Source: a phage
DNA length: 64,000 bases
Direction: 5' to 3' (one strand)
Sequence record: PZ386969.1
Shown: positions 1 through 64,000 of the stretch, piece by piece
How the letters are laid out: each line of letters begins with the position of its first letter
Position numbering within the stretch: the stretch's first letter is position 1
Translations under genes and position numbers: made by a program
Notes under the pieces: generated by a model
Seen by the model: only the letters and a program-made list of their open reading frames with translations
Databases searched by the model: none
What the model was told of the DNA's origin: nothing

Positions 1-304
1 CGCCAAGGCGTGTGTGGGCTACAACCGTCTGGTTGAGAAGAACGAAGATCTGGGTCTACCGATGATCGAGTCGGGTGATAAGGTACAGATGGTGTTGTTG
101 AAGCCGGGCAACCCGTTTGGGCAGAACTACTTTGCATATCCTGAGTTCTTCCCTGAGGAGCTTGGTCTGGGCAAATGGGTGGATTATCAGGCGGCCTTTG
201 AGAAGTCCTTCATTGATCCGATTCAGTCTATCCTCGACGTGGTCGGCTGGTCACACAAGCGCCGTGTGAACCTTCTTGCCATGATGCAAAAGAAGAAAGG
301 TTGA
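1..304 (+). CDS. C-terminal fragment of a protein that starts upstream of the window
   Basis: Reading frame is open from position 2 to the stop at 302-304; the M at 14 is internal; no start visible in window. Confidence 0.5.
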   Translation, partial: AKACVGYNRLVEKNEDLGLPMIESGDKVQMVLLKPGNPFGQNYFAYPEFFPEELGLGKWVDYQAAFEKSFIDPIQSILDVVGWSHKRRVNLLAMMQKKKG

Positions 305-330
305 TTCAATAAACCAAAGGGGGATATAAT
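305..330 (+). promoter_or_regulatory. Promoter-like motif TTCAATAAA-N11-TATAAT; the -10 lies in the loop of hairpin AGGGGGA/TCCCCCT
   Basis: TTCAAT 305-310, TATAAT 325-330, inverted repeat 318-324/331-337; about 30 nt upstream of ATG 367. Confidence 0.5.
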
Positions 331-366
331 TCCCCCTGTTAACCCTTTGACAAACAGGTGATTGAA

Positions 367-708
367 ATGAAACTCAATAAGATTCTTCTGGTGTGCGCTC
401 TGGCTTTCTCTACCACTGCGTGTTCCACCCTTCTGGACGTTGCGTCTACTGTAGACCTTGACGCGCCGACGTTCACCAATGAGCAGGCTGTGTCCAAGAT
501 GGAAGACACCATTAAGGCGCATGCGGCGTTGGATAACGCCACCCCAGGTCCGCTCCAAACTGTCTGCAACTATGACGATTCCATCCAGGAAGACGAAACT
601 TACCACTGCATCACCTACGTGAAGCAGGCCTCCGTCGTTCTGTATGCAGATTGTACCGAAGAACAGTGTGTTGCTACAGGCTACGATAAAGTTGAGGAAG
701 ACAAATGA
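367..708 (+). CDS. Putative lipoprotein
   Basis: ATG at 367 preceded by AGGTGA; N-terminal hydrophobic signal ending in a lipobox-like ...STTAC; track start 358 is a GTG in the same frame. Confidence 0.55.
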   Translation: MKLNKILLVCALAFSTTACSTLLDVASTVDLDAPTFTNEQAVSKMEDTIKAHAALDNATPGPLQTVCNYDDSIQEDETYHCITYVKQASVVLYADCTEEQCVATGYDKVEEDK

Positions 709-1484
709 ACAACCTGGTTTGTATCTATGATATGAAATCAAAGGTCGGTGGCCTGTATCGCGTCCTCGTGGATGTTGACCTGACGTTGGTCGACAGCCTC
801 TCCCCTTGGGTGCAGTGGTTTAACGAAGAGAACATCGCCGCCGCTGCTATCGCTACGGGGGAACATAAGTCATACCAGTTCCAGCCGATTACCAAAGAGT
901 GTTATATGTCCCATGCTGGCGACCTGGCTATTCTGATGCGTGAACGTGCGCATCCGGCGTGGCTATACCATGAAGTCCAATTGGGGATGCACAAACAACG
1001 TGTGCCAAGCGGTAACGATCCTATGGACTGGTGGCGTCGCCCTGACTTGTACGCCAAGATGAACCCGCTCCCCGGCGCTTACGAGTTCCTGGTAAATCTG
1101 AAGGATATCTTGCTTGAAGATTTCGACAATGTTGAATTCATCGCAGTGTCCAAGTGCGAGCCGGAACACGAGCGCAGCAAGCGTCAGTTTGTCTATGACA
1201 AGTTCCCTGGTATCTTCAACGGGTTTGTCAGCACCGACGAAAAGCATCTGCTGGCTGGCGATGTCCTGATTGATGACAATCCGAAGTATGTCGAGCCGTG
1301 CGGCCTGAACAACATCTTTGTCATCTTTGTTCCTCAGGGCAATTATGAAAAACTGGATCTTTCGAATTCGGAAGACATGCTTTATATTAAACCAGTAGAA
1401 GGCCAGAATCACTTCGACTTCCTGAATTACAATATTGTTGAAGTGGTTAACCGCCTGATTAGTCATTATCAATACGTCCGATAG
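705..1484 (+). CDS. HAD-superfamily phosphatase (5'-nucleotidase / polynucleotide 3'-phosphatase-like)
   Basis: DxDxT motif (VDVDLTLVD) near N-terminus and downstream GDVLIDDN motif typical of HAD phosphatases; ATGA start/stop overlap with upstream gene. Confidence 0.6.
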   Translation: MNNLVCIYDMKSKVGGLYRVLVDVDLTLVDSLSPWVQWFNEENIAAAAIATGEHKSYQFQPITKECYMSHAGDLAILMRERAHPAWLYHEVQLGMHKQRVPSGNDPMDWWRRPDLYAKMNPLPGAYEFLVNLKDILLEDFDNVEFIAVSKCEPEHERSKRQFVYDKFPGIFNGFVSTDEKHLLAGDVLIDDNPKYVEPCGLNNIFVIFVPQGNYEKLDLSNSEDMLYIKPVEGQNHFDFLNYNIVEVVNRLISHYQYVR

Positions 1485-1493
1485 GAGGACATC

Positions 1494-1799
1494 GTGCAAG
1501 AACAATCCAAGTTTGGGGAAACCCCAGACAAGCGTTCCGGTGATAGCGACATGGATAGCGTGATTAACCATGTGAACAACTTCATTCGCCAGCAGGAGAC
1601 TCCAACTCCTATCGGTGCAGCCAAGGCTCTTCATGATGTACTGGTGAAGATCGGCCAGCGCTCTGAAGCGGATGAAATCTTCTATAACTTTGACGACCAG
1701 TATAAAGTTAAGTTTGAAGAGAATGGCCGCCCACAGGTTGCTGTGTTCTGGGCACCTTGGTTGGGCGGCGTGAGCTGGCGTATTGAGGATGCTGTGTAA
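1494..1799 (+). CDS. Hypothetical protein
   Basis: GTG start preceded by AGGAGG; stop overlaps next start. Confidence 0.45.
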   Translation: MQEQSKFGETPDKRSGDSDMDSVINHVNNFIRQQETPTPIGAAKALHDVLVKIGQRSEADEIFYNFDDQYKVKFEENGRPQVAVFWAPWLGGVSWRIEDAV

Positions 1800-2704
1800 T
1801 GGCAAAAATTATCGTAGTGAAAGGAACCAGCGGTACGGGTAAGGGCACCCGTGTTGTCCAGTTCATCGAATGGCTGCGCACTAAGCTGGAGCCTACCGAA
1901 CTGACCTACACCGTTGGTGACAAGACTCGCCCGTTTGGCCTGAAGTTCGGAGAGCTGAAGTTAATCTTCGTTGGGCAGTACACCGTGTCTAACAAATCCG
2001 GTCTGGCTTCTTGGACGTCGATGGACGCCATTCATGCTGCTACAGGCTCAGGCGATATTGCTCGTGATCTAATCAAGTGCTGGTTGGTTCAGGGATACAC
2101 TCTGGTGTGTGAGGGCGAACCTCTCATGCTATCGGACAAATGGCGTCCTGAATGGATGTTCAAGAACTATCCGATTGAATCATTGGCGCTGCTGTACTTT
2201 GCGTACCCCGACCGCTATCAGTACGATGCTCGTATCCGTGGTCGATCTGGTAAAGAAGCAGGGAACTCCGGCTGGTCGCGCAACGAATCTTACTACAAGG
2301 AGTTTGAGAAGTCGAAGGCCGAAATGCTGGCACTGGGGTGGAACGTTTTGGCAGATGTGTACAGCGGACAGGATGTTGAGTACATGAAACCTTCTCCAAA
2401 TGAGTGGGAAATGGACCCACGCAGCGAGCTGGCAGTCATGCCGTTTGATGCCCCTCTTTGGGTTGTTGGGGATGCTATCGCTTATCAGATGGATATCGGT
2501 GTGGTCGACCTTGACATCAAAGACTTCTATGCTTTCTGTGAAACCAATCCGATGACTCGTGAAATCGGCGGCCAAGATCCTTTGGCGCACAGAGTCCCTG
2601 AGAAGCCGCAGAAGGCATCCAAAACTAAAACCAAGGCGAGCGCCCAGCCAGAAGCAACGAAGGCAGCGTCGCGCTCTCTCCTTGACCTGATGAAGAAGGG
2701 GTGA
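1799..2704 (+). CDS. P-loop NTPase / kinase-like protein
   Basis: Walker A VVKGTSGTGKGT at N-terminus; lysine-rich C-terminal tail; paralogue-like to 45264-45935. Confidence 0.55.
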   Translation: MAKIIVVKGTSGTGKGTRVVQFIEWLRTKLEPTELTYTVGDKTRPFGLKFGELKLIFVGQYTVSNKSGLASWTSMDAIHAATGSGDIARDLIKCWLVQGYTLVCEGEPLMLSDKWRPEWMFKNYPIESLALLYFAYPDRYQYDARIRGRSGKEAGNSGWSRNESYYKEFEKSKAEMLALGWNVLADVYSGQDVEYMKPSPNEWEMDPRSELAVMPFDAPLWVVGDAIAYQMDIGVVDLDIKDFYAFCETNPMTREIGGQDPLAHRVPEKPQKASKTKTKASAQPEATKAASRSLLDLMKKG

Positions 2705-2706
2705 TC

Positions 2707-2904
2707 ATGAAACGGTTGTCTAATTATCTGTTGTTCATTGGTCTGGTTATGGCAGCCGTTTCAATGTGTACTGCCCTAGCCTATCATTTCACCCCTCTGG
2801 ACTTAACAACCTCAGAGAAGTTGAACGTGACTGTGATGTACTGTATTGGCGCGGTGATGTCTATCGGCGCTGCTGGTTACAAAATATTCAAGGAACCAAA
2901 ATGA
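2707..2904 (+). CDS. Small membrane protein
   Basis: ATG at 2707 in frame with track ORF 2701; two hydrophobic segments. Confidence 0.4.
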   Translation: MKRLSNYLLFIGLVMAAVSMCTALAYHFTPLDLTTSEKLNVTVMYCIGAVMSIGAAGYKIFKEPK

Positions 2905-3278
2905 AAATTCAAATCCCTCGCGATGCTGTGGCTGTTGCGATTGACTACACCGGAAACGCCAAGCACATTACTGCCGTGCGCCTGATTCCTGAAAAGAACT
3001 GCGTCATCCCTCAGTTCCAGCTGAATGCCAATCCGTCGTCCAAAGACTTCGGTAAGTGGTTGCAGGCTGCTCCGTTCCGTACCCAGACGAATGCCCAGAT
3101 GTTCATCTCGGGTAAGACCCACACTGTAGCCCGTCTTTGGTTTGTGACCGCCGACCGCCGCTTCATCGATATGTGGGAACGTCCGATGGGGTTCGTGAAG
3201 CCGGAAGATATTCAGCTGGCTCCTGAGCCTGAAGCTGTGGCTCCTGAAGAGGAAGCGAAAGATGCATCATTTATCTAA
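2901..3278 (+). CDS. Hypothetical protein
   Basis: ATG at 2901 in ATGA overlap with previous stop, preceded by AGGAA; same frame as track ORF 2766. Confidence 0.45.
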   Translation: MKIQIPRDAVAVAIDYTGNAKHITAVRLIPEKNCVIPQFQLNANPSSKDFGKWLQAAPFRTQTNAQMFISGKTHTVARLWFVTADRRFIDMWERPMGFVKPEDIQLAPEPEAVAPEEEAKDASFI

Positions 3279-4500
3279 AATGCCGACGGGTTATACGCCT
3301 CCGGCTGAATGGAAGTACCCGATTGACCTGGCTGTTGATTATCGCAAGCCTGAGAATCGCATGTACCTGCTCAAGGCTTGGGTGGAGGCGCTGTCCTACA
3401 CAGAAGAGCACAACCAGCAGATGCGTCTGATGGACTATGCGATCGAAGTCACTGAAGGCATCAGCCTCGAACAGAAAGTCGAGCGCAAGATCTGGATGGC
3501 ATTCCTGTGGGGTTGTTGCTATAACGCCGTCGGACCGTGGACGATCTACAGTGAGTTCCCTGTGCCGCCTCAGTCTAAGGAAGAGATGCAGCGCTTCTCT
3601 GATTGGTATAATCTGAACTTTGAACGCATGCGATTCGATACCGACTGTCGCTACCGCAAGTCCAAGATGATTCCGTGTGTTCAGTCCTATATTGACTGGC
3701 TGGCTGGCCGTACTCAATATGACGCTTTCCGTGGGATGTTGGTGTGCATCGATAAGACAGAACAATTCACCCAGCTGTGGGACACGGCGATGTCCTGGAA
3801 ATACTTCGGTCGCCTGAGCGCCTGGAACTTCCTGGAAGCCCTGAACATGGTCTTCGGGAACGAATACACCATTGACGTCCCTGGCTTCATGCTGCGTGAT
3901 CGTGATGGAAGCGAGTCCAACCGTAATGGCGCGGCGTTCTTGTCCAACCGTGACGATTGGGTGACTAAACACGGGAAGAAAAAGATCAACGGTTGTCCTA
4001 TCACGGATGAAGAGTGTGACATCCTTGAGGCCGACCTTGAGCAGGCGTTCCAGGATTGTGTGGCTGAGTTCGGGCACCTGACGTTCATCAACCGCCTGAA
4101 CTTTGAAACCTCCGGTGCTTGTTGGCTGAAGAAATTCTTCCGACTGAAGAATACCCGTTACATCGGGTGGGACGCAGAGCGTACCTGGGATGAGATAGAC
4201 TACATGGAACGCGTCTGGCCTGAATACTCCTGCGCAGCGCTCTGGGAAGCCCGTTCGCTCTGGCTGCCAGATACCCTGTTATGTGAAAAGGCTCCTGCAG
4301 GGCACGTTCCAGGCGTCCAGAAGTGGAAGATGCCTGTATTCTTTGAGACTGGTGTTCCTCTGCATATCTGGCACCTGCAAAAGGGTACGCGCTGGGAACC
4401 ATCCGAGGTATGTACGAACCTGAAGATGCCTGTGCGCAAGGTTGAGGACAAGCAGCCGCGCAAACATAGCGTCAACCTCATGACACTCTTGAAACGCTGA
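3262..4500 (+). CDS. Hypothetical protein (412 aa)
   Basis: Long ORF, start preceded by GAGGAAG; no family recognised by eye. Confidence 0.6.
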   Translation: MHHLSKMPTGYTPPAEWKYPIDLAVDYRKPENRMYLLKAWVEALSYTEEHNQQMRLMDYAIEVTEGISLEQKVERKIWMAFLWGCCYNAVGPWTIYSEFPVPPQSKEEMQRFSDWYNLNFERMRFDTDCRYRKSKMIPCVQSYIDWLAGRTQYDAFRGMLVCIDKTEQFTQLWDTAMSWKYFGRLSAWNFLEALNMVFGNEYTIDVPGFMLRDRDGSESNRNGAAFLSNRDDWVTKHGKKKINGCPITDEECDILEADLEQAFQDCVAEFGHLTFINRLNFETSGACWLKKFFRLKNTRYIGWDAERTWDEIDYMERVWPEYSCAALWEARSLWLPDTLLCEKAPAGHVPGVQKWKMPVFFETGVPLHIWHLQKGTRWEPSEVCTNLKMPVRKVEDKQPRKHSVNLMTLLKR

Positions 4501-4508
4501 TATAAATA
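4501..4508 (+). promoter_or_regulatory. T4 late-promoter-like TATAAATA
   Basis: Exact TATAAATA, followed by inverted repeat ATCCTC...GAGGAT and ATG 4537. Confidence 0.35.
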
Positions 4509-4536
4509 TCCTCGCCTATAAAGTGAGGATATTATC

Positions 4537-4704
4537 ATGTTACAAGATCTGTTGGTGTACGCGCTTCCTGGCGTTGTTGTCGGTTTCGTAGCTGGTGCTC
4601 TGGTCTTCCGTAAACACGCGCAAGACGGTGAAGTGATTGTTCAGAAGGGTAAGGACATCCTGGAACAAATCGAAGCCAAGCTGGAAGAGCTGAAGAAAAA
4701 GTAA
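4537..4704 (+). CDS. Small membrane protein (55 aa, not in ORF track)
   Basis: ATG 4537 to TAA 4702-4704 translated by hand: hydrophobic N-terminus then charged coiled tail; below the track size cut-off. Confidence 0.35.
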   Translation: MLQDLLVYALPGVVVGFVAGALVFRKHAQDGEVIVQKGKDILEQIEAKLEELKKK

Positions 4705-4724
4705 TCTGACTGCGGATTGCGTTC

Positions 4725-4750
4725 TTCAATAAAGGGGAATGGGTTAATAT
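4725..4750 (+). promoter_or_regulatory. Promoter-like motif TTCAATAAA-N11-TAATAT overlapping terminator hairpin
   Basis: TTCAAT 4725-4730, -10-like 4745-4750 in loop of hairpin 4734-4763. Confidence 0.45.
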
Positions 4751-4772
4751 TAGCCCGTTCCCCTTTCTTTTT
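4734..4772 (+). terminator. Rho-independent terminator
   Basis: 10-bp stem GGGGAATGGG/CCCGTTCCCC (one G-U) followed by TTTCTTTTT. Confidence 0.6.
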
Positions 4773-4786
4773 GCAAGGATTGATTT

Positions 4787-4978
4787 ATGACACCTCAATA
4801 CAAAATATTGGTCACCAGCCGTTGTTATGCTTATGGACAGGGTGAAGCAATATCAGTACACACAGTTGTAGTTGATTTTGAAAACAAAGAACAAGCAGAT
4901 TTGGCATTCTATAATATGCAGCAGAGCACAGCTCCTGCCGATATTGGCGTTAAACAAGTTTATACGAAATTATACTGA
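4787..4978 (+). CDS. Hypothetical protein
   Basis: ORF following terminator/promoter element. Confidence 0.4.
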   Translation: MTPQYKILVTSRCYAYGQGEAISVHTVVVDFENKEQADLAFYNMQQSTAPADIGVKQVYTKLY

Positions 4979-4989
4979 GGTCCTATATC

Positions 4990-5202
4990 ATGGCAATGCA
5001 ACGAATTGAAGACATGTCTGCGCTCGATATGGAAGCGACTTTTGGTGATTACTTTGAGTCCACCCCAAAACAAAAAGAACCTCTGGTTGGTCGTTTGGTT
5101 GTTTCTGAAGCGTTCGCCCAGAAGGTTCGCGAAGGTCTTCCTGCAGAATATAGTTGTTTCCGTAATGGCGCTCCTGTTATCGTCATGGGAGAATCTAAAT
5201 GA
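4990..5202 (+). CDS. Hypothetical protein
   Basis: ORF with GAGG upstream; tight spacing to next gene. Confidence 0.45.
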   Translation: MAMQRIEDMSALDMEATFGDYFESTPKQKEPLVGRLVVSEAFAQKVREGLPAEYSCFRNGAPVIVMGESK

Positions 5203-5585
5203 CACAGTCCGAATACAAACAGTACCTGTACGATCTGTTCATGAAAGAAACGGATGGTACACTCCACCCTAAGAAAGCCACTATCGTCGCGTTGCATTCT
5301 GAAGGTAATTTGTCTATAGCATATATCCGAAAAGAACTCGATTTGTTGGGAATCGAATACGAAGACCACATCACGGATACACGTGCTTTAAAAAGAGCAA
5401 CAGCAATCGTTCTTCACACCGTTGCAACAATTATGCATCGCCACCATGTTTCTTTTGACGATGCAATAACTCCACAGTACCATGAAGAGCGTTGGGATTT
5501 GTTGTTAAAGAACGGTGCTAATCCTGAGCATAAAGATCAACTCCTTGGTATGACCAAGGCGCAGCTCGTCGGTGAATCCAAATGA
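5199..5585 (+). CDS. Hypothetical protein
   Basis: ATGA overlap with upstream and downstream genes. Confidence 0.5.
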   Translation: MTQSEYKQYLYDLFMKETDGTLHPKKATIVALHSEGNLSIAYIRKELDLLGIEYEDHITDTRALKRATAIVLHTVATIMHRHHVSFDDAITPQYHEERWDLLLKNGANPEHKDQLLGMTKAQLVGESK

Positions 5586-6697
5586 TCTACCTCCTGTTTG
5601 GTGTGCCATTGGTACTGGCTATCCTCTTTGTGACCTACCACCGCAAGACCCATGAGCCGAAAGAGACTCTGATTGCGACGGCGATTGTGGTGGTGCTGTC
5701 CTGTCTGATTCAGGTCGGGGCTTATGCTGCGTTCTCCCTCGGCAGTTCAGGGGACGTTGAGATCCTGAACGGGTACGTCACTGCAAAGGAGCGGAATAAG
5801 GTGAGCTGTGAGCATTCATATGAATGTATGTGCTATTACACAACATCTTGTACAGGTTCAGGAAATAACCGATCTTGTACACAAACGCGTCATTGCAGCA
5901 CATGCTATGAGCACTCTTATGACGTTGATTGGGATGTATTAACAACCGTCGGCGATCTGAGCATTGACCGTATTGATCGTCAGGGTACTACAGAGCCTCC
6001 GCGTTGGACACAAGTTAAAATCGGGGAACCTGTGGCACGTGAACATTCATATATGAATTATGTGCTGGGTAACAAAGACTCTCTGTTCTCTCGTTCAGAC
6101 CAGCAGTTTGCTGAGCGCTTCAAAGACAAGATTCCGAAGTATCCCGAAGTCTATGACTACTATCGCGTCACTCGTGTACTGAATGTGTCTGGTCTGGCGT
6201 TACCGACCACATACTGGAACGATTATCTGAATGATGCCCTGAAGAAGCTGGGCGCAGCCAAGCAGGTGAACATCGTCTGGGTTGTGACTTCCGGGCAGCC
6301 AGTTGAATACTTCCAGGGCTTGGTCTATGCTTGGGATGGTGGTAAAAAGAACGACGTTATCGTCGTGACCGACATCAACAAAGACCTGAAGATCAACTGG
6401 GGTAAGAGCACTTCGTTCGCTGATGGTATGCACAACCGTGAACTCCATTCTCGCAATGGCATGGCTCTCACAGGCCACGACATGGGTGTCGGTGTCATGG
6501 CTGATGTTGTCACTAACATCACCAAAGGCTACAACCGCGTTGAGATGAAGGAAATGGAGTACCTGAAGTGGCGGGAACTCAAGACCTGGGAAGTTGTGGT
6601 TGTTGTTCTGCTGGGCTGCTTACCATTCACCGCAATTTTCATATTACAGCGAATGGAGTACAATGGTGGCCGTCGTCGTTATCCGTTTAATTTTTAA
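5582..6697 (+). CDS. Membrane protein with cysteine-rich extracytoplasmic segment
   Basis: N-terminal and C-terminal hydrophobic helices; Cys cluster CEHSYECMCYYTTSCTGSGNNRSCTQTRHCSTCYEH. Confidence 0.55.
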   Translation: MIYLLFGVPLVLAILFVTYHRKTHEPKETLIATAIVVVLSCLIQVGAYAAFSLGSSGDVEILNGYVTAKERNKVSCEHSYECMCYYTTSCTGSGNNRSCTQTRHCSTCYEHSYDVDWDVLTTVGDLSIDRIDRQGTTEPPRWTQVKIGEPVAREHSYMNYVLGNKDSLFSRSDQQFAERFKDKIPKYPEVYDYYRVTRVLNVSGLALPTTYWNDYLNDALKKLGAAKQVNIVWVVTSGQPVEYFQGLVYAWDGGKKNDVIVVTDINKDLKINWGKSTSFADGMHNRELHSRNGMALTGHDMGVGVMADVVTNITKGYNRVEMKEMEYLKWRELKTWEVVVVVLLGCLPFTAIFILQRMEYNGGRRRYPFNF

Positions 6698-6715
6698 TCA
6701 AAAGAGGAAGTAAGA

Positions 6716-7285
6716 ATGTCTCAATCTAAGGGTATCGCAACAGGTTGGATAGTTGGTTTGGCTTTGCTGGGTATAGTGATTCTCGGCATCAGTACAGTCA
6801 TCAGCTACTTCAACGACTTCAACCGCACTGAGCAGCAGGTCAAGAAGTTCAACAAAGACTCCGAGAACTACCTGAGCAACTACACGCTCAAAGTTCAGGA
6901 GACGGCGCAGATTCCTGACATGTATAAAGACGGCCTGAAGGAAGTGATCAAAGGCACGTTCGAAGGGCGTTATGGTGCTGATGGTTCCAAGGCCGTCATG
7001 CAGTGGATCCAGGAGCAGAATATTCAGTTCGATTCCAGCCTGTACAAAGAGATCCAGGTGGTGATCAGTTCTGGGCGTGATGAATTCCGCATCAGCCAGA
7101 CCAAGAAGCTGGATATCTGCACAATATACGAAACCAAGCTGGCTCAGTTCCCTGGTTCGTTGATTGCTGGCATGTTCGGCTACCCGCGCATCGACCTTGA
7201 CAAGACCTGCCAGGTGGTGAGTGATACCCGTACCCAGGCCGCGTTCGACGCTGGTATTCAGAAACCGATTAACTTCAAAGGCTGA
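6716..7285 (+). CDS. Membrane-anchored hypothetical protein
   Basis: Single N-terminal TM helix then soluble domain. Confidence 0.5.
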   Translation: MSQSKGIATGWIVGLALLGIVILGISTVISYFNDFNRTEQQVKKFNKDSENYLSNYTLKVQETAQIPDMYKDGLKEVIKGTFEGRYGADGSKAVMQWIQEQNIQFDSSLYKEIQVVISSGRDEFRISQTKKLDICTIYETKLAQFPGSLIAGMFGYPRIDLDKTCQVVSDTRTQAAFDAGIQKPINFKG

Positions 7286-7289
7286 TGTC

Positions 7290-7703
7290 ATGAGCGTGAA
7301 ACTCACTGAATCCCTGACACTGGACCAACAGCAGGCTCTGTTGGATGAAGTGGTGATCTCTGCTATCAAGCAAGGGATTATCAAAGACGACATGTTGATT
7401 GACCGCCCCGAGATGATCCATCATCTGGTGGTGTGCCTGGGTGAGGCCAGCAACCCTCGCAAGAAGATCGTGCTGTTTACTGATGGTGTGATCCTTCCGA
7501 GCGGGAAATGTGCGTTCTTGGATGTGGTTGAACATCCGAACACGAAAGGCAAAGAGGTCAAGACTTCTGTTCCGGTGACCCCATACACCGAGGGTGTTGA
7601 CCAGCTGTCTTGGTTTGAGACAATCAACACCATTTATGTGATGGCACCGGACGGTAAACCAGTTCGGGATCTACGAGGCGGCAAAGTAGAATCTGAAGAC
7701 TAA
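7290..7703 (+). CDS. Hypothetical protein
   Basis: ATG at 7290 (MSVKLTE) in frame with track ORF 7221, avoids overlap with previous gene. Confidence 0.45.
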   Translation: MSVKLTESLTLDQQQALLDEVVISAIKQGIIKDDMLIDRPEMIHHLVVCLGEASNPRKKIVLFTDGVILPSGKCAFLDVVEHPNTKGKEVKTSVPVTPYTEGVDQLSWFETINTIYVMAPDGKPVRDLRGGKVESED

Positions 7704-7709
7704 TCGTTC

Positions 7710-7735
7710 TTCAATAAAAGGGGATAGGGTATTAT
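7710..7735 (+). promoter_or_regulatory. Promoter-like motif TTCAATAAA-N11-TATTAT overlapping terminator hairpin
   Basis: TTCAAT 7710-7715, -10-like 7730-7735. Confidence 0.45.
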
Positions 7736-7751
7736 TGCTCTATCCCTTTTT
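7720..7751 (+). terminator. Rho-independent terminator
   Basis: Stem GGGATAG/CTATCCC with A-tract upstream and T-tract downstream. Confidence 0.55.
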
Positions 7752-7814
7752 CGTGGACAGGAACATGACAGACAAGCCAAGAAAGATGAAGAACAAACGC
7801 CGGAGCAAACGCTG

Positions 7815-8282
7815 ATGACTACCAAACCAACTTATGAAGAACTGGCGCAGACCGTTCTGACCTTCGACAGCACCCTGAAGAATCTGTACAAGGTGCTGGG
7901 AAAGAACCCGACTTCAGAGTCAGGAGAAACAGTTAATCTTCTGTTACTGCTGAACCCTCTGTGGGATATTGATGCCACTGTTGCTGCCACTGTTGCTGCC
8001 CTGAAAGATCCTGGGGAACAGGAACCGGAGCCAACCCCTGTATCCACTGGGATTCAGAAATACCTGGAGAACTTTGACGAGTACTCCTTCACCGATCTGC
8101 TCCTGCGTGATATGATCAACACAGAACGCCGTCGCCAGGGGAAGAACTGTCCTGTGGTCCAGTCTGATGAAGAAATCGAGCAGAGTGTTCGAGAAGATCT
8201 GAACAGCACCTACTCGCCGATCGATCTGGCTGTAATGATTGTTCAGGCACTGTCCTATGCTGCCAAGGGGGAAACGAAATGA
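7815..8282 (+). CDS. Hypothetical protein
   Basis: ORF after terminator; acidic protein. Confidence 0.5.
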   Translation: MTTKPTYEELAQTVLTFDSTLKNLYKVLGKNPTSESGETVNLLLLLNPLWDIDATVAATVAALKDPGEQEPEPTPVSTGIQKYLENFDEYSFTDLLLRDMINTERRRQGKNCPVVQSDEEIEQSVREDLNSTYSPIDLAVMIVQALSYAAKGETK

Positions 8283-8479
8283 AGAAATCATCTGCGGCTG
8301 TTGCTGCTATGCTAGCGCTGTCAGAAATGGAAATCGTCGCCGCGCATCGTGGTGATGATATGTGGGGGCGTCGTTACACTCAGGGTGGCACACCCGGCGA
8401 ACCGGGACATGGTCGTCCATCTGTAACCCGCAAGAAGAAGGCGAAGACCTATGGAAAGAACAAGCGCAAACGTAAGTGA
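8279..8479 (+). CDS. Small basic protein
   Basis: ATGA overlap; Lys/Arg-rich C-terminus. Confidence 0.35.
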   Translation: MKKSSAAVAAMLALSEMEIVAAHRGDDMWGRRYTQGGTPGEPGHGRPSVTRKKKAKTYGKNKRKRK

Positions 8480-8620
8480 GGAGCGCCTGAAGGATCTTTC
8501 TGTAGGCAATCCAAAGTTGGCCAGATCATGGGTGATGTTTGATGACCGACGAGATAATCTTCCTTCGAGCAGAGGTCGCTCGATTAAGTAAAACCGAACC
8601 CAAAAAGTAGAGGATATGTT

Positions 8621-8968
8621 ATGAGTTCTATTGAACAGCTGATCACCCCACAGTATGTGTACTCCAACATTGTTGAGCACCTGCGCTCACAGTTGAACGT
8701 GGGAACCCTGAGCAGCACTGAACTGAAAGATCTCCAGATCACCAAAGTGGAAGTGGCAGCGTTCGGTAGCCGTTATCATTTCAACGTGGATTATACCCGC
8801 ATTGAAGAAGAGAAGGCATCTATCATCGCACTGGCTACTCCAGTCAACCCACGCAAAGAGCCTGTGTCGGTCACTCGCACCATCATCGGCTATCTGGAAG
8901 AGAAGTTGGAACCTGGTGCCCAGCGCCCAACATTCGACTTCCAGGCGCGATTTGCCACCGAAGATTGA
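8621..8968 (+). CDS. Hypothetical protein
   Basis: ORF followed by terminator. Confidence 0.45.
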   Translation: MSSIEQLITPQYVYSNIVEHLRSQLNVGTLSSTELKDLQITKVEVAAFGSRYHFNVDYTRIEEEKASIIALATPVNPRKEPVSVTRTIIGYLEEKLEPGAQRPTFDFQARFATED

Positions 8969-8976
8969 TCTGAACA

Positions 8977-8999
8977 AAGCCCTCAGCCGAGGGCTTTTT
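8977..8999 (+). terminator. Rho-independent terminator
   Basis: Stem GCCCTC/GAGGGC loop AGCC followed by TTTTT. Confidence 0.65.
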
Positions 9000-9024
9000 C
9001 AATTGAAGACACCCACCGTATTAT
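8998..9024 (+). promoter_or_regulatory. Promoter-like motif TTCAAT-N15-TATTAT upstream of rIIA
   Basis: TTCAAT 8998-9003, TATTAT 9019-9024, about 50 nt upstream of ATG 9075. Confidence 0.4.
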
Positions 9025-9074
9025 ACCCACTCAACCAATATGTTCCCCTTTGACATTGATAGGATTTCTATACT

Positions 9075-11831
9075 ATGAAAATGCGCAAGTCCGAGCACTT
9101 TATCCGCTCGTCGTCTTCCATTCAGGGGCAGGCGTTCAACGTGAAGATGAACGATAAGATGTTTGAGACTCTGTTCTCATCATTGTATCGTTACAAAGAG
9201 GCTGCAGCCCTGCGCGAAACCGTCTGTAACGCCATCGACTCCCATGGCATGCGTGATCGTATGCACCGTGTGATGGCATCCCACTACGCGCCTCTCACTC
9301 CGCCTCCTGCCCGCCATAGCAAATACCTTGCACCGAAGGGTAAGCAGGTTGTTGTGCATCTACCTGATGACTTTGAACCATGGCTGGAAATACGTGATTA
9401 CGGCATCGGTCTGCCACTTGAGAAGATCATTGGCGAGCCTATCCCAGCGCAGGAAGATGAGGTGCTGCTGGAAGGCAACATGGTGGTTAAGGAAGATGAG
9501 ATCCCTGACTCAGCTGAGGTCATCGGCGTGCCTGCGTTCTATAATGGTGGTCTAGTGTTCCGTCGCGAAGATGGTGAAATCATTCGTACGCCTGGGTTGT
9601 ATACCACTCTCTTCCACAGTACGAAGGAAGAAGATGATGATCAGATTGGGGCATTCGGTCTTGGCTCCAAATCACCATTTGCGGTATCGGATTCGTTCAC
9701 AGTGGAAAGCCGCATGGACGGTAAACTCCATCGCTTCCTGATGTACCTGAATGCCAAGCGCATCCCGACTGTTGATCTGATCACCAAAGATCTTGAAACC
9801 CGTGATCCTAAGCCGGAAGACACCGATGAGTTCAACGGCATGACGGTGAAGATCCCGGTGAAGAACGCTCGCTTCTCCGCATTCTCTGATGAACTGGTCC
9901 GTCTTGGTCGTGTTATGCGCCCTGAACAACGTCCAATTGTTGAGAACGCTTCATACCGCTTCAGCTGGGAAGATATCAGTTATGATTTCAAGGTCAACAA
10001 CACGTACATCCAGCCGAAAGGCCAGGGGAACACCCACTACGCTGTGATGGGCGGCGTGTCATACCCGATTGACCTGGACCAGCTGGACCCGGACACTGCT
10101 TCCATCATGAGCAAGTTCCCGTCGTCTTATACATTCTTTGAACTCGGTTCCCTGAACGTACCGCCGTCGCGTGAAGACCTGTCGTATGACGAATTCACCC
10201 GTGAGACGCTCTCTGAGGAGTTTAAGGGCACCGCCAATGCAATCTTGACAGAAAAGATGCGTGACCTGGAGCTGGCGTGTAAGCGCGGTCCTCTTGCCCT
10301 GTATATGGAGAAGGTAAAACTGAGTGAAATGTTCGGCAGTGGGTTCCGCAAGATGGTTGAAAAGGAATACCCGGCAGACAAGCGCTTTCATGATTCATAT
10401 TACCGTTACCCGCTGCCTGTTGAGATCGACCGTGACTATGACCACACCGCGCCGTTCAATGAATTGTCGTCGCCGTTCTCTATGGAGATCTTCTATGACT
10501 GGGGTGAGTCCAGTAATTTGACCATTTCAGAAATCCAGAAGTGGATTGATCGCGGCCAGCATGTTACTGTGGTGATCGAAGATAGTGTTCGTGCACGTAA
10601 TCTGAAGATCAAGCAGCTGAAAGATACAGGGACGATAGTCATCGTGGCCAAGCCGAACACATCCTATGTCACCAAGCGCAACCAATCTAAGGACAACCCT
10701 GCGTTCAAGAATTCTCAGGCTCTCTATGATTTCTTTGAAACTTGGATTGGTAAAGAAGAAACGACGGTTGATTATCTGTGCTTCGCTGACAAGTTCGTCG
10801 ATTGGCTGAGTGCGGTGCTGGAGCCTGCTGAAGTTAAGTTCATGAACGAACTGACGTATGTCACGCCCCCGGTCACCAAAGACCCTGGCCTGTTTCCGTT
10901 CACGCGCAGCAACTTCGACATATACCAGTATGAAGAACTGACGGGCGACCAGATCTCAGATATCATCAACAAGGGCGAGCGCATCGTCTATATTGAGGTG
11001 TCTGGCCATGCGTGTATCCATCAGGTGATGGACAGAACGTTGACGACTGCGGCGGCGCGGGGTATTCGTAAATCTCTGTATGAGCACGCAGTCAGTGTCG
11101 ACGATGAAGGCAAGCCAGTGTACATCAGCGATATGTTGAACGTTCACAACCGAATCTTCTTGGCTCGTCGTAAATCCGTGCCAATGATGAAGAAGTTCCC
11201 AGAGGTCTTCATACCGATCGATGAAATCCTGAAGATCATGTTGGAAAACGTGAAGCCTATGATGGAGCGCGATAGCGCCAGGCGCATACTGGAATCATAC
11301 CGCCGCATGCGCCTTGGGGCGGATCGATTAAAATACGGGAGTCATCTGGTTCATCAGGCGTTTGGTGATGTTGAAGACGATCGTTATGGCAAATTGGTCA
11401 GCCGTTACAACAAGTTAATGAAAGTTGTGGACGATATCTTGGATGAGCAGACTGTACGTCATTACCAAAGCCTGGCGAAAGCCCCGGTTTCAATCAATGA
11501 CAAGCGTCGATTTAGCCATTTCCAGGACACAATACATTCTCTTAACGTGAATTTGTACGCCAACGAGCGTGACGAAAAGATCTTCCGTTCAGAACATCAG
11601 ATGCTACAGATCTTTGAATACGCTTCGGATGTGTTGCTGTCTCATGGATTTACACCGTTTGATATATCGAGGACTCCGTCATTGAAAGCAAGGCGGGAAA
11701 ACCGATTGACCATCGAGCGTCATCGTGTTGTCCGGTTCTTGAAAGAGAATTACAAACCAAGCGCCCTGAACCCGATTGAAAAATCTTCGGATTACTTGGA
11801 CGTTATTTCAAATTCCATTATCAGGGCATAA
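9075..11831 (+). CDS. rIIA: rIIA protein
   Basis: N-terminal region matches T4 rIIA by eye (VFETLFSSLYRYKEAAALRETVCNAIDSHG; FGLGSKSPF motif of the ATPase-like domain). Confidence 0.85.
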   Translation: MKMRKSEHFIRSSSSIQGQAFNVKMNDKMFETLFSSLYRYKEAAALRETVCNAIDSHGMRDRMHRVMASHYAPLTPPPARHSKYLAPKGKQVVVHLPDDFEPWLEIRDYGIGLPLEKIIGEPIPAQEDEVLLEGNMVVKEDEIPDSAEVIGVPAFYNGGLVFRREDGEIIRTPGLYTTLFHSTKEEDDDQIGAFGLGSKSPFAVSDSFTVESRMDGKLHRFLMYLNAKRIPTVDLITKDLETRDPKPEDTDEFNGMTVKIPVKNARFSAFSDELVRLGRVMRPEQRPIVENASYRFSWEDISYDFKVNNTYIQPKGQGNTHYAVMGGVSYPIDLDQLDPDTASIMSKFPSSYTFFELGSLNVPPSREDLSYDEFTRETLSEEFKGTANAILTEKMRDLELACKRGPLALYMEKVKLSEMFGSGFRKMVEKEYPADKRFHDSYYRYPLPVEIDRDYDHTAPFNELSSPFSMEIFYDWGESSNLTISEIQKWIDRGQHVTVVIEDSVRARNLKIKQLKDTGTIVIVAKPNTSYVTKRNQSKDNPAFKNSQALYDFFETWIGKEETTVDYLCFADKFVDWLSAVLEPAEVKFMNELTYVTPPVTKDPGLFPFTRSNFDIYQYEELTGDQISDIINKGERIVYIEVSGHACIHQVMDRTLTTAAARGIRKSLYEHAVSVDDEGKPVYISDMLNVHNRIFLARRKSVPMMKKFPEVFIPIDEILKIMLENVKPMMERDSARRILESYRRMRLGADRLKYGSHLVHQAFGDVEDDRYGKLVSRYNKLMKVVDDILDEQTVRHYQSLAKAPVSINDKRRFSHFQDTIHSLNVNLYANERDEKIFRSEHQMLQIFEYASDVLLSHGFTPFDISRTPSLKARRENRLTIERHRVVRFLKENYKPSALNPIEKSSDYLDVISNSIIRA

Positions 11832-11862
11832 TAGTCCTGTTAACCAACGTGGGAACTACAAG

Positions 11863-13428
11863 ATGAACAAGATTGACGAAAAGATCCTGAAGTATTTGAA
11901 GGAAGGCAAAAGCCAGAGCGCAATTGCTACTCTGTTGGGCATACCCCGCTCGACTGTACAACGTGTTTCCGACACGGAAATTGGTGTTGACCCTACTTCG
12001 CTGAAATCCCTGACAACAGATCAGATCGCCAATATCCAAAGGGATTCGGCGGCAGGTAATGTCAGCAATGCATTCTTGGCCAAGGTGTACGGTGTGTCCG
12101 CCAAGACCATTGCTCGCGCTCTGTTGGTCCGGATTACCGAGGAGAAAAACAAGGTAACTGTGATCTCTCCTATCAAGCCGGAAGAACAAGAAGTATTCGA
12201 GGTCCAACCGGGCGGCACGGCCAAAGACAAAGATGGCACAGAATGGTATGTTGGGGCATATCTGCCGAACCACAACAAGTATCTGTGTCTCACTAACGAC
12301 GGCAATTTCAAAGGGGCTTTCTTTGAAAAGTCTGAATTGACTCCTGTGGAAGGTGATAGTTGCGCTTTCGATGTTGAAGCTATCGGCGAGATGGCAGAAA
12401 TTTCTGTGGCACTGTCAGAAGGTGCGGACAAAGTTCCGAGCAACGTTGAAATCAGCGTTGTGGTTGACGGGGAAACCTATCCTATCCGTGGATCCTTGGA
12501 TGCCCGTCGCCGTGTTGGTTACTTTGATGGCATCCTCGGTCGCACCCTGCGTCTGGCTCTGTCTTCTGTAGAATTCGCCGTCGCTGTCAAAGACGTTGAA
12601 GAAGTGGCTGATGATAAGAAGACCAAGCAGGACTTCGGCGCGAAAGACCTGGACGTGTTCCTGAACGAACACCAGATCCTGATTCTGCCTGACAGCGTTG
12701 TTATCGCGATTGACGGCAAGCCGGAAACGATCACCACTTCACACCCGGCCTATGACCGCATCGTACAGGCGATCAAAGACAAAGACGTGAAGCTGGCATA
12801 CTCGCTGATGCGTCCTCGTGAAGCCATCGCGAAGTACGCTGCTGGTCTGGTAGACGTGTCTGACAACCGTGTCCGCTGGTCCGGTCATGACATCACAGGC
12901 ACATCCATCGCCAAGCGTGTACTGGCGCTGATGCTGAAGGGTGACTTCCACAACCTGGACCGCATGGCGAAGTTTATGGACAAAATGTTCCAGAACCCGT
13001 CAGCTTCTCTGGTTCAGTCTGGGCGCATCTATGAGTTCATGGCGTACTCTGACATCGAAATTGACGACGATGGTGACATCATCCTCTACAAATCGGTGCG
13101 CGGCAACTACATGGACAAGCACAGCAACACGATCAGCAACGCCCCAGGCACTATCGTGCGGATGGCTCGCTCATTCGTGAACGACAACAACTCTGATCTG
13201 TGTTCATACGGTCTGCACGTTTGCTCCCTGGCCTATCTGAAACAGTGCTTCGGTTCTGTTGGCCAGCGCGTTGTTCGTTGTAAGCTGAACCCGCGCGACA
13301 TCGTGTCTATCACCAACGATTACGGCTCCAGCAAGATCCGCTGCTGTGAATATCTGGTGTTGGATGATTACACGGCTGAGTACAATCGCCAGCACAAGTC
13401 TATTGACGTCACTGGTCTGTACAAGTAA
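11863..13428 (+). CDS. rIIB: rIIB protein
   Basis: C-terminal region matches T4 rIIB by eye (SYGLHVCSLAYLKQCFGS..VVRCKLNPRDIVSI); start set at ATG 11863 (MNKIDEK) after rIIA stop. Confidence 0.85.
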   Translation: MNKIDEKILKYLKEGKSQSAIATLLGIPRSTVQRVSDTEIGVDPTSLKSLTTDQIANIQRDSAAGNVSNAFLAKVYGVSAKTIARALLVRITEEKNKVTVISPIKPEEQEVFEVQPGGTAKDKDGTEWYVGAYLPNHNKYLCLTNDGNFKGAFFEKSELTPVEGDSCAFDVEAIGEMAEISVALSEGADKVPSNVEISVVVDGETYPIRGSLDARRRVGYFDGILGRTLRLALSSVEFAVAVKDVEEVADDKKTKQDFGAKDLDVFLNEHQILILPDSVVIAIDGKPETITTSHPAYDRIVQAIKDKDVKLAYSLMRPREAIAKYAAGLVDVSDNRVRWSGHDITGTSIAKRVLALMLKGDFHNLDRMAKFMDKMFQNPSASLVQSGRIYEFMAYSDIEIDDDGDIILYKSVRGNYMDKHSNTISNAPGTIVRMARSFVNDNNSDLCSYGLHVCSLAYLKQCFGSVGQRVVRCKLNPRDIVSITNDYGSSKIRCCEYLVLDDYTAEYNRQHKSIDVTGLYK

Positions 13429-13444
13429 CCAAACCCCATCCACC

Positions 13445-13470
13445 AAGGAGGCCGGAGCCTCCTTTCTTTT
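13445..13470 (+). terminator. Rho-independent terminator
   Basis: Stem AAGGAGGC/GCCTCCTT loop CGGA followed by TCTTTTG. Confidence 0.6.
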
Positions 13471-13479
13471 GAGGTCGAT

Positions 13480-13785
13480 ATGTTAACCAACGACGTCTAC
13501 TTCAAATATGCAAGGCAGACATACGGCTCGCACCGCGTGACAGACAAGTTCCTGATTGACTCCTTCCAGTTTGAAGGGGAGATGAGGGAATACTCACACA
13601 AACAATTCCCACCCCGTGAAGTGCATGGTGACCAGTTCGTGAAATTGTTCTGTCGCTGTGGTGGATGTGATTTCACGGATGATGGTTACGCAATGCACGT
13701 GTACTGCTGTAATTGCTGTGGTAAATACGTAACAGTCTATAGGAGAACCGAACATGGCCAAGAAACCAGAAGTCAAGAAAGTTGA
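13480..13785 (+). CDS. Cys-rich hypothetical protein
   Basis: ORF with CxxC-type clusters (CRCGGC, CCNCCG); 3' end overlaps next gene by 32 nt. Confidence 0.35.
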   Translation: MLTNDVYFKYARQTYGSHRVTDKFLIDSFQFEGEMREYSHKQFPPREVHGDQFVKLFCRCGGCDFTDDGYAMHVYCCNCCGKYVTVYRRTEHGQETRSQES

Positions 13786-14179
13786 AATTAAAACCGAAGC
13801 CCCAGTCGATGACATCCAGGCGAAGGAGGAAGGTGTGTTGCCTACCTACCTACAACGCGCCATCGATAACATCCCTCCAGGGGGAGACGGAGGCGTCGTC
13901 TACGCTGGCGGGTACGGTTGGGTGTGCGAATACCAAGACGGCACGAAGGAACTCCTCCAGGAGCTTCCAGGGCTGGCTGCGACCCTCAAGCGTTATGGTC
14001 GCGACAAGTTCGGCAAGCCGTTTGAAACCGGGGCTGTGATTGAAACCAACATCACAGTCGAGACTCTGAACCTGCTGGGTGAAGATGATCTCAAGTTGTT
14101 GGCTGCGCCGCTGGGTATCACAGAAGAAGATCGCATTCAGCTGATTGCGAAGCTGATCGAAAAATTGCAGATTAAATAA
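13754..14179 (+). CDS. Hypothetical protein
   Basis: ATG preceded by TAGGAG. Confidence 0.45.
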   Translation: MAKKPEVKKVEIKTEAPVDDIQAKEEGVLPTYLQRAIDNIPPGGDGGVVYAGGYGWVCEYQDGTKELLQELPGLAATLKRYGRDKFGKPFETGAVIETNITVETLNLLGEDDLKLLAAPLGITEEDRIQLIAKLIEKLQIK

Positions 14180-14209
14180 GCCGGTGTACAACAGCTGAAC
14201 TTATTCAAT

Positions 14210-14602
14210 ATGCCTATCGTTGACGAAAGCAACTTGATGGATTATGCACTGAGGCATTATATTGTAGATTCTGTCTCGTGGGATGAACTGCTGGTAGACA
14301 TTCAGCGGATTTCGCTAATTAATCAATCATTGAAGAGATTTGTCCCTGGTAAGAGTCCTCGGTTGATTCTCAATCAATTGATTACTGTCTTCAATACGTT
14401 CGAAACAGAGGCTGCTTGTCGCATGCTCGTTTTGAAGGTGGATAAGCCCCAGTTGCCACGCCTCAAGGCTGCTTTGTTGACATTAGGCGTATGGCGCGAT
14501 GATTTATGTTCCGGTTCATACGAACCAGATAATGAGCTGATGATGGCTCTGAACAACGATTTGGATGAGTGGAGGAAACCATGCCAACGATCACTGTATT
14601 AG
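14210..14602 (+). CDS. Hypothetical protein
   Basis: ORF; 3' end overlaps next gene. Confidence 0.4.
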   Translation: MPIVDESNLMDYALRHYIVDSVSWDELLVDIQRISLINQSLKRFVPGKSPRLILNQLITVFNTFETEAACRMLVLKVDKPQLPRLKAALLTLGVWRDDLCSGSYEPDNELMMALNNDLDEWRKPCQRSLY

Positions 14603-15390
14603 TAGCACCGGAAGTTGTTCGCAACAAACCGGAAACTGAGCGTCTTCACACTGTAACAGGTACTGCTCGTGGTTGGGAAAAGACCAGTCTTAACCAAGAC
14701 CCAGACGAGATCCTGACTGAGTGTAAAGGTCTGGATGCACTGCTGACCAAGAGCAATTTGCAGGCCGATGGCGTCACCAAAGTGGATCCAACCAAGCCCG
14801 TTGGCTTCCAGCTGTCTTATGAAATCCACGACCCAAGCGCTGTGCTGACCACTGGCCTGACCATCACCCCTGAAACTGCTAATGGTGAAGTCGGTCAGGT
14901 TGTTGAACTGAAGGCGGTCGTCGCTCCGGAGAACGCGACCTACCAGGGTGTCAACTGGTACTCTGGCGATCTGACCAAAGCTGTGCACATCGGTGGTGGT
15001 AAATTCAAGCTGCTGGCACCGGGTTCAGTGACTGTTTACGGTGTAACCATCGAAGGTGACCACACCGACTCTACCGTCATCACAGTGGCTGGCGCTCTGT
15101 CTCTGTCTACCGATCTGGCCGCTTCTCAGGATGTAACAACAGGTGAATCCGCAACCTTCACCATCGCTGCTACAGGCGGCACTACCCCATACACACATAC
15201 TTGGTACTTCTCTGATGTCCCTGGTGGTGAAGGTGAGGTGATCGATGCTGGCACTAACCCCACTGCTGCAACTGCGAGCCTGGTTATCACTACAGTTGCT
15301 GCCGAAAACGAGGGTGAGTACTGGTGTGTTGTTGAAGACGCTGACGGCCACTCTGTGACCTCTACTCGTTGCGAAATGGCTGCGGTCTAA
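14581..15390 (+). CDS. Ig-like domain protein (Big_2-like plus I-set-like)
   Basis: ATG 14581 preceded by GGAGGA; Big_2-like segment and Ig I-set-like segment (EGEYWCVV). Confidence 0.55.
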   Translation: MPTITVLVAPEVVRNKPETERLHTVTGTARGWEKTSLNQDPDEILTECKGLDALLTKSNLQADGVTKVDPTKPVGFQLSYEIHDPSAVLTTGLTITPETANGEVGQVVELKAVVAPENATYQGVNWYSGDLTKAVHIGGGKFKLLAPGSVTVYGVTIEGDHTDSTVITVAGALSLSTDLAASQDVTTGESATFTIAATGGTTPYTHTWYFSDVPGGEGEVIDAGTNPTAATASLVITTVAAENEGEYWCVVEDADGHSVTSTRCEMAAV

Positions 15391-15392
15391 TC

Positions 15393-15626
15393 ATGAAAGG
15401 CTTCCAGGACTTCCTTGAAGACTCAGCAGCCCCTGGAACCACGACCGCCGATGTGGGGAAACCCGAAGGCGGTATGGTGAAAGAGCCTGTCAAGAAGCCC
15501 AAGGATCTTGAGGAAGAACAAGAGCAGACCTCCTTCCAAAAGATCTTTGGAAACATCTTCAAAGACCTCGACCTGAAGAATGCGCGAAAGTGGAACTTCA
15601 GGACAGGCAAATATGAAGAGGAATGA
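15393..15626 (+). CDS. Hypothetical protein
   Basis: ATG 15393 in frame with track ORF 15369. Confidence 0.35.
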   Translation: MKGFQDFLEDSAAPGTTTADVGKPEGGMVKEPVKKPKDLEEEQEQTSFQKIFGNIFKDLDLKNARKWNFRTGKYEEE

Positions 15627-15657
15627 GCCATGAACGCGATGATCATGGGTTAACAAA

Positions 15658-15677
15658 AGAGGCTCCGGCCTCTTTTT
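15658..15677 (+). terminator. Rho-independent terminator
   Basis: Stem AGAGGC/GCCTCT loop TCCG followed by TTTT. Confidence 0.6.
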
Positions 15678-15695
15678 CATTTCCAGCATTTGGTG

Positions 15696-15701
15696 TATAA
15701 T
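15696..15701 (+). promoter_or_regulatory. Sigma70-type -10 element
   Basis: Exact TATAAT directly after the terminator; possible -35 TTTTCA 16 nt upstream. Confidence 0.35.
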
Positions 15702-15744
15702 GGAACCGTTCCCCATGAGCGGAACCTATCTGAGGATACACCAA

Positions 15745-16245
15745 ATGAAATCCATGGTCAAACGTAAAGTCGAAATCTCCCTGACTGCCCATATTGAAAT
15801 GGTCCAACAACTTATCCTGGATGCGTATGAAATCCAGAAAGATCGCCAATCGAGGGGAGGTGTGACGGACCCCACCTGTCCTGGAAACATACTGTACTAT
15901 CGCATGCTGCGCCAGACTGGGCACACCGCCGCGCTGAAGAAGATTCTGTCCTATGATTTCCAGACAGAGAACAACCTCAACATCATGGGTGTCTTCCATA
16001 GCGTTAGTGAACGCGATTCTTTCTTCCGCTCCCGAGCAGGCGCGGATGTATCATTGCCCGATGTAGACAAGAAACAGCACACGACAACCATCTCCCATTA
16101 CATGGGCACGGGCATCGATAAAGCAAATATCATCGTGTTCTCTGATACGTTGCATGACCCCAAGCGCCTTGCATCTGCGCATGAAATGCTGCGGGAAGGT
16201 CGCAGCGCCCTCACTAATTTGACTTTAGTAGTGTTTCTGGGCTAG
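15745..16245 (+). CDS. Hypothetical protein
   Basis: Start taken at ATG 15745 (GAGGA upstream) because track start 15700 overlaps the TATAAT; start uncertain. Confidence 0.45.
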   Translation: MKSMVKRKVEISLTAHIEMVQQLILDAYEIQKDRQSRGGVTDPTCPGNILYYRMLRQTGHTAALKKILSYDFQTENNLNIMGVFHSVSERDSFFRSRAGADVSLPDVDKKQHTTTISHYMGTGIDKANIIVFSDTLHDPKRLASAHEMLREGRSALTNLTLVVFLG

Positions 16246-16294
16246 ATAGTTACAGGGGAGTTTCCTCCCCTATTTCCCTAACAGGAGGTGCGCA

Positions 16295-16492
16295 ATGTAT
16301 AAGTTCAGAATTAACAGAGAACGTAATTCGTTCAAATTCGGTGTAATCGCTGGGGTGTGTTTGTTCCTGGCGCTCGAAAGCGTTATCGGCCTGCTTACAA
16401 CACCACAAATGCAGGTGACTCGTTACCTTCTTGCCATTATATTTTCTGTTGTCGGTTTACTCTGCTCCTATTTGGGGTGTGTGAAGAAATAA
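16295..16492 (+). CDS. Small membrane protein
   Basis: Strong RBS AGGAGG; two hydrophobic helices. Confidence 0.5.
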   Translation: MYKFRINRERNSFKFGVIAGVCLFLALESVIGLLTTPQMQVTRYLLAIIFSVVGLLCSYLGCVKK

Positions 16493-16534
16493 ACTGGCTA
16501 CACACAGCAATACTTTGATTTGAGAAACTACATC

Positions 16535-17023
16535 ATGATGCTGTTAATGAGCGTTCCACAGAACAAGATGACCCCTGCAACAGAGGGTAAGAATCACTTC
16601 AACATCTATAGCCGGAGCCAGACGGAACTCGGGCGCTTCCTCTCGCATTTTACCCATCATCCAATGACTACCCATGAACATGGTGTGTTTAACTCCATGG
16701 AGGGGTACTGGTATTGGCTGAAGTATAGGGATGACAACCTGCGCCTGCTCGACGGTTATGAGGCCAAGCAATATGGACAGGGATTGGCGGCTTCCCGCGT
16801 GATTGTCCTGGACCCGTCTACCGAAGAATTCAAGCGCGATATCCTATTTGCAACTAGTATGAAACTCCAGACAATGCCTGAACGTCTGAAGATCAGATTG
16901 GCGTACAGTCGCCTACCCCTGATCCATGCATATGTTCAGAACGGGAAATACAGTTTTCAAAACTCTATGGACTATATCATTGCCCACATTAATCGTCTCC
17001 GCATACAAGGAACTTTGAAATGA
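16535..17023 (+). CDS. NADAR (YbiA/DUF1768)-like protein
   Basis: Pattern FNIYSRS...THEHGVFNSMEGYWYWLK parallels remembered E. coli YbiA (NFYSTS...TSEHYFQAQKF); divergent. Confidence 0.45.
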   Translation: MMLLMSVPQNKMTPATEGKNHFNIYSRSQTELGRFLSHFTHHPMTTHEHGVFNSMEGYWYWLKYRDDNLRLLDGYEAKQYGQGLAASRVIVLDPSTEEFKRDILFATSMKLQTMPERLKIRLAYSRLPLIHAYVQNGKYSFQNSMDYIIAHINRLRIQGTLK

Positions 17024-17601
17024 AATTTCTACACACTATCGTCGACACTTCTTATGACTGCACTGCTCATACCCCAGACCGTTCGCCTGTGTTTGTTCTG
17101 AACAAACTAGGTGAAGAGATCTGTGAACTGTCTGATGTGTTTCATGGCATAGTATCTTCCGAGCCGTTGAATGGCGAAGTTGCTGATGTCATTATCTCTG
17201 CTATTGACCTTCTGTACGTCATGGATTATGACGACGTCCAAATGCGCGGCTCTCTGAACAAGGCCGAAATGATCGACTCTGTCATCAACCACATGGCGAC
17301 AGTGAACGATATTTCTTCTAATCTGTTGGAAGAAGACTGGTTCCGTCTGATTGATCGTGATCCTCAAAAGCATCTGAATCTTATCCATCATTATCATGGC
17401 CGGATTATCCGGTTGTGCAACCAGCCTTATCGCAGTCAAGACAGATTGGATCATCTTGTCAATGACCTAATCAAGCATGTTGCGCGCATGGGGTGTGGGG
17501 AAGGGGCGATCCGTGGATCCTCTTTGACGGCCACTCGCATTAAAGTGGAGCACGCTATTGAACACAAGGTTGAAAAGTGGCGTAGCAAATTTGGTCTATA
17601 A
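17020..17601 (+). CDS. MazG-like nucleotide pyrophosphohydrolase
   Basis: KLGEEICELSD ... EVADVIISAIDLLY resembles the MazG/HisE EExxE...D motifs. Confidence 0.5.
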   Translation: MKFLHTIVDTSYDCTAHTPDRSPVFVLNKLGEEICELSDVFHGIVSSEPLNGEVADVIISAIDLLYVMDYDDVQMRGSLNKAEMIDSVINHMATVNDISSNLLEEDWFRLIDRDPQKHLNLIHHYHGRIIRLCNQPYRSQDRLDHLVNDLIKHVARMGCGEGAIRGSSLTATRIKVEHAIEHKVEKWRSKFGL

Positions 17602-17650
17602 GCCGACCCCATACATAATCTTGTGTGTTTACCATTGACGGGATAGGCCG

Positions 17651-19561
17651 ATGTCCAACAAAATTGATATTGAACGCAAGTACAAGAAGCTCACTCACGT
17701 TGAGCATATCCTACTCCGCCCAGAGCGTCATCTGGGCAGTATTCGTTCGTCTGTGGGGACGGTGTGGGTGTATGACCCAACTAAGGACAAAGTCATCTTC
17801 CGTGACAACTTTGAGTACTCCCCCGCGCTGATCAAACAGTTTGATGAAATCATCACCAACTGTGTTGACCACAGCAAGACCCCTGAGGGCAAATCCCTGA
17901 CGGAAATCACCGTCACAGTTTCCCCTATGAACGGTCAAATCATCGTTGCTGACAACGGGGGTATCCCTGTGGTCAAGCATGGCGTCACCAACGAGTGGCT
18001 TCCTGAAATGTTGTTCGGCTCTCTATATGCGGGATCGAACTTCAACGACGAAGACGAAGAGTACAACAACCAGAAGTCCGGTGGTCAGAATGGCGAAGGG
18101 GCGTCCCTCGTCAACGTGTTCTCCAAATGGTTCCGCGTCACGACTAATGACGGCAAGAAGTCTTATACTCAGACGTTTGAAGACAACATGAGCAAGAAAT
18201 CTAACCCAGTCATCAGCAACGTGAACAGTCCTGGCACATCCATCGCCTGGATCCCTGACTATGCTCGTCTGGGCGTCAAAGGACTTGACCAGAACAACCT
18301 GCTGATGATCTATCGCCGCGCGTTTGAAGTGGCTGCGTGTAACCCGCGCCTGAAGATTGTTCTCAACGGGAAGCAAATCCGGATTGACCGCTTTGGCCAC
18401 TTCGTTGATTACTTCCATGCTGGCTCGGCTGTTGACGAAACCGGGGATTGGTCTGTTGCTGTAGCCCCTTCATCCGGTACGTTCATGCACGCATCATACG
18501 TGAACTCTATTGCCACCCACATCGGTGGTCCTCACGTTGATTATGTTGCTGACCAGATCGTGGCAGCGATTCGTCCCCAGCTGGTGAAGAAGTTCAAGAC
18601 CGAACTGAAGCCAGCAATGATCAAGAACCACATGTCCTTGTTCATCGCTGCCGACATCAACAACCCGCGCTTTGACAGCCAGACCAAGGAGCGCATGACC
18701 ACTCCTGTCAGCCAGTTCGGTACGTCGTACAAGCCCAGTGATAAACTGATCCGCAAGGCGCTTGAGTTCGTTACGGCTGGTCTGAGCAAAGAACTGGCTT
18801 CCCTGCGCAATGAGCAGGATGATGCTGAGTTTGAAAAGGCCAAGAAGGACATCAGCAAGCGGGATTATCGTGAGATTGAGAAGTATTACCCGGCGACCGC
18901 CCGTGGTGACCGCAGCGGATGCTCCCTGTTGCTGACAGAGGGTGATAGTGCCTCCAATCCTATCCTGAACGCCCGCGACACCAAGAAGATCGGGTTGTTC
19001 CCGCTTCGTGGTAAGTTCATCAACTGCCTGAACGCCCCGCGCTCAAAGGTGATGAACAATGAAGAGTTCAAGAACCTGTGTACGATCCATGGCGGCGCAG
19101 TGCCAGGCCAGCCCCTTGATATCACCCGTTACCCACAGACTGTTGTGGCTACCGATGCGGACGATGACGGCATCCACATCCGTGGGTTGTTGATCACCCT
19201 GTATTGCACCTACTGGCCGGAGTATGTCCGTCAGGGCAGGCTGAAGCTCCTGCGCACCCCTTACATGCGTGTGTGGTGTGGTAAGGTGATGCATGAGTTC
19301 ATGAACAACGCCGAGTATGAGGAGTTCCTGAAGACGCCTGATGCCAAGAAGATCACGAAGAAGAAATATCTGAAAGGTCTTGGTGGTAACAGCACTGAAG
19401 ACTTCAAACGTATTCTAAACAACCTAGATGCGTATACTACGACGGTCACGCTGGACGATGGCTACCAACAGTCACTGAAGAATGGCTTCGGTGATGAGGC
19501 TGCCGATTACCGTAAAACCTGGTTTAGCGATGTTTGCCTGTTTGAAACTGAGGATGAATAA
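17651..19561 (+). CDS. DNA topoisomerase II large subunit (T4 gp39-like)
   Basis: GHKL ATPase-type N-terminus (NCVDHS, DNGGIPV) and TOPRIM-like region (LLLTEGDSA). Confidence 0.9.
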   Translation: MSNKIDIERKYKKLTHVEHILLRPERHLGSIRSSVGTVWVYDPTKDKVIFRDNFEYSPALIKQFDEIITNCVDHSKTPEGKSLTEITVTVSPMNGQIIVADNGGIPVVKHGVTNEWLPEMLFGSLYAGSNFNDEDEEYNNQKSGGQNGEGASLVNVFSKWFRVTTNDGKKSYTQTFEDNMSKKSNPVISNVNSPGTSIAWIPDYARLGVKGLDQNNLLMIYRRAFEVAACNPRLKIVLNGKQIRIDRFGHFVDYFHAGSAVDETGDWSVAVAPSSGTFMHASYVNSIATHIGGPHVDYVADQIVAAIRPQLVKKFKTELKPAMIKNHMSLFIAADINNPRFDSQTKERMTTPVSQFGTSYKPSDKLIRKALEFVTAGLSKELASLRNEQDDAEFEKAKKDISKRDYREIEKYYPATARGDRSGCSLLLTEGDSASNPILNARDTKKIGLFPLRGKFINCLNAPRSKVMNNEEFKNLCTIHGGAVPGQPLDITRYPQTVVATDADDDGIHIRGLLITLYCTYWPEYVRQGRLKLLRTPYMRVWCGKVMHEFMNNAEYEEFLKTPDAKKITKKKYLKGLGGNSTEDFKRILNNLDAYTTTVTLDDGYQQSLKNGFGDEAADYRKTWFSDVCLFETEDE

Positions 19562-19562
19562 G

Positions 19563-20894
19563 ATGGTTGCTAAGAGCATTACTGTAACGGACTTTGTCAA
19601 CACTGACCATAAGCAGTTTTCTGTGGTCAACAGCATCCGTCAAATCCCTCAGCTGATCGACAGCCTCAAGCCAAGCCAGCGCAAGATCCTTTTCGCTGCT
19701 CTTGAGTACAACAAGGAGGAGATTGTTGACCGCCTTGGTATGTTCGCCGCCGCTCGCACCAACTACAAGTCTGGTGGTGAGAACATGAGCGGCACTATCG
19801 TGAACATGGCTCAGGGGTTCCCAGGCACGAACAACATCCCGTACTTTGACCGCGATGGCCAGTTTGGTTCTATCATGGGGCGTGATGCTTCATCTGCCCG
19901 ATACATATCCGTCGCTGTATCTGACGTTATCCGCAAGATCTTCCGCAAGGAGGATGAGGGTATTTTGGAATACAACTACCTTGGTGAAGAAAGACTGGAG
20001 CCGAAGTTCTTTCTGCCCATCCTACCCATGTTCCTGGTGAATGGGATCAATGGTATCGGCACCGGATATTCCACCGACACCCCGTGTCATTGCGTTAAGT
20101 CCGTGCTGAATGCCCTGAGAGCGCTTCTCCGTGGCGAAGACCCGAAAGACTTAAAACCGTACTGGAACGGCTTCAAAGGAGAGACAGGCTATACTGAGGA
20201 AGGAAGAGCATACAGTCGCGGCATCTTCCGTCGCGTCAATGCCACGACCCTGCATATCACCGAAGTCCCAGTGGGTTGGTTTGCCAAGACCTATGAGACC
20301 AAGGTGTTGCTGCCTCTGTACAAGGCAGGTATCCTCACCGAGTACGCCAACGACACGACGGAAGATGGCTGGGATATCACGGTTGTGTTTAAGCGCGGCG
20401 AACTGTCCAAGCTGGATGATAATCAGGTTGAGCAGATGTTCAAGTTGTATTCAGCCAACAAGCCTGTTTGGACGGCCTGGGATGAAGACGGGGTCATTCA
20501 TCGTTATTCTGGTTGGCGGGATATGCTGCTGCCGTTCTTCAATTATCGCCTGTCACGGTATGAAGACCGTCGCCAGTATCTGTTGAAGGACATGGCAGAC
20601 AGGATCCGCAAGCTGGGTGACCGGGCGGTGTTCATTGAATGGGCGACGCGTGTTGATCTCCGCCAAAAGATTGACGTGCTGAAGTCTCTGTTCATGCAGG
20701 ACTACCCGGACTTTGGTGGTGATCTTGACGAGTTGTTCAAGATGCCTCTGTCGTCTATTACTCTGGATGCCCGTGAGCGCCTACTCAAGCAGATTGAGAA
20801 CCTTGAAGCACAGCACAAGGAATTAAGTAAGAAAGAGGACATCGATCTTTACACTGAAGACCTTGATGACCTTGAAAAGGCTCTTGGCCTATAA
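19563..20894 (+). CDS. DNA topoisomerase II medium subunit (T4 gp52-like)
   Basis: Follows the large subunit; start re-set to ATG 19563 after its stop; topo IIA breakage-reunion-like region. Confidence 0.8.
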   Translation: MVAKSITVTDFVNTDHKQFSVVNSIRQIPQLIDSLKPSQRKILFAALEYNKEEIVDRLGMFAAARTNYKSGGENMSGTIVNMAQGFPGTNNIPYFDRDGQFGSIMGRDASSARYISVAVSDVIRKIFRKEDEGILEYNYLGEERLEPKFFLPILPMFLVNGINGIGTGYSTDTPCHCVKSVLNALRALLRGEDPKDLKPYWNGFKGETGYTEEGRAYSRGIFRRVNATTLHITEVPVGWFAKTYETKVLLPLYKAGILTEYANDTTEDGWDITVVFKRGELSKLDDNQVEQMFKLYSANKPVWTAWDEDGVIHRYSGWRDMLLPFFNYRLSRYEDRRQYLLKDMADRIRKLGDRAVFIEWATRVDLRQKIDVLKSLFMQDYPDFGGDLDELFKMPLSSITLDARERLLKQIENLEAQHKELSKKEDIDLYTEDLDDLEKALGL

Positions 20895-20935
20895 CATCGG
20901 AGGGGTTCGCCCCTCCTCACCTGGAGGGTTGTGCT

Positions 20936-21223
20936 ATGTTCTATCTCCGTTCTGCAGCACCTGTGGTATTCATCATTATCCTATTTGATTTCTTGGTTCC
21001 TCGCTTTATCAAAGAAGAGGTAGCGTTTGGTCTCTATGGTGAGACGGAAGACCCAGAGGTCGATGAATATTACCCAATGTGCGCCCTGAAAGATATCGAG
21101 GAAGGGGAAGATGTTGCAATGGTCGGCACTATGCGTTCTTTCAACCTGTTCGGGCTTGCACTCTTTCCGAAACTGGTTGGTGAACTGCGCCCCTACGATC
21201 CTGAAGCCACTGTAGATGGTTGA
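20936..21223 (+). CDS. Hypothetical protein
   Basis: ORF with N-terminal hydrophobic segment. Confidence 0.4.
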   Translation: MFYLRSAAPVVFIIILFDFLVPRFIKEEVAFGLYGETEDPEVDEYYPMCALKDIEEGEDVAMVGTMRSFNLFGLALFPKLVGELRPYDPEATVDG

Positions 21224-21258
21224 TCATAACATAGCTTCTGAGCCCTAAACTTCTGTCT

Positions 21259-21480
21259 ATGGATGATTCCTTGTATTTTCATTGTCCTAGGTGTGATATG
21301 CTTCATCTATATCACATTAAGGGCGAAACCCAAGGTCCGATGTGGTCGTGGAACAACAATGTTATTGAGCCTACGTTCACACCGAGCCTGCTGGTGAATG
21401 CATCTGATCCAGCATCACGTTGCCATCTGTTCCTGACCGACGGCAAATACAATTCCTCGGCGACTGTTTCCACGATCTGA
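21259..21480 (+). CDS. Hypothetical protein
   Basis: ORF only. Confidence 0.3.
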   Translation: MDDSLYFHCPRCDMLHLYHIKGETQGPMWSWNNNVIEPTFTPSLLVNASDPASRCHLFLTDGKYNSSATVSTI

Positions 21481-21539
21481 AGAACCAGACAGTGGGTATG
21501 GTCGACATCCATGAACCTGAAATTTGGATTGAATAGATT

Positions 21540-21950
21540 ATGAAATTACTGGGATATTTTCGTGAACTCCCAACGGGAACTGAAGGCAAGTTGTTCTCAC
21601 AGGTGAAGGGGGATGACATCGGCGATACGATGATTCCATTGTACACTCGTGAACTTCCTGCCGAAGGTGCCTGGGAGCGCCGTGTGGTCGCTGCCGCCAA
21701 CAAATATGGTGACGTGATTGTCGTTGCTGACCGTCACCACAGCCGATTCATGAACAGCCAGCTCAAGATCCTGAAAGAAGCAGGCGTCATTAAATCCACC
21801 CATACCCGCGAACAGGGCTTCATCGACAACCAGGGCAACTTCCTCACTCGTGAAGAGGCGTGCATCGTAGCCCGTGAAGCTGGACAGATTAATCAGGTGC
21901 GCCTGAAGACAACCCCTTTCCGAGAACTCTTTTCCGAAGACCTCTATTGA
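21540..21950 (+). CDS. Hypothetical protein
   Basis: ORF followed by hairpin GGCGGTA/TACCGCC. Confidence 0.45.
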   Translation: MKLLGYFRELPTGTEGKLFSQVKGDDIGDTMIPLYTRELPAEGAWERRVVAAANKYGDVIVVADRHHSRFMNSQLKILKEAGVIKSTHTREQGFIDNQGNFLTREEACIVAREAGQINQVRLKTTPFRELFSEDLY

Positions 21951-22000
21951 AGAAAAAGGCGGTATTATTACCGCCTCGACCTCTTGTTTGGTAACATCAA

Positions 22001-22243
22001 ATGAGCCCAGAATTTGAAAACCTGTTCGAGCGATGCTTCGAACCAGGTTCTGTGTCCGGTTACATGGACCGCCTTTGCACTGCCATTGTAATACGCCTTG
22101 CTGCCAAGGGTATCGTTGTCAACACCATTATCCGCAATGGGAACAACTTTATCATGCAGATGACTGATTATCACCACCGCACAGGCATCATCCAGGTGTC
22201 ATGTGTTGACAACAGCATTATTGAATGGAGACAGTACGCATGA
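22001..22243 (+). CDS. Hypothetical protein
   Basis: ORF; ATGA overlap with next gene. Confidence 0.4.
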   Translation: MSPEFENLFERCFEPGSVSGYMDRLCTAIVIRLAAKGIVVNTIIRNGNNFIMQMTDYHHRTGIIQVSCVDNSIIEWRQYA

Positions 22244-22839
22244 CAACTTATGTAATCAATGGCGGCGATCTACTGAAAGCCGCCTGTAGCTTCAATCTGA
22301 TCGACATCTTTGCCCACGGTGCCAACTGTTGGTCTACCATGGGCGCGGGTATTGCCCTGCACATCGGCAACAACTTCCCAGCGCTGCGCGAAGTCGATGC
22401 GAACGACCCTCGTGGTCCAGAGCAACGCCTGGGTGGCATGTCCTATGCATTTGACCACAGCACTGGTGTCTGGGGTGCGAACCTCTACACTCAGTTTTAT
22501 CCAGGTCCGAACGCTCGCATGCCGTCTGTCATCAGTTCTGTTCAGATGTTATTCGAGCAGGTTCACGAAATTGTGGAAGCAACTAAAGACGAAACTGTCT
22601 ATGTCGGCCTGCCTGCTATCGGCTGTGGTATTGGTGGCCTGAACCTCTACAGTGTAGTGCGCCATATCAATCGAATCTCTGAAAGCGTGTATGAAGAGAC
22701 CCGCCGTCGTGTCGTCCCAGTCTTCTATATCAGGGAAGGAGACGGATTCGATGATGATCTGATGGAACTTTCTCATCTGGGCACAGAAGGTATCATGATT
22801 GTCGAAGATGAGCAAGAAATCATCGACGAGGAGGGGTGA
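22240..22839 (+). CDS. Macro domain protein (ADP-ribose binding / hydrolase family)
   Basis: Macro-like motifs GDLLKAA..DIFAHGANCWSTMGAGIA and GLPAIGCGIGGL. Confidence 0.6.
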   Translation: MTTYVINGGDLLKAACSFNLIDIFAHGANCWSTMGAGIALHIGNNFPALREVDANDPRGPEQRLGGMSYAFDHSTGVWGANLYTQFYPGPNARMPSVISSVQMLFEQVHEIVEATKDETVYVGLPAIGCGIGGLNLYSVVRHINRISESVYEETRRRVVPVFYIREGDGFDDDLMELSHLGTEGIMIVEDEQEIIDEEG

Positions 22840-22842
22840 ATA

Positions 22843-23094
22843 ATGATATGTGCGTTTGATCAAGAATTTTATAAAAAGGTCAATATTCTAAAACTTGTCA
22901 TGTCTGGAACTAGTTCGAAAGAAGTATCAGAAATTTATTGTATTTCACAGGCCAGGGTGAGCCAGATTTTGAGGGAAACTATAGGGTTACTTTGCCCAGA
23001 GATAGAAATTAAGCGCGTCAACAAAAAGTTCATTGATGAAAATTATTATACAGTAAAAGCCAAAATAAAGTGTTGGGAGAATAAACATGTATAA
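22843..23094 (+). CDS. Small helix-turn-helix protein
   Basis: HTH-like segment SSKEVSEIYCISQARVSQILRE; sits in a locally AT-rich stretch. Confidence 0.4.
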   Translation: MICAFDQEFYKKVNILKLVMSGTSSKEVSEIYCISQARVSQILRETIGLLCPEIEIKRVNKKFIDENYYTVKAKIKCWENKHV

Positions 23095-23719
23095 ATCAAA
23101 TTTTTTGGCTGTGGCCGACAGTGAAACCTTGGGGCGCTGGGATGATGCAGTCATGCTGTCTTGGGCGCACACCATCGCCGACCTGACCAAGCGTTATACT
23201 CTTCAGCAGCTGGTTGAGGAGCGCACGACGTTCATTAAGCTGAATGTCAAAGAGCAGCTCGAACTTGGTCGCGTGAAGGACACTGGGACAGTTGAATGGT
23301 GGCTGGGCACGGGCAAGCGCAACCCGTGTGATGCGGCTCGCGCCGTCAGTCTGTACCCGACCGAGCAGGACATCTCTATCTTCCAGCTGGCCGATGAAAT
23401 CCGCAAAGGTTGTCATCGTCTTGGGGTAGACCCGCGCTCGGTTGACTGGTGTGACCGTAACTTGTTCGATCTGCGCAAGGCTCAGCACATCATTGAGGTG
23501 ACATGTAAGCAGGACTCCAACGAGCCTTGGGACTACCACCACACCTTCGACATCGTGAGTTGGCTGAAGGGTGTTGGACAGCAGGATCGGTATGCTGGTA
23601 TCAAGGCGTGGGAACTGGAAGGTATGGTCTATCATGACCCTCGTTATGACGCTGCGCTTGACTGGCTGCGTATTCAGAAGACCATGGAAGATCTGATGGG
23701 TCTGGAGGTTGTGGGATGA
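23087..23719 (+). CDS. DEDD-family 3'-5' exonuclease (DexA-like)
   Basis: Exo I-like ADSET motif near N-terminus and YHDPRYDA (Exo III-like) near C-terminus. Confidence 0.5.
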   Translation: MYKSNFLAVADSETLGRWDDAVMLSWAHTIADLTKRYTLQQLVEERTTFIKLNVKEQLELGRVKDTGTVEWWLGTGKRNPCDAARAVSLYPTEQDISIFQLADEIRKGCHRLGVDPRSVDWCDRNLFDLRKAQHIIEVTCKQDSNEPWDYHHTFDIVSWLKGVGQQDRYAGIKAWELEGMVYHDPRYDAALDWLRIQKTMEDLMGLEVVG

Positions 23720-24018
23720 TTGTATTCACTGTCATCGGTGTGATCGTAACAGCTGGGGTATTCACAGCCATATTGGGCTACCTGTACTTCATGTTCCTTC
23801 ATCCGTTATTTCAGGCGTTCAGTCTCACGAATTGGTACTTGGCCTGCCTAAAGGCCGACGGCGGCGTGAACACGGCCTCTCTTCCTTACTGGCGGCTGGT
23901 GGCGCATTACTACTCGGTCGGTGGCTGGCCTGGGGAAAGGACATGGAACTCTATCGGTGAGTGGTATGGAATAGGTCGATGGCGTATATTCCCTGATGAA
24001 GACGATCAAGCCCCGTGA
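23716..24018 (+). CDS. Membrane protein
   Basis: N-terminal TM helix. Confidence 0.45.
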   Translation: MIVFTVIGVIVTAGVFTAILGYLYFMFLHPLFQAFSLTNWYLACLKADGGVNTASLPYWRLVAHYYSVGGWPGERTWNSIGEWYGIGRWRIFPDEDDQAP

Positions 24019-24029
24019 GGGGCTTTTCT
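24008..24029 (+). terminator. Rho-independent terminator
   Basis: Stem AAGCCCC/GGGGCTT loop GTGA followed by TTC; overlaps the stop codon of the preceding gene. Confidence 0.5.
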
Positions 24030-24082
24030 ATATCCGGGATAGAGTATCATTGGTTCACCAACGAATCCTCGGGAGAGGCGAT

Positions 24083-24424
24083 ATGAAACGTTCGGTTGTT
24101 GTAAATGACATCACGAGATTGATAAACCTTGTCAAAGATGTGTTTCCACAACAGGTGGATGTCGAGTACGTGGGGAAGAACGGGAAGTGTTACCAGGTCG
24201 CTCTGTTGTTGAAGCACGTGTACCCTCAAGCAGAGATCCATTACAGTCAGACCGAAGGTCATGTGTATACTCTGATTGATGGGCATTACTACGACATCGA
24301 AGGCATCCACTTCAGTGTCCCACCGGATACGTGTTTGCTCGAACACAACAGAGGCCATAAACCCCATCGCTGGCATAAAGGGTTTGTGAACGTACCGATT
24401 TTAGAATGGTTGAGGAGACCATAA
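24083..24424 (+). CDS. Hypothetical protein
   Basis: ATG 24083 preceded by GGGAGAGG; in frame with track ORF 23996. Confidence 0.4.
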
Positions 24425-24984
24425 TGGCAGGAATTGTAAAGTATCTGGGCGACACTCACCTCGGACACAAGAAGATCTTCAAGCCCCGTGGGTTCGACAC
24501 GCAGGAAGCCCACGACGCTGTGGTCATCGACAGTATCTTTCAGGGGCTGAAGTCTCGAGACGTCCTTGAACTTGCAGGCGACATCTGCTTCATCGGGGCT
24601 GAGGGGTTCATTCGCCTGATGCGCGAGGGTGCCAAGCGGAATATTGATGAGTTCAAGCGCCGCCCCGTCCCTGATGACTGGCGTCCGAACTTTATCATCA
24701 GGGTGGCGCAAGGCAACCATGACAGATTCAAGATGTTGATTCAGCTGTATCAAGAGGGATGGATTAGCTCCTTTGGTGCGATGTATGAGCGTGATACTCC
24801 GGTTGGTCGTGTACTGACCACTCACGTTCCTTATCAATTAGACCGCTGGGCGTATAATATCCATGGCCATCTTCACGAAAATATTCGCGAAGAGCGCGAA
24901 TACCTGAACTGCAGCTGGGAACAATTCAAGCGTCCTGTAACCCTGTCTGAGTTGTTATACACCAATCTGGGGATTGAAATATGA
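24424..24984 (+). CDS. Metallophosphoesterase (calcineurin-like)
   Basis: GDTHLGH, GNHD and GHLHE motifs; ATG 24424 overlaps previous stop. Confidence 0.55.
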
Positions 24985-25298
24985 AAATTTATTTTCCTGG
25001 CCAAAAAGTGCCTTCTGAAGTGCAGAAGGTCACAATCACAGGCTACCGGAAAGGGGATCCGTATCTGCGCTTCTCCTCTCCATGTATCGTGAAGCGAACT
25101 AAAACGGGTTATTATATCAGGCCGATTGTGTTGATGGGCTGTGTAACGACGTTCAGAGCTTCCTGTGAACACGTTCTTATACAAGGAAGTCCGAACATCG
25201 AAGGTGGAGAAACCCACATGAACTGCAAGCCGATTATCCCGACATGGTTGATTATTGGTGTGCTTTCCGTTTTAGCTCTGAAAGGAGTATTTTCATGA
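24981..25298 (+). CDS. Hypothetical protein with C-terminal TM helix
   Basis: ORF; ATGA overlap. Confidence 0.4.
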
Positions 25299-25624
25299 AA
25301 AAGCCGCGCATCACAGGACATCAACTCTGCGTCCTTTTAGGAATGTTGAACTTTGAGAAAGGTCATTGCCGTTATGGTGAATGGTACTTTCATCCCAAAT
25401 CCTGGACCAATGACAAGGGCAACACCGTCTGGACGTTCCAGGTATGCCCGAACGCTGGTGGTTTCACCTCCGTCAAAGGCAACCCCCGCACTGGGGCTTC
25501 CCTGCTCGCCAAGGGGTTGATCGAACCAGCTGGCTCAATGGTTCATGACGGTTCTTACGTGAACTGGCCGAACGCTGAGGTGACGTTCTATCGCCTGACC
25601 GAACTCGGTAAATCTTACCTCTGA
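25295..25624 (+). CDS. Hypothetical protein
   Basis: ATG 25295 preceded by AAAGGAG; in frame with track ORF 25244. Confidence 0.4.
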   Translation: MKKPRITGHQLCVLLGMLNFEKGHCRYGEWYFHPKSWTNDKGNTVWTFQVCPNAGGFTSVKGNPRTGASLLAKGLIEPAGSMVHDGSYVNWPNAEVTFYRLTELGKSYL

Positions 25625-25680
25625 ATAAAGATTCAGCGGTTATTGAAGAAGGGGGAGTATATACTTCCCTTCGTTTATTA
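25621..25680 (+). terminator. Terminator region with two hairpins
   Basis: CTGAAT/ATTCAG hairpin and G-rich hairpin GAAGGGGGAG..CTTCCCTTC followed by GTTTATT. Confidence 0.45.
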
Positions 25681-25693
25681 AGAGGAACCGGAA

Positions 25694-26008
25694 ATGACCC
25701 CATTAAAAGAAATGTATGAGCGCCTGGCTGAACTGCAGGCGAAGGAAAAGCGCTTCTCAGAAGAAGAGTCTGAAATCTCCGAGCTGAACAACCTGATTGC
25801 CACTCGCGAGAAGTACCTGCAGCGCTACATTAATCACCCGCCGCGCATGGTAGACCGCGTCAGCACTATCATGGACCTGGATGAAGTTACTCCTGGTAAA
25901 GAAATCATTGTCAGGGAAGTCCACCAGATGGTCGCCATGGGTCAGATCTTTGGTCGTGCAGACCAAGACGACATGATCTTCCTCCTTGAAAAGAAACTGG
26001 TGATGTGA
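25694..26008 (+). CDS. Hypothetical protein
   Basis: RBS AAGAGGAA; ATGA overlap with dCMP deaminase. Confidence 0.45.
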   Translation: MTPLKEMYERLAELQAKEKRFSEEESEISELNNLIATREKYLQRYINHPPRMVDRVSTIMDLDEVTPGKEIIVREVHQMVAMGQIFGRADQDDMIFLLEKKLVM

Positions 26009-26514
26009 TGGCTATCAAACCCCGTATGTTATTTGCGCATATGCGCTCGGCTCATGCATACGCCCTGTCCAGCTATGCCCAGCGCCTGAAGGTCGGCTGT
26101 GTTATCGTTGACCCGCGTGTTGACCAGCCCCTGTCTATCGGTTGGAACGGGACTGCTCCTGGCGCTCCTAATGTCTGTGAGAAGGAAGTAGACGGTCAAC
26201 TGGTATCGGTGGGTGTTATCCACGCCGAGGAGAATGCTCTGAGCAAACTCCCCCAGCACACCGAAGACTGTTGTGGCCTGGTGATGTTTGTCACTCATAG
26301 CCCATGCCCAGAGTGCACCCGTCGTATTATCGACAGTGGCAAGATCGCTAAAGTGTTCTATGACCGACCATATCGTATCATAGACGGCATTATTGAAATG
26401 CTGAATGCTGGGATTGAAGTATATCGCATGGTCGATCAGTTTGTTGTAGTCCAGCATTCTGTGAAGAACGGCGAACTGGTATCCACCCCTGTTTTAGTGA
26501 ACCCTGACAAATAA
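26005..26514 (+). CDS. dCMP deaminase
   Basis: Zinc-binding cytidine/deoxycytidylate deaminase motifs HAEENAL and PCPECTRRI. Confidence 0.8.
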   Translation: MMAIKPRMLFAHMRSAHAYALSSYAQRLKVGCVIVDPRVDQPLSIGWNGTAPGAPNVCEKEVDGQLVSVGVIHAEENALSKLPQHTEDCCGLVMFVTHSPCPECTRRIIDSGKIAKVFYDRPYRIIDGIIEMLNAGIEVYRMVDQFVVVQHSVKNGELVSTPVLVNPDK

Positions 26515-26524
26515 GGAATTTATC

Positions 26525-26932
26525 ATGCGTTATGTAGATCGTATGCTCGGCAAAGACGAGCACGTTATTGCCTTCACCCGCCCGACTTGGTGGAGCGGTT
26601 TTTGGATTTATGTTCTGGTTATTTTAACGTTTATCCCAACATTTGGATTCAGCTTGTTATTTCTGATACCAACAATTTTAAATGTATTGACAACTGAATT
26701 CGCTGTGACTAATAAGCGTGTCATCGTCAAACGTGGTTTCATCCGTCGTGATGCTGATGAGTTGCGCATCGGTAAGGTGGAGACAGTGAAGGTTGATCAG
26801 TCCATCACAGGCCGTATCTTGGGCTTCTCAACAATCAGCGTGATCGGTACGGGCGGCACCCACCTGCTGGCCAAGGGTTGTGCTGGTGGTAATGCGTTCC
26901 GTCAGAAGATCTACGATCACCTAGAAGACTGA
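26525..26932 (+). CDS. Membrane protein with bacterial PH-like domain
   Basis: Two TM helices followed by a PH-like beta-rich segment. Confidence 0.4.
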   Translation: MRYVDRMLGKDEHVIAFTRPTWWSGFWIYVLVILTFIPTFGFSLLFLIPTILNVLTTEFAVTNKRVIVKRGFIRRDADELRIGKVETVKVDQSITGRILGFSTISVIGTGGTHLLAKGCAGGNAFRQKIYDHLED

Positions 26933-26934
26933 TT

Positions 26935-27147
26935 ATGATCATTTCAGGTTACACCATCGATCTTTATTGTGAATGCTCAGATTGCAAGGCATGCAGTTGG
27001 GCTTGGGAAGAGCATCACCCCAAGTGCGGGTTCAAACAATACACTGGTGAGACTTGGGGTGATTGTGTCAAACAGGCGCGAGCAGACGGCTGGCAAATCG
27101 GGCGCGACAGGCATACCTGCTACGCCCCTGGCCACAAAAGAAGTTAA
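26935..27147 (+). CDS. Small Cys-rich protein
   Basis: CxCxxC and further Cys/His pairs. Confidence 0.4.
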   Translation: MIISGYTIDLYCECSDCKACSWAWEEHHPKCGFKQYTGETWGDCVKQARADGWQIGRDRHTCYAPGHKRS

Positions 27148-27152
27148 GGTAG

Positions 27153-27767
27153 TTAAGGTAATAGAAGTCCATCATCCCGCTCCGTTGGGGCGGGTTTAAT
27201 CTCCTTCCGCATCTGTTCCTTCAGCACCCTGACACGTTCGGCATGTCGGCGATCTTGCATCTCCATATCCCGTTTCTTTTTCGACTTCAGCTCAAACTGT
27301 TTACGAACATCCGGATCTTCACCTGGAACAAGATGCTCTTCGGTCCAGATAATGAACTTCCAGTTCTTCTTGGCACACAGTTCGCGGGTGGCCTCCCACT
27401 TGGCAGAATTGACCAACCAGGTTCGCATCGCATTGTTGAATGTCGACTCCTTCATGTTCGGAGTCTTCTTCGGCTGCTTGATCTGGTCTTTGGGCTTGAT
27501 CTCAATGAGGGTGACCTGTAGTTCCTCTTGCCCTTCACGGCGCGTCCAGACCTTGAGGTCCATGAAGTAACGATGGGTGCGCCCGTCGACTGGGGAAATG
27601 TAAGGGATTACGGTCTCCTCACTAGACCACTTCACTATCGCGGAGTTCATATCACAGAACTTGAAAGCCACCAACTCCAGCGAAGAGCGGAAGATGATGT
27701 TATTCACATTCCCCTGATACTTCTTGGGATTAACCGGGGTGTACTTCCCCTGAAGATAGTTGCTCAT
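27153..27767 (-). CDS. Head completion protein (T4 gp4-like)
   Basis: Pattern YRSSLEL..VIPYISPVDGRTHRYF..IEIKP..KWEA matches remembered T4 gp4; divergent from the following late genes as in T4. Confidence 0.55.
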   Translation of the reverse strand: MSNYLQGKYTPVNPKKYQGNVNNIIFRSSLELVAFKFCDMNSAIVKWSSEETVIPYISPVDGRTHRYFMDLKVWTRREGQEELQVTLIEIKPKDQIKQPKKTPNMKESTFNNAMRTWLVNSAKWEATRELCAKKNWKFIIWTEEHLVPGEDPDVRKQFELKSKKKRDMEMQDRRHAERVRVLKEQMRKEIKPAPTERDDGLLLP

Positions 27768-27817
27768 AATCTAGTCCTAAATAGCCATAACACTCTATCT
27801 ATTTAAGGGCTGAGACC

Positions 27818-28786
27818 ATGGCCGACTTCAAGAAGACAATCGATAAGATCAAGGTTCTGAACACGAAGGGATTGTCCCAGGCTCAGAAGCAATTGTCTTA
27901 TCCCCTAGACGTTACTGGGGGTAAGACCTTGGGACACTATGTCCTATTCAACATCAACCGCATCTCCGGTTCATCTTATGGCAACACGGCTGCTCAGACT
28001 ATCGAGAACCCAATACAGAACCCTCTGGGGAATACTCCTGTGGTCTATGGGTCCAAGTCTGGTTCCATCACCAAATATGCATGGGCGCGTCACGTTCGTT
28101 CGAACGAATCTATTGTTCTGTGTATGCCGGAGTCCATTACAACCAACTATGGTGTTGGCTGGAACGGTAGCGAGCTGGGGCTGGCTGGTATGGGGGCACA
28201 GTTCCTTTCCCGCGCCGCCCAAGACATGACTCAGTTTAAACTGGGTGATGCGCTCAACGTCGGGAAGGAGATGGGGCGATTCGCTGCCACCAAGGCTATC
28301 CAATCTGCGTCGGAGGCTATTCCATTCCTGCCGAGCATTAACGCTCATGACACCCTTGAGTTGTTCACAGGCACCATGACCAACCCATATGTGGAGATGA
28401 TCTTCCAGGGTGTTCGCAACCGTGAGATTCCATTTACATTCAAATTCACGCCGCGATCTCAGAAGGAAGCCAAGATGGTCCGTGAGATCATCCGCATGTT
28501 CAAGATGCATATGTACCCAGAGTACAAGTACAACAAGAATTCCAGCGCGTTTTACTTGCATCCTTCAACATTCGACATTACGTTCATGGTCAATGGGGAG
28601 CGTAACCAGTGGCTGCACCGCATATCCACTTGTGTACTTTCCAACATGTTCGTCAACGAGACGCCGGACAGTTCATATGCGGTTCACAAAGATGATGGTA
28701 TCGTGTCCACGCAGGTTGACATGACCTTCATTGAACTGGAGCCTCTACATAAAGGGCGCTTTGAAACCGAAGGCGATAGCTTCTAA
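27818..28786 (+). CDS. Tail-tube-fold baseplate protein (T4 gp48/gp54 family)
   Basis: Tube-protein-like C-terminal region; adjacent to other virion genes. Confidence 0.45.
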   Translation: MADFKKTIDKIKVLNTKGLSQAQKQLSYPLDVTGGKTLGHYVLFNINRISGSSYGNTAAQTIENPIQNPLGNTPVVYGSKSGSITKYAWARHVRSNESIVLCMPESITTNYGVGWNGSELGLAGMGAQFLSRAAQDMTQFKLGDALNVGKEMGRFAATKAIQSASEAIPFLPSINAHDTLELFTGTMTNPYVEMIFQGVRNREIPFTFKFTPRSQKEAKMVREIIRMFKMHMYPEYKYNKNSSAFYLHPSTFDITFMVNGERNQWLHRISTCVLSNMFVNETPDSSYAVHKDDGIVSTQVDMTFIELEPLHKGRFETEGDSF

Positions 28787-28797
28787 GAGAGGATGCC

Positions 28798-29352
28798 ATG
28801 AAATATTTTGAGAAGTTTCCTCTTGTTTGGCATCAATTACAAGATGTCCAAGAGAACGATCAGGTGCTGTTACAGAACTTAACGCGCCGTGTAATGATCT
28901 TACAGAAAATTAAGGACATCGAAGGGCTTCTCCTGCCGTATACGATCCAAGATGGGGAAACCCCAAGGTCTTTCGCAGAACGCGTTTACGGATCCTTCGA
29001 GTTGTTTTGGATACCTTGTCTGATAAACGGCATCATGGACATCAATAAGGACTGGCCGAAACCGGAACGCCGTATTGTTGAAGAACTGACTGCAGATTAC
29101 GGCATCGATGGTATGTGGGATACAGCCTATTATGTCGACCAGTTCAACAATGTGACCGACGCCCGTGCTATCAAATTTGCATATAACCTAGACCTAGATG
29201 AGCCGTCCATAATTGCTAACTATGGTCTGACGGCAGTTTCATACCATGATGATGCAATCAGTAAGAATGAAGCCAAACGGAACATCCAAGTACTCGACCC
29301 AGATTATGTGTCTTCGTTTGTCAATCAGCTGGAGCAGGAGTTGGCGAAATGA
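28798..29352 (+). CDS. Putative baseplate-associated protein
   Basis: Position in structural block only. Confidence 0.35.
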   Translation: MKYFEKFPLVWHQLQDVQENDQVLLQNLTRRVMILQKIKDIEGLLLPYTIQDGETPRSFAERVYGSFELFWIPCLINGIMDINKDWPKPERRIVEELTADYGIDGMWDTAYYVDQFNNVTDARAIKFAYNLDLDEPSIIANYGLTAVSYHDDAISKNEAKRNIQVLDPDYVSSFVNQLEQELAK

Positions 29353-30737
29353 TCGAAAACAGAGAGACCCAAGACGGTATTGTAACACCGTCAACAACAT
29401 TTGACCTGAAGTATATGGCGATACTCCCTCATACACCCCAGGGCGGATCACCAACGCCATATGACCTGACGGCGTTGTTTGAGGAGTTCAACGTCTTCCA
29501 GGATCTGGGTCTTGAAGGGAAGTCATCTCCATCACTTACAGCCAATGTCTTGATAAAAGAAGGGTGGGACATTCTTGACACAATGCCTATCTTGGGTGGT
29601 GAAGAAGTTGTGGTGTCATTCAAGAGTCCGGCGGCCTCGGAATACACCACTCTATCCCTGCGCGTAGCGCGTGTTGGGCGCGTAGCTGATGAGTCCAACA
29701 GCTCGTCCAAGAAAGCATTCTGGTTACACATGGTGACCACCGATGCCTACAAGGACAGCATGATCCGCTGCTCCCTCGGTCTTGAAGGTTCGTATTCTGA
29801 CATGGCGAAGGCAATCTTCAATCAGTTGGAGTCGCGCACCAAGTTCGAAGACATCGACCCGTCATATGGTATTCAAGAGCGGTTCGCCACCCCGCTCTGG
29901 CCTGTGCTGCGATCTATTGATTATATGGCAAGCCGTTCTTATGACGAATTGTTCATGCCATTCGTTTTCTATGAAGACTTCAATGGCTATCACTTCAAGA
30001 GCCTGACGACGTTGTTCAACCAGGGCAGCCAGTCATTGACGGCAGAAGAGAAGCAGGAACTGGCTCAGCAGAACAAGTTATTCCGTGATCCTCAGGACGC
30101 ACCGCTCATGCAGGATAACAACTTCAACTCTGAGCGCTTTATGCGCACGATCATCAAGGCAGAGAAGAAGCTGGCGCGTGACCAGTTCATGGCAAACTAC
30201 CGCGATGTCCTGGCGGTGAACGAGCGCGTCTACGACTTTGAGACCAAGACAGTCACCCCAACACAGCGCATCTATACTGAGTGGTTTGCAGAGACGGCTC
30301 ACCTTGATCCGTTCCCGATGTTCTCAGATGAATTCAATCGTCAGAACGTCCGTTACATTGAAGCCCAGCCGGATGGAGCGGAGCAGATTGATTATGCTCG
30401 TCGTGTTATCAACTTCAGTCTTGCCAGCACTGTGATGCGCGTGTTGCTCGTTGGTGATAACCGCCTGAACGTCGGTCAGGTGTTCTACGTCGAAGACCAG
30501 TCCAACCGTCCTAAGAAGAACGAAAACCTGGCAGAGTTAAGTAAGCTATCGACAGGCCACTATATCGTGACCAAAGTGCGTCACAAGATTTCCCGCCTAA
30601 CCAAAGATTATCAGTGTATCGCTGAGATTGCCAAGGACAGTTTGCTGGAGCAGGTGCTTCCACCTCAGACCAATCAGACAACTGCTTCCACCACTACTCC
30701 TCAGGCGATTGAGAAAGGCCAAGCACAGAAGGTTTAA
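29349..30737 (+). CDS. Putative baseplate hub/virion protein
   Basis: Position between baseplate genes and the tape-measure-like gene; no motif recognised. Confidence 0.4.
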   Translation: MIENRETQDGIVTPSTTFDLKYMAILPHTPQGGSPTPYDLTALFEEFNVFQDLGLEGKSSPSLTANVLIKEGWDILDTMPILGGEEVVVSFKSPAASEYTTLSLRVARVGRVADESNSSSKKAFWLHMVTTDAYKDSMIRCSLGLEGSYSDMAKAIFNQLESRTKFEDIDPSYGIQERFATPLWPVLRSIDYMASRSYDELFMPFVFYEDFNGYHFKSLTTLFNQGSQSLTAEEKQELAQQNKLFRDPQDAPLMQDNNFNSERFMRTIIKAEKKLARDQFMANYRDVLAVNERVYDFETKTVTPTQRIYTEWFAETAHLDPFPMFSDEFNRQNVRYIEAQPDGAEQIDYARRVINFSLASTVMRVLLVGDNRLNVGQVFYVEDQSNRPKKNENLAELSKLSTGHYIVTKVRHKISRLTKDYQCIAEIAKDSLLEQVLPPQTNQTTASTTTPQAIEKGQAQKV

Positions 30738-30748
30738 CGAGGTGACCC

Positions 30749-32695
30749 ATGGCACAGGAAGCAACGAACAACGATGTTGTCAAAGTTCTAGACAAGATCA
30801 AGGCGGAGATGATGCAGCGCAAACAACTCCGCGCTCAGAATGAAACCAACAAACAGCTTGACCGGATGAACAAGAATCTGGCCAAGCTGGAATCTGCCAC
30901 CAAACAGGGCACCAAGGCCGAGTCCAAGCCATTTGAAATCCGTATCCCGACGGTCAATGAGATCGTCATGGGATTCGCTCGCATGTCTCCGATCTTCACC
31001 CGCGACTTCAGCGTATGGATGAAAGATACTGTCGATGTGGGTAACGAAGGCAATCGGGAACTGGAGAATATCGCAGGCAAGATTGACCGCCTCGGTGAGA
31101 TCACCCGTATGCCAACAGATGACACGTCCCTGGAGTATCTTAACCTGATCTCAGACCAGCTGAAGTCTGCCAATGATGACACCCTCAAGCGCATGGACGA
31201 GCAGAGTGTGTCTCTGGTCCGCGTGGGATCATTCTTGAACATGATCGACGGAGTGATGATCGAAGTTCGTGACGATGTTGCTGAACTGAAAAAGAACTCC
31301 GATGACACCCTTACTCGCCTGTCTAGTATTGAAAACAAGATTGGGCGCACGGGTGGTCATATCGTTGGAGTGTTGACACGCATCTTTGATGAAGACCAGA
31401 AGTGGCGTGAGAAGGACGAGATGCGCCGTGGGGAAACCGACAAAGAAACAGGTGGTCATCCTCAGGCGGGTTCTGTTATACCCAAAGACGATGACCAGAA
31501 AGACGATTCCTCCGGTATCGGGGCTGCTGTGGCTGCTATGCTCGGTCTGAATGCACTGAAGGGATTCTTGCTCAAGCCGTTCAAGATCATCGGTGGCGTT
31601 GTCGGGGCTTTCCTCGGTATGTTCTCCAAGCTGGGAGAAGGTATCACCAAACTTCTGGGTCCATTTGGGAAGGTGTTCAAGTTCCTGAAAGTCGGCCCAC
31701 TGGCTCTCCTGTCTATGATCTGGGACTTCGGTAAAGGCTTCATTGATGCGAAGGAGATCCTAGGTAAAGGTGCTGTCACGATAGTTGACCGAGTACGGGC
31801 GGGGATATCAGAACTGGTTGGTGGATTTGGTGATCTATTTGACTGGGTGTCCAAGATCTTTGGCTTTGATACCGAGGCGGGTGAAACCCTGCGCAAATAC
31901 ACCCTCATGATCACTGAGGCTCCCGCTCGTTGGCTGAATGGTATTATCGACTGGATTAGCAACGACTTGTTTGCAGGGATCGGGAGAGACACGTCTCTTA
32001 CGGATATCCCTGGCAAGTTAGCAGACAACCTACAGTCCGAGTTGATAAAGCTGGTAGGCTGGATCACAGGGGGTATCAGTAGTGTGATCGACGAGGGCAT
32101 GGGTGTGGCCAACAAGGTCATTGACGATATCAAGAAGGGATTTGCCGAAAATGTGAAGAAACCTTTCTTCAACATGCTGAACACAATCACCAATGCGATG
32201 TTCGATATCGTTGACAAGTTCGTCAGCATCATCCCTGACGCTCTGGGTGGACAGGCTGCGAAGCAGAAGATGGATGAGGCTCGCCAGTCTATGCTGATTG
32301 ACACTGATGAGAATCCGTCTCCTAATGTGACAGAGACCCAGCAGCCACAGACGCCAGCACAACCGAACATCGATCCACAAACGCTGACTCCAATACCTTC
32401 TGGTGCGTCTTCGGATGACAAGAATATGACTAATGACCGCACCTCTCAGCTGAAAGCTGCGTATGGTTCTATCGGGGGTGGTACTCTGGGCGGGGCCATG
32501 CCATCACAAGGGAGGGCGCTGTCTAATATTGAGCAAGTACAAGGCGGCTATTCACCGCCTCCAGCCAGCGTCGTGATACCAGTACAGCAGAATGTGGATG
32601 CTTCTAAGAGGATCAACACGACCAATAACTTCAACAGCTCATATCTTGAGCCTGAGAACAAAACAGATAATTCCCGCATCCTGTGGGAATGGTAA
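30749..32695 (+). CDS. Tape-measure-like / baseplate hub protein (T4 gp29-like)
   Basis: 648 aa; coiled-coil N-terminus and Gly-rich hydrophobic core typical of tape measure proteins. Confidence 0.5.
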   Translation: MAQEATNNDVVKVLDKIKAEMMQRKQLRAQNETNKQLDRMNKNLAKLESATKQGTKAESKPFEIRIPTVNEIVMGFARMSPIFTRDFSVWMKDTVDVGNEGNRELENIAGKIDRLGEITRMPTDDTSLEYLNLISDQLKSANDDTLKRMDEQSVSLVRVGSFLNMIDGVMIEVRDDVAELKKNSDDTLTRLSSIENKIGRTGGHIVGVLTRIFDEDQKWREKDEMRRGETDKETGGHPQAGSVIPKDDDQKDDSSGIGAAVAAMLGLNALKGFLLKPFKIIGGVVGAFLGMFSKLGEGITKLLGPFGKVFKFLKVGPLALLSMIWDFGKGFIDAKEILGKGAVTIVDRVRAGISELVGGFGDLFDWVSKIFGFDTEAGETLRKYTLMITEAPARWLNGIIDWISNDLFAGIGRDTSLTDIPGKLADNLQSELIKLVGWITGGISSVIDEGMGVANKVIDDIKKGFAENVKKPFFNMLNTITNAMFDIVDKFVSIIPDALGGQAAKQKMDEARQSMLIDTDENPSPNVTETQQPQTPAQPNIDPQTLTPIPSGASSDDKNMTNDRTSQLKAAYGSIGGGTLGGAMPSQGRALSNIEQVQGGYSPPPASVVIPVQQNVDASKRINTTNNFNSSYLEPENKTDNSRILWEW

Positions 32696-33355
32696 TCAGA
32701 TTCCGTGGGCTTGTATTAGCTCACGGAGTCTCTGTTTTGAATATGTGGTATCCTCATCCGGAACCACAGCATTCGTCTTCCTGAGCAAGAACGCCTCTGA
32801 GTTCCAGTAGATGTCATCACGCAGAATCGTATCGTATAGATGAATGAAACCAACGATCTTGTTCAGACCGACAAGGAACCAAATCGGGAACTTCTTGATG
32901 ATGATGTCTGTCAGCAACGGTGGATGACCTGTACCCGTCCCCTTGATGTACTCAATGAAGGTGCAGTTGCGCTCCCTTATGGCAGGGATCATCTCCCGCT
33001 CGAACTCCTCAAGGAAGTTATATGTGAAGTTCTCGTACAGCTTACGGTATTCATCATAATTGGCCTGAGCCTGGCGTGTAAGCAATGTCGTCACCCAGGT
33101 CTTGGGTGATTTGATGAAGTTGGCAATGATGTAGTTCTCTACCACTTCACCCTGTGTTGACTCGAACCGACGGGCAAGGCGAGCAAACTGTTTGCACACG
33201 GCCTCCTTCGCCAAGAACGTCTCGAACTTGTAATTCATCGGTCCATACAAGCTGTAATCGAAGTCCTTAGTGGTGAAGTGCAGCTTGATCGCCATGAAGA
33301 CACAGTAAACGTTGAACGCCCGTTCATACTCCATCTTTTGCCACTCTGTCAGCAT
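32696..33355 (-). CDS. Helicase loader (T4 gp59-like)
   Basis: N-terminal pattern YCVFMAIKLHFTTKDFDYSLYGPMNYKF parallels remembered T4 gp59; next to DNA ligase. Confidence 0.55.
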   Translation of the reverse strand: MLTEWQKMEYERAFNVYCVFMAIKLHFTTKDFDYSLYGPMNYKFETFLAKEAVCKQFARLARRFESTQGEVVENYIIANFIKSPKTWVTTLLTRQAQANYDEYRKLYENFTYNFLEEFEREMIPAIRERNCTFIEYIKGTGTGHPPLLTDIIIKKFPIWFLVGLNKIVGFIHLYDTILRDDIYWNSEAFLLRKTNAVVPDEDTTYSKQRLRELIQAHGI

Positions 33356-33603
33356 TTGCGTTCCTCTTCTTTAATAAATTGCAATAACTCTTCCATCAGC
33401 CCTTTCTTCTTGATGAACTGTAACACTAGGATGAAGCGACGGAAGGAACGGGGGACAACACGATAACCCTTCGCCCAGTAGTTCACAACATTGGAACAAT
33501 CCAATAAACGAGCCAGCCCAGATTGTGACACCCCGAGGCTCAGCAGAACCTTGTACATGTACTTCTTGTCATTTACCGGAAGCTCTTTCATTCTTAAACT
33601 CAT
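33349..33603 (-). CDS. XRE-family helix-turn-helix protein
   Basis: HTH segment LGVSQSGLARLLDCSNVVNYWAKG. Confidence 0.5.
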   Translation of the reverse strand: MSLRMKELPVNDKKYMYKVLLSLGVSQSGLARLLDCSNVVNYWAKGYRVVPRSFRRFILVLQFIKKKGLMEELLQFIKEEERKC

Positions 33604-33826
33604 GATACTTGTCCGCTAATGTCTTGTAATATTTGTTAGGATTATACTCCTGTTTGGAATAGTGAAGAGTAAGGGAAGCACTCAGACCGAGGATAATCAC
33701 GACAACGAGCGCCTTGTGGTTATTGATCTCGGGAATAGCTATCCACACCAGCAGCATCACAAGCGAGCTGATAATCAAGGACAATAAGAACGTTAATGCA
33801 ATCACCAATGCGAATAGCTCGTCCAT
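33569..33826 (-). CDS. Small membrane protein
   Basis: Two hydrophobic helices. Confidence 0.4.
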   Translation of the reverse strand: MDELFALVIALTFLLSLIISSLVMLLVWIAIPEINNHKALVVVIILGLSASLTLHYSKQEYNPNKYYKTLADKYHEFKNERASGK

Positions 33827-33830
33827 CAGA

Positions 33831-34064
33831 TCACACCTCTTTGTGTTTCTTCATCTTGCGAACAGTGCCCACAAACCCAAGATCCTTCCCGCAATGGGTG
33901 CAGATAGCATGGCAAGCGTGGTTCTCACGATAGGTGCTGTGTTTGCAGCGCCATTGCTTGAACGCCGAACGGGCAACTAGGATCACGGCGATCAAGAAGA
34001 CGATGCCGGATATCTGAAGTTCAACCAAGAACTTCGCCCACCAGAAACTCATGTACTCACCCAT
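33831..34064 (-). CDS. Small membrane protein with Cys-rich tail
   Basis: Start set at ATG 34064 (MGEYM), 2 nt after ligase stop, GGAGAAGG upstream; track start 34154 overlaps ligase. Confidence 0.35.
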   Translation of the reverse strand: MGEYMSFWWAKFLVELQISGIVFLIAVILVARSAFKQWRCKHSTYRENHACHAICTHCGKDLGFVGTVRKMKKHKEV

Positions 34065-35487
34065 TTCCCTTCTCCAACAGGAATGCAATGTTTTCGATGT
34101 ATGCTTTCTGTATCGCATAGACTTCATCCAGTGTGTTGGCCACTTTCTTGTCAATGCGGACTTCTACAAGGCGAGGTAGGAACAAAGACTTCATCGCATC
34201 ATCTGTCTTATCCTGTACGCCATTGGAGAGCACTGCGGCGATCTTGCCAATGTAGTCGCCCTGGTTCTCCCACATATGGCGTCTCAGCTCATCTGAGATC
34301 CCTGATACGCCAACAACAAGCAGGCTGTCGGAAGTTTTACAAATCAGTGAGCCAAAAGTCTTGGCGTGTTTACCCTTCTTGTCAGCCTCGTTGAAGCCCA
34401 CAATTTCAAGGTCACACTCAACCTCCATCTTCAGCTTCAGACCTTCAGAAGAAGTCCCATCTTCCCAAGGCATGTCGGCGGCCTTACATATCGTGCCTTC
34501 TTCTTTGCGAGCCAGCGCGTCTTTGAAGTGGTCGACGGCTTCGGCAAATGAGTGAACAACATGAGTTTCCTGAACCTGAACCAGACCGTCGTCTTCATCA
34601 AACAGTTGCTGGATAATATCGAAGCGGCGCTCATACGGGGTGTCCACGCGCTGGGCGTTGAACCAGTTGTCGTACGGGATAACATCCCACACCCGGTAGA
34701 TCACCCGATAACGATCTTCTAGGGGTTCTCCTGTCTGAATCACGCTGTTGAGTTTACCGTTACCGACAGCACGAGGCAGGATGGTATTCGACTTGAGGTC
34801 AACAACGAGAAGTTCACCATGGAACACACTCTCACCAATCCCCGCATCGTAGATCAGGTCTTTGAACACCAGTGAAAGGTTATCAACCGAACCACCTGCG
34901 ATAAGGGAACCGGAGCGAGAGCGAATCTCAGGCTCTTTATTGTACCGACATATGATGTTGGCGAACATACCGTCTGACTTCAGCTGGCTGTAGACGCCGC
35001 GCTTGAAGTCCATCTTCTTCAGCAGGTCAATCGTCATGTTGTCATAACGATGATATGGAAGGATGTTGATCAGGCGTCCAGTGCCTCCGGCGGCGTTGAA
35101 TGCAGCGTTGATGCCCTTCTCAGCGATACCCGCCTTGATATCACGGTCTAGGATCATCTGAATGAGTTCGTGGTATTGGGGATCCATCTTCAGGGCGACA
35201 GAGGCCAACAGGGCATCAGCCTTTTGGCCACCGACAAGGCGCTGCGCCATCTGGTCGAGGACGTCATAGACTTCGCTGATGTCATCAGTCTTCTCACGGA
35301 CGAGCATGCGAGGATACGCGCTGAGCTTCAACTCAGTCCGATAGAACGACATCATTGGGTCATAGACATACTGCAGGAAGTCTGCCAAGTCTGGGTTGTT
35401 CTTGAATGCTTCGGTCAGCACGGCTTTCTTCGCATTGCTGCCTTTGGTTTCGCGAAGTCGGTGGACTGTTTCAAGGATAGGGATCAT
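34057..35487 (-). CDS. ATP-dependent DNA ligase (T4 gp30-like)
   Basis: Adenylation motif KSDG (YSQLKSDGMF); N-terminus parallels remembered T4 DNA ligase. Confidence 0.85.
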   Translation of the reverse strand: MIPILETVHRLRETKGSNAKKAVLTEAFKNNPDLADFLQYVYDPMMSFYRTELKLSAYPRMLVREKTDDISEVYDVLDQMAQRLVGGQKADALLASVALKMDPQYHELIQMILDRDIKAGIAEKGINAAFNAAGGTGRLINILPYHRYDNMTIDLLKKMDFKRGVYSQLKSDGMFANIICRYNKEPEIRSRSGSLIAGGSVDNLSLVFKDLIYDAGIGESVFHGELLVVDLKSNTILPRAVGNGKLNSVIQTGEPLEDRYRVIYRVWDVIPYDNWFNAQRVDTPYERRFDIIQQLFDEDDGLVQVQETHVVHSFAEAVDHFKDALARKEEGTICKAADMPWEDGTSSEGLKLKMEVECDLEIVGFNEADKKGKHAKTFGSLICKTSDSLLVVGVSGISDELRRHMWENQGDYIGKIAAVLSNGVQDKTDDAMKSLFLPRLVEVRIDKKVANTLDEVYAIQKAYIENIAFLLEKGNG

Positions 35488-35506
35488 GTGGTGTCTCCAG
35501 GGTTAT

Positions 35507-35539
35507 ATGTGCTGCTATTATAACCCTGGGGACTTCAAT
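35507..35539 (-). promoter_or_regulatory. Perfect 11-bp inverted repeat containing a TATAAT on the - strand, upstream of ligase
   Basis: CCAGGGTTATA-11 nt-TATAACCCTGG; - strand TATAAT at 35532-35527, 40 nt upstream of ligase ATG. Confidence 0.5.
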
Positions 35540-35601
35540 AGATTATTGGCGGGTACGGGATCTTGCTTGGCTGATAATGACCGCAAATGTTTCTGTATCC
35601 A

Positions 35602-36162
35602 TCATGAACCCTCCGCCCAGACAAAGCCGTATTTGTTCAGTAGATCCACGGTTTCACCACGAGCGCGAGCCACGATAGATTCTACTGATTCTTCCACCTC
35701 GAGTGGTGGGCAACCAGCCTTTTCGTACGTGTTAAGCAAGAGAGCAAGTTCTTTTACAAACTCTTCTTGTTCCTCTCCTCCAAAGAACCACATCCGCAGA
35801 TCGTCGCGTTCCCCGTGCTTGTTCAGGGAAGCCATATTCACGTACACGTAATCAGTTTTCTGAACAACGCCGTTTATCTCCGGCCATCGCAACCCAGCCA
35901 TCGCATAATTGAAGAATTCCGAAGGGGTGACTTCATCCGACAAATAATACAAACGGAAGTCACCGCTGGGGCCATGTTTGCAAGTTCTATCCAGCATTAT
36001 TTTGTGGATGTCAATACGGTCTCGCTTCAAGACTTCCCGTTTCTTCAGTCGACCTCTCAGCCAGGCACTGCCAATACACAAAAGAACGAAAGCAGTAGCA
36101 CCAGTGAGTATGTTGAAAGAATCAATAATGTTCATAAGATCCCCGAAGTGATAGAGGGGCAT
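35602..36162 (-). CDS. Membrane-anchored hypothetical protein
   Basis: Hydrophobic N-terminal helix; start uncertain (internal M at MNIIDSF). Confidence 0.45.
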   Translation of the reverse strand: MPLYHFGDLMNIIDSFNILTGATAFVLLCIGSAWLRGRLKKREVLKRDRIDIHKIMLDRTCKHGPSGDFRLYYLSDEVTPSEFFNYAMAGLRWPEINGVVQKTDYVYVNMASLNKHGERDDLRMWFFGGEEQEEFVKELALLLNTYEKAGCPPLEVEESVESIVARARGETVDLLNKYGFVWAEGS

Positions 36163-36176
36163 AAGCCCCTCTGATG

Positions 36177-36785
36177 TTATTTGCTCAGGCTGGCGAGGTA
36201 GTTGTCGGCTTCGATAGACGACGGGCTGTTGGCGGAGTAGCTCGAATCAGCGATTTCGGTTTCGCGCAGGATGGCATCGATATCGATGGTGGTCATACCA
36301 GCGGCATAATCGATATCTTCAGGGAGCACCAGACCCAGGTCGTTCGTCTCTTTCTGAACACGAACCAGCTCGAGATTGGACTTGACTTCGTCCAGTTTGT
36401 CACCCAGCTGGATGATCGCACCGTTCAGTTTGTCGCTGCTTGCTTCGATGTCCTTCACCTGAGCCAACAGGGCTTCACCGATACGGCGGCGATGCAGAAT
36501 AATCAGGGCGTCGGCGCGGGTTGGTGTGACACCACGAGCGATGGCGTCCTTCAGAACTTCTTCGCGCTTGGCGGCTTCACTTAGGTTCTGTTCTGCGGTC
36601 TTCTTCAGCTTGACGCCGTTGCGGACGTTGGTGACACGGGCTTCCTCCAGGCGACGGATTTCGTCAGACAGCTTGCGAGCAGCCAGGTTCAGGCGCTTTT
36701 CGGTGTCGGTCAGTTTATCCAGACCTGCGGTGACGTTAGCTTCAACAGTGGTGAAGATGCGTTTCAGTAAGTTTTTCAGTGACAT
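36177..36785 (-). CDS. Coiled-coil protein (PspA/IM30-like, tentative)
   Basis: Long helical heptad-like sequence; PspA family suggested by eye only. Confidence 0.35.
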   Translation of the reverse strand: MSLKNLLKRIFTTVEANVTAGLDKLTDTEKRLNLAARKLSDEIRRLEEARVTNVRNGVKLKKTAEQNLSEAAKREEVLKDAIARGVTPTRADALIILHRRRIGEALLAQVKDIEASSDKLNGAIIQLGDKLDEVKSNLELVRVQKETNDLGLVLPEDIDYAAGMTTIDIDAILRETEIADSSYSANSPSSIEADNYLASLSK

Positions 36786-36802
36786 CAGTGTGTAGTCCTC
36801 AG

Positions 36803-37144
36803 TTATTTCTTCGGGGGTTCAATTGAGGTGAAAGAATCCTTCCAACTCTTGAATTTTTCAACCAGGGCTTCTTTACCCAGCTTGTCATTTGACACGCTGT
36901 GAATATAGGCGAATGCTCCATAGCCGGATCCTGGCATAGCCTTGCAGATGCGCAGACTGACCAAAGAATCTCCTACGGAAACAAGATAGTGGTCACGACG
37001 ATTGTTCAGGGCATAGTGGTTGTCGTGAAACTTGTCAACAATAACACAGTTCTGAGGTTCGACGTCAATCGGTAGCCCGTTGGCTTCGGATCCACCGCGC
37101 CCAAGCACGCAGCCTGGGAATAATGTTTCTACGAGTGTAGTCAT
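36803..37144 (-). CDS. Hypothetical protein
   Basis: ORF with AGGAA RBS. Confidence 0.45.
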   Translation of the reverse strand: MTTLVETLFPGCVLGRGGSEANGLPIDVEPQNCVIVDKFHDNHYALNNRRDHYLVSVGDSLVSLRICKAMPGSGYGAFAYIHSVSNDKLGKEALVEKFKSWKDSFTSIEPPKK

Positions 37145-37171
37145 GGTCTGTTCCTTCTGTAAGTTCCCATG

Positions 37172-37197
37172 TATTATATGGGTGAATAGTTTATTGA
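37172..37197 (-). promoter_or_regulatory. Promoter-like motif TTCAATAAA-N11-TATAAT (- strand)
   Basis: - strand TTCAAT at 37197-37192, TATAAT at 37177-37172, about 30 nt upstream of ATG 37144. Confidence 0.5.
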
Positions 37198-37374
37198 ATT
37201 ATTTGTTATGAAACCCAGAGCCTTGTGGACTTCTTCACGATTTTAATTTCGGCCTGAGCCTTTGTGCGATTAATCCGGCGCTCGCCATTCCATTTCAACA
37301 TCGATCGCATCTATCAGACAACGGATTTCGGTGCTCAGGGGCTTGCCAACAGCCAGTTGAAATACTTGCGCATG

Positions 37375-37590
37375 TCACTTCCTCATCAATGAGAGTAGGT
37401 TGACCGTAGCCGGACGCGCATCAGGAGCGTAGAAGACGTCCTGAGAGTGCCTCTTACAGCACGGGCAATCCTTCGTGGCGATTACACAGGGAGCCTTGTC
37501 CACGGCAAATCCAGCGGCTTCGGCTTCCTTCACAGTGGTGAATGGCAGGTAAGCACTTGTGCCCTGCCCTCCGCATGAACATTCCATCAA
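37375..37590 (-). CDS. Small Cys-rich protein
   Basis: CSCGG and CPCC motifs. Confidence 0.4.
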   Translation of the reverse strand: MMECSCGGQGTSAYLPFTTVKEAEAAGFAVDKAPCVIATKDCPCCKRHSQDVFYAPDARPATVNLLSLMRK

Positions 37591-37699
37591 CGTTTCCTCT
37601 TAAAGGGGATGACCAGGGCTATGATGAGAAGCATAGCTGTAATCATCCCACATGCTATCAGACCGAAGGCGAACGACTTCAGAACAAACTCAATCAAAT

Positions 37700-38926
37700 T
37701 CATAACTTCCTCAATTTAGCTCTGGTGACCTGAGTTTGTTTAACGCCGTTGTACTCAGTCAGTTCTTTAACACGACCACGGATGATCATATCACCCTGCA
37801 AGAACTCTGTATCCATATAAGAGGTCTTCCAGGTAATTGTATTGCCTTCTGCTGTTTTGAAAGTAAACAGGTAGCTATCACCATATTCATTGGAGAAGAG
37901 GAAGGTGCGCTTGTCGAACCTGACTTGCACTTCCAGCATTTCACCGACTTCACCCACCCATTTGTTCTCCGCCTTGCGGTCAGTACGAGGACGATGGATG
38001 TAATCGTAATACTTCTTGGCACCCCAGCGGACTGTGTTGTTATCCTTGATGAGGTGATAGCCGGGTTCACACATGCGTTTCAGGCGAACATTGAACTCAT
38101 TAGATTCGGACAGCGCACTGATGAAAAGCTTCATATGGTACATTTCCGACTCGGCATCTTCACGGTATTCGTGTGCCTTGTTTACGAAATACTCTTCATC
38201 GGAACCTGCTTTTGGTTTCTGATGAGACCGGACATAGCCCAGTACTTTGTCAAACAGTTCAGACTTGATATCCACGCCTGCTAGCATCACCTGGAAGCAT
38301 GCGCGCAGGAAACTGTGGGTGTCGACGAAGCGCTCATTTTGGACGCGATATATACCCTCTGGGTCGTCCTCGTCTGGCATGAAGAACTCTTGGATTTCCA
38401 GATAGTAAGACATAATCGCGTCAAGGGACTTCTGATGAGGCACATAATGATGCATACAGGTGCTACCAATCAGCATCTGGGTATGCGTTTCCTCATTTTC
38501 AATCACATACGTGTTCTTGCGACGGATGACTAGATTGCAATGCTGACACCAAGAGACGTTCTCTGTCTCGAAGTGACGGATGAAGTCAGGATTGATGTTG
38601 TCGGACAGGCGGTTAAGAATAACCTTTGGATATTCGTGATTGAACTGACCGATGATCTTCCAGCCACCATAAGAGACGGGGCGGTCAATGCCTTCGCCTT
38701 CGAGAGTAACAGGTTTCCACCAGTGAGTAAGGATCTCACCAGTGAAGTCGCGGGTGTGGGTTTTGAAGGGTTCACCATAAGTCACAGTCGGAAACGGAAC
38801 ACCCAACCTTTCGGCAGTGCGCTCGAGCTTCTTCAGTCGCTCAACTACCAACCCTTCATTGTCGATCGGAATATTGAATGTTTTGACGTTCATTTCCAGC
38901 CTCATGATGTAGTTGTAACTCTTCAA
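37700..38926 (-). CDS. Hypothetical protein (408 aa)
   Basis: Long ORF in replication-gene neighbourhood; no family recognised. Confidence 0.55.
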   Translation of the reverse strand: MKSYNYIMRLEMNVKTFNIPIDNEGLVVERLKKLERTAERLGVPFPTVTYGEPFKTHTRDFTGEILTHWWKPVTLEGEGIDRPVSYGGWKIIGQFNHEYPKVILNRLSDNINPDFIRHFETENVSWCQHCNLVIRRKNTYVIENEETHTQMLIGSTCMHHYVPHQKSLDAIMSYYLEIQEFFMPDEDDPEGIYRVQNERFVDTHSFLRACFQVMLAGVDIKSELFDKVLGYVRSHQKPKAGSDEEYFVNKAHEYREDAESEMYHMKLFISALSESNEFNVRLKRMCEPGYHLIKDNNTVRWGAKKYYDYIHRPRTDRKAENKWVGEVGEMLEVQVRFDKRTFLFSNEYGDSYLFTFKTAEGNTITWKTSYMDTEFLQGDMIIRGRVKELTEYNGVKQTQVTRAKLRKL

Positions 38927-38975
38927 TACAGATTAAATATTAGGCGATTATTTCTTGAAAGTAAAGTTATTGAAG

Positions 38976-39002
38976 TTAAAAAGCCCAGTACTTGACTGGG
39001 CT
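38976..39002 (-). terminator. Rho-independent terminator (- strand)
   Basis: Stem AGCCCAGT/ACTGGGCT followed on the - strand by TTTTTAAC. Confidence 0.6.
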
Positions 39003-39020
39003 TCTTGGTGTTCTATTGAC

Positions 39021-39335
39021 TTATTCGCCACTGGCATTCGGATCTCGATCGGGCTTGGCGTTCGGGAATAGAGACTCGTACAAGTCTTGATATTTCTCGC
39101 TCGTTTCGATCGTCTTATGGTAAGTTCCATTGGCGCGGTCGGATACAACCTTGCGCAGGTCGCTGGCCTTGATGCCCGTCTCTTTCGCCAGCTCGGCCAG
39201 AGTCTCAGTAATGAAAGTCTGTTCCGACTTGATGCGGACCTGGGCGGCACGACAGTTTTCAATCGCACCTATCAGCTTGCGACGGGATTCAGGATCAGAA
39301 GGTAGTACATAAAAACCGATTTGTTCTACAGACAT
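39021..39335 (-). CDS. Hypothetical protein
   Basis: ORF followed by terminator. Confidence 0.45.
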   Translation of the reverse strand: MSVEQIGFYVLPSDPESRRKLIGAIENCRAAQVRIKSEQTFITETLAELAKETGIKASDLRKVVSDRANGTYHKTIETSEKYQDLYESLFPNAKPDRDPNASGE

Positions 39336-39350
39336 TTGGTGTTCCTCTTG

Positions 39351-39686
39351 TTAGGATCTCATACCTTGTGGGATCAGATTAGTCCCGCAACGGCGTAAAA
39401 AGAAGTTTACGATGGAGTGATACTGGAACTTCGGGATGATCTCTACACCATCTTCCGTCGTATACCATTCCACTGTGTTAGTGCGCACTGGAAGGGGGAA
39501 TGACGGCAGATCCAGCTGTACGAGTTCACCCTCTTGGCATATCATACCAATTCCATATTCCTCCCAGATTTTACGATTGTTGAAGAACTCCAGAGTCTGC
39601 TCCGGACTCAGCTCAATCGCTTGTTTGGTGTGGCACACCTGTTTGGCGGCCTGCACCAGGCCAGCCATAAAATCATTGTGTGACAT
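39351..39686 (-). CDS. Hypothetical protein
   Basis: ORF with CCAGGAG RBS. Confidence 0.45.
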   Translation of the reverse strand: MSHNDFMAGLVQAAKQVCHTKQAIELSPEQTLEFFNNRKIWEEYGIGMICQEGELVQLDLPSFPLPVRTNTVEWYTTEDGVEIIPKFQYHSIVNFFLRRCGTNLIPQGMRS

Positions 39687-39718
39687 GATGTGCTCCTGGT
39701 TTACATTCAGATCATAGA

Positions 39719-39746
39719 ATTATACCCTATGACCCGCTTTATTGAA
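39719..39746 (-). promoter_or_regulatory. Promoter-like motif TTCAATAAA-N13-TATAAT (- strand), -10 in hairpin loop
   Basis: - strand TTCAAT 39746-39741, TATAAT 39724-39719, within TCATAG/CTATGA hairpin. Confidence 0.5.
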
Positions 39747-39750
39747 TTGC

Positions 39751-41175
39751 CTAGAATTTCCAATTATTGACTGTTTGGGCTTTCTGCTCATCGCTGGCAG
39801 CAGCCCCGGACTTGTTGAGGTCATGTTTGATGTGTACGTTTTCGACATATTTGGCCTCAGCCTCAGTCAGATCCTTCTTAACTTCGTTCCAGTCCAGGTC
39901 AAACAGGATCTGTTTGTCTTGGTCCATACCAAACAGGAATGACTTCAGCTTCTGCTTGTTGGCATAACGGTTCTTGAGTATTGAGGCTCGGGCTTTCTTG
40001 ACCGCCGCCAGTTCGTCAGGAGCATAGAATGCCATGATGAAGTCGGCCACCTTCGGAATACCGATAGCATCTGCCAGATCACTGATTCCACCATCAGTGC
40101 TATTCTGATTCTCACGATTGAACTGCATACCAGTCCATACAGGGACATCAAACTCAAATCCCAGCGCACGAAACTCACGAGCCACAGACGTGTAATAGAC
40201 GTTCGTGTTCTGCATCAGGTGGGAAGGCAGGCGCGAGGAAGCAGCTTCGCCAAGATAGTCAATAACGATAACATCAGGAGCACGACCTGTTGCCTGGATG
40301 TACTCAAGGATATCGCGGCGGAATAAACCCGTGTGTCCAGTACCAGAAGGATATTCCTTGATGACGATATCACCCTTGGGCGCACCATCTTGGCGACTGC
40401 GGAGCTTCTCTATCGTTGCAATATACTCGTGCCTTGTGAGTTTCTCTAAAGACTCAAAGTCGCGACGCATGATACGGGCATCAAGACGGTGTCGCCAGAC
40501 GTTCTCGGCCACTTCAAGGGTGAAGACAAAGACGTTCAGCCCCTGCTCCGAGTACCCTGCGGTCAGGTCAATCAGCGTTGTGGTCTTACCTGCGTTGATC
40601 GCACCTGTTACGATGTTCAGTGTCTTCTTACCAACGCCACCACGTGTCGCCTTATTGAAGATCTCAACTGCGAACGGGATCTTGGCCTCGTTGGAGTTCA
40701 TGTGGTCATACTGCTCTGCCGCCATCTCCCAATAGATGTGGCCGAGGTATGAATCAAACCGGATAGCCAGGGCTTCCTGCAACATGGTCGGGATGTTGTT
40801 CATCTCGTCCTTGCGCTTCTCGTCACCGTAGATGTTGACGGCGGTCTTGATTGCGTTGTGTACGGCTTTTTGCCGCGCCCAAGCCTCGGTTTCCTTCGCC
40901 AGCCACTCTTCATTGAAGGTGTTGTCGTTGATGTTCTCCAGGGCAGTCACTGCCTGGTCAAACACATATTCGTTCAACTTTGTCCGTTCAAGAATGATAG
41001 ATAGTGCTTCGACAGACGGGCGGGCATTGTACTCTGAGGTATAACTGTCAATCAGGCCAAAGATGACCTTTTCGCCTTCGTTGTCAAAATAATCGGCTTT
41101 CAGGTACGGCAGGATCTTTCTTTGGTAATCTTCATTGTAAATCAACTGTGAAAGCACGACAGATTCGAGTAACAT
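39751..41175 (-). CDS. Replicative DNA helicase (DnaB family, T4 gp41-like)
   Basis: Walker A GAINAGKTT; DnaB-like N- and C-terminal domains. Confidence 0.85.
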   Translation of the reverse strand: MLLESVVLSQLIYNEDYQRKILPYLKADYFDNEGEKVIFGLIDSYTSEYNARPSVEALSIILERTKLNEYVFDQAVTALENINDNTFNEEWLAKETEAWARQKAVHNAIKTAVNIYGDEKRKDEMNNIPTMLQEALAIRFDSYLGHIYWEMAAEQYDHMNSNEAKIPFAVEIFNKATRGGVGKKTLNIVTGAINAGKTTTLIDLTAGYSEQGLNVFVFTLEVAENVWRHRLDARIMRRDFESLEKLTRHEYIATIEKLRSRQDGAPKGDIVIKEYPSGTGHTGLFRRDILEYIQATGRAPDVIVIDYLGEAASSRLPSHLMQNTNVYYTSVAREFRALGFEFDVPVWTGMQFNRENQNSTDGGISDLADAIGIPKVADFIMAFYAPDELAAVKKARASILKNRYANKQKLKSFLFGMDQDKQILFDLDWNEVKKDLTEAEAKYVENVHIKHDLNKSGAAASDEQKAQTVNNWKF

Positions 41176-41181
41176 TGGCCA

Positions 41182-41511
41182 CTACCCCACCAAAAATTTA
41201 TTATATTCCTGAGCATTACGCTGCATGAGGTCTACAAGGATATCCCCTGATACCTCAGTGAACAAGTCATTTTCTTTCAAATTCACAAACATCAGACGCA
41301 ATGGTTTCTTCAATATATCAGTCACGAAAGACAGGCGGGGTTCGCCGTCCACTTCGTTAATAGCCACCTTGCCGAACCGGAATTGAACACCACGGAATTT
41401 GCCAGAAGTGATCTTGATGATCGCCAGCTGATCAGCACCAGGGTCGATGATTGTGTAGTTATTGGGGGAGTCTCCTCCCCCTCCACTATTATTCGCTTGT
41501 GTTAATAACAT
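41182..41511 (-). CDS. Hypothetical protein
   Basis: Start set at internal ATG (MLLTQ); overlaps the UvsX 3' end by about 23 nt; uncertain. Confidence 0.3.
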   Translation of the reverse strand: MLLTQANNSGGGGDSPNNYTIIDPGADQLAIIKITSGKFRGVQFRFGKVAINEVDGEPRLSFVTDILKKPLRLMFVNLKENDLFTEVSGDILVDLMQRNAQEYNKFLVG

Positions 41512-42574
41512 GGTCCATTTGCTCCAGCATGTTAGCAGGCATAACAGTACCGTTAGAAACACCGAACATTTTCTTCACGTCATCGGCGAAGTTGACATTC
41601 TCCAGCAGCGGATACCAGAAATCATCACCCATCTGACGCTTCTGATATTTCTTTTCCTTCTCAGGATCGAAACCGCCCTTGGCTGTACGCACATACCAGC
41701 CGGAAGACGGCATATCAACATAACCCAGAGCACGAGCGATCTCAAGCAGGCCGCTCCAGCGATCAATACCACCGTTGTACAGTACCGTGACAGGGAGCTT
41801 GGCTTTTTCTTTGACATGGCGGCCTTTCATGATGCTTATGTTGAAGTTCCAGCCCAGCAGATCTTTGTCTTCCTTCACCTGAGAACGGGTGATAAACCAG
41901 ATCAAGTTGGAGGATAAGAAGCCCTGTTTGCCGCCTTTGATGTTAGGCTCGGCATATTGGTTGCCGATCTCATCGTAATAGGAGTTGATCCAAACACACA
42001 CGAGATTTTTGCTGTTGATTTCGGGAGTCATGACACGCCAGAAGCTGTTGAGGGCACGGGCGCGGGTCATGTCTTGAGTGTCGTTCCCTTTGATCGCATC
42101 TTCAACTTCCTTGGTGGAGGGAAGTTGGCTGATAGAGTCGATGAAGATTATAACATGGTCGCCTTTCTTGACTTCCTGTAGGATCTGTAGCAATCGGATC
42201 TTGGTCTGTTCAACGTTGTCGATCGGTACGTACAGGACGCGATCCATGTCAATGCCCATAGAGGTCCAGTAATCAGCGTTGGCACCCTTTTCTGAGTCCG
42301 CAAAGACGCAGATAGCATCAGGGAACTTGTCCATGTACGCCTTGACGTCCACCAGACCGAACATCGTTTTGAAGGTACGGGAATCACCCACCATCATCTT
42401 GATACCGGAGATCAGGCCGCCGTCAATACGCCCAGACCATGCGATGTCGATCAGGGGAATACCAGTAGAACAGATGATAGACGGTTCCAGAGCGTCTGAT
42501 TGGGACAGCACTGAAGCCTGGTCATCGTGTTTCTTAGCAACCTTCAGCATGCGGTCCATTAATGAACTGGCCAT
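41489..42574 (-). CDS. uvsX: UvsX recombinase (RecA-like)
   Basis: Extended by-eye similarity to remembered T4 UvsX across the RecA core (FIDSISQL, MTRA). Confidence 0.85.
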   Translation of the reverse strand: MASSLMDRMLKVAKKHDDQASVLSQSDALEPSIICSTGIPLIDIAWSGRIDGGLISGIKMMVGDSRTFKTMFGLVDVKAYMDKFPDAICVFADSEKGANADYWTSMGIDMDRVLYVPIDNVEQTKIRLLQILQEVKKGDHVIIFIDSISQLPSTKEVEDAIKGNDTQDMTRARALNSFWRVMTPEINSKNLVCVWINSYYDEIGNQYAEPNIKGGKQGFLSSNLIWFITRSQVKEDKDLLGWNFNISIMKGRHVKEKAKLPVTVLYNGGIDRWSGLLEIARALGYVDMPSSGWYVRTAKGGFDPEKEKKYQKRQMGDDFWYPLLENVNFADDVKKMFGVSNGTVMPANMLEQMDHVINTSE

Positions 42575-43101
42575 TTCACTTCCTCTTTGTTGTTAATCGT
42601 CGTTAGTAAGTCTACACCCATAACCTTCTGGGACAAAATGTTAACCGCCTCTTGGATGCTCTTCAGGGACATTATCTCAACAAGTGACGATGCGTCATTA
42701 TGCCGGTCGGTTAGGTACATATTGCGCAGATTGTTGTAGTTCGTGCGGTTGATGCACGCAGTGTTCAGTGCTATATTCAGGATATACATCATCTGTTCAA
42801 TGGTTATATCCTTTGGCATAGCGTGGATGTAATAGATCGATCCTTCAAAATAGACGTCTACCAGTTCATCTGGTATCTTGATACCACCACTGGCATACTC
42901 TTCGATCATTCTGAACAGAGACTCTGGTTGCTCGCTGGCGATCTTATGCGTAACAGTCGCCGAAAGACCGTCGCCCGGTTTAACAGGCCTGTTGTATTCA
43001 GTAAGGAATACATTATGGCCGCCGCCGATGATGTGCTCGGCGAATTTGGAGGATGCCTGAGCAGCGTTCTCCGCATGGTATGAAACGACGACTGTAAACA
43101 T
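42559..43101 (-). CDS. Hypothetical protein
   Basis: ORF between uvsX and the nucleotide-metabolism cluster. Confidence 0.45.
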   Translation of the reverse strand: MFTVVVSYHAENAAQASSKFAEHIIGGGHNVFLTEYNRPVKPGDGLSATVTHKIASEQPESLFRMIEEYASGGIKIPDELVDVYFEGSIYYIHAMPKDITIEQMMYILNIALNTACINRTNYNNLRNMYLTDRHNDASSLVEIMSLKSIQEAVNILSQKVMGVDLLTTINNKEEVKWPVH

Positions 43102-43655
43102 TAGAACTCCAGGGTCAGAGGGGTTTCTGCGGACTTGTCGTAATCCGCGCCACCAGAAGCACGCAGACGATTGCGATCGTTCTTGCGTTTGTGCGCCAGC
43201 ATGTAAGTCTCAATGTCGATCTCCATATAAGAACACGCAGACGACAGGAAGAACATGAGAGTCTCAACGCAAGGATCGTTCATGAATTGCCCAAGGCGGT
43301 ACGTAACATTGCGATGCCCTACAACACCCAAAGCAGATGGGGTGAATTCGCGATTACTGAGGACTTCAAATTCTTCTTCGATCTCACCTTTGGTTCGGTC
43401 CACAAGGATGAAGCACAACATGAAGTGTACCACGTCCACCAGTTCATAAACTGCGTTCGTATGGTCAAACCCGATGTCGTTGCCATAGACCTTCCAGTCA
43501 CGGGTGGTTTCATCAAGGAACTCTGCCCACTCACGATAGATGGAGTTGATGACTGCGTTCTGACTCCATACATTCTTCCACTCTTCCCCAAAATAGGCCA
43601 CGTTGGTGACCTTTTGGAGTTCGAGCAGGCTTTTGATATGTCCTGCTGTGATCAT
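43101..43655 (-). CDS. Nucleoside triphosphate pyrophosphohydrolase (T4 gp56 dCTPase/dUTPase-like)
   Basis: YELVDVVHFMLCFILV parallels remembered T4 gp56 FELVDIFHFVLNMFV. Confidence 0.5.
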   Translation of the reverse strand: MITAGHIKSLLELQKVTNVAYFGEEWKNVWSQNAVINSIYREWAEFLDETTRDWKVYGNDIGFDHTNAVYELVDVVHFMLCFILVDRTKGEIEEEFEVLSNREFTPSALGVVGHRNVTYRLGQFMNDPCVETLMFFLSSACSYMEIDIETYMLAHKRKNDRNRLRASGGADYDKSAETPLTLEF

Positions 43656-44221
43656 TTACGTTCTCCGTAGAATTTAACGAACGGTTCCCAACCATCAAAT
43701 GGATTGAGGAATTCGTAGTCCACTTTCATTTGGTCAATGAAAGCCTCTATATCGTCCTCTATGATACCAGCACGGTCGGCCTTTGAAATACGGGTGATAG
43801 GACATTTCGTACTCAGCGCCCATTCATATTCCTGAGGGGTACGCAGATCGCTCACGATATAATGGACGTGGGGGTTCTGCTCTACCAGAGGAAGCTGGAA
43901 GCGCTTGAAGAATGCCAGGAACAGATCGGGTTGTACGTAACGCAAGCCCGTATCGCTGCCTAGATGAAGCCAGATCTGCCGTGGAGTTAAGCCCTTGGGG
44001 TTATCAGGGTGCACGTAAGGAACGTCCTTCACGGCATCCTCTACCTCCGCTGGGAGCCATGGGTAGATGTAGTTGGCCACACGGCGCAGTTCATCTGAGA
44101 ACGAAAGGCGCTGGATGTCCATATCACCCTGTAGTTGGTGATAGCTGATGAGGGACTCCAAACAGAAGTCCTTACCGGAGCGTTTGCGCCCCGTAAAGAA
44201 TTCAAGATTTGGGTACATCAT
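43652..44221 (-). CDS. Deoxynucleoside monophosphate kinase (T4 gp1-like)
   Basis: FTGRKRSGKD and YIVSDLRTPQEYEWA match T4 gp1 motifs (LSGVKRSGKD, YIVPDTRQDHEMDAA). Confidence 0.6.
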   Translation of the reverse strand: MMYPNLEFFTGRKRSGKDFCLESLISYHQLQGDMDIQRLSFSDELRRVANYIYPWLPAEVEDAVKDVPYVHPDNPKGLTPRQIWLHLGSDTGLRYVQPDLFLAFFKRFQLPLVEQNPHVHYIVSDLRTPQEYEWALSTKCPITRISKADRAGIIEDDIEAFIDQMKVDYEFLNPFDGWEPFVKFYGERK

Positions 44222-45264
44222 ACTACACCTTCCAGGAACTTAGGATCAACGATCTTGCGGTCAACCGGAGAATGGGTGAGCGCGGTGTTCAAGCCATGAT
44301 CCTGAATCAGGTCCAGGTTAATGAGCTTTTCGTTCAGTTTGCAGTGCAGACAGTACGCCATCTGTACAATCAGGCCGCGATCCGCATCGTATTCCTTCAG
44401 GTGAGCAACCACAGTTTCCCACGGGCTACCGATATCACAGTGATGAAGCACACCAGTGAACAGATTGCGGATATGGTTCTGGTTGGTCACGTTCGTGAAG
44501 TGGATCATGGAGTTGATGAACCCAGCTTCTACTTTGGTGTCCTTCGTGATCTTGCCCAGCTGCTTCTGGCTGACTTCATTGTTGTAGTAATGAAGATTGT
44601 TAGAGAATAGCTTGTACTGACCGACATCAACATCTAACACCCGAGCAATCACTTCCTGAAGAATAGAGAACTCAATGAAGTTGATTGAACTCATCCCCCA
44701 CAGAACATCCTGTGAGCGATTGATGACCGTCAGGTTCAGACGACCTTCAACGATGGCGAACAACAGAGCCAGGTTACACACCATGTCCTTAGTCTTTGCT
44801 TCGCCGCTCTCGCTGAACTTCGCCAGACCAGCATCCGAATCTAGAGCCGGGTCATAGATGGTGAGGTACGCCTGACGAGTGTTTGGGTTCTTGCGCAGGC
44901 GGTTGATAACGCTATCCAGCTGGCCATGGGCGTACAGACGCGGACCATAAGCAGCTCGCCATGTTACCCCATCATCCGAAAAGTTAGCAGCGCGAGGCAA
45001 TACGCGTGACAGGAACTTTATGTCGTTGCGGCCTGACAACACCCAGAAGGTCTCGCCGATGGCAGCGATAGCCGATGAGTTGCGACCTTCAACGGAGAGC
45101 CAGCGGTCACGAATATCGGAAACAGTGATAGTCACACCATCAAGGAAGCGGGTGCTATCAGTATTGATTTCAGCATTACCAGGATCAGATTCGATCCCGA
45201 ATTCACGGATAGCCAAGACAGCCTGCTTCAGCATGTCATTGTTGTTAATTGCTTTGATTTCCAT
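44218..45264 (-). CDS. Pyrimidine deoxynucleotide hydroxymethylase (ThyA superfamily, T4 gp42-like)
   Basis: ThyA-fold motifs RQAYLTIYDP and NRSQDV; catalytic Cys in MVCN context as in T4 dCMP hydroxymethylase (FMCTN), not the canonical PCH. Confidence 0.65.
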   Translation of the reverse strand: MEIKAINNNDMLKQAVLAIREFGIESDPGNAEINTDSTRFLDGVTITVSDIRDRWLSVEGRNSSAIAAIGETFWVLSGRNDIKFLSRVLPRAANFSDDGVTWRAAYGPRLYAHGQLDSVINRLRKNPNTRQAYLTIYDPALDSDAGLAKFSESGEAKTKDMVCNLALLFAIVEGRLNLTVINRSQDVLWGMSSINFIEFSILQEVIARVLDVDVGQYKLFSNNLHYYNNEVSQKQLGKITKDTKVEAGFINSMIHFTNVTNQNHIRNLFTGVLHHCDIGSPWETVVAHLKEYDADRGLIVQMAYCLHCKLNEKLINLDLIQDHGLNTALTHSPVDRKIVDPKFLEGVV

Positions 45265-45935
45265 CAGATACTCCCAAAATCACGACAGAGGAATGCCATC
45301 ACAGCCTGGTCTACCGTTAGGCCGTGAGACTTCATCATACCCGCAGCCACCGTAGGGAACAAGTCTTTATGTCGTTGACGATGGTCATGAACTCTCTCCC
45401 ACTTCTCGACCACCAGACTTTCATTGAAGTCCACACCGCCGTTACGTGATTTAACGCGGGTGATACACGTTTCAAGAGGAGTGTCCATAAAGAGCACAAC
45501 CAATTCACGTGGTGGGCGTGTCAGACGGGGGATCCAAGAACTCAATAATGTGGATGGAATGATACCTTCGAAAATCACATCATATTTCAAGTATTCTGGT
45601 TGGTCAGCAATAGACAACGCGAACAACATCTGCTCAGTGTCCTTCAGGGAATCAACCCCCTTGGACTTCGACTTGTCATATTTACCGATACAGACCACGT
45701 TGAACGAAGGACAGACAGTCAGCATGACCTTGCCATTATGGGTCACGACATACGCCTGAGGATCCCTCTCCGCCAGCTGAGACGGCACAGTGGATTTACC
45801 GCTACCATTGGAGCCTTTGACGTAGTAGATTTGCCCTCGTGCTGGGTAGATCCCCTTTACGACGGGTGGTTTAAAGAATGTGTGGACGGGGCGCTTCATC
45901 AACCCCTTCAGGGAGTAGGACATAAACTGCTCCAA
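45264..45935 (-). CDS. P-loop kinase-like protein
   Basis: Walker A YVKGSNGSGKST; several aligned blocks with the 1799-2704 protein. Confidence 0.55.
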   Translation of the reverse strand: MEQFMSYSLKGLMKRPVHTFFKPPVVKGIYPARGQIYYVKGSNGSGKSTVPSQLAERDPQAYVVTHNGKVMLTVCPSFNVVCIGKYDKSKSKGVDSLKDTEQMLFALSIADQPEYLKYDVIFEGIIPSTLLSSWIPRLTRPPRELVVLFMDTPLETCITRVKSRNGGVDFNESLVVEKWERVHDHRQRHKDLFPTVAAGMMKSHGLTVDQAVMAFLCRDFGSI

Positions 45936-45968
45936 TAAACAAAAGGAGCTGCTATTATAGCAGCCCCT
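45936..45968 (-). terminator. Rho-independent terminator (- strand)
   Basis: Stem GCTGCTAT/ATAGCAGC followed on the - strand by TTTTGTTTATTGG. Confidence 0.55.
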
Positions 45969-45997
45969 TCATCTTTTGAACAGTTTCTGAACTTAAA

Positions 45998-46837
45998 TTA
46001 CGCAGCAGCTTTCGCTTCAGCCAGAGCCTGTGGAAGCCATTCATTGATCGCCTTAACCAGAGACTCAGCATCAGACTCTTTGATCTTCTGACGTTTGGTG
46101 AAGGACTTGCCGTTCACGTACAGACTGAAGCCCCAGCCACCGGAAACGATAGGCGCAACGTCGACATACGTATTGGTGCGGGCGTGAAGGTTTTCAGGGT
46201 TAGCCAGTTCGGTGACCGGGAACTGGAACCAACGCATGTCTGGGTTCACGTAGCTCAGGAACACGCCGGGGACAACACCAGCTTCAATCGCCGCCAAGAC
46301 CGGACCGTGATTAGAAGCGCGAGCCAAGTCAACCATTTCCTCACGTTTGGTGTGACGGCGTTTACGCTCTACCAGCGCTGCCTGCGGGGTCAGGGTCTTA
46401 CCCTTCGATGCTTCTTTCAGCATAGAAGACGCTAAGGAACCGATTTTCGCGTCGGACGGCTGATTGCCTTCTTCCAGCGCCGCGTTGACTGCATCTTTAA
46501 CCGCGTCTACCGGGGCGTCGGACACTGGGGCTTCACATGCATCGGCAGAGATCGGTGCTTCAGCATCAACGGTTTCAGCGACTTTCAGGGATACTTCAGC
46601 TTGGGCTTGCTCTTGGGCTTGCGCCAGAGCCTGCTGAGTTTCTTCCTTCTCTTCGGCGCTCAGACCTTCAATCAGTTCGAAGCCGTTGGCAGCCTGAAGA
46701 ACACCTTCAACCATACGGCGCAGGGTAACGTTTCCGATGACCAGACCTGCTTCTTTGATTTCAGCCTGAATAGCAGCAACGTCTTTGCCTTCAATTTCAA
46801 TTTTGGTTCCAGAATCCACATGAAGAATATATGACAT
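45998..46837 (-). CDS. Hypothetical acidic protein
   Basis: ORF; Ala/Glu-rich linker and C-terminal globular region. Confidence 0.5.
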   Translation of the reverse strand: MSYILHVDSGTKIEIEGKDVAAIQAEIKEAGLVIGNVTLRRMVEGVLQAANGFELIEGLSAEEKEETQQALAQAQEQAQAEVSLKVAETVDAEAPISADACEAPVSDAPVDAVKDAVNAALEEGNQPSDAKIGSLASSMLKEASKGKTLTPQAALVERKRRHTKREEMVDLARASNHGPVLAAIEAGVVPGVFLSYVNPDMRWFQFPVTELANPENLHARTNTYVDVAPIVSGGWGFSLYVNGKSFTKRQKIKESDAESLVKAINEWLPQALAEAKAAA

Positions 46838-47026
46838 AATAAAAACCCTTTCGTTATTAAGACCGTATCCGCGGCATATTGTTGTTCTGACTGTGTAGTG
46901 AGAACATAATATACTGCATTTTCATAGATGTAAACTACTTTTTATTGAAAAGAAAGTTAACACCTTAGTGTTATAAGGTGCGCGACCAAGCGGAGCGCGA
47001 ACTTGCGTGAATATTAACTTTCTACG

Positions 47027-47308
47027 TCAATATAGAAAAACCATTTCCGGCGGCCAACAATTTGTTAGCTCGACTTTTGCGAACCGTGGTTGGCAGTACG
47101 CATCAACCGACTCATCAAACAGACAGTGTTCTACATTTGCAATCATCAGATCATCATCCACCACTTCAACAGAATGGACAATGATCTTGTGGTCATACGT
47201 CAGGCAACCGTCTAAATGCATGTTGTCGGCGCGGAGGTGTTGCATGATGAAATACTCTATGATCGACTCAAGGACAGTCGTCAGCTTCAGATAACGTTTC
47301 ATACACAC
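47027..47308 (-). CDS. Hypothetical protein
   Basis: ORF only. Confidence 0.3.
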   Translation of the reverse strand: MCMKRYLKLTTVLESIIEYFIMQHLRADNMHLDGCLTYDHKIIVHSVEVVDDDLMIANVEHCLFDESVDAYCQPRFAKVELTNCWPPEMVFLY

Positions 47309-47322
47309 CTCTCACAGTGGAG

Positions 47323-48072
47323 TTATTTGGACAGGTAGAAGTTTGGAACTTCAGGGAAATGCTCTGGTAGATATCCCACCAGAACATCCTGTTTCACCTT
47401 CCCTTCGATATCTTCGCGGATACGACGAATCACTTCTTCCTGTTGTTCTGCTGCCATCACTTCTTCCATGGCTGAGTACAAGTTTTCTAGAATGGCACCT
47501 ACGTAGTTGTGGATGGCACGACAGGAGTTCTGATCATACTCCATATCCGGATGAATCGCCAGGTCGACCTGATCACGCCCTACCAGCAGATGCCCAGACA
47601 CCAGATTTATCGGGTGTTTGAATACTTCACTAGATTTGACAGCAACTCCGTCAGCTTGCTTCAGCAGGAATTCGGTTTCAGAGAAGCGTTCAAGCAGTTC
47701 CGATGGGAATACCATATCGAGATTCTGACGCTTGCGACCAAAGAAGTATAGACAATGCGCCAGCTTCAGGCAAGCCTCTGTCGCCATCTTCATATGCGCT
47801 TTGGCATGTTCATATCCAGCGATCACATCACGGACATAATCGTACAGGTCGGCATGACCAAAACGAATGTCTTCGCTGAACTGAATTGCGGTTTCGCTGT
47901 CTTCTTTCAGACCCAGCGCGTCGAAGATATTGTGTTCACGGACAGATCTGCCATTGCGATCGAACCCCAGGACGCAACCGACTTCGAACCCGCTCTTTTC
48001 AAAGTTTGGGAGTTTCATTTCAAGACGGGCTGGCGTAAACTCCAGACCGAACAAACGATACATTTGTGACAT
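47323..48072 (-). CDS. Hypothetical protein
   Basis: ORF in the modification-gene neighbourhood. Confidence 0.5.
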   Translation of the reverse strand: MSQMYRLFGLEFTPARLEMKLPNFEKSGFEVGCVLGFDRNGRSVREHNIFDALGLKEDSETAIQFSEDIRFGHADLYDYVRDVIAGYEHAKAHMKMATEACLKLAHCLYFFGRKRQNLDMVFPSELLERFSETEFLLKQADGVAVKSSEVFKHPINLVSGHLLVGRDQVDLAIHPDMEYDQNSCRAIHNYVGAILENLYSAMEEVMAAEQQEEVIRRIREDIEGKVKQDVLVGYLPEHFPEVPNFYLSK

Positions 48073-48135
48073 GTTATAGCCTCATTGTTGAAGGATTACC
48101 CGTTCACGAATTATCCCTCGGAACAGGTTATAGAA

Positions 48136-48840
48136 CTATTTCTTCTTATGCATACGACGTGCATCTTTCCACACAGACATCTGGCTCTGTTTCTGGAAGC
48201 GAGCCGTGCGCATGAAGAGAACGATCTCCCAGTACTGTGGTTCAATCTCGTAAAGCTGTGAACGGAACTGATCGGCGCGGTACAGCTTCACACAGTGATT
48301 GTACAGCGGATGGTTGGCGAAGCGCTTCAGGGCTTCCCAGGTGAGCTTCAGACGCGTCTTTGAGCGGTATGCCCGTTCGTTACGCAACTTAATCAGATCC
48401 TCAAACACCAACAGCCTGAGCTTCGGTGGCAGGTAGTGCATGTTGAGTCCCCAGAGGTATGTCACACCCTTCTCTCCAAAGGTGATACCATCACCCTTGA
48501 CAAAGTTGAAGAAGAACACCAGAGGGTACATATCCCAGTAGGGTAGTTCATTCTTCGTCAGAGCATCATATTTGAAATAGAACATACGCCCGACTATATA
48601 CCGCACACCTTGTACCGGACGTTTGTGATCAGCAAACGCCTGTTTCATATGGTTGGGATTCAGGTTGGCGTCCTTAGACACACGCTCCATGAACCACACA
48701 TGCGAACGGCGGATGTTACGCTTCGCCTCTGGACCGAAGTGTTGACGGTACTTGCGGATGTAACGCTTGACCAGCTCGGGGGCGTCCATCTCGGCCGGAA
48801 ACAGCAACGGATCTTCTTCGCCAGCTGCATTCTTTGCCAT
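48136..48840 (-). CDS. Hypothetical protein
   Basis: ORF in the modification-gene neighbourhood. Confidence 0.5.
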   Translation of the reverse strand: MAKNAAGEEDPLLFPAEMDAPELVKRYIRKYRQHFGPEAKRNIRRSHVWFMERVSKDANLNPNHMKQAFADHKRPVQGVRYIVGRMFYFKYDALTKNELPYWDMYPLVFFFNFVKGDGITFGEKGVTYLWGLNMHYLPPKLRLLVFEDLIKLRNERAYRSKTRLKLTWEALKRFANHPLYNHCVKLYRADQFRSQLYEIEPQYWEIVLFMRTARFQKQSQMSVWKDARRMHKKK

Positions 48841-48851
48841 TTGTCAACTCC

Positions 48852-48859
48852 TATAAATA
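48852..48859 (+). promoter_or_regulatory. T4 late-promoter-like TATAAATA
   Basis: Exact TATAAATA 35 nt upstream of the GTG start of a tail-tube-fold gene. Confidence 0.45.
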
Positions 48860-48893
48860 ATAACAGTTATTTTATTTAAGTGGAGTCCTCACC

Positions 48894-49838
48894 GTGGAAG
48901 ACTATCGCAATTTTATCACACAGATATTACAGCGGGGCTTGTCGCGCAAGAACCGCTTCAGAGTGACCATCCCTCTACCACCAGGGATCTTTGACTCCAA
49001 TGCCACTCTGGCTAATGACGGAAAGGCGTACAGAACCAATTCATCTTTCGGTGACTTGTTTAAGCAGTCAGCCCGTATTGTAAACGCTTTCTTTGGAGGG
49101 ACAAACCAGACGTCCCGTTCCCTTCAGATGATGTGTATGGTTGCCTCATTGCCAGGGGTTGGTATCGACACCACTCCAATGACAAGCAACGGTAATCACA
49201 TCAAGATGCCGAACAACAAGTCCAACGTCGACCTCGACTTGTCATTCTTATTAGCCAATGACTATTATGAGAAGTCTGTGATGGACAAGTGGAAGAGTCT
49301 GATCTTTGATCCACACACCACCAAAATGGGATATTACGAAGACTTCGTGACTGACATATGCATTGAACAGCTTGACACCGAAGATCAAGTGGTCCACCGC
49401 GTCTACATCGTCGAGGCTCACCCAATAAATTTCAGTTCTATTGAGCTGGATAAAGGTGCCACAGACCAGTTCAACCAGTACAACATTTCTTTCTCTTACA
49501 ACAAAGTGCTTTCGGAGACAGAATATGAAACACGCAGCCTTTCCAGCGATTTTCTTCCTCTCGGTATTGCTGACGCTCTTACCAGTGGTGACTGGGAAAC
49601 TGCGGCCTCAAAAGCCGGACAGCTTTATCGCAAGGTGAAAGAAGGGAACTTCACAGGAGAGGCTCTCCTGGCTTACAAACAGCTTGACCAACTTGTAAAC
49701 AACCTGGCTGGGATAAGCATACAGGACTTCGAGCGCATCTCGGTAGGTATCTCTCGTGACATCATGGGCAACGATAACCTGACGGCGGCGGAGAAGACAA
49801 GCCTGTTGGGGATATTGAAAGACGTGATGGGAAAATAA
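48894..49838 (+). CDS. Tail-tube-fold baseplate protein (T4 gp48/gp54 family)
   Basis: N-terminal RFRVTIPLPPGIF resembles the tail-tube N-terminal motif; GTG start with GGAG RBS. Confidence 0.5.
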   Translation: MEDYRNFITQILQRGLSRKNRFRVTIPLPPGIFDSNATLANDGKAYRTNSSFGDLFKQSARIVNAFFGGTNQTSRSLQMMCMVASLPGVGIDTTPMTSNGNHIKMPNNKSNVDLDLSFLLANDYYEKSVMDKWKSLIFDPHTTKMGYYEDFVTDICIEQLDTEDQVVHRVYIVEAHPINFSSIELDKGATDQFNQYNISFSYNKVLSETEYETRSLSSDFLPLGIADALTSGDWETAASKAGQLYRKVKEGNFTGEALLAYKQLDQLVNNLAGISIQDFERISVGISRDIMGNDNLTAAEKTSLLGILKDVMGK

Positions 49839-49864
49839 AAAGCCATCCGAAGATGGCTTGTTTG
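49836..49864. terminator. Bidirectional terminator between convergent genes
   Basis: Stem AGCCATC/GATGGCT loop CGAA, A-tract upstream and T-rich downstream. Confidence 0.6.
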
Positions 49865-49865
49865 A

Positions 49866-50876
49866 TCAGTTAGACTTGAGATACTGCTCGAATTCATCAA
49901 TGGTAGCCGTGTTTCTGGCATCCGGTTGAGTCTGAGCCTGCGACGGCGCGGCCTGTTGCTGTTTCAGGCTGTCTTGAGCAGTTGGCTGATGTGTAGTCTG
50001 GGTGCTAGGAGCATGAGCCATCGTGGCTGCACCACCTTCAACCAGAGGCTGGTCATCAGGAATTGCCAGAACTTTGCGCAGGCGCTTTTCCAGGGTGTCG
50101 TAGTCTTTGAAGTTAGCCGGATTGAAGAATTCAAACAGGCTATGCTCACGAGACCAGACGTCTTCCATATACGCTTCGTCATCACTCAGCGGGGCAGGGT
50201 TCTCCCACACCACCTTACTGAAGTTTGCCACCAGACCTTCCCAGTTCCCAAACTTCTTCTGCTCGCCAAAGAGCTTCAGGTTCAGGTTGGCACCTTCCCA
50301 CAGATCGAACGGATCGAATTTAGGGTCGGTTGGGAACTTAGGATTCTGCGCCTGATCCAGGATTTTCTTGATGGCGTTACCAAATTTCAACAGGAAGACC
50401 TTGCCGTTGTTTTCCGGTACGTTGACATCTTTGATCACCAGAATGTTAGCGTAGTAATCGGTGTTGGGTAGACGTTTCTTCAGGATGTCCTTCAGCTTTT
50501 CGTCGTTCGTTTCTTTCTGCTGCGCCCACAGCGGACGGTCATGGTCGCGCACCGGATCGTCGTTGCCGAACGTCTGAGGTGAGTTCTCAATGTACCAACC
50601 ACCAGGTCCTTGGAACTGATGCTTCATGATCATGGCACAAGGGGTGAGGATCTGATCTTTATCGATCGTCCCTTCTTCCTGTGCCTTGAGGTCTACCAGC
50701 GGGACTGGCAGGAAGCGGATGATATTCTCGGAGATACCATCTTTGTTCCAAGTCCATTTCCAGATGCGAGGATCCTTCTGGAAACCGGACTTCTGGCCTT
50801 GCTGTGCAAGACGCGCCTGCATTGCTTCAGTTTGCTGGCCACGAGATGCTTTCAGACGATCGAATAAATTACCCAT
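49866..50876 (-). CDS. Single-stranded DNA-binding protein (T4 gp32-like)
   Basis: IIRFLP, YYANILVIKDVNVPENNGKVFLLKFG and WEGANLNLK match T4 gp32 blocks. Confidence 0.85.
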   Translation of the reverse strand: MGNLFDRLKASRGQQTEAMQARLAQQGQKSGFQKDPRIWKWTWNKDGISENIIRFLPVPLVDLKAQEEGTIDKDQILTPCAMIMKHQFQGPGGWYIENSPQTFGNDDPVRDHDRPLWAQQKETNDEKLKDILKKRLPNTDYYANILVIKDVNVPENNGKVFLLKFGNAIKKILDQAQNPKFPTDPKFDPFDLWEGANLNLKLFGEQKKFGNWEGLVANFSKVVWENPAPLSDDEAYMEDVWSREHSLFEFFNPANFKDYDTLEKRLRKVLAIPDDQPLVEGGAATMAHAPSTQTTHQPTAQDSLKQQQAAPSQAQTQPDARNTATIDEFEQYLKSN

Positions 50877-50950
50877 TTCTTAATTTCCTCTGTTTCCGCC
50901 CCTCAGGGCTATTCTGTTACATGTATTTCAGTTTGCTACAAAGCGGGGTA

Positions 50951-50974
50951 ATTATACCCCGATCTTACATTGAA
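50951..50974 (-). promoter_or_regulatory. Promoter-like motif TTCAAT-N12-TATAAT (- strand), -10 in hairpin loop
   Basis: - strand TTCAAT 50974-50969, TATAAT 50956-50951, inside hairpin CGGGG/CCCCG (50944-50961). Confidence 0.45.
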
Positions 50975-51214
50975 TTAACCTTTAAGCACTTGATTTGCTG
51001 GGTCAATTTCAATAATGTCGAACACGTCCGAAAACGTCTTCTTGCCTTCGTCGTGCGTGTGATACTCAACGACATATGAGCGACCATCAGGGGTAACGTA
51101 ACGAATACGATCCGTCTGGTCGGCATGCTCGTTCAGGCTACCCACACGCCAGCGCATAGAGCCAGGAAGGAATTCGGAGGCTTTCATTGCGCTGTAAATT
51201 GATTCTTTGCTCAT
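50975..51214 (-). CDS. Hypothetical protein
   Basis: ORF only. Confidence 0.4.
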   Translation of the reverse strand: MSKESIYSAMKASEFLPGSMRWRVGSLNEHADQTDRIRYVTPDGRSYVVEYHTHDEGKKTFSDVFDIIEIDPANQVLKG

Positions 51215-51221
51215 AATAGAC

Positions 51222-51467
51222 CTACACTAATTTCTTAGACTTTAGCGCGTCTTTGATCAGGCGCGCATCGGAGCACTCAGCTGTCAGTCGTGACAACAAT
51301 GGTGCTGTAATCATCTTTTTGACTTTGGTCTCGTCTATGTCGTTCTCTTCACAGACAGCTGCCAGAGTCTCAAGGATACTATCCTTGGTTTGGGCGGCGC
51401 GTAGTAGGACGATTTCAGAAAATAATTCTGGTGTCATCACAAGCGCTGGCTGTTTTTCGTCAGACAT
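51222..51467 (-). CDS. Hypothetical protein
   Basis: ORF only. Confidence 0.4.
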   Translation of the reverse strand: MSDEKQPALVMTPELFSEIVLLRAAQTKDSILETLAAVCEENDIDETKVKKMITAPLLSRLTAECSDARLIKDALKSKKLV

Positions 51468-51705
51468 CGATTGTGTTCCCCTTACCCGAACCCTTCTTTA
51501 TCGTACGCAAGACGTCCTTGAAGCCGTCTGGAGCTGATTGTGGTCCCTTCACCCCAGAGACAATCTTGGGAGCACCCACGATCATTTTAATCTCCCCTCC
51601 GCACTCAGTGCAAGGGTTGGATTCAGGCTCATGGCGATCTGCAATAGATTTACGCAGTGTCATCGCGTTACCACAGCCCTTGCATTGATAATCATACAGC
51701 GGCAT
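51460..51705 (-). CDS. Zinc-ribbon protein (FmdB-like)
   Basis: MPLYDYQCKGCG ... CTECGG paired CxxC. Confidence 0.45.
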   Translation of the reverse strand: MPLYDYQCKGCGNAMTLRKSIADRHEPESNPCTECGGEIKMIVGAPKIVSGVKGPQSAPDGFKDVLRTIKKGSGKGNTIDV

Positions 51706-52006
51706 GGAACACCCCCACGGTTGTCAGTACGAAACGCACCATAATGATAACCAGCAACATCACTGTAGAAAACACTACACGCTTGATCATTTTATCGCGC
51801 ATGTGGATGAACTGATATGAGAGGATAGCCTCGGCCTGTTGATCGGCACGAACGTTCGTGTCACGATGTGGGGACAGCGTGTAGAAGTTGATCTGGTACA
51901 CATACGCATGAACCAGAGTGAAGAACGACTTCACCCAGACCAAGACAACCACTAACAACAAAGCGAACGTCAGGAAGTTCGCCAACAACCAATAATCGAC
52001 CATCAT
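51692..52006 (-). CDS. Membrane protein
   Basis: Multiple hydrophobic helices. Confidence 0.4.
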   Translation of the reverse strand: MMVDYWLLANFLTFALLLVVVLVWVKSFFTLVHAYVYQINFYTLSPHRDTNVRADQQAEAILSYQFIHMRDKMIKRVVFSTVMLLVIIMVRFVLTTVGVFHAAV

Positions 52007-52593
52007 ATACCTCTGTTGAAGTCTGGATTATTCTCAATGAAGTAAGAGCCACAAGCCATTATCGCAAACGAATCCACGAGGTCATCGATTGGCTTAGGAT
52101 CCTTAACTTCCAACATATCCATTATACCGCGCATATTAACATTGAACAGCGACTCGAAGTGAGCGATCATGGCGTGTTTATCCGCGTTGCCCTTGTCGGT
52201 GAACATCTTCTTCACATGGGATGGCGTCACGATCTGGAAGTCGAAATTGTTACGGCGCAGGGCTTGCTTCAACAGTGAGGTATTCTCTGCGGTCTGGCAT
52301 ATGTTGTTGGAGTTCTTAGAGTTGCCCATAGCATACCCTTCAAGAGTGATCACATCCGGCTTCTCAGTCAACAGGACAGCCTCAGCCCATTTACAGATGT
52401 TATAGAAGCGTTCTTCTGGGGTCTCCCACTTCGGTTGCTTCATGATAAGGATATTCTGACGAATCTGAGTGCAGTACTTCTCCACAGTATAATATGCGTA
52501 GAAGCGCAGATGATCAAAATCAAGAGGGTCTTTGTCATCCCAGAAGCACAGGGATGGACAGCCATAGGAGTAGTCGATTCCGCAATATTTCAT
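52003..52593 (-). CDS. RuvC-like Holliday junction resolvase
   Basis: YCGIDYS N-terminus, ITLEGY and DDLVDSFAI acidic motifs. Confidence 0.45.
   Translation of the reverse strand: MKYCGIDYSYGCPSLCFWDDKDPLDFDHLRFYAYYTVEKYCTQIRQNILIMKQPKWETPEERFYNICKWAEAVLLTEKPDVITLEGYAMGNSKNSNNICQTAENTSLLKQALRRNNFDFQIVTPSHVKKMFTDKGNADKHAMIAHFESLFNVNMRGIMDMLEVKDPKPIDDLVDSFAIMACGSYFIENNPDFNRGI
52121..52146 (-). promoter_or_regulatory. Promoter-like motif TTCAAT-N14-TATAAT (- strand), internal to a coding region
   Basis: - strand TTCAAT 52146-52141, TATAAT 52126-52121, about 115 nt upstream of the next - strand gene start. Confidence 0.4.
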
Positions 52594-52644
52594 GTAAATA
52601 GCCCATAACGAAGTTTCATTGGTGTATGGGCTATTTACGCCGGG

Positions 52645-53154
52645 TTAACGGGTGATGATTTTGCTATCAGGTAGGATCAGACCAGGGTGGTCCAGGTTCT
52701 TCTGCATCTGTTGGATACTCTGCAGGATCACGGTAGTGTCGATGTGGCGTTTCACTTTGCGCGCTTCATCACCGTAGGAGATCTGTCCCTGAGGATCGAT
52801 GTAGTGGGCTGTCACAACCTGCAGATCATAACCACACTTGATCAGGTACTTAGCAATGTTGCTAACTTCGAGAGACAGGGACTCACCGTCCACACCGATG
52901 TTGGCTGAGTAGACGATTACGCCATTTTCTACTGCTTTTGGTTCAAACAAAACCATACCAGCGATCGTCTGGATCAAAGGAACTCCCTCTGTATCGAAAG
53001 CCACCTGATCGAACGCACCGATGAACTCATCCGGCACTTTACCTTCGGCATCAGAAACTGTGTGTTTCATAAGGTCCAGGACGTGTTGTTGTACTTCCTC
53101 AATCGGAGCACGTTCAACGGGTTTTTCGTTTTGCATTACTTTTCTCCAGTTCAT
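52645..53154 (-). CDS. Hypothetical protein
   Basis: Start uncertain; the track N-terminus overlaps the upstream gene, internal ATG 53154 chosen. Confidence 0.4.
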   Translation of the reverse strand: MNWRKVMQNEKPVERAPIEEVQQHVLDLMKHTVSDAEGKVPDEFIGAFDQVAFDTEGVPLIQTIAGMVLFEPKAVENGVIVYSANIGVDGESLSLEVSNIAKYLIKCGYDLQVVTAHYIDPQGQISYGDEARKVKRHIDTTVILQSIQQMQKNLDHPGLILPDSKIITR

Positions 53155-53644
53155 AATCGCGCTCCACAACGTATTGGTAGACACGCATCTTAATATAGTC
53201 AGCACTGCCTGCTGAAGACAGCACCATCCATCCACTACTAAGGGCATTCATCTTATATTGACCAACACCCTCTTGAAAATAACTTTTAATCTGTTCCAGC
53301 TTTCGCACACGATGATAATACGAGATGAGTTCGCCGATGACAATACAATCTGGATAATGCTTTTCCAATGTATTGATGTTGCGGTGAACATATACGGGTA
53401 GAACTTCTTCATCGTCGATAGGGCTGTAGTATGGGTCTACAATGACCACTTGTAGACCATAACGCAGCAGGTCTTTGACACCCAGCCGACAGAACTTATA
53501 ATCTTCGTGTTTCATTGCCACATGGAGGATATTCTCTTTCTTGGCATAATCAGTCAGGAAGATAAAGAAGTCTGTGTTGGGATCGGGATATTGTATAGAC
53601 AGTTCTTTGCCTATTTCACTAAAACAAAATCCGCGCATTTTCAT
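53114..53644 (-). CDS. Hypothetical protein
   Basis: ORF only. Confidence 0.45.
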   Translation of the reverse strand: MKMRGFCFSEIGKELSIQYPDPNTDFFIFLTDYAKKENILHVAMKHEDYKFCRLGVKDLLRYGLQVVIVDPYYSPIDDEEVLPVYVHRNINTLEKHYPDCIVIGELISYYHRVRKLEQIKSYFQEGVGQYKMNALSSGWMVLSSAGSADYIKMRVYQYVVERDYELEKSNAKRKTR

Positions 53645-53687
53645 TCCTCGTTATAATTACTCTTACAATATACCGTGGAGATACATT

Positions 53688-54494
53688 ATGAATTTACCAT
53701 CATTGCCCAGAACAGAAAAGACATATAAAAGCGACTTTTGGCCTACTGTGATCAAATATCGCGCCTTTACTGCGGGGCAACAAACTTTATTACTTCAGGT
53801 GTCAGATCCGCAAACGCCGATTGAAGAACGCGCGGCCATGATGGAGAGTCTCTTTAGCGAGTGTGTAAATGCAGGCGCACCTTTCAGTAAACTGCCAATC
53901 GGCGTTGTTGAGGAAGTGTTCATCCGCATGCGCATGATCTCCATCGGTGAATTGATGAAGATTCGTTATAAGTGCAATAATCAGATTGAAGAAACGATCG
54001 ATCTGGGAGATGGTCAAGAAAAGCACCAGATGGTTCCCTGTGAGCAGGAACTGACTCTACCTATCCCGTTGAACAACGTCAAATGCATTGCTCAGGACGG
54101 CTTCCGGGAGACGTTTGACCTGCCAGGTGGATATCACCTCAAGATGCGCCAACCTTCCTTCTCGGACGCTACGGCACTGTCTGATGCTGCAAGCGTTGAG
54201 ATGATGCTGGCCACCTTTATCGACTGTCTGTACGATGATGACGGTCAGGTGTGGAAGGTTGAGAATCCTGAAGAAATCGGAATCACTCCGGAAGAGGCTA
54301 CTGAGCGCCGCCGTGTGAAAGAAGCGTTTGTTGAGTGGGTGAAGGATAACATCGAATCAGATGTTATTGACAGCATTACGAAGAACTTCTTCCATAAAAT
54401 ACCGCGCATCCACTACAAGAGTTCGATCAAGTGTCCGAAATGTGGTAAGGAGCACAAAATCGAATTCAATAGTATTAATGAAATTTTCATTTAA
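53688..54494 (+). CDS. Hypothetical protein with C-terminal zinc ribbon (possibly baseplate-associated)
   Basis: ATG 53688 with GGAG RBS; TTATAATTA upstream; CPKCG motif near C-terminus. Confidence 0.5.
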   Translation: MNLPSLPRTEKTYKSDFWPTVIKYRAFTAGQQTLLLQVSDPQTPIEERAAMMESLFSECVNAGAPFSKLPIGVVEEVFIRMRMISIGELMKIRYKCNNQIEETIDLGDGQEKHQMVPCEQELTLPIPLNNVKCIAQDGFRETFDLPGGYHLKMRQPSFSDATALSDAASVEMMLATFIDCLYDDDGQVWKVENPEEIGITPEEATERRRVKEAFVEWVKDNIESDVIDSITKNFFHKIPRIHYKSSIKCPKCGKEHKIEFNSINEIFI

Positions 54495-54643
54495 TGTTTG
54501 AAACTGATTTATTATCCTACTTCGTGATGTGTGATGAATTGAAGTTACACGGCTATAGCATATTTGAAATCAACGAGTCGATGCCATGGCATCTTGACTT
54601 GTTAACCGAAGCCCTCAAGGTCAGGTTGTCTAAGAAACAGTAA
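54494..54643 (+). CDS. Small ORF (49 aa, not in track)
   Basis: ATG overlapping the previous stop (TAATG); followed directly by a strong terminator. Confidence 0.3.
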   Translation: MFETDLLSYFVMCDELKLHGYSIFEINESMPWHLDLLTEALKVRLSKKQ

Positions 54644-54666
54644 TCCCGCTTCGGCGGGATTTTTAT
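54644..54666 (+). terminator. Rho-independent terminator
   Basis: Stem TCCCGC/GCGGGA loop TTCG followed by TTTTTATT. Confidence 0.7.
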
Positions 54667-54964
54667 TGGCTTAACTGTAAAATCGGTTAACACGCGCTCT
54701 TTTTACCTGAAATTGCTATAATGGGCTTGTTCCCGAGTCATTTGTTGGTGTTTGTCTGTTTTGAATCAGATTGTCAGTAAAATACCATTTTTCAAGGAGT
54801 GTTCTGGGGTGTACAGTTATTGCCTCGCCCTTATGCCTCCATGGCATTGGAATGGTGCTGCCCGCATAGGGCGGTTTGATGAGCGAAGCGAATAGGATCG
54901 AATAAAACAAATAAAATGAACGGAAGCAGAGCTTCCTATAGTATATAAGGCAAAATCAGCTGCG

Positions 54965-54972
54965 CATAAATA
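54965..54972 (+). promoter_or_regulatory. Late-promoter-like CATAAATA upstream of the hub gene
   Basis: 7 of 8 match to TATAAATA, 35 nt upstream of ATG 55007. Confidence 0.3.
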
Positions 54973-55006
54973 CCTTCAAATCCTTGTTTGACAACCGGAA
55001 CTCAAT

Positions 55007-56617
55007 ATGTTAGACAATATGAGATGGTTTTACGGCACCGTTGAAGATGTCAACGATCCAGACCAAAACGGGCGCGTCGCCGTCCGCATCTATGGCGTAC
55101 ACACCGACGATCCCGTCCTCCTGCCTACAGACAAACTCCCGTGGGCGAAGGTACTGATGCCTGCTTCTAACGCCTCCTCTGCTGGTTTAGGTTGGTCTCC
55201 AACGGGTATCATTCCTGGTACTGAGGTTATGGGGTTCGCCCTTGACGAAGCATACCAGAATTTACGCATCACCTGGACTTGGACTGGTTCAAGTCCTACT
55301 GATGGCGCCGACACAAACCCACTGGCTCTCGGGCAGGTCGTTCAATCTGTAGAACGTCAGGCGTACAACGCTGTCACTGACGTTCCTGTGAAACAAGAAG
55401 ACGAACCACAACCAGATCCACAACCACCTGTTGGTGGGTATGATCCAGAGAAGTGGATGACAATCGCTCGTGGCGAATTAGGTATCAAGGAGTATGCCGG
55501 AAAGTTCAACAACAACCCGCGCATTATAGAATATCACAAGACAACCTCCCTTGGTGCTTCTGAAGATGAAGTGTCGTGGTGTGCGGCGTTCGTGGGTTGG
55601 GTTATGATACAGGCTGGATACACGTCTACACGCTCCGCTCTTGCCCGATCTTACCTTACATGGGGTACTGCACTGTCAGCACCACAATATGGCGCTATCG
55701 TAGTCTTCCGGCGTGGTAACAACCCCACATTTGGACACGTAGCGTTTGTGCAGAAGTTCGATGCAAACTATGTCTGGTGTATTGGTGGCAACCAATCCGA
55801 TTCAGTGAAGGTCAGTCGTTTCAGACGTTCTTCGGTCTTGGGATATCGTTGGCCTGGTCCTGCTAACACAGCCACAGCCGCGCCTGCGCAGCAGAATGGT
55901 AAATGGTCAGAACCTATCCCAGATCGTACCCCAAAGGAACAACCGACTCCGGCTCCTACTGGGCGAGTACAGGATATTGACAACACTGGAGAAACCATGG
56001 TTCCGGCTGCGGGTGGATCTAAATACCCGTACAATAACGTCATGGTGTCCCGAGCTGGGCATATTATGGAAGTGGACGACACCCCTGGTGGTGAACGTCT
56101 TCACTGGATGCATAAGTCTGGGTCTTACAAGCAAATGTTGCCGGATGGTGATGTGGTCAACAAGTCCGTCAAAGACCACTATGACCTGACGATGTTCAAC
56201 AAGCGTTATTATGTCGGCGGGGACCACAACCTGACGGTCAAAGGAACTGAAGTTCAGCGCAAGACAGGTGAGGTCTATCATTTGCATTCCAACAATTACT
56301 CCAACGTGGTTGCGGGCACAGCGCTGATGAAATTCAGTGACCTAGCGGAAATGCAAGCGCAGAATATTCTGCGCATTATCTGCGAGACTCTGGAGGTCGG
56401 TGGGACATTGAAGGTTCCTAAGATTCTAACGACTGAGATAATCGCTGACAAACTGACTGTCGCTCAGACGATCAATGGTAACATCATATATGCCGAAGGT
56501 GCTGGTCGCGCTTCTTCTCTGTCAGGTGCAACCCCTGCATCCCCTACGGGTCCGGGTGAGATTGACATCAAGGCAGAATTAAAAGACAATGGTGGTAATT
56601 TCGGCACCAAAGAGTAA
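55007..56617 (+). CDS. Baseplate hub / cell-puncturing protein (T4 gp5-like) with CHAP/NlpC-P60-like domain
   Basis: gp5-type N-terminal OB region; central Cys...His peptidase-like pair (SWCAAFVGW ... FGHVAFV); beta-helix-like C-terminus. Confidence 0.7.
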   Translation: MLDNMRWFYGTVEDVNDPDQNGRVAVRIYGVHTDDPVLLPTDKLPWAKVLMPASNASSAGLGWSPTGIIPGTEVMGFALDEAYQNLRITWTWTGSSPTDGADTNPLALGQVVQSVERQAYNAVTDVPVKQEDEPQPDPQPPVGGYDPEKWMTIARGELGIKEYAGKFNNNPRIIEYHKTTSLGASEDEVSWCAAFVGWVMIQAGYTSTRSALARSYLTWGTALSAPQYGAIVVFRRGNNPTFGHVAFVQKFDANYVWCIGGNQSDSVKVSRFRRSSVLGYRWPGPANTATAAPAQQNGKWSEPIPDRTPKEQPTPAPTGRVQDIDNTGETMVPAAGGSKYPYNNVMVSRAGHIMEVDDTPGGERLHWMHKSGSYKQMLPDGDVVNKSVKDHYDLTMFNKRYYVGGDHNLTVKGTEVQRKTGEVYHLHSNNYSNVVAGTALMKFSDLAEMQAQNILRIICETLEVGGTLKVPKILTTEIIADKLTVAQTINGNIIYAEGAGRASSLSGATPASPTGPGEIDIKAELKDNGGNFGTKE

Positions 56618-56690
56618 GTTGGTATAAGTTTAGTGGCAGAGGGACAGCACGTCTCTCTGCTCCTTATAGGCATCCTGAGAGGATCGCGAA

Positions 56691-57071
56691 ATGAAAGAGT
56701 ATAAAGATGTCGATCTGAAGTTCGGCATGCATCCGGTGACCAAAGATGTCACCATGAAATCAGGTGTGTATGCTGTCTTACAATCCGTGCGGAATATCGT
56801 CATGTCTTCAGTCGGGGACTGGCCCACTTATCCTGGGATCGGCGCGGGACTTTATGGGCTGCTGGGTGAAAACACGACACCGACTATCCAGGTAGATGTG
56901 AAGAACAAAGTAGAGGACGCCATCGCCCTGTATGAACCCAGAGCAGAGGTAGAAGAAGTCACGGTGAGTCTGTCAGAGGATTACCACTCTCTGGGCGTGA
57001 CCATCACATTCTATGTGGTCAACAATCCAGATCCAATAACAGACACCGTGTGGTTGAAAAGGACGAATTAG
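56691..57071 (+). CDS. Baseplate wedge protein (T4 gp25-like)
   Basis: 126 aa; gp25/GPW-type sequence including DWPTYPGIG. Confidence 0.7.
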   Translation: MKEYKDVDLKFGMHPVTKDVTMKSGVYAVLQSVRNIVMSSVGDWPTYPGIGAGLYGLLGENTTPTIQVDVKNKVEDAIALYEPRAEVEEVTVSLSEDYHSLGVTITFYVVNNPDPITDTVWLKRTN

Positions 57072-57418
57072 AATTTCGTCCTGAATGCCGGAGCCACGAC
57101 TAACATGAAGTGGCTCAATAACCTGAACATTTCTTTGCCGTTGAATTGGTAGAGGATAATCATCGGCCTGACGTCAACCACTGATCCCTCCAGCTTCTTG
57201 TTCAACACAAATCTGGAACCCACACTGACCTTTCCGCGCTCTTCGTCTCCTGGTTTGTCGTAGACCACGCAACTGGTGGCATAACCGATCTGAGATCCAT
57301 CCTCAGACCGCAAGGGCAGCATATGCCCTTCAGACATCAGATGATGCAGGTTCTGGTATAAACCTTTGTCTGGTATGGGGACTGCCAGCTGCATTCTCAA
57401 CTCTTTGTAATCTTGCAT
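57068..57418 (-). CDS. Hypothetical protein
   Basis: ORF convergent with gp25. Confidence 0.4.
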   Translation of the reverse strand: MQDYKELRMQLAVPIPDKGLYQNLHHLMSEGHMLPLRSEDGSQIGYATSCVVYDKPGDEERGKVSVGSRFVLNKKLEGSVVDVRPMIILYQFNGKEMFRLLSHFMLVVAPAFRTKF

Positions 57419-57423
57419 GAGGA

Positions 57424-57885
57424 CTACTCCGCCAGGGTGATCACAACCATATTTAAGACTGTGTCGATAGCTCGGCCTGTTTCCTCTTCATGGAGGGTTT
57501 CGGCGCGGAGGTGCACGTCGGTGATGAAATTGTCGATGTGCATTGACGTCAGATACGGGCGGTGTTGACTGACCGGGCGGTTGACCAGAACATAATTGCG
57601 CAATGTGTTGAAGTCCTGATGAGAGCACCCCGTTGTATCGATACGAAGGAAGCGTTCGTTGTGGCTTGTCTTCAACTCAGTCACCTTGCCGAGGTAGACC
57701 AGAGGTCCATTGCGACCGATACGGAACATGACATCAACAACAGACTTGAAGATTTCGCGTTCAATCAGTGCGGTGGGTGACCAGCAGATCTCTTCTTTGT
57801 CGTCGGCGTACAGGGTGTCGATCACCAGAGGGAGTTGAATGTAACCGAAGTTGTGCAGTGGGTTGGTGAGTACTTTGTTTGTCAT
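57424..57885 (-). CDS. Hypothetical protein
   Basis: ORF only. Confidence 0.45.
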   Translation of the reverse strand: MTNKVLTNPLHNFGYIQLPLVIDTLYADDKEEICWSPTALIEREIFKSVVDVMFRIGRNGPLVYLGKVTELKTSHNERFLRIDTTGCSHQDFNTLRNYVLVNRPVSQHRPYLTSMHIDNFITDVHLRAETLHEEETGRAIDTVLNMVVITLAE

Positions 57886-57896
57886 GATATAGTTCC

Positions 57897-58157
57897 TTAT
57901 TTCACATATTCAAGGGCTTTGGTCAGACCAAAGCGAAGACGTTCACGAGCAACCTTCAATTCTTCTCGGTCTTTACCTTGACCGTTGTTGTCGTGATTCA
58001 TAATGATTTCGTGGTTGACCACGGCGCGGAGGGTTCTGAGTTCACCTATCCAATATGCCTTGTTAGCAGCACAGCCGCGTTTGGCTGTCATGGCGTGGTA
58101 TTTCATTGAGGTGTCGTAGACTTCAGAGTCGGTCATGATATAGTTCCTGCTGTTCAA
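57897..58157 (-). CDS. Hypothetical protein
   Basis: ORF only. Confidence 0.4.
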   Translation of the reverse strand: MNSRNYIMTDSEVYDTSMKYHAMTAKRGCAANKAYWIGELRTLRAVVNHEIIMNHDNNGQGKDREELKVARERLRFGLTKALEYVK

Positions 58158-58202
58158 TTTGTGGCGAATGCCAATGAATTACTGGGAAGTATAAGCGCAG
58201 GG

Positions 58203-58236
58203 ATTATAGAAGTAAAGCCCCTCAATGAGGGGCTTT
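58203..58236 (-). promoter_or_regulatory. Hairpin followed by - strand TATAAT downstream of the RNR operon
   Basis: Stem AGCCCCTC/GAGGGGCT at 58216-58234; - strand TATAAT at 58208-58203. Confidence 0.4.
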
Positions 58237-58242
58237 GGCTTG

Positions 58243-58467
58243 TCAGCGTTTAAGGCTGGCGGCGAGTCCATTAACGTCGGTCACGGTCTGGTCAGCGAGG
58301 ACGATTACAGGCATCGACACGCGCGGCTTACCCGTCAACTGCTGAAGTTCTTCCAGCCGGTAATCTTTGTCCAGCTTGAGGATCTTGTGTTCCAGCCCTT
58401 TCATTTTGCACAGATTTTCGGCTGTTACACACTGAGCGCAACCTTGTTTGGAATAGATCGTAATCAT
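58243..58467 (-). CDS. Glutaredoxin / NrdH-like redoxin
   Basis: 74 aa with CAQC redox motif; directly downstream of nrdB. Confidence 0.65.
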   Translation of the reverse strand: MITIYSKQGCAQCVTAENLCKMKGLEHKILKLDKDYRLEELQQLTGKPRVSMPVIVLADQTVTDVNGLAASLKR

Positions 58468-58476
58468 TTCTCACCT

Positions 58477-59580
58477 TTAAGCGAATTTGAGGCCATCGGA
58501 TACCGAACCAGTCAGTACACCCATCAGATAATCAGGAGCTTCCGCTTCCTGCAACGCGTACTGCATTGCCTTATTATCTAGCCAGTCATTAATCCATGGG
58601 ACTGGGTTCTCCTTGCGAGGTTCACCGGGATATGGGTGCCCGATAGCGCCCATCCGGTGGGTTGCCAGCCAGTCTACCATCTGATGAAGGATCTTGGCGT
58701 TCAGCCCCAGGATGGAACCGTCTTTGAATAGGTAGTTCGCCCACTCCTTCTCCTGATGGACCACGTCCAGGAACATCTGGGTCATCTCACCACGCAGTTC
58801 CTCACGGATGATTGCAAAGTCAGGGTCCATACCAGGCAGGCGGTTTAGCAGCGTCTGGGTCAGGATCAGGTGATCCTGCTCATCACGGGCGATCTGTCGA
58901 ATGATTTTGGCATTGCCTTCCATCTTCTTCTGGAACTGTGTGAATGCCCAAGAGCATGCAAAGGACACGTAGAAGCGGATGCCTTCCAGTGTGTTGGCAG
59001 CAAACAGAGCACGCCAGAATGCGCGTTTGGCATTCATCAGATCTTCTCGGGTGAAGATGCGTCCGGCCATACGCATGCCACTGTACTGTACCATGTCATC
59101 GTAGTACACACTGATCTGGTGAGCACAGTCCACGATCTCCACAACATCCAGTACGTGGTCAAACACAATACCTGGATCGTTCACAGTATTGCGCAAAATG
59201 TGGGTGTAAGATAAAGAGTGAATGGCTTCCTGGCGCGTCCATTCAAGGACAGCAAACTGCATTTCAGGGGTAGACGCCCATGGACCAAACGCCTCGAACG
59301 GAGCCGCACCCTGGATAGAGTCCAGCATGGTCTGGCGCTTCAGGTTGCTGAAGTAGACATGTTTCTCTGCTTCGTTCAGAGTAGCGAAGTCTGCCTTGTC
59401 CTTGGTGATGTCCACCTCTTCAGGACGCCAGAATTGACTGAGACCTTTCTCATACCACTTCTGTACGAATGGCCAGGCCACGACATCGTAACGCTGAATG
59501 CTCACTGGGTCACCGAAGAACGGCAGACCAGTGTTATCGGAGCTTGGGTCGAATACGGAGAATTGTTTCTGTTCGCTCAT
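58477..59580 (-). CDS. nrdB: Ribonucleotide reductase class Ia beta subunit
   Basis: Ferritin-like di-iron R2 sequence; start re-set to ATG 59580 (MSEQKQ), 1 nt after upstream stop. Confidence 0.85.
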   Translation of the reverse strand: MSEQKQFSVFDPSSDNTGLPFFGDPVSIQRYDVVAWPFVQKWYEKGLSQFWRPEEVDITKDKADFATLNEAEKHVYFSNLKRQTMLDSIQGAAPFEAFGPWASTPEMQFAVLEWTRQEAIHSLSYTHILRNTVNDPGIVFDHVLDVVEIVDCAHQISVYYDDMVQYSGMRMAGRIFTREDLMNAKRAFWRALFAANTLEGIRFYVSFACSWAFTQFQKKMEGNAKIIRQIARDEQDHLILTQTLLNRLPGMDPDFAIIREELRGEMTQMFLDVVHQEKEWANYLFKDGSILGLNAKILHQMVDWLATHRMGAIGHPYPGEPRKENPVPWINDWLDNKAMQYALQEAEAPDYLMGVLTGSVSDGLKFA

Positions 59581-59581
59581 G

Positions 59582-59875
59582 TTATGCCTTGCCTTCGTGG
59601 AGTTTGATCTGTTCGGTGGTAATGTAATTCTTGATGTTAACAACAAAATCCCGGCGTTTGTCTGCAGGTAATTTGCTGAGGTCTAGAAGGATGTGAGTAC
59701 GGTTCACAGTATCCATTGGATCCGTGTAGTTCAACGGGATAGCCGTGACTTCGCCGCCGTTGTGCCAAGCAGTGGCCACCTTCACGTTGCGCAGAACATT
59801 CTCCGCTTCCATTTTGCTGTTGTGTTCGAGCAAGATACCTGGTTGGCCAGGGACTAACAATAACGTTTGGAACAT
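59582..59875 (-). CDS. Hypothetical protein between nrdA and nrdB
   Basis: ORF filling the nrdA-nrdB gap. Confidence 0.4.
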   Translation of the reverse strand: MFQTLLLVPGQPGILLEHNSKMEAENVLRNVKVATAWHNGGEVTAIPLNYTDPMDTVNRTHILLDLSKLPADKRRDFVVNIKNYITTEQIKLHEGKA

Positions 59876-59944
59876 ATAGAACTCCTGATGAATAGGGGTG
59901 ATCTCTCACCCCTGATGATATAACGGTAGTAGGTTTAGACCAAT

Positions 59945-62227
59945 TTATACAACACAGCTATCGCACTGAGTTTCCTCAGCCTGCTTCAGCTCTTCGTCTT
60001 CCTTGGCGTCCTTGTTTGTGTTGTAATACAGAGTCTTGCCACCCCACATATAGAACGACAGGATATCCTGCATCATCTTGGCGCGAGGGATCTTGCTGTC
60101 AGGGTACTTCTCTGGGTCATACCACGTGTTGGTACTGATGGACTGGTCAACCCAGCGCTGGATGACAGCAGCGGTCTTCAGGTACTCAATACAGTCCAGG
60201 TCCCACTTGAGGTCATACATCGGTCCAAGGGTCTCAACGTCCGGGACGACCTGCTTATAAGTGCCGTCCTTGCTACCCTTGATGCTCACCAAGCCCTTCG
60301 GTGGCTCAATGCCGTTCGTTGCGTTGAGGACCTGTGAGGAGCTTTCGGTAGGGGCTACTGCCAGCAGAGTGGCGTTGCGGATACCATAGGTCTTCAGATT
60401 ATCCTTCAACTCATCCCAATCCAGCCCGTATGCCATCCCTTCTGGCTTCTTGCCATTTGGTAGGATATCAAGTGGAAGCGGCTGAAGGTCGGCGGTGACC
60501 TGCCCATTATTGTGGATGGTTCTGCGTTTACACGCCCCGAACTTCATGGCCAGACGGTTGGACGCCTTGACCAGATAGAAGTGCAGGTGTGCCATCCACG
60601 CATCCAGCATTTCAAGACCAGCTGGTGAGCCATAGCCCGTGAAGTTCTTGGCCAGGAAGTGAGCCACATTCACGATACCAACACCCAGAGGACGATAGTC
60701 TTCAACAGCCTTGCGAGCCTGAATCGCTGGATAGTCCTGATATTCCAACAGCATGTCCAGCGCAGACACCAACACGAACGCCACGTCTTCCATTTCCGTA
60801 GGATCTTCGAACGCTGTCAGGTTGAAGGAAGCCAGGGTGCACAGAGCCACGCGCCCGTTTTCATCGTTGTACTGCTCAAACTCACGGGTCGGCAGGGCGA
60901 TTTCTAAACAAAGATTTGAAGAATAAATCGTGTCTAGGTTGAATGGACTGTATTCATTCATGTGATCGACAAATGCGATGTAGATGCGGCCTGTGTCTGA
61001 ACGCTGGTCTAACAGCATCTGGAACACCTCTTCTGCCTGCAACTTTTTAGCACGAACCAAACCAGCATCAGCGGCCTTGATCATGTTCTCATACAGAGTA
61101 CGGAACTTGTCAACGTCAGCGAAGTATGCTTCATACATTTCGCGGTTGTCTTTCGGGTCGAACAGATACAGAGGCTGCTTGGCAACAAGGCGCTCAAACA
61201 TCACGCGGTTGATCTGAATGCCATAGTCGATACGACGTTCGCGGTTTTCTTCAGTACCACGGTTGTTCTTCAGAACAACGACGTCATCGAACTGGTAATG
61301 CCACAGAGGGATGTACGCTGTTGCTGCACCACCACGAATGCCGCCCTGAGAGCACGATTTGAGTGCCCCAGTGAGATACTTGATGAACGGGATCAGGCCT
61401 GTGTGAACCATCTCTCCGCCGCGAATAGGACTACCAATCCCACGGATTGCCCCGACATCGAAGCCGATACCCGCACGTTTGGACACATAGTCAACGATGG
61501 TCTTGGCTGTTGCGTTGATAGAGTTCAGGGTGTCATCAGTCTTGATTAACACACAGGAACTGAACTGACGGGTAGGAGTACGAACACCTGCCATAATCGG
61601 GGTGGGAAGACTGAACTTGCCTGTGCTGGCATATTCATAGAACTTTTTCACCATCTCCAGGCGGCTGGCTTTGTCCCAGTTAGAGAACAACGCCATGGCG
61701 ATGCCCATGTACATGACCTGAGGGGTTTCGTAGAAGATCTTGCTGTCTTTCTTGGAACGGTCGCGCAACAGGTACTTCTCAGTCAGCTGACCCATGGCCG
61801 CCCACGTGAAGTTCTTATCGCGTTTGTGATTGATGACGTCGTTCAGCTCGTTGAACTCTTCGGTCGTGTAGAGATCAAGGAACTCACGATCATACACGCG
61901 CTGTTTGATGTTCTTGACGAAGATGTCCAGCAGGTGAGGCGGCTTGTACTGACCATAGACAGCCTTGCGCAGATCATACGACTTCAGACGAGCAGCCACA
62001 TACTGGTAATTGGGTTTGTCTACAGAGATCAGTGAAGCCGCAGCCTGGATGAGGATATCCTGAATGCGATCTGTTCTCATGTTGTCGGTGAACTGAATCT
62101 TAGATGCAGCGATCACCTCTGACATTGACACACCAGACAGGCCATCACATGCGCGGTCTACGACTGCGTGTAGTTTCTCAATATCAAATGGGACAGAAGA
62201 TCCGTCACGTTTTATAACGTTAATCAT
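59945..62227 (-). CDS. nrdA: Ribonucleotide reductase class Ia alpha subunit
   Basis: 760 aa; ATP-cone N-terminus (MINVIKRDGSSVPFDIEKL) and RNR large-subunit core. Confidence 0.9.
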   Translation of the reverse strand: MINVIKRDGSSVPFDIEKLHAVVDRACDGLSGVSMSEVIAASKIQFTDNMRTDRIQDILIQAAASLISVDKPNYQYVAARLKSYDLRKAVYGQYKPPHLLDIFVKNIKQRVYDREFLDLYTTEEFNELNDVINHKRDKNFTWAAMGQLTEKYLLRDRSKKDSKIFYETPQVMYMGIAMALFSNWDKASRLEMVKKFYEYASTGKFSLPTPIMAGVRTPTRQFSSCVLIKTDDTLNSINATAKTIVDYVSKRAGIGFDVGAIRGIGSPIRGGEMVHTGLIPFIKYLTGALKSCSQGGIRGGAATAYIPLWHYQFDDVVVLKNNRGTEENRERRIDYGIQINRVMFERLVAKQPLYLFDPKDNREMYEAYFADVDKFRTLYENMIKAADAGLVRAKKLQAEEVFQMLLDQRSDTGRIYIAFVDHMNEYSPFNLDTIYSSNLCLEIALPTREFEQYNDENGRVALCTLASFNLTAFEDPTEMEDVAFVLVSALDMLLEYQDYPAIQARKAVEDYRPLGVGIVNVAHFLAKNFTGYGSPAGLEMLDAWMAHLHFYLVKASNRLAMKFGACKRRTIHNNGQVTADLQPLPLDILPNGKKPEGMAYGLDWDELKDNLKTYGIRNATLLAVAPTESSSQVLNATNGIEPPKGLVSIKGSKDGTYKQVVPDVETLGPMYDLKWDLDCIEYLKTAAVIQRWVDQSISTNTWYDPEKYPDSKIPRAKMMQDILSFYMWGGKTLYYNTNKDAKEDEELKQAEETQCDSCVV

Positions 62228-62257
62228 GGTGTTCCTCGGGTTTGTTTACGCAGGTTT

Positions 62258-62283
62258 ATTATACGCCGCCCTCGTAGATTGAA
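62258..62283 (-). promoter_or_regulatory. Promoter-like motif TTCAAT-N14-TATAAT (- strand) upstream of nrdA
   Basis: - strand TTCAAT 62283-62278 in the loop of hairpin CGCCGCC/GGCGGCG, TATAAT 62263-62258, 30 nt upstream of ATG. Confidence 0.5.
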
Positions 62284-62309
62284 GGCGGCGGGGAGGGTTG
62301 GTGAGTTAC

Positions 62310-63152
62310 TTAAATGTCGTACAGATCGTTGACTTCCAGCATCAGGCGGGTGAAGTCGCCGCGCCCGTTGCGGTCAGACTTGTCGAACTCGATGATACTG
62401 AACGGCTGAACCCATTCAGGGTACTCATCACCGACGCCAACACCATCGATCTTCAGGGTTCCGGCCTCCAGCTTGGCGTTGAAGTCGCGGAAGGAACTGA
62501 CGTACTTTTCAAGGGCGCTGTCGCGCAGGCGCTTGTTGGACTGTTTGATGTCACCGTTGACGAAGATGTAAGTCGAGTCGGATGCGCGGGTCAGTAGGTT
62601 CTTCAACTGCTCCATATCACATTCCTGCGCTTCTTCAATGATCAGGAAGGTGTCGTCGAAGGTCATCCCCTTGATGGTCTCCAGATCCTGGATCTCAATG
62701 ATCCGCTTCTCCCACAGATAGTTGAAGAAACCGTCGCTACCTGTGTCAGTCTTCAGCACCTTCTTCAGCGTCTGAATCAGGGGCATCAGATATGGCATCA
62801 GTTTTTCGTATGTGTCGCCAGGGCGGAAGCCTGCAGTCTGGCCTGTTGGCAGCGGAGAGCGCGTGATGACGATCTTGCTGACCACTTTATCGATCAGGAG
62901 CTTGGCGGCGGCTGAGGCACCACAATACGATTTACCTGTGCCTGCCGGACCGATTGCGATGGTGAGGTTTTCTTCAAGAGCAGATTGATACGCGAGGTTC
63001 TGATTTTCTGAGAGGCCATTGAACGGAGCGATTCTGAAGTCACCTTTAGAGAACTTCATCCAGTCATCTTCTTTCTGGATTGTCTCTTTCTTACGTGCTG
63101 ACTTGGTCTTGCCCGCTGGCTTCTTACTTACAACTTTGGTGGCAGATTGCAT
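62310..63152 (-). CDS. phoH: PhoH-like ATPase
   Basis: Walker A GPAGTGKS and PhoH-type downstream motifs. Confidence 0.8.
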   Translation of the reverse strand: MQSATKVVSKKPAGKTKSARKKETIQKEDDWMKFSKGDFRIAPFNGLSENQNLAYQSALEENLTIAIGPAGTGKSYCGASAAAKLLIDKVVSKIVITRSPLPTGQTAGFRPGDTYEKLMPYLMPLIQTLKKVLKTDTGSDGFFNYLWEKRIIEIQDLETIKGMTFDDTFLIIEEAQECDMEQLKNLLTRASDSTYIFVNGDIKQSNKRLRDSALEKYVSSFRDFNAKLEAGTLKIDGVGVGDEYPEWVQPFSIIEFDKSDRNGRGDFTRLMLEVNDLYDI

Positions 63153-63254
63153 GGGAACCTTCCTATATCTCAGGGTGTCATCACCTCTAATTAAGGTGAC
63201 AACCCCAGCATACCTGAGGATTGGATAAAGAAAAGGCCGTTTCCGGCCTTTGAG

Positions 63255-64000
63255 TTAACTGAAACTCTTGTATGCTGCTGCGAGCTTCTTGTCGTACTGG
63301 TTCTTGGCATACGCCGGACCATTATAGCGCCGTGCAAATTCAGACCAGTTCTTGTCCTTCAGAGCCTGCCAGAGCTTGGCGTCAGCCTTGATGAACTTCA
63401 CGAATGCCATCAAATGAGCACGTTCTCCTGTCAGGAAGTCGTTGAACATCTCCTTGGCGTTGGCATATCCACAGACCTGGCAGTTGAATCCCATGATCTG
63501 GAAGAGACCGTAAGAGGCACTCTCGTACGCACAATCCTCGTCGATGTTGATCGCTGCATGAAGTCGATCCAACTCCGCGTCACCACCCGTGTACCCGCCT
63601 GCGGAAGGACTGACCAACGTCGGGTACATATGTCCCATGGCATTCGCCCGAGCCTGTCCGAACTTCGCCGTCAGCTTCTTATACATGATGTGGCGCTCAA
63701 ATAATGTCTTGATCTTACCTGACTTGGTGAAGCCCGTACCGCGTGACTCAACCTGATTCACCGCCTTGGCAGAGGCGAGGTCAACACCCAGATCGTTAGC
63801 AGCATCAATCAGGTCTGATTCAGTTAGATGATCCTGATGGGCGTCTCCGGCGTTGCGAATAGCATAGGAGGTCTTTGGACCTACGATACCATCAATGACA
63901 AGCCCCGCACCCGCCTGAACAGTCTTGACAGCGTTCTCTGTTGCCTTGCCAAAGATACCATCAGCGACGAGGGTGAAGCCGATTTTGTTGAGGCTATTCT
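63255..64000 (-). CDS. Endolysin, partial (peptidoglycan-binding domain plus muramidase-like domain), N-terminus beyond window
   Basis: Frame stays open upstream of the track start to the window edge; hand translation of 63762-64000 gives a PG_binding_1-like repeat (ADGIFGKATENAVKTVQAGAGLVIDGIVGPKT); C-terminal catalytic domain. Confidence 0.6.
   Translation of the reverse strand, partial: NSLNKIGFTLVADGIFGKATENAVKTVQAGAGLVIDGIVGPKTSYAIRNAGDAHQDHLTESDLIDAANDLGVDLASAKAVNQVESRGTGFTKSGKIKTLFERHIMYKKLTAKFGQARANAMGHMYPTLVSPSAGGYTGGDAELDRLHAAINIDEDCAYESASYGLFQIMGFNCQVCGYANAKEMFNDFLTGERAHLMAFVKFIKADAKLWQALKDKNWSEFARRYNGPAYAKNQYDKKLAAAYKSFS

Follow-up and report, generated by a model that had tools for sequence, protein, structure and literature searches.

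A probable ViI-type thymidine hypermodification gene set in an Agtrevirus-like phage, with 5-(2-aminoethoxy)methyl-dU as its predicted product

A block of four overlapping genes in the phage sequence PZ386969.1, together with three genes located 40 kb away, very probably forms the core of a ViI-type thymidine hypermodification pathway in an Agtrevirus-like phage of the Ackermannviridae. The predicted DNA product, judged from the encoded enzymes, is 5-(2-aminoethoxy)methyl-dU (5-NeOmdU). At the center of the block lies a ThyA homologue that by sequence is a hydroxymethylase of dUMP and not of dCMP, and groups with the SPO1-type and PaMx11-type enzymes. The sequence-only reading of this DNA had expected a 5-hydroxymethyl pyrimidine as the replacing base; 5-hmU is likely made, but we take it to be an intermediate rather than the end product, because the first DNA kinase is expected to phosphorylate the base in polymerised DNA and because a second DNA kinase, an amino acid:DNA transferase, an NT5C-like nucleotidase, and a deaminase are encoded in the same window. 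Such a gene set has already been described and is real but ordinary for ViI-like (Ackermannviridae) phages, the same gene roles having been assigned in ViI, CBA120, AG3, and PP35 in papers of 2011 to 2021.

The gene block and its neighborhood

The window, by which we mean the whole 64,000-nucleotide stretch analyzed, shares 98.6% nucleotide identity with Escherichia phage vB_EcoM-ZQ1 and about 92% with Shigella phage Ag3, both Ackermannviridae; its source is, by this similarity, an Agtrevirus-like phage of the same family. Four minus-strand ORFs (43101-43655, 43652-44221, 44218-45264, and 45264-45935) run back to back, with stop and start codons overlapping in ATGA, TGATG, or TAATG junctions, and all four return strong profile matches (Table 1). 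The block is syntenic and orthologous to 058c-061c of Salmonella phage ViI, with 61-90% amino acid identity.

The sequence-only reading had proposed these four contiguous genes as a module for nucleotide modification in which a ThyA-superfamily hydroxymethylase is central and a distant dCMP deaminase its partner, and orthology and family assignments bear this out, the deaminase included. Its limits were drawn too narrowly: the block and the deaminase belong to the pathway, but so does the region 705-4500, which carries the nucleotidase, the second DNA kinase, and the transferase. It is uncertain if the ACT-like protein encoded next to the block, at a position kept in ViI (Vi01_057c), takes part in modification.

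Promoter and terminator consensus scans stayed at background (12 matches versus 8.1 expected, and 5 versus 6.1 expected, respectively), and neither Rfam nor tRNA searches found a match anywhere in the window. In the promoter and terminator scan, only a stem-loop of 13 bp, upstream of the block's kinase gene, stood out.

Table 1. Genes of the predicted modification pathway and the adjoining ACT-like gene, with the profile matches and motifs behind each assignment
Feature	Position	Strand	Evidence
NT5C-like deoxypyrimidine 5'-nucleotidase	705..1484	+	Pfam NT5C 9.9e-9; phrog_2643 5'-3' deoxyribonucleotidase 6e-5
Predicted 5-hmdU DNA kinase 2, ViI gp243 orthologue	1799..2704	+	PF18747 HMUD2 6.3e-151; Walker A GTSGTGKG
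Predicted amino acid:DNA transferase, aGPT-Pplase clade 2	3262..4500	+	PF18724 ADDT 4.5e-60; Cys341 in DTLLCEK
dCMP deaminase, predicted dUMP supply	26005..26514	+	Pfam dCMP_cyt_deam_1 4.3e-16; NCBIfam ComEB 2e-13; ZQ1 annotation dCMP deaminase
Phage ACT-like domain protein	42559..43101	-	PF24021 1.7e-79; start overlaps NTPase gene stop (TAATG)
Dimeric all-alpha dUTPase-family NTP pyrophosphohydrolase	43101..43655	-	Pfam dUTPase_2 1.8e-8; phrog_173 1.3e-39
dNMP kinase, T4 gp1 family	43652..44221	-	phrog_139 1.2e-47; P-loop GRKRSGKD
Predicted dUMP hydroxymethylase, ThyA superfamily	44218..45264	-	Pfam Thymidylat_synt (PF00303) 1.1e-15; phrog_3676 2.4e-183
Predicted 5-hmdU DNA kinase 1, ViI gp67 orthologue	45264..45923	-	PF18748 HMUDK_HMUD1 1.7e-108; Walker A GSNGSGKS

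DNA kinases, transferase, and the expected end product

The gene upstream of the ThyA homologue, read earlier as a P-loop kinase, does carry a Walker A motif, but its family match is to 5-hmdU DNA kinases and not to generic nucleotide kinases. The protein is 88% identical to ViI gp67 (YP_004327432). For its gene, the ATG at 45923 is the most likely start codon, in preference to the listed TTG at 45935: a GGAG sits 7 nt upstream of this ATG, the TTG falls inside that ribosome-binding site, and the equivalent Met is where ViI gp67 begins. Kinase 2, a distant paralogue of kinase 1 (24% identity), shares 81% identity with ViI gp243; between the transferase and the serine:DNA transferase gp247 of ViI, identity is 89%. 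Transferase residue Cys341, which does not vary, lines up with the ETILCK motif of PaMx11-type enzymes; we identified it through that alignment because the main text of Lee 2021 does not number the essential Cys and Glu residues in gp247. The action of gp67 on 5-hmdU DNA and the activity of gp243 (PMC8989533), as well as the activities of gp247 and gp226 and the presence of 5-NeOmdU in ViI DNA (PMC5889632, PMC8989533), have been published.

No homologue of the ViI PLP decarboxylase gp226 or of gp160 (aGPT-Pplase1) was found by tblastn in the 64-kb window. ZQ1 encodes both, at 91% and 82% amino acid identity, respectively, beyond the parts covered by the window, and we infer from such relatives that the source genome has them too.

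The chance that the pathway stops at 5-hmU, as in SPO1, or yields a product other than 5-NeOmdU in the Aglimvirinae lineage is, in our estimate, small. 5-NeOmdU has been shown in virion DNA of ViI, CBA120, and phiHS2, at an extent that differs by genus (about 40% in ViI, 16.4% in phiHS2). We found no nucleoside analysis of Agtrevirus, Limestonevirus, or any other Aglimvirinae in the literature, which in 2019 left the modification of PP35 open. The decarboxylase gene is absent from the window, and kinase 2 is variable among close relatives, with the second kinase of ZQ1 only 47-48% identical. Against a different product stand the intact Walker A motifs of both DNA kinases, the intact transferase cysteine, the closeness of that transferase to a serine-specific enzyme, and the gp226 orthologue of ZQ1, the closest relative.

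The ThyA homologue and the choice of base

The ThyA homologue has a GenBank match of 100% identity and is 77% identical to ViI Vi01_060c. No second ThyA-family gene or canonical thymidylate synthase (TS) was found in the window or in 92% of ZQ1. Its catalytic Cys163 sits in the context KDMVCNLAL. The sequence-only reading had noted this MVCN and likened it to the T4 enzyme, but T4 gp42 reads FMCT, and the constant feature of the family is Cys-Asn (112 of 120 homologues), with a Pro preceding it in 69 of the 120. Cys163 and Asn195 are invariant in the 120 homologues of a 126-sequence MAFFT alignment.

In a separate six-sequence alignment, Asn195 aligns with Asn177 of E. coli TS and Asp179 of the T4 dCMP hydroxymethylase, a residue that determines the choice between dCMP and dUMP in the T4 enzyme and is needed for dCMP use (PMC6400193). 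We took the T4 residues from this alignment and from published structural equivalences (PMC6400193), because T4 gp42, an outlier, was one column out of register at the positions of Glu58 and Asn177 in the 126-sequence alignment. Family scores point the same way: after its best family, phrog_3676, the protein matches phrog_5131 (7.6e-59), the best family of the SPO1-like CampHawk enzyme, ahead of phrog_160 (1.5e-25), that of T4 gp42, and a tblastn ranking places it nearer to the enzymes of hmU phages than to TS or dCMP hydroxymethylases. The AF2 model (pLDDT 93.9) consists of a TS core followed by a C-terminal helical domain of about 110 residues, which replaces the short tail that closes the site in TS; TS structures match the model over the core only, and the best fold match, along the full length, is MilA (TM 0.71/0.77). 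As MilA, the nearest solved structure, is cytosine-specific, the base assignment rests mainly on one residue and on orthology. AG3, ViI, and CBA120 enzymes were placed with hmdU synthases in the phylogeny of Kutter 2011. We found no biochemical assay of a ViI-type ThyA homologue in the literature, which describes the enzyme as predicted.

The profile search and structure prediction that had been suggested for this protein thus return a dUMP hydroxymethylase type, with V-C-N instead of PCH and scores outside the TS cutoffs. Of the two bases first entertained, the ViI-type hmU stands and hmC falls, and the opinion that the modified base could not be resolved gives way: Asn195 in place of Asp, and membership in the SPO1/PaMx11-type family, point to thymine/uracil and not to cytosine.

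A genuine thymidylate synthase, with a module that raises the supply of canonical dTTP in the manner of T4 td, is very improbable. The homologue has the TS fold and keeps the equivalents of the TS core residues Glu58, Tyr94, Arg126, Cys146, Arg166, Ser167, Asp169, Asn177, His207, and Tyr209, and public records label it "thymidylate synthase". However, it scores at most 57.8 bits against the TS equivalog models of NCBIfam, below every one of their cutoffs (108-427 bits; 327 bits for one of them). The equivalent of TS His147 is Asn, the folate-contacting Trp80 and Trp83 are replaced by Ala and Phe, and a MilA-like domain stands where TS has its C-terminal tail. The gene also adjoins, and is translationally coupled with, that of a kinase acting on 5-hmdU in DNA, and CBA120, which bears an orthologue, showed no 3H-thymidine incorporation (Kutter 2011), while ViI DNA contains hmU-derived bases.

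A T4-type dCMP hydroxymethylase that replaces cytosine with 5-hmC is hardly credible: like T4 gp42 the protein lacks a Pro before the catalytic Cys, its nearest solved structure acts on cytosine nucleotides, and its neighbors belong to the gp56 and gp1 families, but the specificity position is Asn and not the Asp needed for dCMP use, similarity to phrog_160 is weak, T4 gp42 finds nothing in the window by tblastn at E<0.05, the phage encodes a deaminase that consumes dCMP, CBA120, according to Kutter 2011, has no hmdCyt substitution, and no glucosyltransferase was found among the scanned window ORFs.

Nucleotide-pool enzymes

The gp56-like and gp1-like labels given to the other two genes of the block hold at the level of PHROG families and not at that of pairwise likeness. 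Window NTPase and T4 gp56 share phrog_173 (5.8e-39 for gp56), and window dNMP kinase and T4 gp1 share phrog_139 (1.8e-65 for gp1), with P-loops that differ by one residue (GVKRSGKD in gp1). We argue through these shared families because direct BLASTP to the T4 proteins yields one short motif each, that between NTPase and gp56 being 17 residues long (E=0.005). The dNMP kinase is 90% identical to ViI dnk and had no match at E<=1 in a phmmer search of the PDB. The NTPase is 61% identical to ViI Vi01_058c, and its best PDB match is 1w2y, a 229-aa dUTPase; we predict that it acts as a dUTPase and possibly also as a dTTPase, a role proposed in Kutter 2011.

The NT5C-like nucleotidase is 76% identical to ViI Vi01_194, and in the relative RPN242 the region aligned to it holds a gene named 5'(3')-deoxyribonucleotidase. 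It is a candidate dTMPase, although both this and the dTTPase role of the NTPase are conjecture.

Proposed pathway

Orthology and family assignments suggest the following order of steps, of which those on DNA have biochemically characterized counterparts in ViI:

(i) The dCMP deaminase would supply dUMP. Using methylene-tetrahydrofolate and Cys163, the ThyA homologue would hydroxymethylate dUMP at C5 to give 5-hmdUMP.

(ii) The gp1-family kinase would convert 5-hmdUMP into 5-hmdUDP and the host NDP kinase would form 5-hmdUTP, which the phage polymerase would insert instead of dTTP. Meanwhile, the dUTPase-family NTPase and the NT5C-like nucleotidase probably clear dUTP and thymidine nucleotides from the pool.

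(iii) After replication, both DNA kinases would place a phosphate on the 5-hydroxymethyl of hmU residues in DNA, and the Cys341-dependent transferase would swap this phosphate for the side-chain oxygen of serine.

(iv) The PLP decarboxylase, encoded outside the window, would strip CO2 to leave 5-NeOmdU at some T positions, where it may guard the DNA against many restriction enzymes.

According to published data, hmU first replaces T fully in ViI-like phages, yet plain T occupies 60-84% of T positions in the virion. A speculative and rather unlikely reading is that the two DNA kinases mark separate hmU sites, one set destined for serinylation and decarboxylation to 5-NeOmdU and the other for reduction to thymine on the DNA, perhaps via aGPT-Pplase1. 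If this were true, the NT5C-like nucleotidase would supply the missing dTMPase and the dUTPase-family NTPase the missing dTTPase, and both would serve to enforce the route. A lesser alternative to these two fates is an Aglimvirinae end product unlike that of ViI.

Comparison with known systems

The predicted pathway most resembles that of ViI, a Kuttervirus whose 5-NeOmdU route (Lee et al. 2018 PNAS; Lee et al. 2021 NAR) comprises orf66 (a dUMP hydroxymethyltransferase), gp67, gp243, gp247, gp226, and gp160. The gene order gp41, uvsX, ACT, NTPase, dnk, thyA-like, HMUDK is common to both phages, as are pol, NT5C-like, HMUD2, and ADDT genes, the families PF18748, PF18747, and PF18724, and the catalytic motifs. 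ViI belongs to the Cvivirinae, whereas the window phage, with a GC content of about 49-50%, belongs to the Aglimvirinae; divergence is greatest in the NTPase, and the counterparts of gp226 and gp160 are encoded beyond the window.

The SPO1-type enzyme of the Okubovirus CampHawk shares the ThyA core (34% identity, E about 1e-29), the Cys-Asn motif, the uracil-reading Asn, and a long C-terminal extension, and likewise has dCMP deaminase and dNMP kinase partners. In contrast to the window enzyme, with its VCN, it has a Pro before the catalytic Cys (PCN), and hmU stays the final base in these phages, which have neither a 5-hmdU DNA kinase nor a transferase. T4 (gp42, gp56, gp1) offers the same logic of a pool-clearing NTPase, a ThyA-family hydroxymethylase, and a dNMP kinase followed by post-replicative decoration, at a comparable site on the chromosome, downstream of gp41 and uvsX, but gp42 has no C-terminal domain and T4 glucosylates its base instead of phosphorylating it and attaching an amino acid.

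MilA, the CMP 5-hydroxymethylase of Streptomyces rimofaciens (PDB 5jnh, 5b6d), is the best sequence match (1.4e-17) and the sole structural match to include the C-terminal helical domain, yet identity is about 20%, the specificity position is Asp, and the enzyme serves antibiotic synthesis from cytosine ribonucleotides. Pseudomonas phages of the PaMx11/M6 type, such as PAKlein3, have a ThyA-like dUMP hydroxymethylase (33-35%), an HMUDK (phrog_800), and an aGPT-Pplase of clade 2 with the catalytic Cys motif; their transferase uses glycine, and an FAD lyase, acetyltransferase, or radical SAM enzyme acts downstream. The idea that PAKlein3 carries the same module with its gene order intact was considered and rejected: its NTPase, nucleotide kinase, and 296-aa ORF are non-homologous by pairwise and PHROG comparison, and it shares with the window just the ThyA-like gene, HMUDK (encoded by another ORF, L009:2532-3101), and transferase.

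Consequences for annotation

The main value of these assignments is correct annotation, with no biology beyond that published for ViI-like phages. Recognizing the block leads to a prediction of 5-NeOmdU in the phage DNA, which would bear on restriction digestion, on behavior in nanopore and other sequencing, on sensitivity to host defenses, and on use in phage therapy or biocontrol. Public records label the DNA kinase "terminase small subunit", "putative kinase", or "hypothetical protein".

The modification gene block and its relatives

The four back-to-back minus-strand genes that the sequence-only reading placed at 43101-45935 are present as open reading frames with strong profile matches, and the dCMP deaminase it named elsewhere in the window is borne out as well. 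At the level of sequence, the decisive result of the profile searches is the PF18748 match of the fourth gene, which upholds the earlier call of a P-loop kinase and narrows it to a predicted 5-hmdU DNA kinase. Its most likely start codon is the ATG at 45923, instead of the TTG at 45935, because the former is preceded by a GGAG at a distance of 7 nt, the TTG falls inside that ribosome-binding site, and gp67 of Salmonella phage ViI starts at the equivalent Met. Stop and start codons overlap across the block (TGATG, ATGATG, AATGA and TAATG junctions), which indicates a single, translationally coupled operon that runs on into an ACT-like gene and uvsX.

Features of the predicted modification pathway and other elements in the window
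Feature	Coordinates	Strand	Length	Evidence
NTPase	43101-43655	-	184 aa	dUTPase_2 1.8e-8; phrog_173 1.3e-39
dNMP kinase	43652-44221	-	189 aa	phrog_139 1.2e-47
ThyA-like enzyme	44218-45264	-	348 aa	Thymidylat_synt 1.1e-15; phrog_3676 2.4e-183
5-hmdU DNA kinase	45264-45935	-	223 aa (as listed ORF)	PF18748 '5-hmdU DNA kinase' 1.7e-108
dCMP deaminase	26005-26514			PF00383 4.3e-16
NT5C-type deoxypyrimidine 5'-nucleotidase	705-1484			Pfam 9.9e-9; 76% identical to ViI Vi01_194
HMUD2, '5-hmdU DNA kinase 2'	1799-2704			Pfam 6.3e-151; 81% identical to ViI gp243
'Amino acid:DNA transferase'	3262-4500	+		PF18724 4.5e-60; 89% identical to ViI gp247
ACT-like protein	42559-43101	-	180 aa	PF24021 1.7e-79
PspA/IM30 membrane-stress family protein	36177-36785	-	202 aa	PF04012 4.9e-11
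Stem-loop	45942-45970	-	13-bp stem	

Over its 2.8 kb, the block matches Escherichia phage vB_EcoM-ZQ1 (ZQ1) at 98.6% identity, RPN242, YX22, LHE287, A221 and AV101 at 96-98%, Shigella phage Ag3 at ~92% and Dickeya Limestone-type phages at 90%. A total of 252 phage records match, and the relatives named here are all Ackermannviridae (Aglimvirinae). For the ThyA-like protein there is a 100% identical public entry, named from phage YX22, yet no record in the phage collection (August 2025 release) is identical over the whole block, so the window phage is a further isolate or assembly from a well-sampled group.

The ThyA-like protein as a predicted dUMP hydroxymethylase

The ThyA-like product is predicted to be a dUMP hydroxymethylase, not a methylase. 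It scores at most 57.8 bits against the NCBIfam thymidylate synthase (TS) equivalogs, whose cutoffs are 108-427 bits; TS His147 is replaced by Asn, which is also found in 112 of 120 homologues, and Trp80/Trp83 by Ala/Phe. The missing Pro before the catalytic Cys, on which the sequence-only reading had leaned, is not diagnostic, because it is retained in 69 of the 120 members, and the motif is PCN in the SPO1-type and PaMx11-type enzymes. An AlphaFold2 model from a 40-sequence alignment is of high confidence (pLDDT 93.9, pTM 0.93) and consists of a TS core with a helical C-terminal domain of ~110 residues. Foldseek against the PDB places MilA, the Streptomyces CMP 5-hydroxymethylase, on top over the full length (E 3.8e-19, 351 columns, TM 0.71/0.77), whereas thymidylate synthases cover only ~265 columns at a TMq of ~0.55; MilA is also the best sequence match (1.4e-17, versus 3.5e-9 for the best TS). 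A search of the window and of 92% of ZQ1 turned up neither a canonical TS nor a second ThyA-family gene. We found no published enzyme assay for a ViI-type ThyA-like protein, and therefore count this step as inferred.

The earlier idea of a nucleotide-modification module holds in general, and of the bases it left open, the evidence selects the ViI-type (hmU) option: the predicted substrate is dUMP, not dCMP. In a six-sequence alignment of E. coli ThyA, the window protein, ViI, PAKlein3 (PaMx11-like), CampHawk (SPO1-like) and T4 gp42, the catalytic set Glu58, Tyr94, Arg126, Cys146, Arg166, Ser167, Asp169, His207 and Tyr209 (E. coli numbering) is invariant. The position of TS Asn177 is Asn in the window protein (Asn195, SSINF) and in every hmU-lineage enzyme aligned, and is Asp179 (FRNDY) in T4 gp42, the residue published as deciding between dCMP and dUMP (PMC6400193). 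Both this Asn and the catalytic Cys occur in 120/120 database homologues. Family placement agrees: phrog_3676 ranks far ahead of phrog_5131 (7.6e-59), the best PHROG of CampHawk (2.5e-136), and phrog_5131 in turn outranks phrog_160 (1.5e-25), the best of T4 gp42 (3.4e-67). A tblastn search against phages recovers Maribacter, Vibrio, PaMx/M6-type Pseudomonas and SPO1-like phages at 33-41% identity, and T4-type td marginally (22%, ~1e-5). The genomic context also fits, with a deaminase converting dCMP to dUMP and an adjoining DNA kinase that requires hmU in DNA. Kutter et al. 2011 placed the 'TS' of CBA120, ViI and AG3 in one cluster with the phiW-14, SPO1 and YuA hmdU synthases, and reported that CBA120 is without hmdC substitution and does not incorporate 3H-thymidine.

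Homologues of 30-46% identity, all with the Cys and Asn (proteins P0058, P0063, P0066, P0077 and P0046-P0120), also lie on long bacterial-named contigs, namely Klebsiella pneumoniae (1.66-Mb, 36 member sequences), Paenarthrobacter (4.5-Mb), Rhizobium rhizogenes and Herbiconiux, and metagenomes hold forms of 470-590 aa; prophages and cellular hmU systems are both possible sources.

Companion enzymes and elements of the operon

The dNMP kinase shares phrog_139 with T4 gp1, and the NTPase phrog_173 with T4 gp56, so that the earlier labels 'gp1-like' and 'gp56-like' stand as remote homology; pairwise similarity is negligible apart from the kinase P-loops (GRKRSGKD in the window, GVKRSGKD in T4 gp1). 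Matches in Pfam and the PDB make the NTPase a member of the dimeric all-alpha dUTPase family. For hmU phages, Lee et al. 2021 (PMC8989533) list dUMP hydroxymethylase, dTTPase, dTMPase, dCMP deaminase and dNMP kinase as the enzymes that act before replication; by analogy, the NTPase and the NT5C-like protein are plausible, if conjectural, candidates for the dTTPase and dTMPase, the former role having been suggested by Kutter et al. 2011.

The start of the ACT-like gene overlaps the NTPase stop (TAATG), and ViI retains the gene in the equivalent position (Vi01_057c). Since the usual ligands of ACT domains are small-molecule effectors, this protein may regulate the nucleotide enzymes. Between the stop of the upstream gene (45998) and the ribosome-binding site of the DNA kinase gene lies a 13-bp GC-rich stem-loop (GAAGGGGCTGCTATAATAGCAGCTCCTTT) followed by TGTTTATT, which could be a partial terminator or an RNA-processing/stability element at the head of the operon. 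The PspA/IM30-family gene sits amid replication genes and is annotated hypothetical in ZQ1.

A proposed ViI-type hypermodification pathway

The surroundings of the block are unchanged in ViI (NC_015296), where gp41 helicase, a small ORF, uvsX, the ACT-like gene, dUTPase, dnk and thyA are followed by Vi01_061c. The last of these (YP_004327432) is gp67, listed as a 5-hmdU DNA kinase and shown to phosphorylate 5-hmdU in DNA (Lee et al. 2021, PMC8989533). At the amino-acid level, the DNA kinase is 88%, the ThyA-like protein 77%, the dNMP kinase 90% and the NTPase 61% identical to the ViI counterpart. ViI DNA has been reported to carry 5-(2-aminoethoxy)methyl-dU (5-NeOmdU) at ~40% of T positions, a base reconstituted on hmU DNA by gp67, gp160, gp226, gp243 and gp247, of which gp247 is a serine:DNA transferase and gp226 a PLP decarboxylase.

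Pfam scans of the 5' end of the window detected the HMUD2, PF18724 and NT5C genes. Each of the three window kinases has an intact Walker A motif, and the transferase retains 10/11 of the ViI gp247 cysteines. Among them is the catalytic Cys341 (in DTLLCEK), which lines up with ETILCK in the PaMx11-type enzyme, where Cys247 is the published nucleophile. The eleventh cysteine, Cys113, is Ser in the window, a change probably irrelevant to catalysis. By tblastn, no gp226 or gp160 homologue lies in the 64-kb window; ZQ1 carries both (91% and 82%, respectively) in regions outside the window's coverage, so that the closest relatives possess the complete ViI gene set. Kabanova et al. 2019 ascribed the same genes to 'all Ackermannviridae' and listed the six PP35 ORFs.

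We propose the following pathway: (i) dCMP deaminase would supply dUMP; (ii) Cys163 would attack C6 of dUMP, CH2-THF giving the methylene and water adding to yield 5-hmdUMP; (iii) the dNMP kinase and host NDP kinase would produce 5-hmdUTP, which (iv) the phage polymerase would incorporate in place of dTTP; (v) the two DNA kinases would form 5-phosphomethyl-dU in DNA; (vi) the Cys341 transferase would generate an exocyclic methylene, attacked by the serine oxygen to give O-seryl-thymidine; and (vii) a PLP decarboxylase encoded outside the window would yield 5-NeOmdU at a fraction of sites. Steps (i)-(iv) are inferred from family membership and the physiology of CBA120, ViI and SPO1; steps (v)-(vii) have been shown for the ViI orthologues and are carried over by analogy. 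In hypermodifying phages, most hmU is reported to become plain T.

The two DNA kinases are distant paralogues only (24% identity over 168 aa, E=0.001). The family retains the two of them throughout, which suggests that their roles are not redundant, even though each of the ViI enzymes phosphorylates hmU DNA in vitro. Despite 98.6% identity in the main module, the second kinase of ZQ1 (L005:22876-24474, L005 being the ZQ1 sequence analysed) is only 47-48% identical to the window protein and occupies the 3' portion of an ORF that carries a homing endonuclease annotation. A221, RPN242, AV101, Ag3 and P46FS4 have the second kinase as in the window, but ~0.7-0.9 kb extra in the cluster, where several records annotate a SegD-like or homing endonuclease. 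Endonuclease-driven exchange thus seems to have a hotspot here, around a modification gene.

Prior knowledge and annotation

The system is already known for this phage family (publications of 2011, 2018, 2019 and 2021, plus a 2024 review), and the RPN242 GenBank record already names a clade-2 aGPT-Pplase, P-loop kinase 2 and a 5'(3')-deoxyribonucleotidase; for phages of the Aglimvirinae, we found no published nucleoside chemistry. In PHROG 800 and in the RefSeq entries for ViI, Ag3, P46FS4, SKML-39 and MK-13, the 5-hmdU DNA kinase (Vi01_061c in ViI, L002:13204-13866 in the ViI sequence) goes under 'terminase small subunit', a propagated mis-annotation. Elsewhere the same protein is a 'putative kinase' or 'hypothetical protein', and the ZQ1 record truncates its gene to 525 nt.

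Follow-up and report, generated by a model that had tools for sequence, protein, structure and literature searches.

A conserved, covarying RNA element upstream of the baseplate hub gene of Ackermannviridae phages: a candidate small RNA gene with paralogs

Large lytic myoviruses carry short structured non-coding RNAs such as T4 RNA C and D, and phage small RNAs of this kind are conserved within a family and have no known role. The put RNA of HK022 is a folded RNA of ~70 nt comprising two stem-loops and present in several copies per genome; it begins at or close to the transcription start and is followed by a terminator-like hairpin and the genes beyond it. In the T4 oriF/oriG transcripts and ColE1 RNA II, a promoter is followed by an RNA that runs into an A/T-rich stretch, again with several dispersed copies, and no conserved fold is known to be needed by the T4 origin RNAs. 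Two further systems are comparable at the level of a single hairpin. These are domain 2 of the hammerhead ribozyme (UGA-stem II-GAA), which has tandem sheared G·A pairs by a short G-C stem, and the REP elements of bacteria, which are multi-copy, intergenic and species-specific in sequence.

The locus described here lies in the gap upstream of a baseplate hub gene, within a window of 64,000 nt (the whole stretch of phage DNA analysed, record PZ386969.1), and resembles each of these systems in part. Like T4 RNA C and D, it would encode a short structured non-coding RNA of a large lytic myovirus, conserved in its family; however, it shows no sequence or Rfam relationship to them, does not lie in a tRNA cluster and has three modular paralogs, each in front of a baseplate or replication gene. 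Like put, it is predicted to form a folded RNA at or near the transcription start, in several copies per genome and upstream of a terminator-like hairpin and further genes. It differs from put in being built of a pseudoknot and a G·A hairpin with no sequence similarity, and in that the genes downstream have promoter-like sequences of their own. As in the origin transcripts, the predicted promoter is followed by RNA that would enter an A/T-rich stretch, the copies are dispersed and one of them sits at the GC-skew minimum, but here the fold is conserved. The likeness to hammerhead domain 2 resides in the module UGA-GC-loop-GC-GAA, and one relative of the element even reads CUGAUGAGCGAAGCGAA; the conserved CUGANGA ... 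GAAA core and the NUH cleavage site with three stems are not matched. A longer form of the G·A hairpin, UUGU-GA-GC-GUNA-GC-GA-ACAA, resembles REP elements in being multi-copy, intergenic and without a tie to any gene family, whereas its apex is identical across phyla and phages and falls outside Rfam.

Ackermannviridae of the ViI-, CBA120- and LIMEstone-like types are widely used and sequenced as candidates for biocontrol and therapy, and in every record that we inspected this gap is unannotated or has been given a dubious ORF. The element appears to represent a family of structured RNAs that is not annotated and corresponds to no Rfam model, and a literature search that included sequence strings found no description of it. 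As a conserved family with a pseudoknot, such an RNA would add a concrete new regulator to a T4-like developmental programme, its three copies preceding the genes for the central spike, a wedge component and the sliding clamp.

Position and conservation of the gene-free gap

The source phage belongs to the Aglimvirinae group of the Ackermannviridae, and the region is 98-99% identical to Escherichia phages AV101 and YX22. The initial annotation had singled out a long non-coding stretch upstream of the hub gene, and this stretch is real. No conserved ORF was found between 54643 and 55007. The gene-free gap of 363 nt (54644-55006) separates the stop of a 49-aa gene (54643) from the ATG of the hub gene (55007), and in the 99%-identical YX22 annotation no intergenic gap within the part covered by the window is longer. 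The only gene annotated within the gap in relatives' records is a dubious minus-strand ORF of ChubbyThor, and the paper on the LIMEstone1 genome places only a terminator and a late promoter there.

The downstream neighbour is the gp5-like baseplate hub and tail lysozyme gene (55007-56617, plus strand; phrog_430, E 1.8e-154). On the left, the 49-aa gene (54494-54643, plus strand; phrog_9633, E 2.9e-39) overlaps the stop of a gp26-like hub gene and has tblastn matches in 283 phage records, as far as Vibrio Ackermannviridae. It is a real, family-wide gene that lies outside the RNA and forms the left boundary of the gap. The strong terminator reported at this boundary was also found: the scan placed an intrinsic terminator of the gp26/49-aa operon at 54642-54661 on the plus strand, with an 8-bp stem, a TTCG loop and a T-run (AATCCCGC-TTCG-GCGGGATT plus TTTTATT), and the LIMEstone1 record annotates a terminator at the same spot. 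Its stem shows compensatory changes between genera in the alignment.

Annotation of these upstream genes varies among records. The 49-aa ORF (ATGTTTGAA..., at TAATG) is absent from several of them (Vi01, 0507-KN2-1 and CBA120-type annotations), and in the PP35 record the matching locus is annotated as a baseplate assembly chaperone protein. The mechanical ORF of the gp26-like gene begins at GTG 53574, and the same long form is annotated in ChubbyThor; in most relatives the annotated start is the ATG that corresponds to 53688 (268 aa). With the GTG start, the gene would overlap its divergent upstream neighbour.

The comparison with related phages that had been proposed for this region found it conserved in about 270 records. 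Searched alone, the gap gave matches to 272 phage records, all of Ackermannviridae type, with 93% identity to Limestonevirus, 72-74% over 286 nt to Kuttervirus and ~70% to Taipeivirus. No match to the element was found in 5,426 E. coli genomes. Identity is unevenly distributed along the gap. Between genera it is 0.3-0.6 at 54738-54786 and 0.8-0.87 at 54797-54885, where it is as high as in the neighbouring gene; further on, in the A/T-rich stretch and around the late promoter, it drops again. The strongest constraint is thus on a core at 54797-54885, and neither on the TATAAT nor on the late promoter. This peak bears on the simplest explanation of the gap, an ordinary regulatory spacer in which promoters, terminators and protein-binding sites of the flanking genes act at the DNA level and any helices are incidental. 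Promoter-like and terminator-like motifs are indeed present, and their scan counts alone are not above those of shuffles; however, the conservation peak lies away from these motifs.

In a distant Vibrio relative (Vibrio phage 1.255.O), the syntenic gap is without the RNA element. That gap (L058:1378-1574) instead contains two near-identical hairpins, GGGATGC-NNN-GCATCCC, inverted around ~100 nt of extremely A/T-rich sequence.

A folded plus-strand core and its paralogs

The conserved core (54830-54900, plus strand) can be folded into three hairpin units and a pseudoknot. HP1 (54833-54847, AUGCC-UCCAU-GGCAU) pairs 54833-54837 with 54843-54847; its loop bases CCAU (54839-54842) pair with AUGG (54852-54855) to form the pseudoknot; HP3 pairs 54857-54863 with 54869-54875; and the G·A module (54879-54893) consists of A-U, U-A, G·A, A·G, G-C and C-G pairs closed by a GAA loop. 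This structure was read by hand and then tested on 18 distinct sequences, nine c1 orthologs (c1 being the copy in this gap) and nine sequences of a second copy in the genome, c2. In these 18 sequences, 99.7% of cells in the core helices form standard pairs, and 7 of the 19 pairs have changed on both sides, one of them in the pseudoknot. The covariation score was reached by none of 500 shuffles, and in controls with the partners slid by 1-3 columns only 24-47% of cells pair. A large share of these compensatory changes distinguishes the two paralogs, or whole genera, from each other, which leaves few independent events, roughly 6-8. Conservation of the gap and its compensatory base changes go well beyond chance, and helices held by compensatory changes beyond the controls argue that the core is a structured non-coding RNA. 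The several short hairpins noted in the initial annotation are present, and several of them covary.

For the pseudoknot, one of the four pairs varies: the A-U pair becomes C-G in Taipeivirus, where CCCU faces AGGG in both c1 and c2 (6 of the 18 sequences). A loop that pairs with a downstream single strand, with support from covariation, points to an H-type pseudoknot. A U·G pair is retained in 16 of 18 sequences, and G·U alternates with A-U at another position (columns 30-45 and 28-47 of the alignment). These persistent pairs would be C·A mismatches on the opposite strand, and the functional strand is therefore the plus strand. RNAalifold independently found HP1, HP3 and a further hairpin at 54922-54936. 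The folding energy of the single sequence is only modestly better than that of shuffles (z = -1.9), and the case for structure therefore rests on the comparative evidence. The unpaired bases GCCUCC and UGGAAUGG of the core are invariant, which suggests a binding surface.

Several other structures were considered and discarded. A long-range pairing of 54729-54800 with the A/U-rich linker is predicted for the window alone and, by eye, is not kept in other genera. An alternative RNAalifold stem, UCGC/GCGA, is absent from c2 and c3 (the third copy) and broken in one Taipeivirus sequence. The total count of a general G·A hairpin pattern in the genome is not above shuffles, and the pattern was rejected as a signal. 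Reading CUGAUGAGCGAAGCGAA as a hammerhead ribozyme also failed: its core is not conserved, with CUGAUGA found only in the CAU_YEP3 lineage, UUGAUGA, GUUACGA or UUCACGA elsewhere, and GAA changed to GAG; no cleavage site can be drawn; and the bases after GAA have no partner upstream of HP3 with which they could form stem III. The proposed covariance-model search for known families, run with Rfam 15, matched no family. Permissive cmscan runs (E up to 10 for c1 and 5 for c2 and c3) gave no match inside the core, including to the hammerhead, and the only c1 matches lean on the upstream terminator and are far below threshold. ARAGORN found no tRNA or tmRNA gene in the whole window.

The element is one of three paralogs in the genome, a point beyond the initial annotation. 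By blastn, c1, c2 and c3 lie at 44.2, 134.7 and 90.7 kb of the 155-kb YX22 genome, with c2 and c3 outside the window. Copy c2 is found in a divergent gap of 365 nt that precedes a gp6-like baseplate wedge gene (phrog_219), and c3 in a gap of 361 nt in front of the gp45 sliding-clamp gene. R1, a covariance model built on the core, scored 89.8 bits (E 4.8e-22) at window positions 54830-54900; in YX22 it gave 76.7 bits for c2, a full copy, and 20.5 bits for c3, a partial copy in which only the G·A module matches. R1 found no further match in the window or the YX22 genome, and neither blastn nor a pattern search nor the covariance model revealed a second copy inside the window. In IMG/VR, a pattern scan usually returned two matches per genome on contigs of 150-160 kb; the two shorter exceptions were a contig of 37.9 kb, matched by chance, and a 9.8-kb fragment with the c1 sequence of Limestonevirus.

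The modules of the element are distributed differently among copies and genera. Copies c2 and c3 have in common a 5' hairpin with the same G·A motif, GUUGU-GA-GY-GUUA-RC-GA-ACAAC, with changes from U-A to C-G and from U-A to U·G. Conservation of c3 extends from the Aglimvirinae as far as Kuttervirus, Taipeivirus and Miltonvirus. Upstream of gp5, the phages of Serratia (Miltonvirus) and Erwinia (Nezavisimistyvirus) retain the promoter box described below and the G·A hairpins, with the pseudoknot domain replaced; the RNA family is therefore modular. HP3 occurs in two variants, GCUGCCYGCAUARGGCGGU and ACUGCCUGUCAAGGCGGU; c1 and c2 carry the same variant in some lineages and different ones in others (L028, L034, L043 and others), a distribution that suggests recombination or gene conversion between the c1 and c2 copies.

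These results weigh further against an ordinary regulatory spacer. Protein-binding DNA would not be expected to show compensatory changes, covariation of a pseudoknot pair or G·U pairs that fit one strand only, and a second full copy with different flanks has the same fold. We consider such a spacer very improbable.

We also considered whether the gap encodes a micro-protein. Two short frames are open in several genera, one on the plus strand (MPPWHWNG..., 20 aa, from 54833) and one on the minus strand (MPWRHKGE..., 43 aa), and ChubbyThor annotates the latter as gp110. The residues shared between genera are only those encoded by invariant nucleotides, and the remainder shifts frame through indels of 1-2 nt located in the junctions and in the loops of HP3 and of the G·A module. 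No Shine-Dalgarno sequence was found 5' of the plus-strand ATG (54833), and the c2 paralog has lost this ATG through compensatory changes in the HP1 stem while keeping the fold. Expression of either frame as a protein is hence extremely unlikely, and this pattern of substitutions and indels shows the region of the RNA element to be non-coding.

Candidate promoters, probable 3' end and proposed mode of action

Two promoter-like sequences precede the core. P1, an extended -10-like promoter (TGCTATAAT, 54714-54722, plus strand), contains the TATAAT to which attention had been drawn at 54716-54721; the motif is present, one base further on, at 54717-54722 after a TG at 54714-54715. It is TATAAY in all genera, with the last T changed to C in Limestonevirus, Kuttervirus and some Taipeivirus, and the activity of P1 is uncertain because this critical position is C in several genera. 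No convincing conserved structure was found between P1 and P2.

P2 is a promoter-like box at 54779-54817 on the plus strand, composed of an A-tract, CTTTTCA in the -35 region, a 17-nt spacer and the -10-like hexamer TACAGT (54812-54817). The same arrangement of an A-tract, CTTTTCTA-like bases, a spacer of 16-17 nt and TAnnnT is found in all three paralogs, with TATCCT as the hexamer in c2 and TATTAT in c3. The T, the A and the final T of the hexamer are fixed in every genus and paralog, and the middle bases vary. In Erwinia phage phiEa2809 a perfect TATAAT stands 16 nt after the box, and Serratia phage 3M has TATGGT. The -35 region (TTTTCA/TTTCTA) is weak, and the site is absent from the list of a generic promoter scan. 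In the YX22 genome, boxes of the P2 type are essentially confined to c1, c2 and c3, which led us to reject the box as a general class of phage promoter. The promoter of the RNA is most likely P2 rather than the TATAAT of P1, and transcription from it is predicted to start at ~54822-54824, just 5' of the core.

Downstream of the core, an A/U-rich linker (54893-54921, plus strand) is poorly conserved and varies in length and sequence between genera. It leads to a conserved hairpin predicted by RNAalifold, GGAAGC-AGA-GCTTCC (54922-54936, plus strand), which is followed by a -10-like TATAGT (54937-54942). Its pair 127-136 is A-U in 8 and U-A in 4 of the 12 sequences aligned by RNAalifold. The tail of the hairpin, UAUAGUAUAU, is a mixture of U and A and not a proper U-tract, and the scan calls a terminator here on the minus strand, not on the plus strand. 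The hairpin is likely the 3' end or a leaky terminator of the RNA; lacking a U-tract in its tail, it may allow the RNA to read through into the hub gene.

The late-promoter-like sequence noted at 54965 is also in place. CATAAATA (54965-54972, plus strand) matches the T4-type late -10 element TATAAATA at 7 of 8 positions, its ATAAATA is invariant across genera, and the LIMEstone1 record has a putative late promoter at the homologous spot. In the paralog c2 the corresponding sequence is CTAAATATCTTCAA. An extended late-promoter motif, TAAATAYCTTCAA, was considered as a repeated motif of the window and rejected, as it occurs at a single site. This T4-type site would serve the hub gene and lies downstream of the RNA element, and late hub mRNA would therefore lack the element. 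The order is shared by c1, c2 and c3: the element, a terminator-like hairpin, and then a promoter-like sequence belonging to the next gene.

Taken together, we favour, with modest confidence, the interpretation that the gap contains an independent structured non-coding RNA gene of ~120 nt, a unit of its own in the same direction as the hub gene. The suggestion in the initial annotation that the gap might encode a small RNA and not simply the hub promoter thus gains support from the covarying plus-strand helices, the pseudoknot, the separate promoter-like box and the covarying 3' hairpin. Transcription would begin at ~54822 from P2, with P1, ~100 nt further upstream, as a second candidate promoter. 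In the predicted transcript, a compact hairpin with a pseudoknot would be followed by a second hairpin and by a short one flanked by tandem G·A mismatches, and the A/U-rich linker together with the hairpin at 54922-54936 probably marks its 3' end. We infer that this RNA, whose promoter and boundaries are themselves sequence-based predictions, acts as a free molecule whose invariant unpaired bases and G·A hairpin bind a protein or some other partner. An independent small RNA is favoured because the element has its own promoter box and 3' hairpin, lies upstream of the neighbours' promoters, keeps unpaired bases invariant and shares modules with its paralogs. A counterpoint is that all three copies are directly upstream of a gene in the same orientation, an arrangement that would suit a cis-acting leader equally well.

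In such a leader, transcripts from P1 or P2 would run into the hub gene (gp6 and gp45 at the other copies) and the folded 5' element would control them, for example through polymerase read-through of the hairpin as in HK022 put, stabilisation of the 5' end or sensing of a factor. Beyond the position of the three copies, the terminator-like hairpin between element and gene fits this scheme, the poor U-tract of the c1 hairpin makes read-through plausible, and the structured core begins at the predicted transcription start, as put does. However, all three genes are preceded, downstream of the element, by a promoter-like sequence of their own: gp5 by CATAAATA, gp6 by CTAAATA and gp45 by a conserved TATAAG/TATAAT. 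Moreover, there is no sequence or Rfam similarity to a known leader or antiterminator, and baseplate genes are late and should need no early leader. We regard a cis-acting leader as rather unlikely.

The dispersal of the copies, at 44.2, 90.7 and 134.7 kb of a 155-kb genome, also brings to mind a replication origin or primer-RNA unit, in which a promoter-driven folded RNA would hybridise in the A/T-rich stretch and prime DNA synthesis, as at T4 oriF/oriG or with ColE1 RNA II. An A/T-rich tract follows the core in all copies, and T4 oriE lies at gene 5. In YX22, c2 is located at the minimum of cumulative GC skew and at the main switch between leftward and rightward genes; however, GC skew in such phages follows gene orientation, which confounds the minimum, and c1 and c3 are away from the skew extremes. 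The A/T-rich linker is the least conserved part of the element, and the conserved pseudoknot and G·U pairs favour a function of folded RNA over a simple R-loop. We therefore judge an origin or primer function to be quite improbable, less so than a mere spacer, and retain the independent small RNA as the preferred reading.

Occurrence of the G·A hairpin outside the Ackermannviridae

Exact copies of TTGTGAGYGTNARCGAACAA, the 20-nt apex of the c2/c3 hairpin, are present in 96 stretches (L062-L157) that belong to many phyla of bacteria and archaea; this apparent invariance is partly built in, as the search pattern fixed most of the 20 positions. The hairpin is often multi-copy within a genome and sometimes arranged in tandem arrays, and its flanks differ by lineage and remain complementary. 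The sites are intergenic, with no fixed neighbouring gene family among 138 flanking ORFs, and no Rfam model matches the bacterial loci.

One speculative account, which we hold to be doubtful, is that the phage RNAs are built on an undescribed, near-universal hairpin (tandem G·A loop, G-C clamp and short loop) and, should this hairpin bind a universal machine or have a biophysical role intrinsic to it, would serve as decoys or recruiters of that machine; alternatively, they would be primer or origin RNAs at three sites of the genome. If this were true, the hairpin would represent a new class of RNA or single-stranded DNA signal common to the domains of life, and its link to distant bacteria and archaea would point to a general nucleic-acid signal missed by curation.

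Individual occurrences differ in their surroundings. On a viral IMG/VR contig that is apparently unrelated (3300033074_000227, 42 kb; L049:1200-1362), a consensus sigma-70 promoter (TTGACA, 17 nt, TATACT) is followed after 3 nt by the identical 22-nt hairpin, GTTGTGAGCGTTAGCGAACAAC (L049:1236-1257), and then by a run of TAGTT/AAGCTTAG-type repeats. In Acidimicrobiales, the TTGTGAGYGTNARCGAACAA hairpin is followed by UGAGCGAAGCGAA, the exact string found at 54880-54892 of the window. Some Acidimicrobiales and Omnitrophota carry the hairpin in perfect tandem arrays (L073:25-186, with a 71-nt period; L134 and L147), which are not CRISPR arrays because they have no unique spacers. In two CPR bacteria, a member of the Parcubacteria and one of the Saccharibacteria (L110:471-490 and L111:1049-1068), the 16S rRNA gene itself contains the hairpin, immediately 5' of the conserved GGAGGAAGG in the helix 40 region, and in L110 a group II intron fragment lies ~500 nt downstream of it.

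Follow-up and report, generated by a model that had tools for sequence, protein, structure and literature searches.

The window analysed here (i.e., the whole 64,000-nt stretch of sequence record PZ386969.1) is that of an Agtrevirus-like phage of the Ackermannviridae, and it carries a gene encoding a gp5-like baseplate central spike/hub protein (55007–56617, + strand; 536 aa, with an ATG start and the stop codon within this span). At the DNA level, this gene is 98–99% identical to the annotated gp5 genes of the E. coli phages AV101, A221, PC3/PH4, LHE287 and RPN242, and ~91% identical to the gp5 gene of Shigella phage Ag3. Moreover, the window as a whole is collinear with AV101 (classified in the Ackermannviridae, subfamily Aglimvirinae) at 93–98% identity, save for a few insertions/deletions. 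Note that two features of AV101 are missing from the window, namely a SegD-like gene and an ORF of 446 nt between the topoisomerase genes, and that the window has an additional 1.2 kb that encodes a PspA/IM30-like protein. A PADLOC search returned no similarity to defence systems.

The spike gene is flanked by baseplate genes on both sides. Upstream lie a gp26-like baseplate hub subunit (53688–54494, +), identified by PF12322 T4_baseplate (E 1.2e-46), PHROG 150 and the AV101 annotation, and an ORF of 49 aa (54494–54643, +) matching PHROG 9633 (E 2.9e-39) and, weakly, the gp51-like PHROG 634 ‘baseplate hub assembly catalyst’ (E 4.4e-4). Downstream lies a gp25-like baseplate wedge subunit (56691–57071, +; PF04965 GPW_gp25 with E 3.1e-8, and AV101 annotation). 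A gp27-like candidate of 462 aa was located elsewhere in the window (ORF 29349–30737), which matched no Pfam family and had no detectable similarity to solved gp27 or PDB entries; the gp5–gp27 contact is therefore only assumed, this candidate having no solved relative by sequence. In addition, the window contains a separate lysis enzyme, an N-acetylmuramidase encoded on the opposite strand (63255–64000, −) and cut by the end of the window, for which the in-window part matched PF11860 Muramidase with E 5.9e-56; its homologue in the collinear AV101 measures 795 nt. Given this muramidase, the spike enzyme described below is not an endolysin paralogue, unlike in T4.

Domain organisation of the spike protein

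The first-pass annotation had proposed a gp5-type N-terminus, and this is borne out by the profile and pairwise searches. Indeed, aa 1–95 (55007–55291, +) form a gp5 OB domain, presumed to be the hub docking surface, which was detected by Gp5_OB (PF06714; 48.1 bits for a cut-off of 25, with E 1.9e-12) and displayed 41% identity to aa 6–102 of T4-type gp5 (BLASTP). In the full-length AlphaFold2 (AF2) monomer, the OB domain has pLDDT values of 76–86 and the strand pattern of a beta-barrel. The middle of the protein had been read as a CHAP/NlpC-P60 module in place of the T4 lysozyme domain, and the domain search agrees, as it places a TIGR02594/CHAP cysteine peptidase domain of the NlpC/P60 superfamily at aa 150–282 (55454–55852, +). 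TIGR02594 (NCBIfam) spans exactly this range and scores 129.3 bits (cut-off 70.55; E 1.1e-37), and CHAP (PF05257) scores 43.1 bits (cut-off 26; E 6e-11). When compared by phmmer to the T4 gp5 structures in the PDB, the protein matches over aa 1–93 and aa 337–432 only (E 3e-30), and no alignment to T4 gp5 residues ~170–350 was obtained. Since the matches are confined to these two segments, the middle is a different module.

Two linkers enclose the peptidase domain. Linker 1 (aa 96–149; 55292–55453, +) is poorly conserved, contains the Pro-rich stretch EDEPQPDPQPP and has AF2 pLDDT values below 50 for aa 94–139. Linker 2 (aa 284–336; 55856–56014, +) is rich in Pro, Ala and Thr, and likewise has pLDDT values below 50. 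It contains a motif, W300-x-E-P-I-P-x-R-x-P, that is invariant among the 23 orthologues aligned in this study (Ackermannviridae cluster representatives, down to 59% identity), and it occupies the position of the T4 gp5 linker that bears the maturation cleavage site, T4 gp5 being cleaved in this corresponding linker during maturation.

The C-terminal part opens with aa 337–440 (56015–56326, +), which correspond by homology to the beginning of the beta-helix of T4 gp5 and display 36% identity to aa 386–480 of T4-type gp5. The beta-helix-like C-terminus suggested at first reading is thus borne out in part only: aa 337–432 are clearly homologous to T4 gp5 385–477 (phmmer against T4 gp5 in the PDB, domain E ~1e-13), and aa 441–536 gave no Pfam or PDB match. 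Five 8-residue units were recognized at aa 403–442, four of which have Gly as their third residue. The Pfam scan of the window protein found only Gp5_OB and CHAP and left the Gp5_C repeats and Gp5_trimer_C undetected, whereas the control scan of T4-type gp5 recovered Gp5_OB, Phage_lysozyme, the Gp5_C repeats and Gp5_trimer_C. The full-length AF2 monomer is confident for the OB and peptidase domains and offers no usable information on the linkers or the C-terminal part, where pLDDT stays below 50; a monomer model is in any case unable to reveal a trimeric helix.

The last segment, a C-terminal module of aa 441–536 (56327–56614, +), is of low confidence in the AF2 monomer and ends in an invariant DNGGNF. 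An exhaustive representative search with the C-terminal 96–107 aa gave 10 matches, four of which were repetitive or of low complexity and judged spurious; outside the family, the module has marginal matches in two Gp5_OB proteins (P0247 and P0248, E ~3–6e-4). The orthologues from Serratia and Erwinia carry an extra C-terminal extension of ~70–80 aa.

Predicted active site, fold and substrate of the central domain

The Cys...His pair that had drawn attention to the central domain, in the context SWCAAFVGW/FGHVAFV, is present, and both residues occupy conserved catalytic positions. The motif SWCAAF starts at aa 190 (Cys192), FGHVAFV at aa 242 (His244) and GGNQSD at aa 260. Conservation was followed (i) among the 23 orthologue representatives and (ii) in an alignment of 74 diverse homologues, mostly stand-alone proteins of ~140–170 aa, in which domain numbering plus 145 gives the full-length numbering. 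The predicted nucleophile Cys192 (codon 55580–55582, +) is invariant in the orthologues (23/23) and is Cys in 74/75 homologues, and the predicted general base His244 (codon 55736–55738, +) is invariant in all alignments (75/75 homologues). The Asn262-Gln263 pair of GGNQ (codons 55790–55795, +), with Asn262 placed 18 residues past His244, is invariant in both sets (75/75 and 23/23) and would provide the third polar member, leading to a predicted catalytic triad Cys192-His244-Asn262. In domain numbering, the columns invariant across the homologues are D42, W46, A68, H99, V100 and G115-G116-N117-Q118, with Cys47 kept in 74 of the 75. C192, H244, N262 and Q263 are thus the same in every orthologue representative, and the peptidase domain surpasses all other segments of the protein in conservation (84% mean identity and 46% invariant columns, versus 63–76% and 21–30% for the remaining segments).

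The papain-fold reading of the first-pass annotation was upheld by structure prediction. With the homologue alignment, AF2 modelled the domain at a mean pLDDT of 95.4 and a pTM of 0.91, placing Cys47 at the N-terminus of a helix (47–57) and His99 at the opening of a strand (98–106), so that, in the model, the central domain has the papain-fold arrangement. Foldseek agrees with a papain-like fold, and no glycosidase was found among the matches listed. Identities between the domain and solved enzymes are only 13–23%, and the profile search against the PDB was not significant (E 0.3–0.6), yet in its alignment Cys47 and His99 fall on the corresponding catalytic residues of CwlO and CD630_03720; Cys192 and His244 (the same residues in full-length numbering) also align with the catalytic residues of 4hpe. 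The structural superposition suggests that Cys192 and His244 are spatially paired.

Altogether, we consider it probable (about 80%) that the gene is the Ackermannviridae orthologue of T4 gp5, which has kept the OB domain and the first part of the trimeric beta-helix, the place of the lysozyme being taken by a TIGR02594 wall peptidase that opens peptidoglycan at entry. This reading builds on the domain identities, the fold, the conservation of the catalytic residues and the baseplate gene context established in our analysis. It also agrees with the presence of orthologues in virions, as detected by mass spectrometry for ORF61 of LIMEstone1 (PMC3296691) and for the Vi01-like phage Sajous1 (PMC10892097), and as cited for ViI in PMC3184105. 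By extension from T4, the C-terminal part would trimerise and the OB domain would dock on the hub, and the trimeric spike would carry three copies of the peptidase. Sheath contraction would then drive the spike across the outer membrane, where the peptidase domains would hydrolyse amide bonds of the stem peptides and open the peptidoglycan locally, which may allow the tail tube to reach the inner membrane. The trimeric state, the association with a gp27-like hub and a maturation cleavage are likewise extrapolated from T4 and should be taken as putative.

As regards the scissile bond, gamma-D-Glu-meso-DAP would be the most likely one and is our best guess, because the nearest structural relatives are gamma-D-Glu-meso-DAP endopeptidases. 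Note that the fold does not reveal bond specificity. The first-pass annotation took it to mean that the spike cuts peptide cross-links, which is narrower than the evidence permits, since the superfamily has gamma-D-Glu-mDAP endopeptidases, cross-link endopeptidases and MurNAc-L-Ala amidases and thus spans several bond types. Indeed, CHAP/NlpC/P60 members include amidases as well as cross-link endopeptidases (Tae2/3, MepS). The central domain might be an N-acetylmuramoyl-L-alanine amidase that strips whole stem peptides from the glycan instead of cutting inside the peptide or the cross-link, a reading that we consider unlikely, while giving it some weight. In that case, the spike would again carry a wall hydrolase into the virion, one acting on a different bond.

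It is far less probable that the target of the domain is not bulk peptidoglycan, and that it instead processes its own spike, cleaves a host protein of the periplasm or outer membrane or severs Braun lipoprotein from meso-DAP, or that it serves as a structural collar only. The invariant W-x-E-P-I-P-x-R-x-P motif in the linker after the domain could be accommodated by a target of this kind, and self-processing would recall the known cleavage of T4 gp5 in the equivalent linker. However, TIGR02594 homologues occur in fusion with PG_binding_1, SH3 and GH108, modules that bind or degrade the wall, and this points to peptidoglycan as the substrate; nothing was found in support of a protein substrate, and a structural collar fails to explain why Cys, His and Asn are invariant across orthologues and homologues. 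Finally, the view behind the common database label ‘tail lysozyme’, namely that the central region is a lysozyme or another glycosidase that has diverged strongly, has practically no chance of being correct, as it is refuted at the fold level and was ruled out by Pfam (PF00959, the GH24 lysozyme family, gave no match in the window protein and did match the T4-type control), by hhalign (probability of 0.4% for the central domain profile against the whole T4-type gp5) and by the fold search, with no glycosidase among its listed matches.

Known relatives and module variety of gp5-like spikes

The replacement of the lysozyme by a CHAP/TIGR02594 module in ViI-like phages is correct and has already been known since 2011. 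Under ‘Baseplate Lysozyme’, Kutter et al. (2011, Virol J 8:430; PMC3184105) described the gp5 homologue of the E. coli O157 phage CBA120 as a protein of 537 aa without the usual lysozyme, with a putative CHAP/TIGR02594/NLPC_P60 domain at aa 150–282 between T4 gp5-like regions at aa 3–109 and 334–437. CBA120 belongs to Kuttervirus and the window to an Agtrevirus-like phage, but the feature itself does not differ, the family, the architecture and the peptidase residue range being those of the window protein, to which Kuttervirus orthologues are ~84% identical. Database records also reflect this composition, as the RefSeq note for phage PhiSH19 reads ‘Gp5 OB family & CHAP domain associated with peptidoglycan hydrolysis’, the spike protein is labelled ‘cell wall-associated hydrolase’ in A221 and Bue1, and NCBI names one copy ‘TIGR02594 family protein’. 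The contribution of the present analysis is therefore limited to a model of the structure, the conservation of individual residues and an overview of related spikes. It also indicates that ‘tail lysozyme’ is a misnomer for ~280 Ackermannviridae records, and that this label has spread to unrelated stand-alone TIGR02594 proteins (e.g., ICP1 gp207 and D6 orf16).

T4 gp5 (PDB 1K28, 1PDL, 5IV5) shares with the window protein the OB domain (41%) and the first part of the beta-helix (36%), as well as a presumed place in the middle of the baseplate and a role in crossing the wall. In contrast, T4 gp5 carries a GH24 lysozyme (PF00959) that is kin to T4's own endolysin, whereas the window protein carries a cysteine peptidase unrelated both to T4 lysozyme and to the muramidase of its own phage. 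Peptidase-bearing hubs are also found in the diffocin hub-hydrolase CD1368 (PDB 8v3w_H) and in the hubs of Staphylococcus phage 812 (PDB 9euf, 9eum), but these are directed to Gram-positive walls on different hub scaffolds, with no sequence homology to the gp5 OB domain and beta-helix and only 6–18% identity between the peptidase domains. The stand-alone TIGR02594 proteins are much closer in the catalytic domain (40–58% identity, the invariant D, W, C, H and GGNQ positions being shared), and differ in being free or fused to PG_binding_1/SH3/GH108, whereas the domain of the window protein is embedded in a tail spike. The contigs carrying the closest of these stand-alone relatives (55–58% identity) are phage-like and consist of short genes without annotation. 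Roles have been proposed for some TIGR02594 members, such as a putative endolysin adjoining the holin in Pseudomonas phage ZC01 (PMC5418858) and domains of predicted T6SS peptidoglycan-degrading effectors adjoining VgrG in Stenotrophomonas (PMC13055248).

From a functional point of view, the analogue is P5 of Pseudomonas phage phi6, a virion-borne peptidase for crossing the Gram-negative wall, for which we do not claim homology; phi6 is an enveloped dsRNA virus, and its P5 is monomeric, membrane-associated and outside any contractile tail. A 2017 review (PMC5380687) gives phi6 P5 as the sole virion lysin of a phage infecting Gram-negative bacteria with demonstrated endopeptidase activity, and since phi6 P5 is the only one listed, it appears that no virion-borne endopeptidase of a tailed Gram-negative phage has been characterised biochemically. 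Our literature search, which had little coverage of subscription journals, turned up neither enzymatic nor genetic nor structural work on the spike protein or its orthologues, no activity assay for any TIGR02594 member or Ackermannviridae gp5, and no cryo-EM baseplate of an Ackermannviridae phage. An enzymatic study of the central domain would fill a real but modest gap, and the domain could yield an enzyme active against Gram-negative peptidoglycan.

Full-length orthologues were found in ~280 phage records, all of them enterobacterial Ackermannviridae, with hosts in Salmonella, Klebsiella, Escherichia, Dickeya, Serratia, Shigella, Erwinia and Enterobacter. Rhizobium phage RHph_Y68 and some metagenomic contigs encode shorter proteins that are limited to OB and CHAP. 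Among the other Gp5_OB proteins surveyed, one has a VgrG3-like C-terminal domain (P0148), one a canonical NLPC_P60 domain (P0146) and one an Amidase_2 (P0248), and three are without any enzyme (P0149, P0150 and P0247). The cassettes found on gp5-like spikes thus comprise lysozyme, VgrG3-like, NlpC/P60, TIGR02594/CHAP, Amidase_2 or none, and this diversity suggests, at the level of a domain-architecture survey, that the enzymatic module of the spike scaffold is interchangeable. A bolder version of our reading, which we hold to be speculative and improbable as a whole, would be that the specificity or role of the present peptidase departs from that of a generic DL-endopeptidase and is tuned to the enterobacterial envelope, for instance by cutting lipoprotein–meso-DAP or 3-3 cross-links or through release by cleavage at the W-x-E-P-I-P-x-R-x-P linker, and that gp5-like spikes are a scaffold with repeatedly swapped cassettes. 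If such swapping were true, the choice of the cassette could contribute to host range.

The conserved region upstream of the spike gene

The motif CATAAATA (54965–54972, +), located 42 nt 5′ of the spike ATG, is kept upstream of gp5 in six Ackermannviridae genera, and TATAAATA is found at the identical 42-nt spacing from the gp54-like gene. Both look like T4-type late promoters, and we infer from this resemblance promoter function and late expression, which would fit a structural gene.

The gap between the gp51-like ORF and gp5 measures 363 nt (54644–55006) and is without annotated feature in most of the related records, among those listed. It is conserved across genera, with 72–74% nucleotide identity over 286 nt in Kuttervirus, and no ORF conserved between genera was found in it. 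A terminator hairpin lies at 54642–54661, and Rfam gave sub-threshold matches only, centred on this hairpin. The gap also contains a promoter-like TTGCTATAAT and a core of ~25 nt (54831–54855) that is near-invariant in four genera and has a single occurrence in the window. In addition, two hairpins were identified within the gap, the pairing of which is maintained via compensatory changes, and the region may correspond to a small RNA or a regulatory leader.

Conserved region upstream of gp5

The gp51-like ORF and gp5 are separated by an intergenic region of 363 nt (54644-55006, + strand) for which most of the related records listed carry no annotated feature, and which is kept across the Ackermannviridae genera, with 72-74% nucleotide identity over 286 nt in Kuttervirus. 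Within this gap, we identified a terminator hairpin (54642-54661), a promoter-like sequence, TTGCTATAAT (54713-54722), a core, TTATGCCTCCATGGCATTGGAATGG (54831-54855), about 25 nt long and near-invariant across four genera, and two hairpins (54858-54874 and 54922-54936) whose pairing is preserved through compensatory changes (e.g., GGAAGC/GCTTCC to GGATGC/GCATCC to GGCGGC/GCCGCC). A search of 54644-55006 for an ORF common to all genera found none conserved, and an Rfam search of the same region gave no match above threshold. The region may correspond to a small RNA or to a leader with a regulatory role.

Near its downstream end, the motif CATAAATA (54965-54972, + strand), conserved in six genera, lies 42 nt 5′ of the gp5 ATG. 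Elsewhere in the window, the motif TATAAATA (48852-48859, + strand) is followed by a gp54-like gene that starts exactly 42 nt downstream. Both motifs are candidate T4-type late promoters; in the 2011 paper on the Kuttervirus CBA120 (Kutter et al., PMC3184105), the late promoter of the family was still to be identified.

Modules on the spike scaffold and stand-alone CHAP proteins

Spikes with a Gp5_OB domain, namely six metagenomic proteins (P0146, P0148, P0149, P0150, P0247 and P0248) and a protein of Rhizobium phage RHph_Y68 (L004, 3001-3837), were compared. Their modules are interchangeable and comprise NLPC_P60, a VgrG3-like C-terminal domain, Amidase_2 with an S74 chaperone, no enzyme at all, or OB with CHAP, the last form being devoid of the helix. 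These differing modules suggest that cassettes are swapped on a single Gp5_OB spike scaffold. In addition, nine gp5 orthologues from Serratia, Erwinia and metagenomic relatives (P0134-P0140, P0142 and P0143) carry about 70-80 aa beyond the conserved DNGGNF end (columns about 546-629 of A2, the alignment of Ackermannviridae gp5 orthologues), and this extension ends in a conserved V-I-L-R-x-x-G-x-x-P...S-N-G-x-x-W-E that is absent from the window protein.

Unlike the Ackermannviridae gp5, Vibrio phage ICP1 gp207 (L005, 2752-3468; 238 aa, PG_binding_1 and CHAP only) and E. coli phage D6 orf16 (L006, 2983-3468; 161 aa, CHAP alone) contain neither the gp5 OB domain nor the helix part. Both look like free wall hydrolases; their label, ‘tail lysozyme’, seems to have been carried over from Ackermannviridae gp5 by way of its central domain.

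Lysis enzyme and gene content relative to AV101

The lysis enzyme of the phage, distinct from the spike, is a PF11860 N-acetylmuramidase (63255-64000, - strand; E 5.9e-56), which adjoins phoH and is truncated by the window end; its homologue in E. coli phage AV101 is labelled only ‘putative peptidoglycan binding protein’. The SegD-like homing-endonuclease gene of AV101, as well as its 446-nt ORF between two topoisomerase genes, is absent from the window. Conversely, the window has an additional 1.2 kb (35580-36785, - strand) with two ORFs, one without family (35602-36162) and one PspA/IM30-like (36177-36785; E 4.8e-11), together with small extra segments at 57904-58132 and 59583-59883. Window positions of about 1800 and 19559 likewise belong to these differences from AV101.
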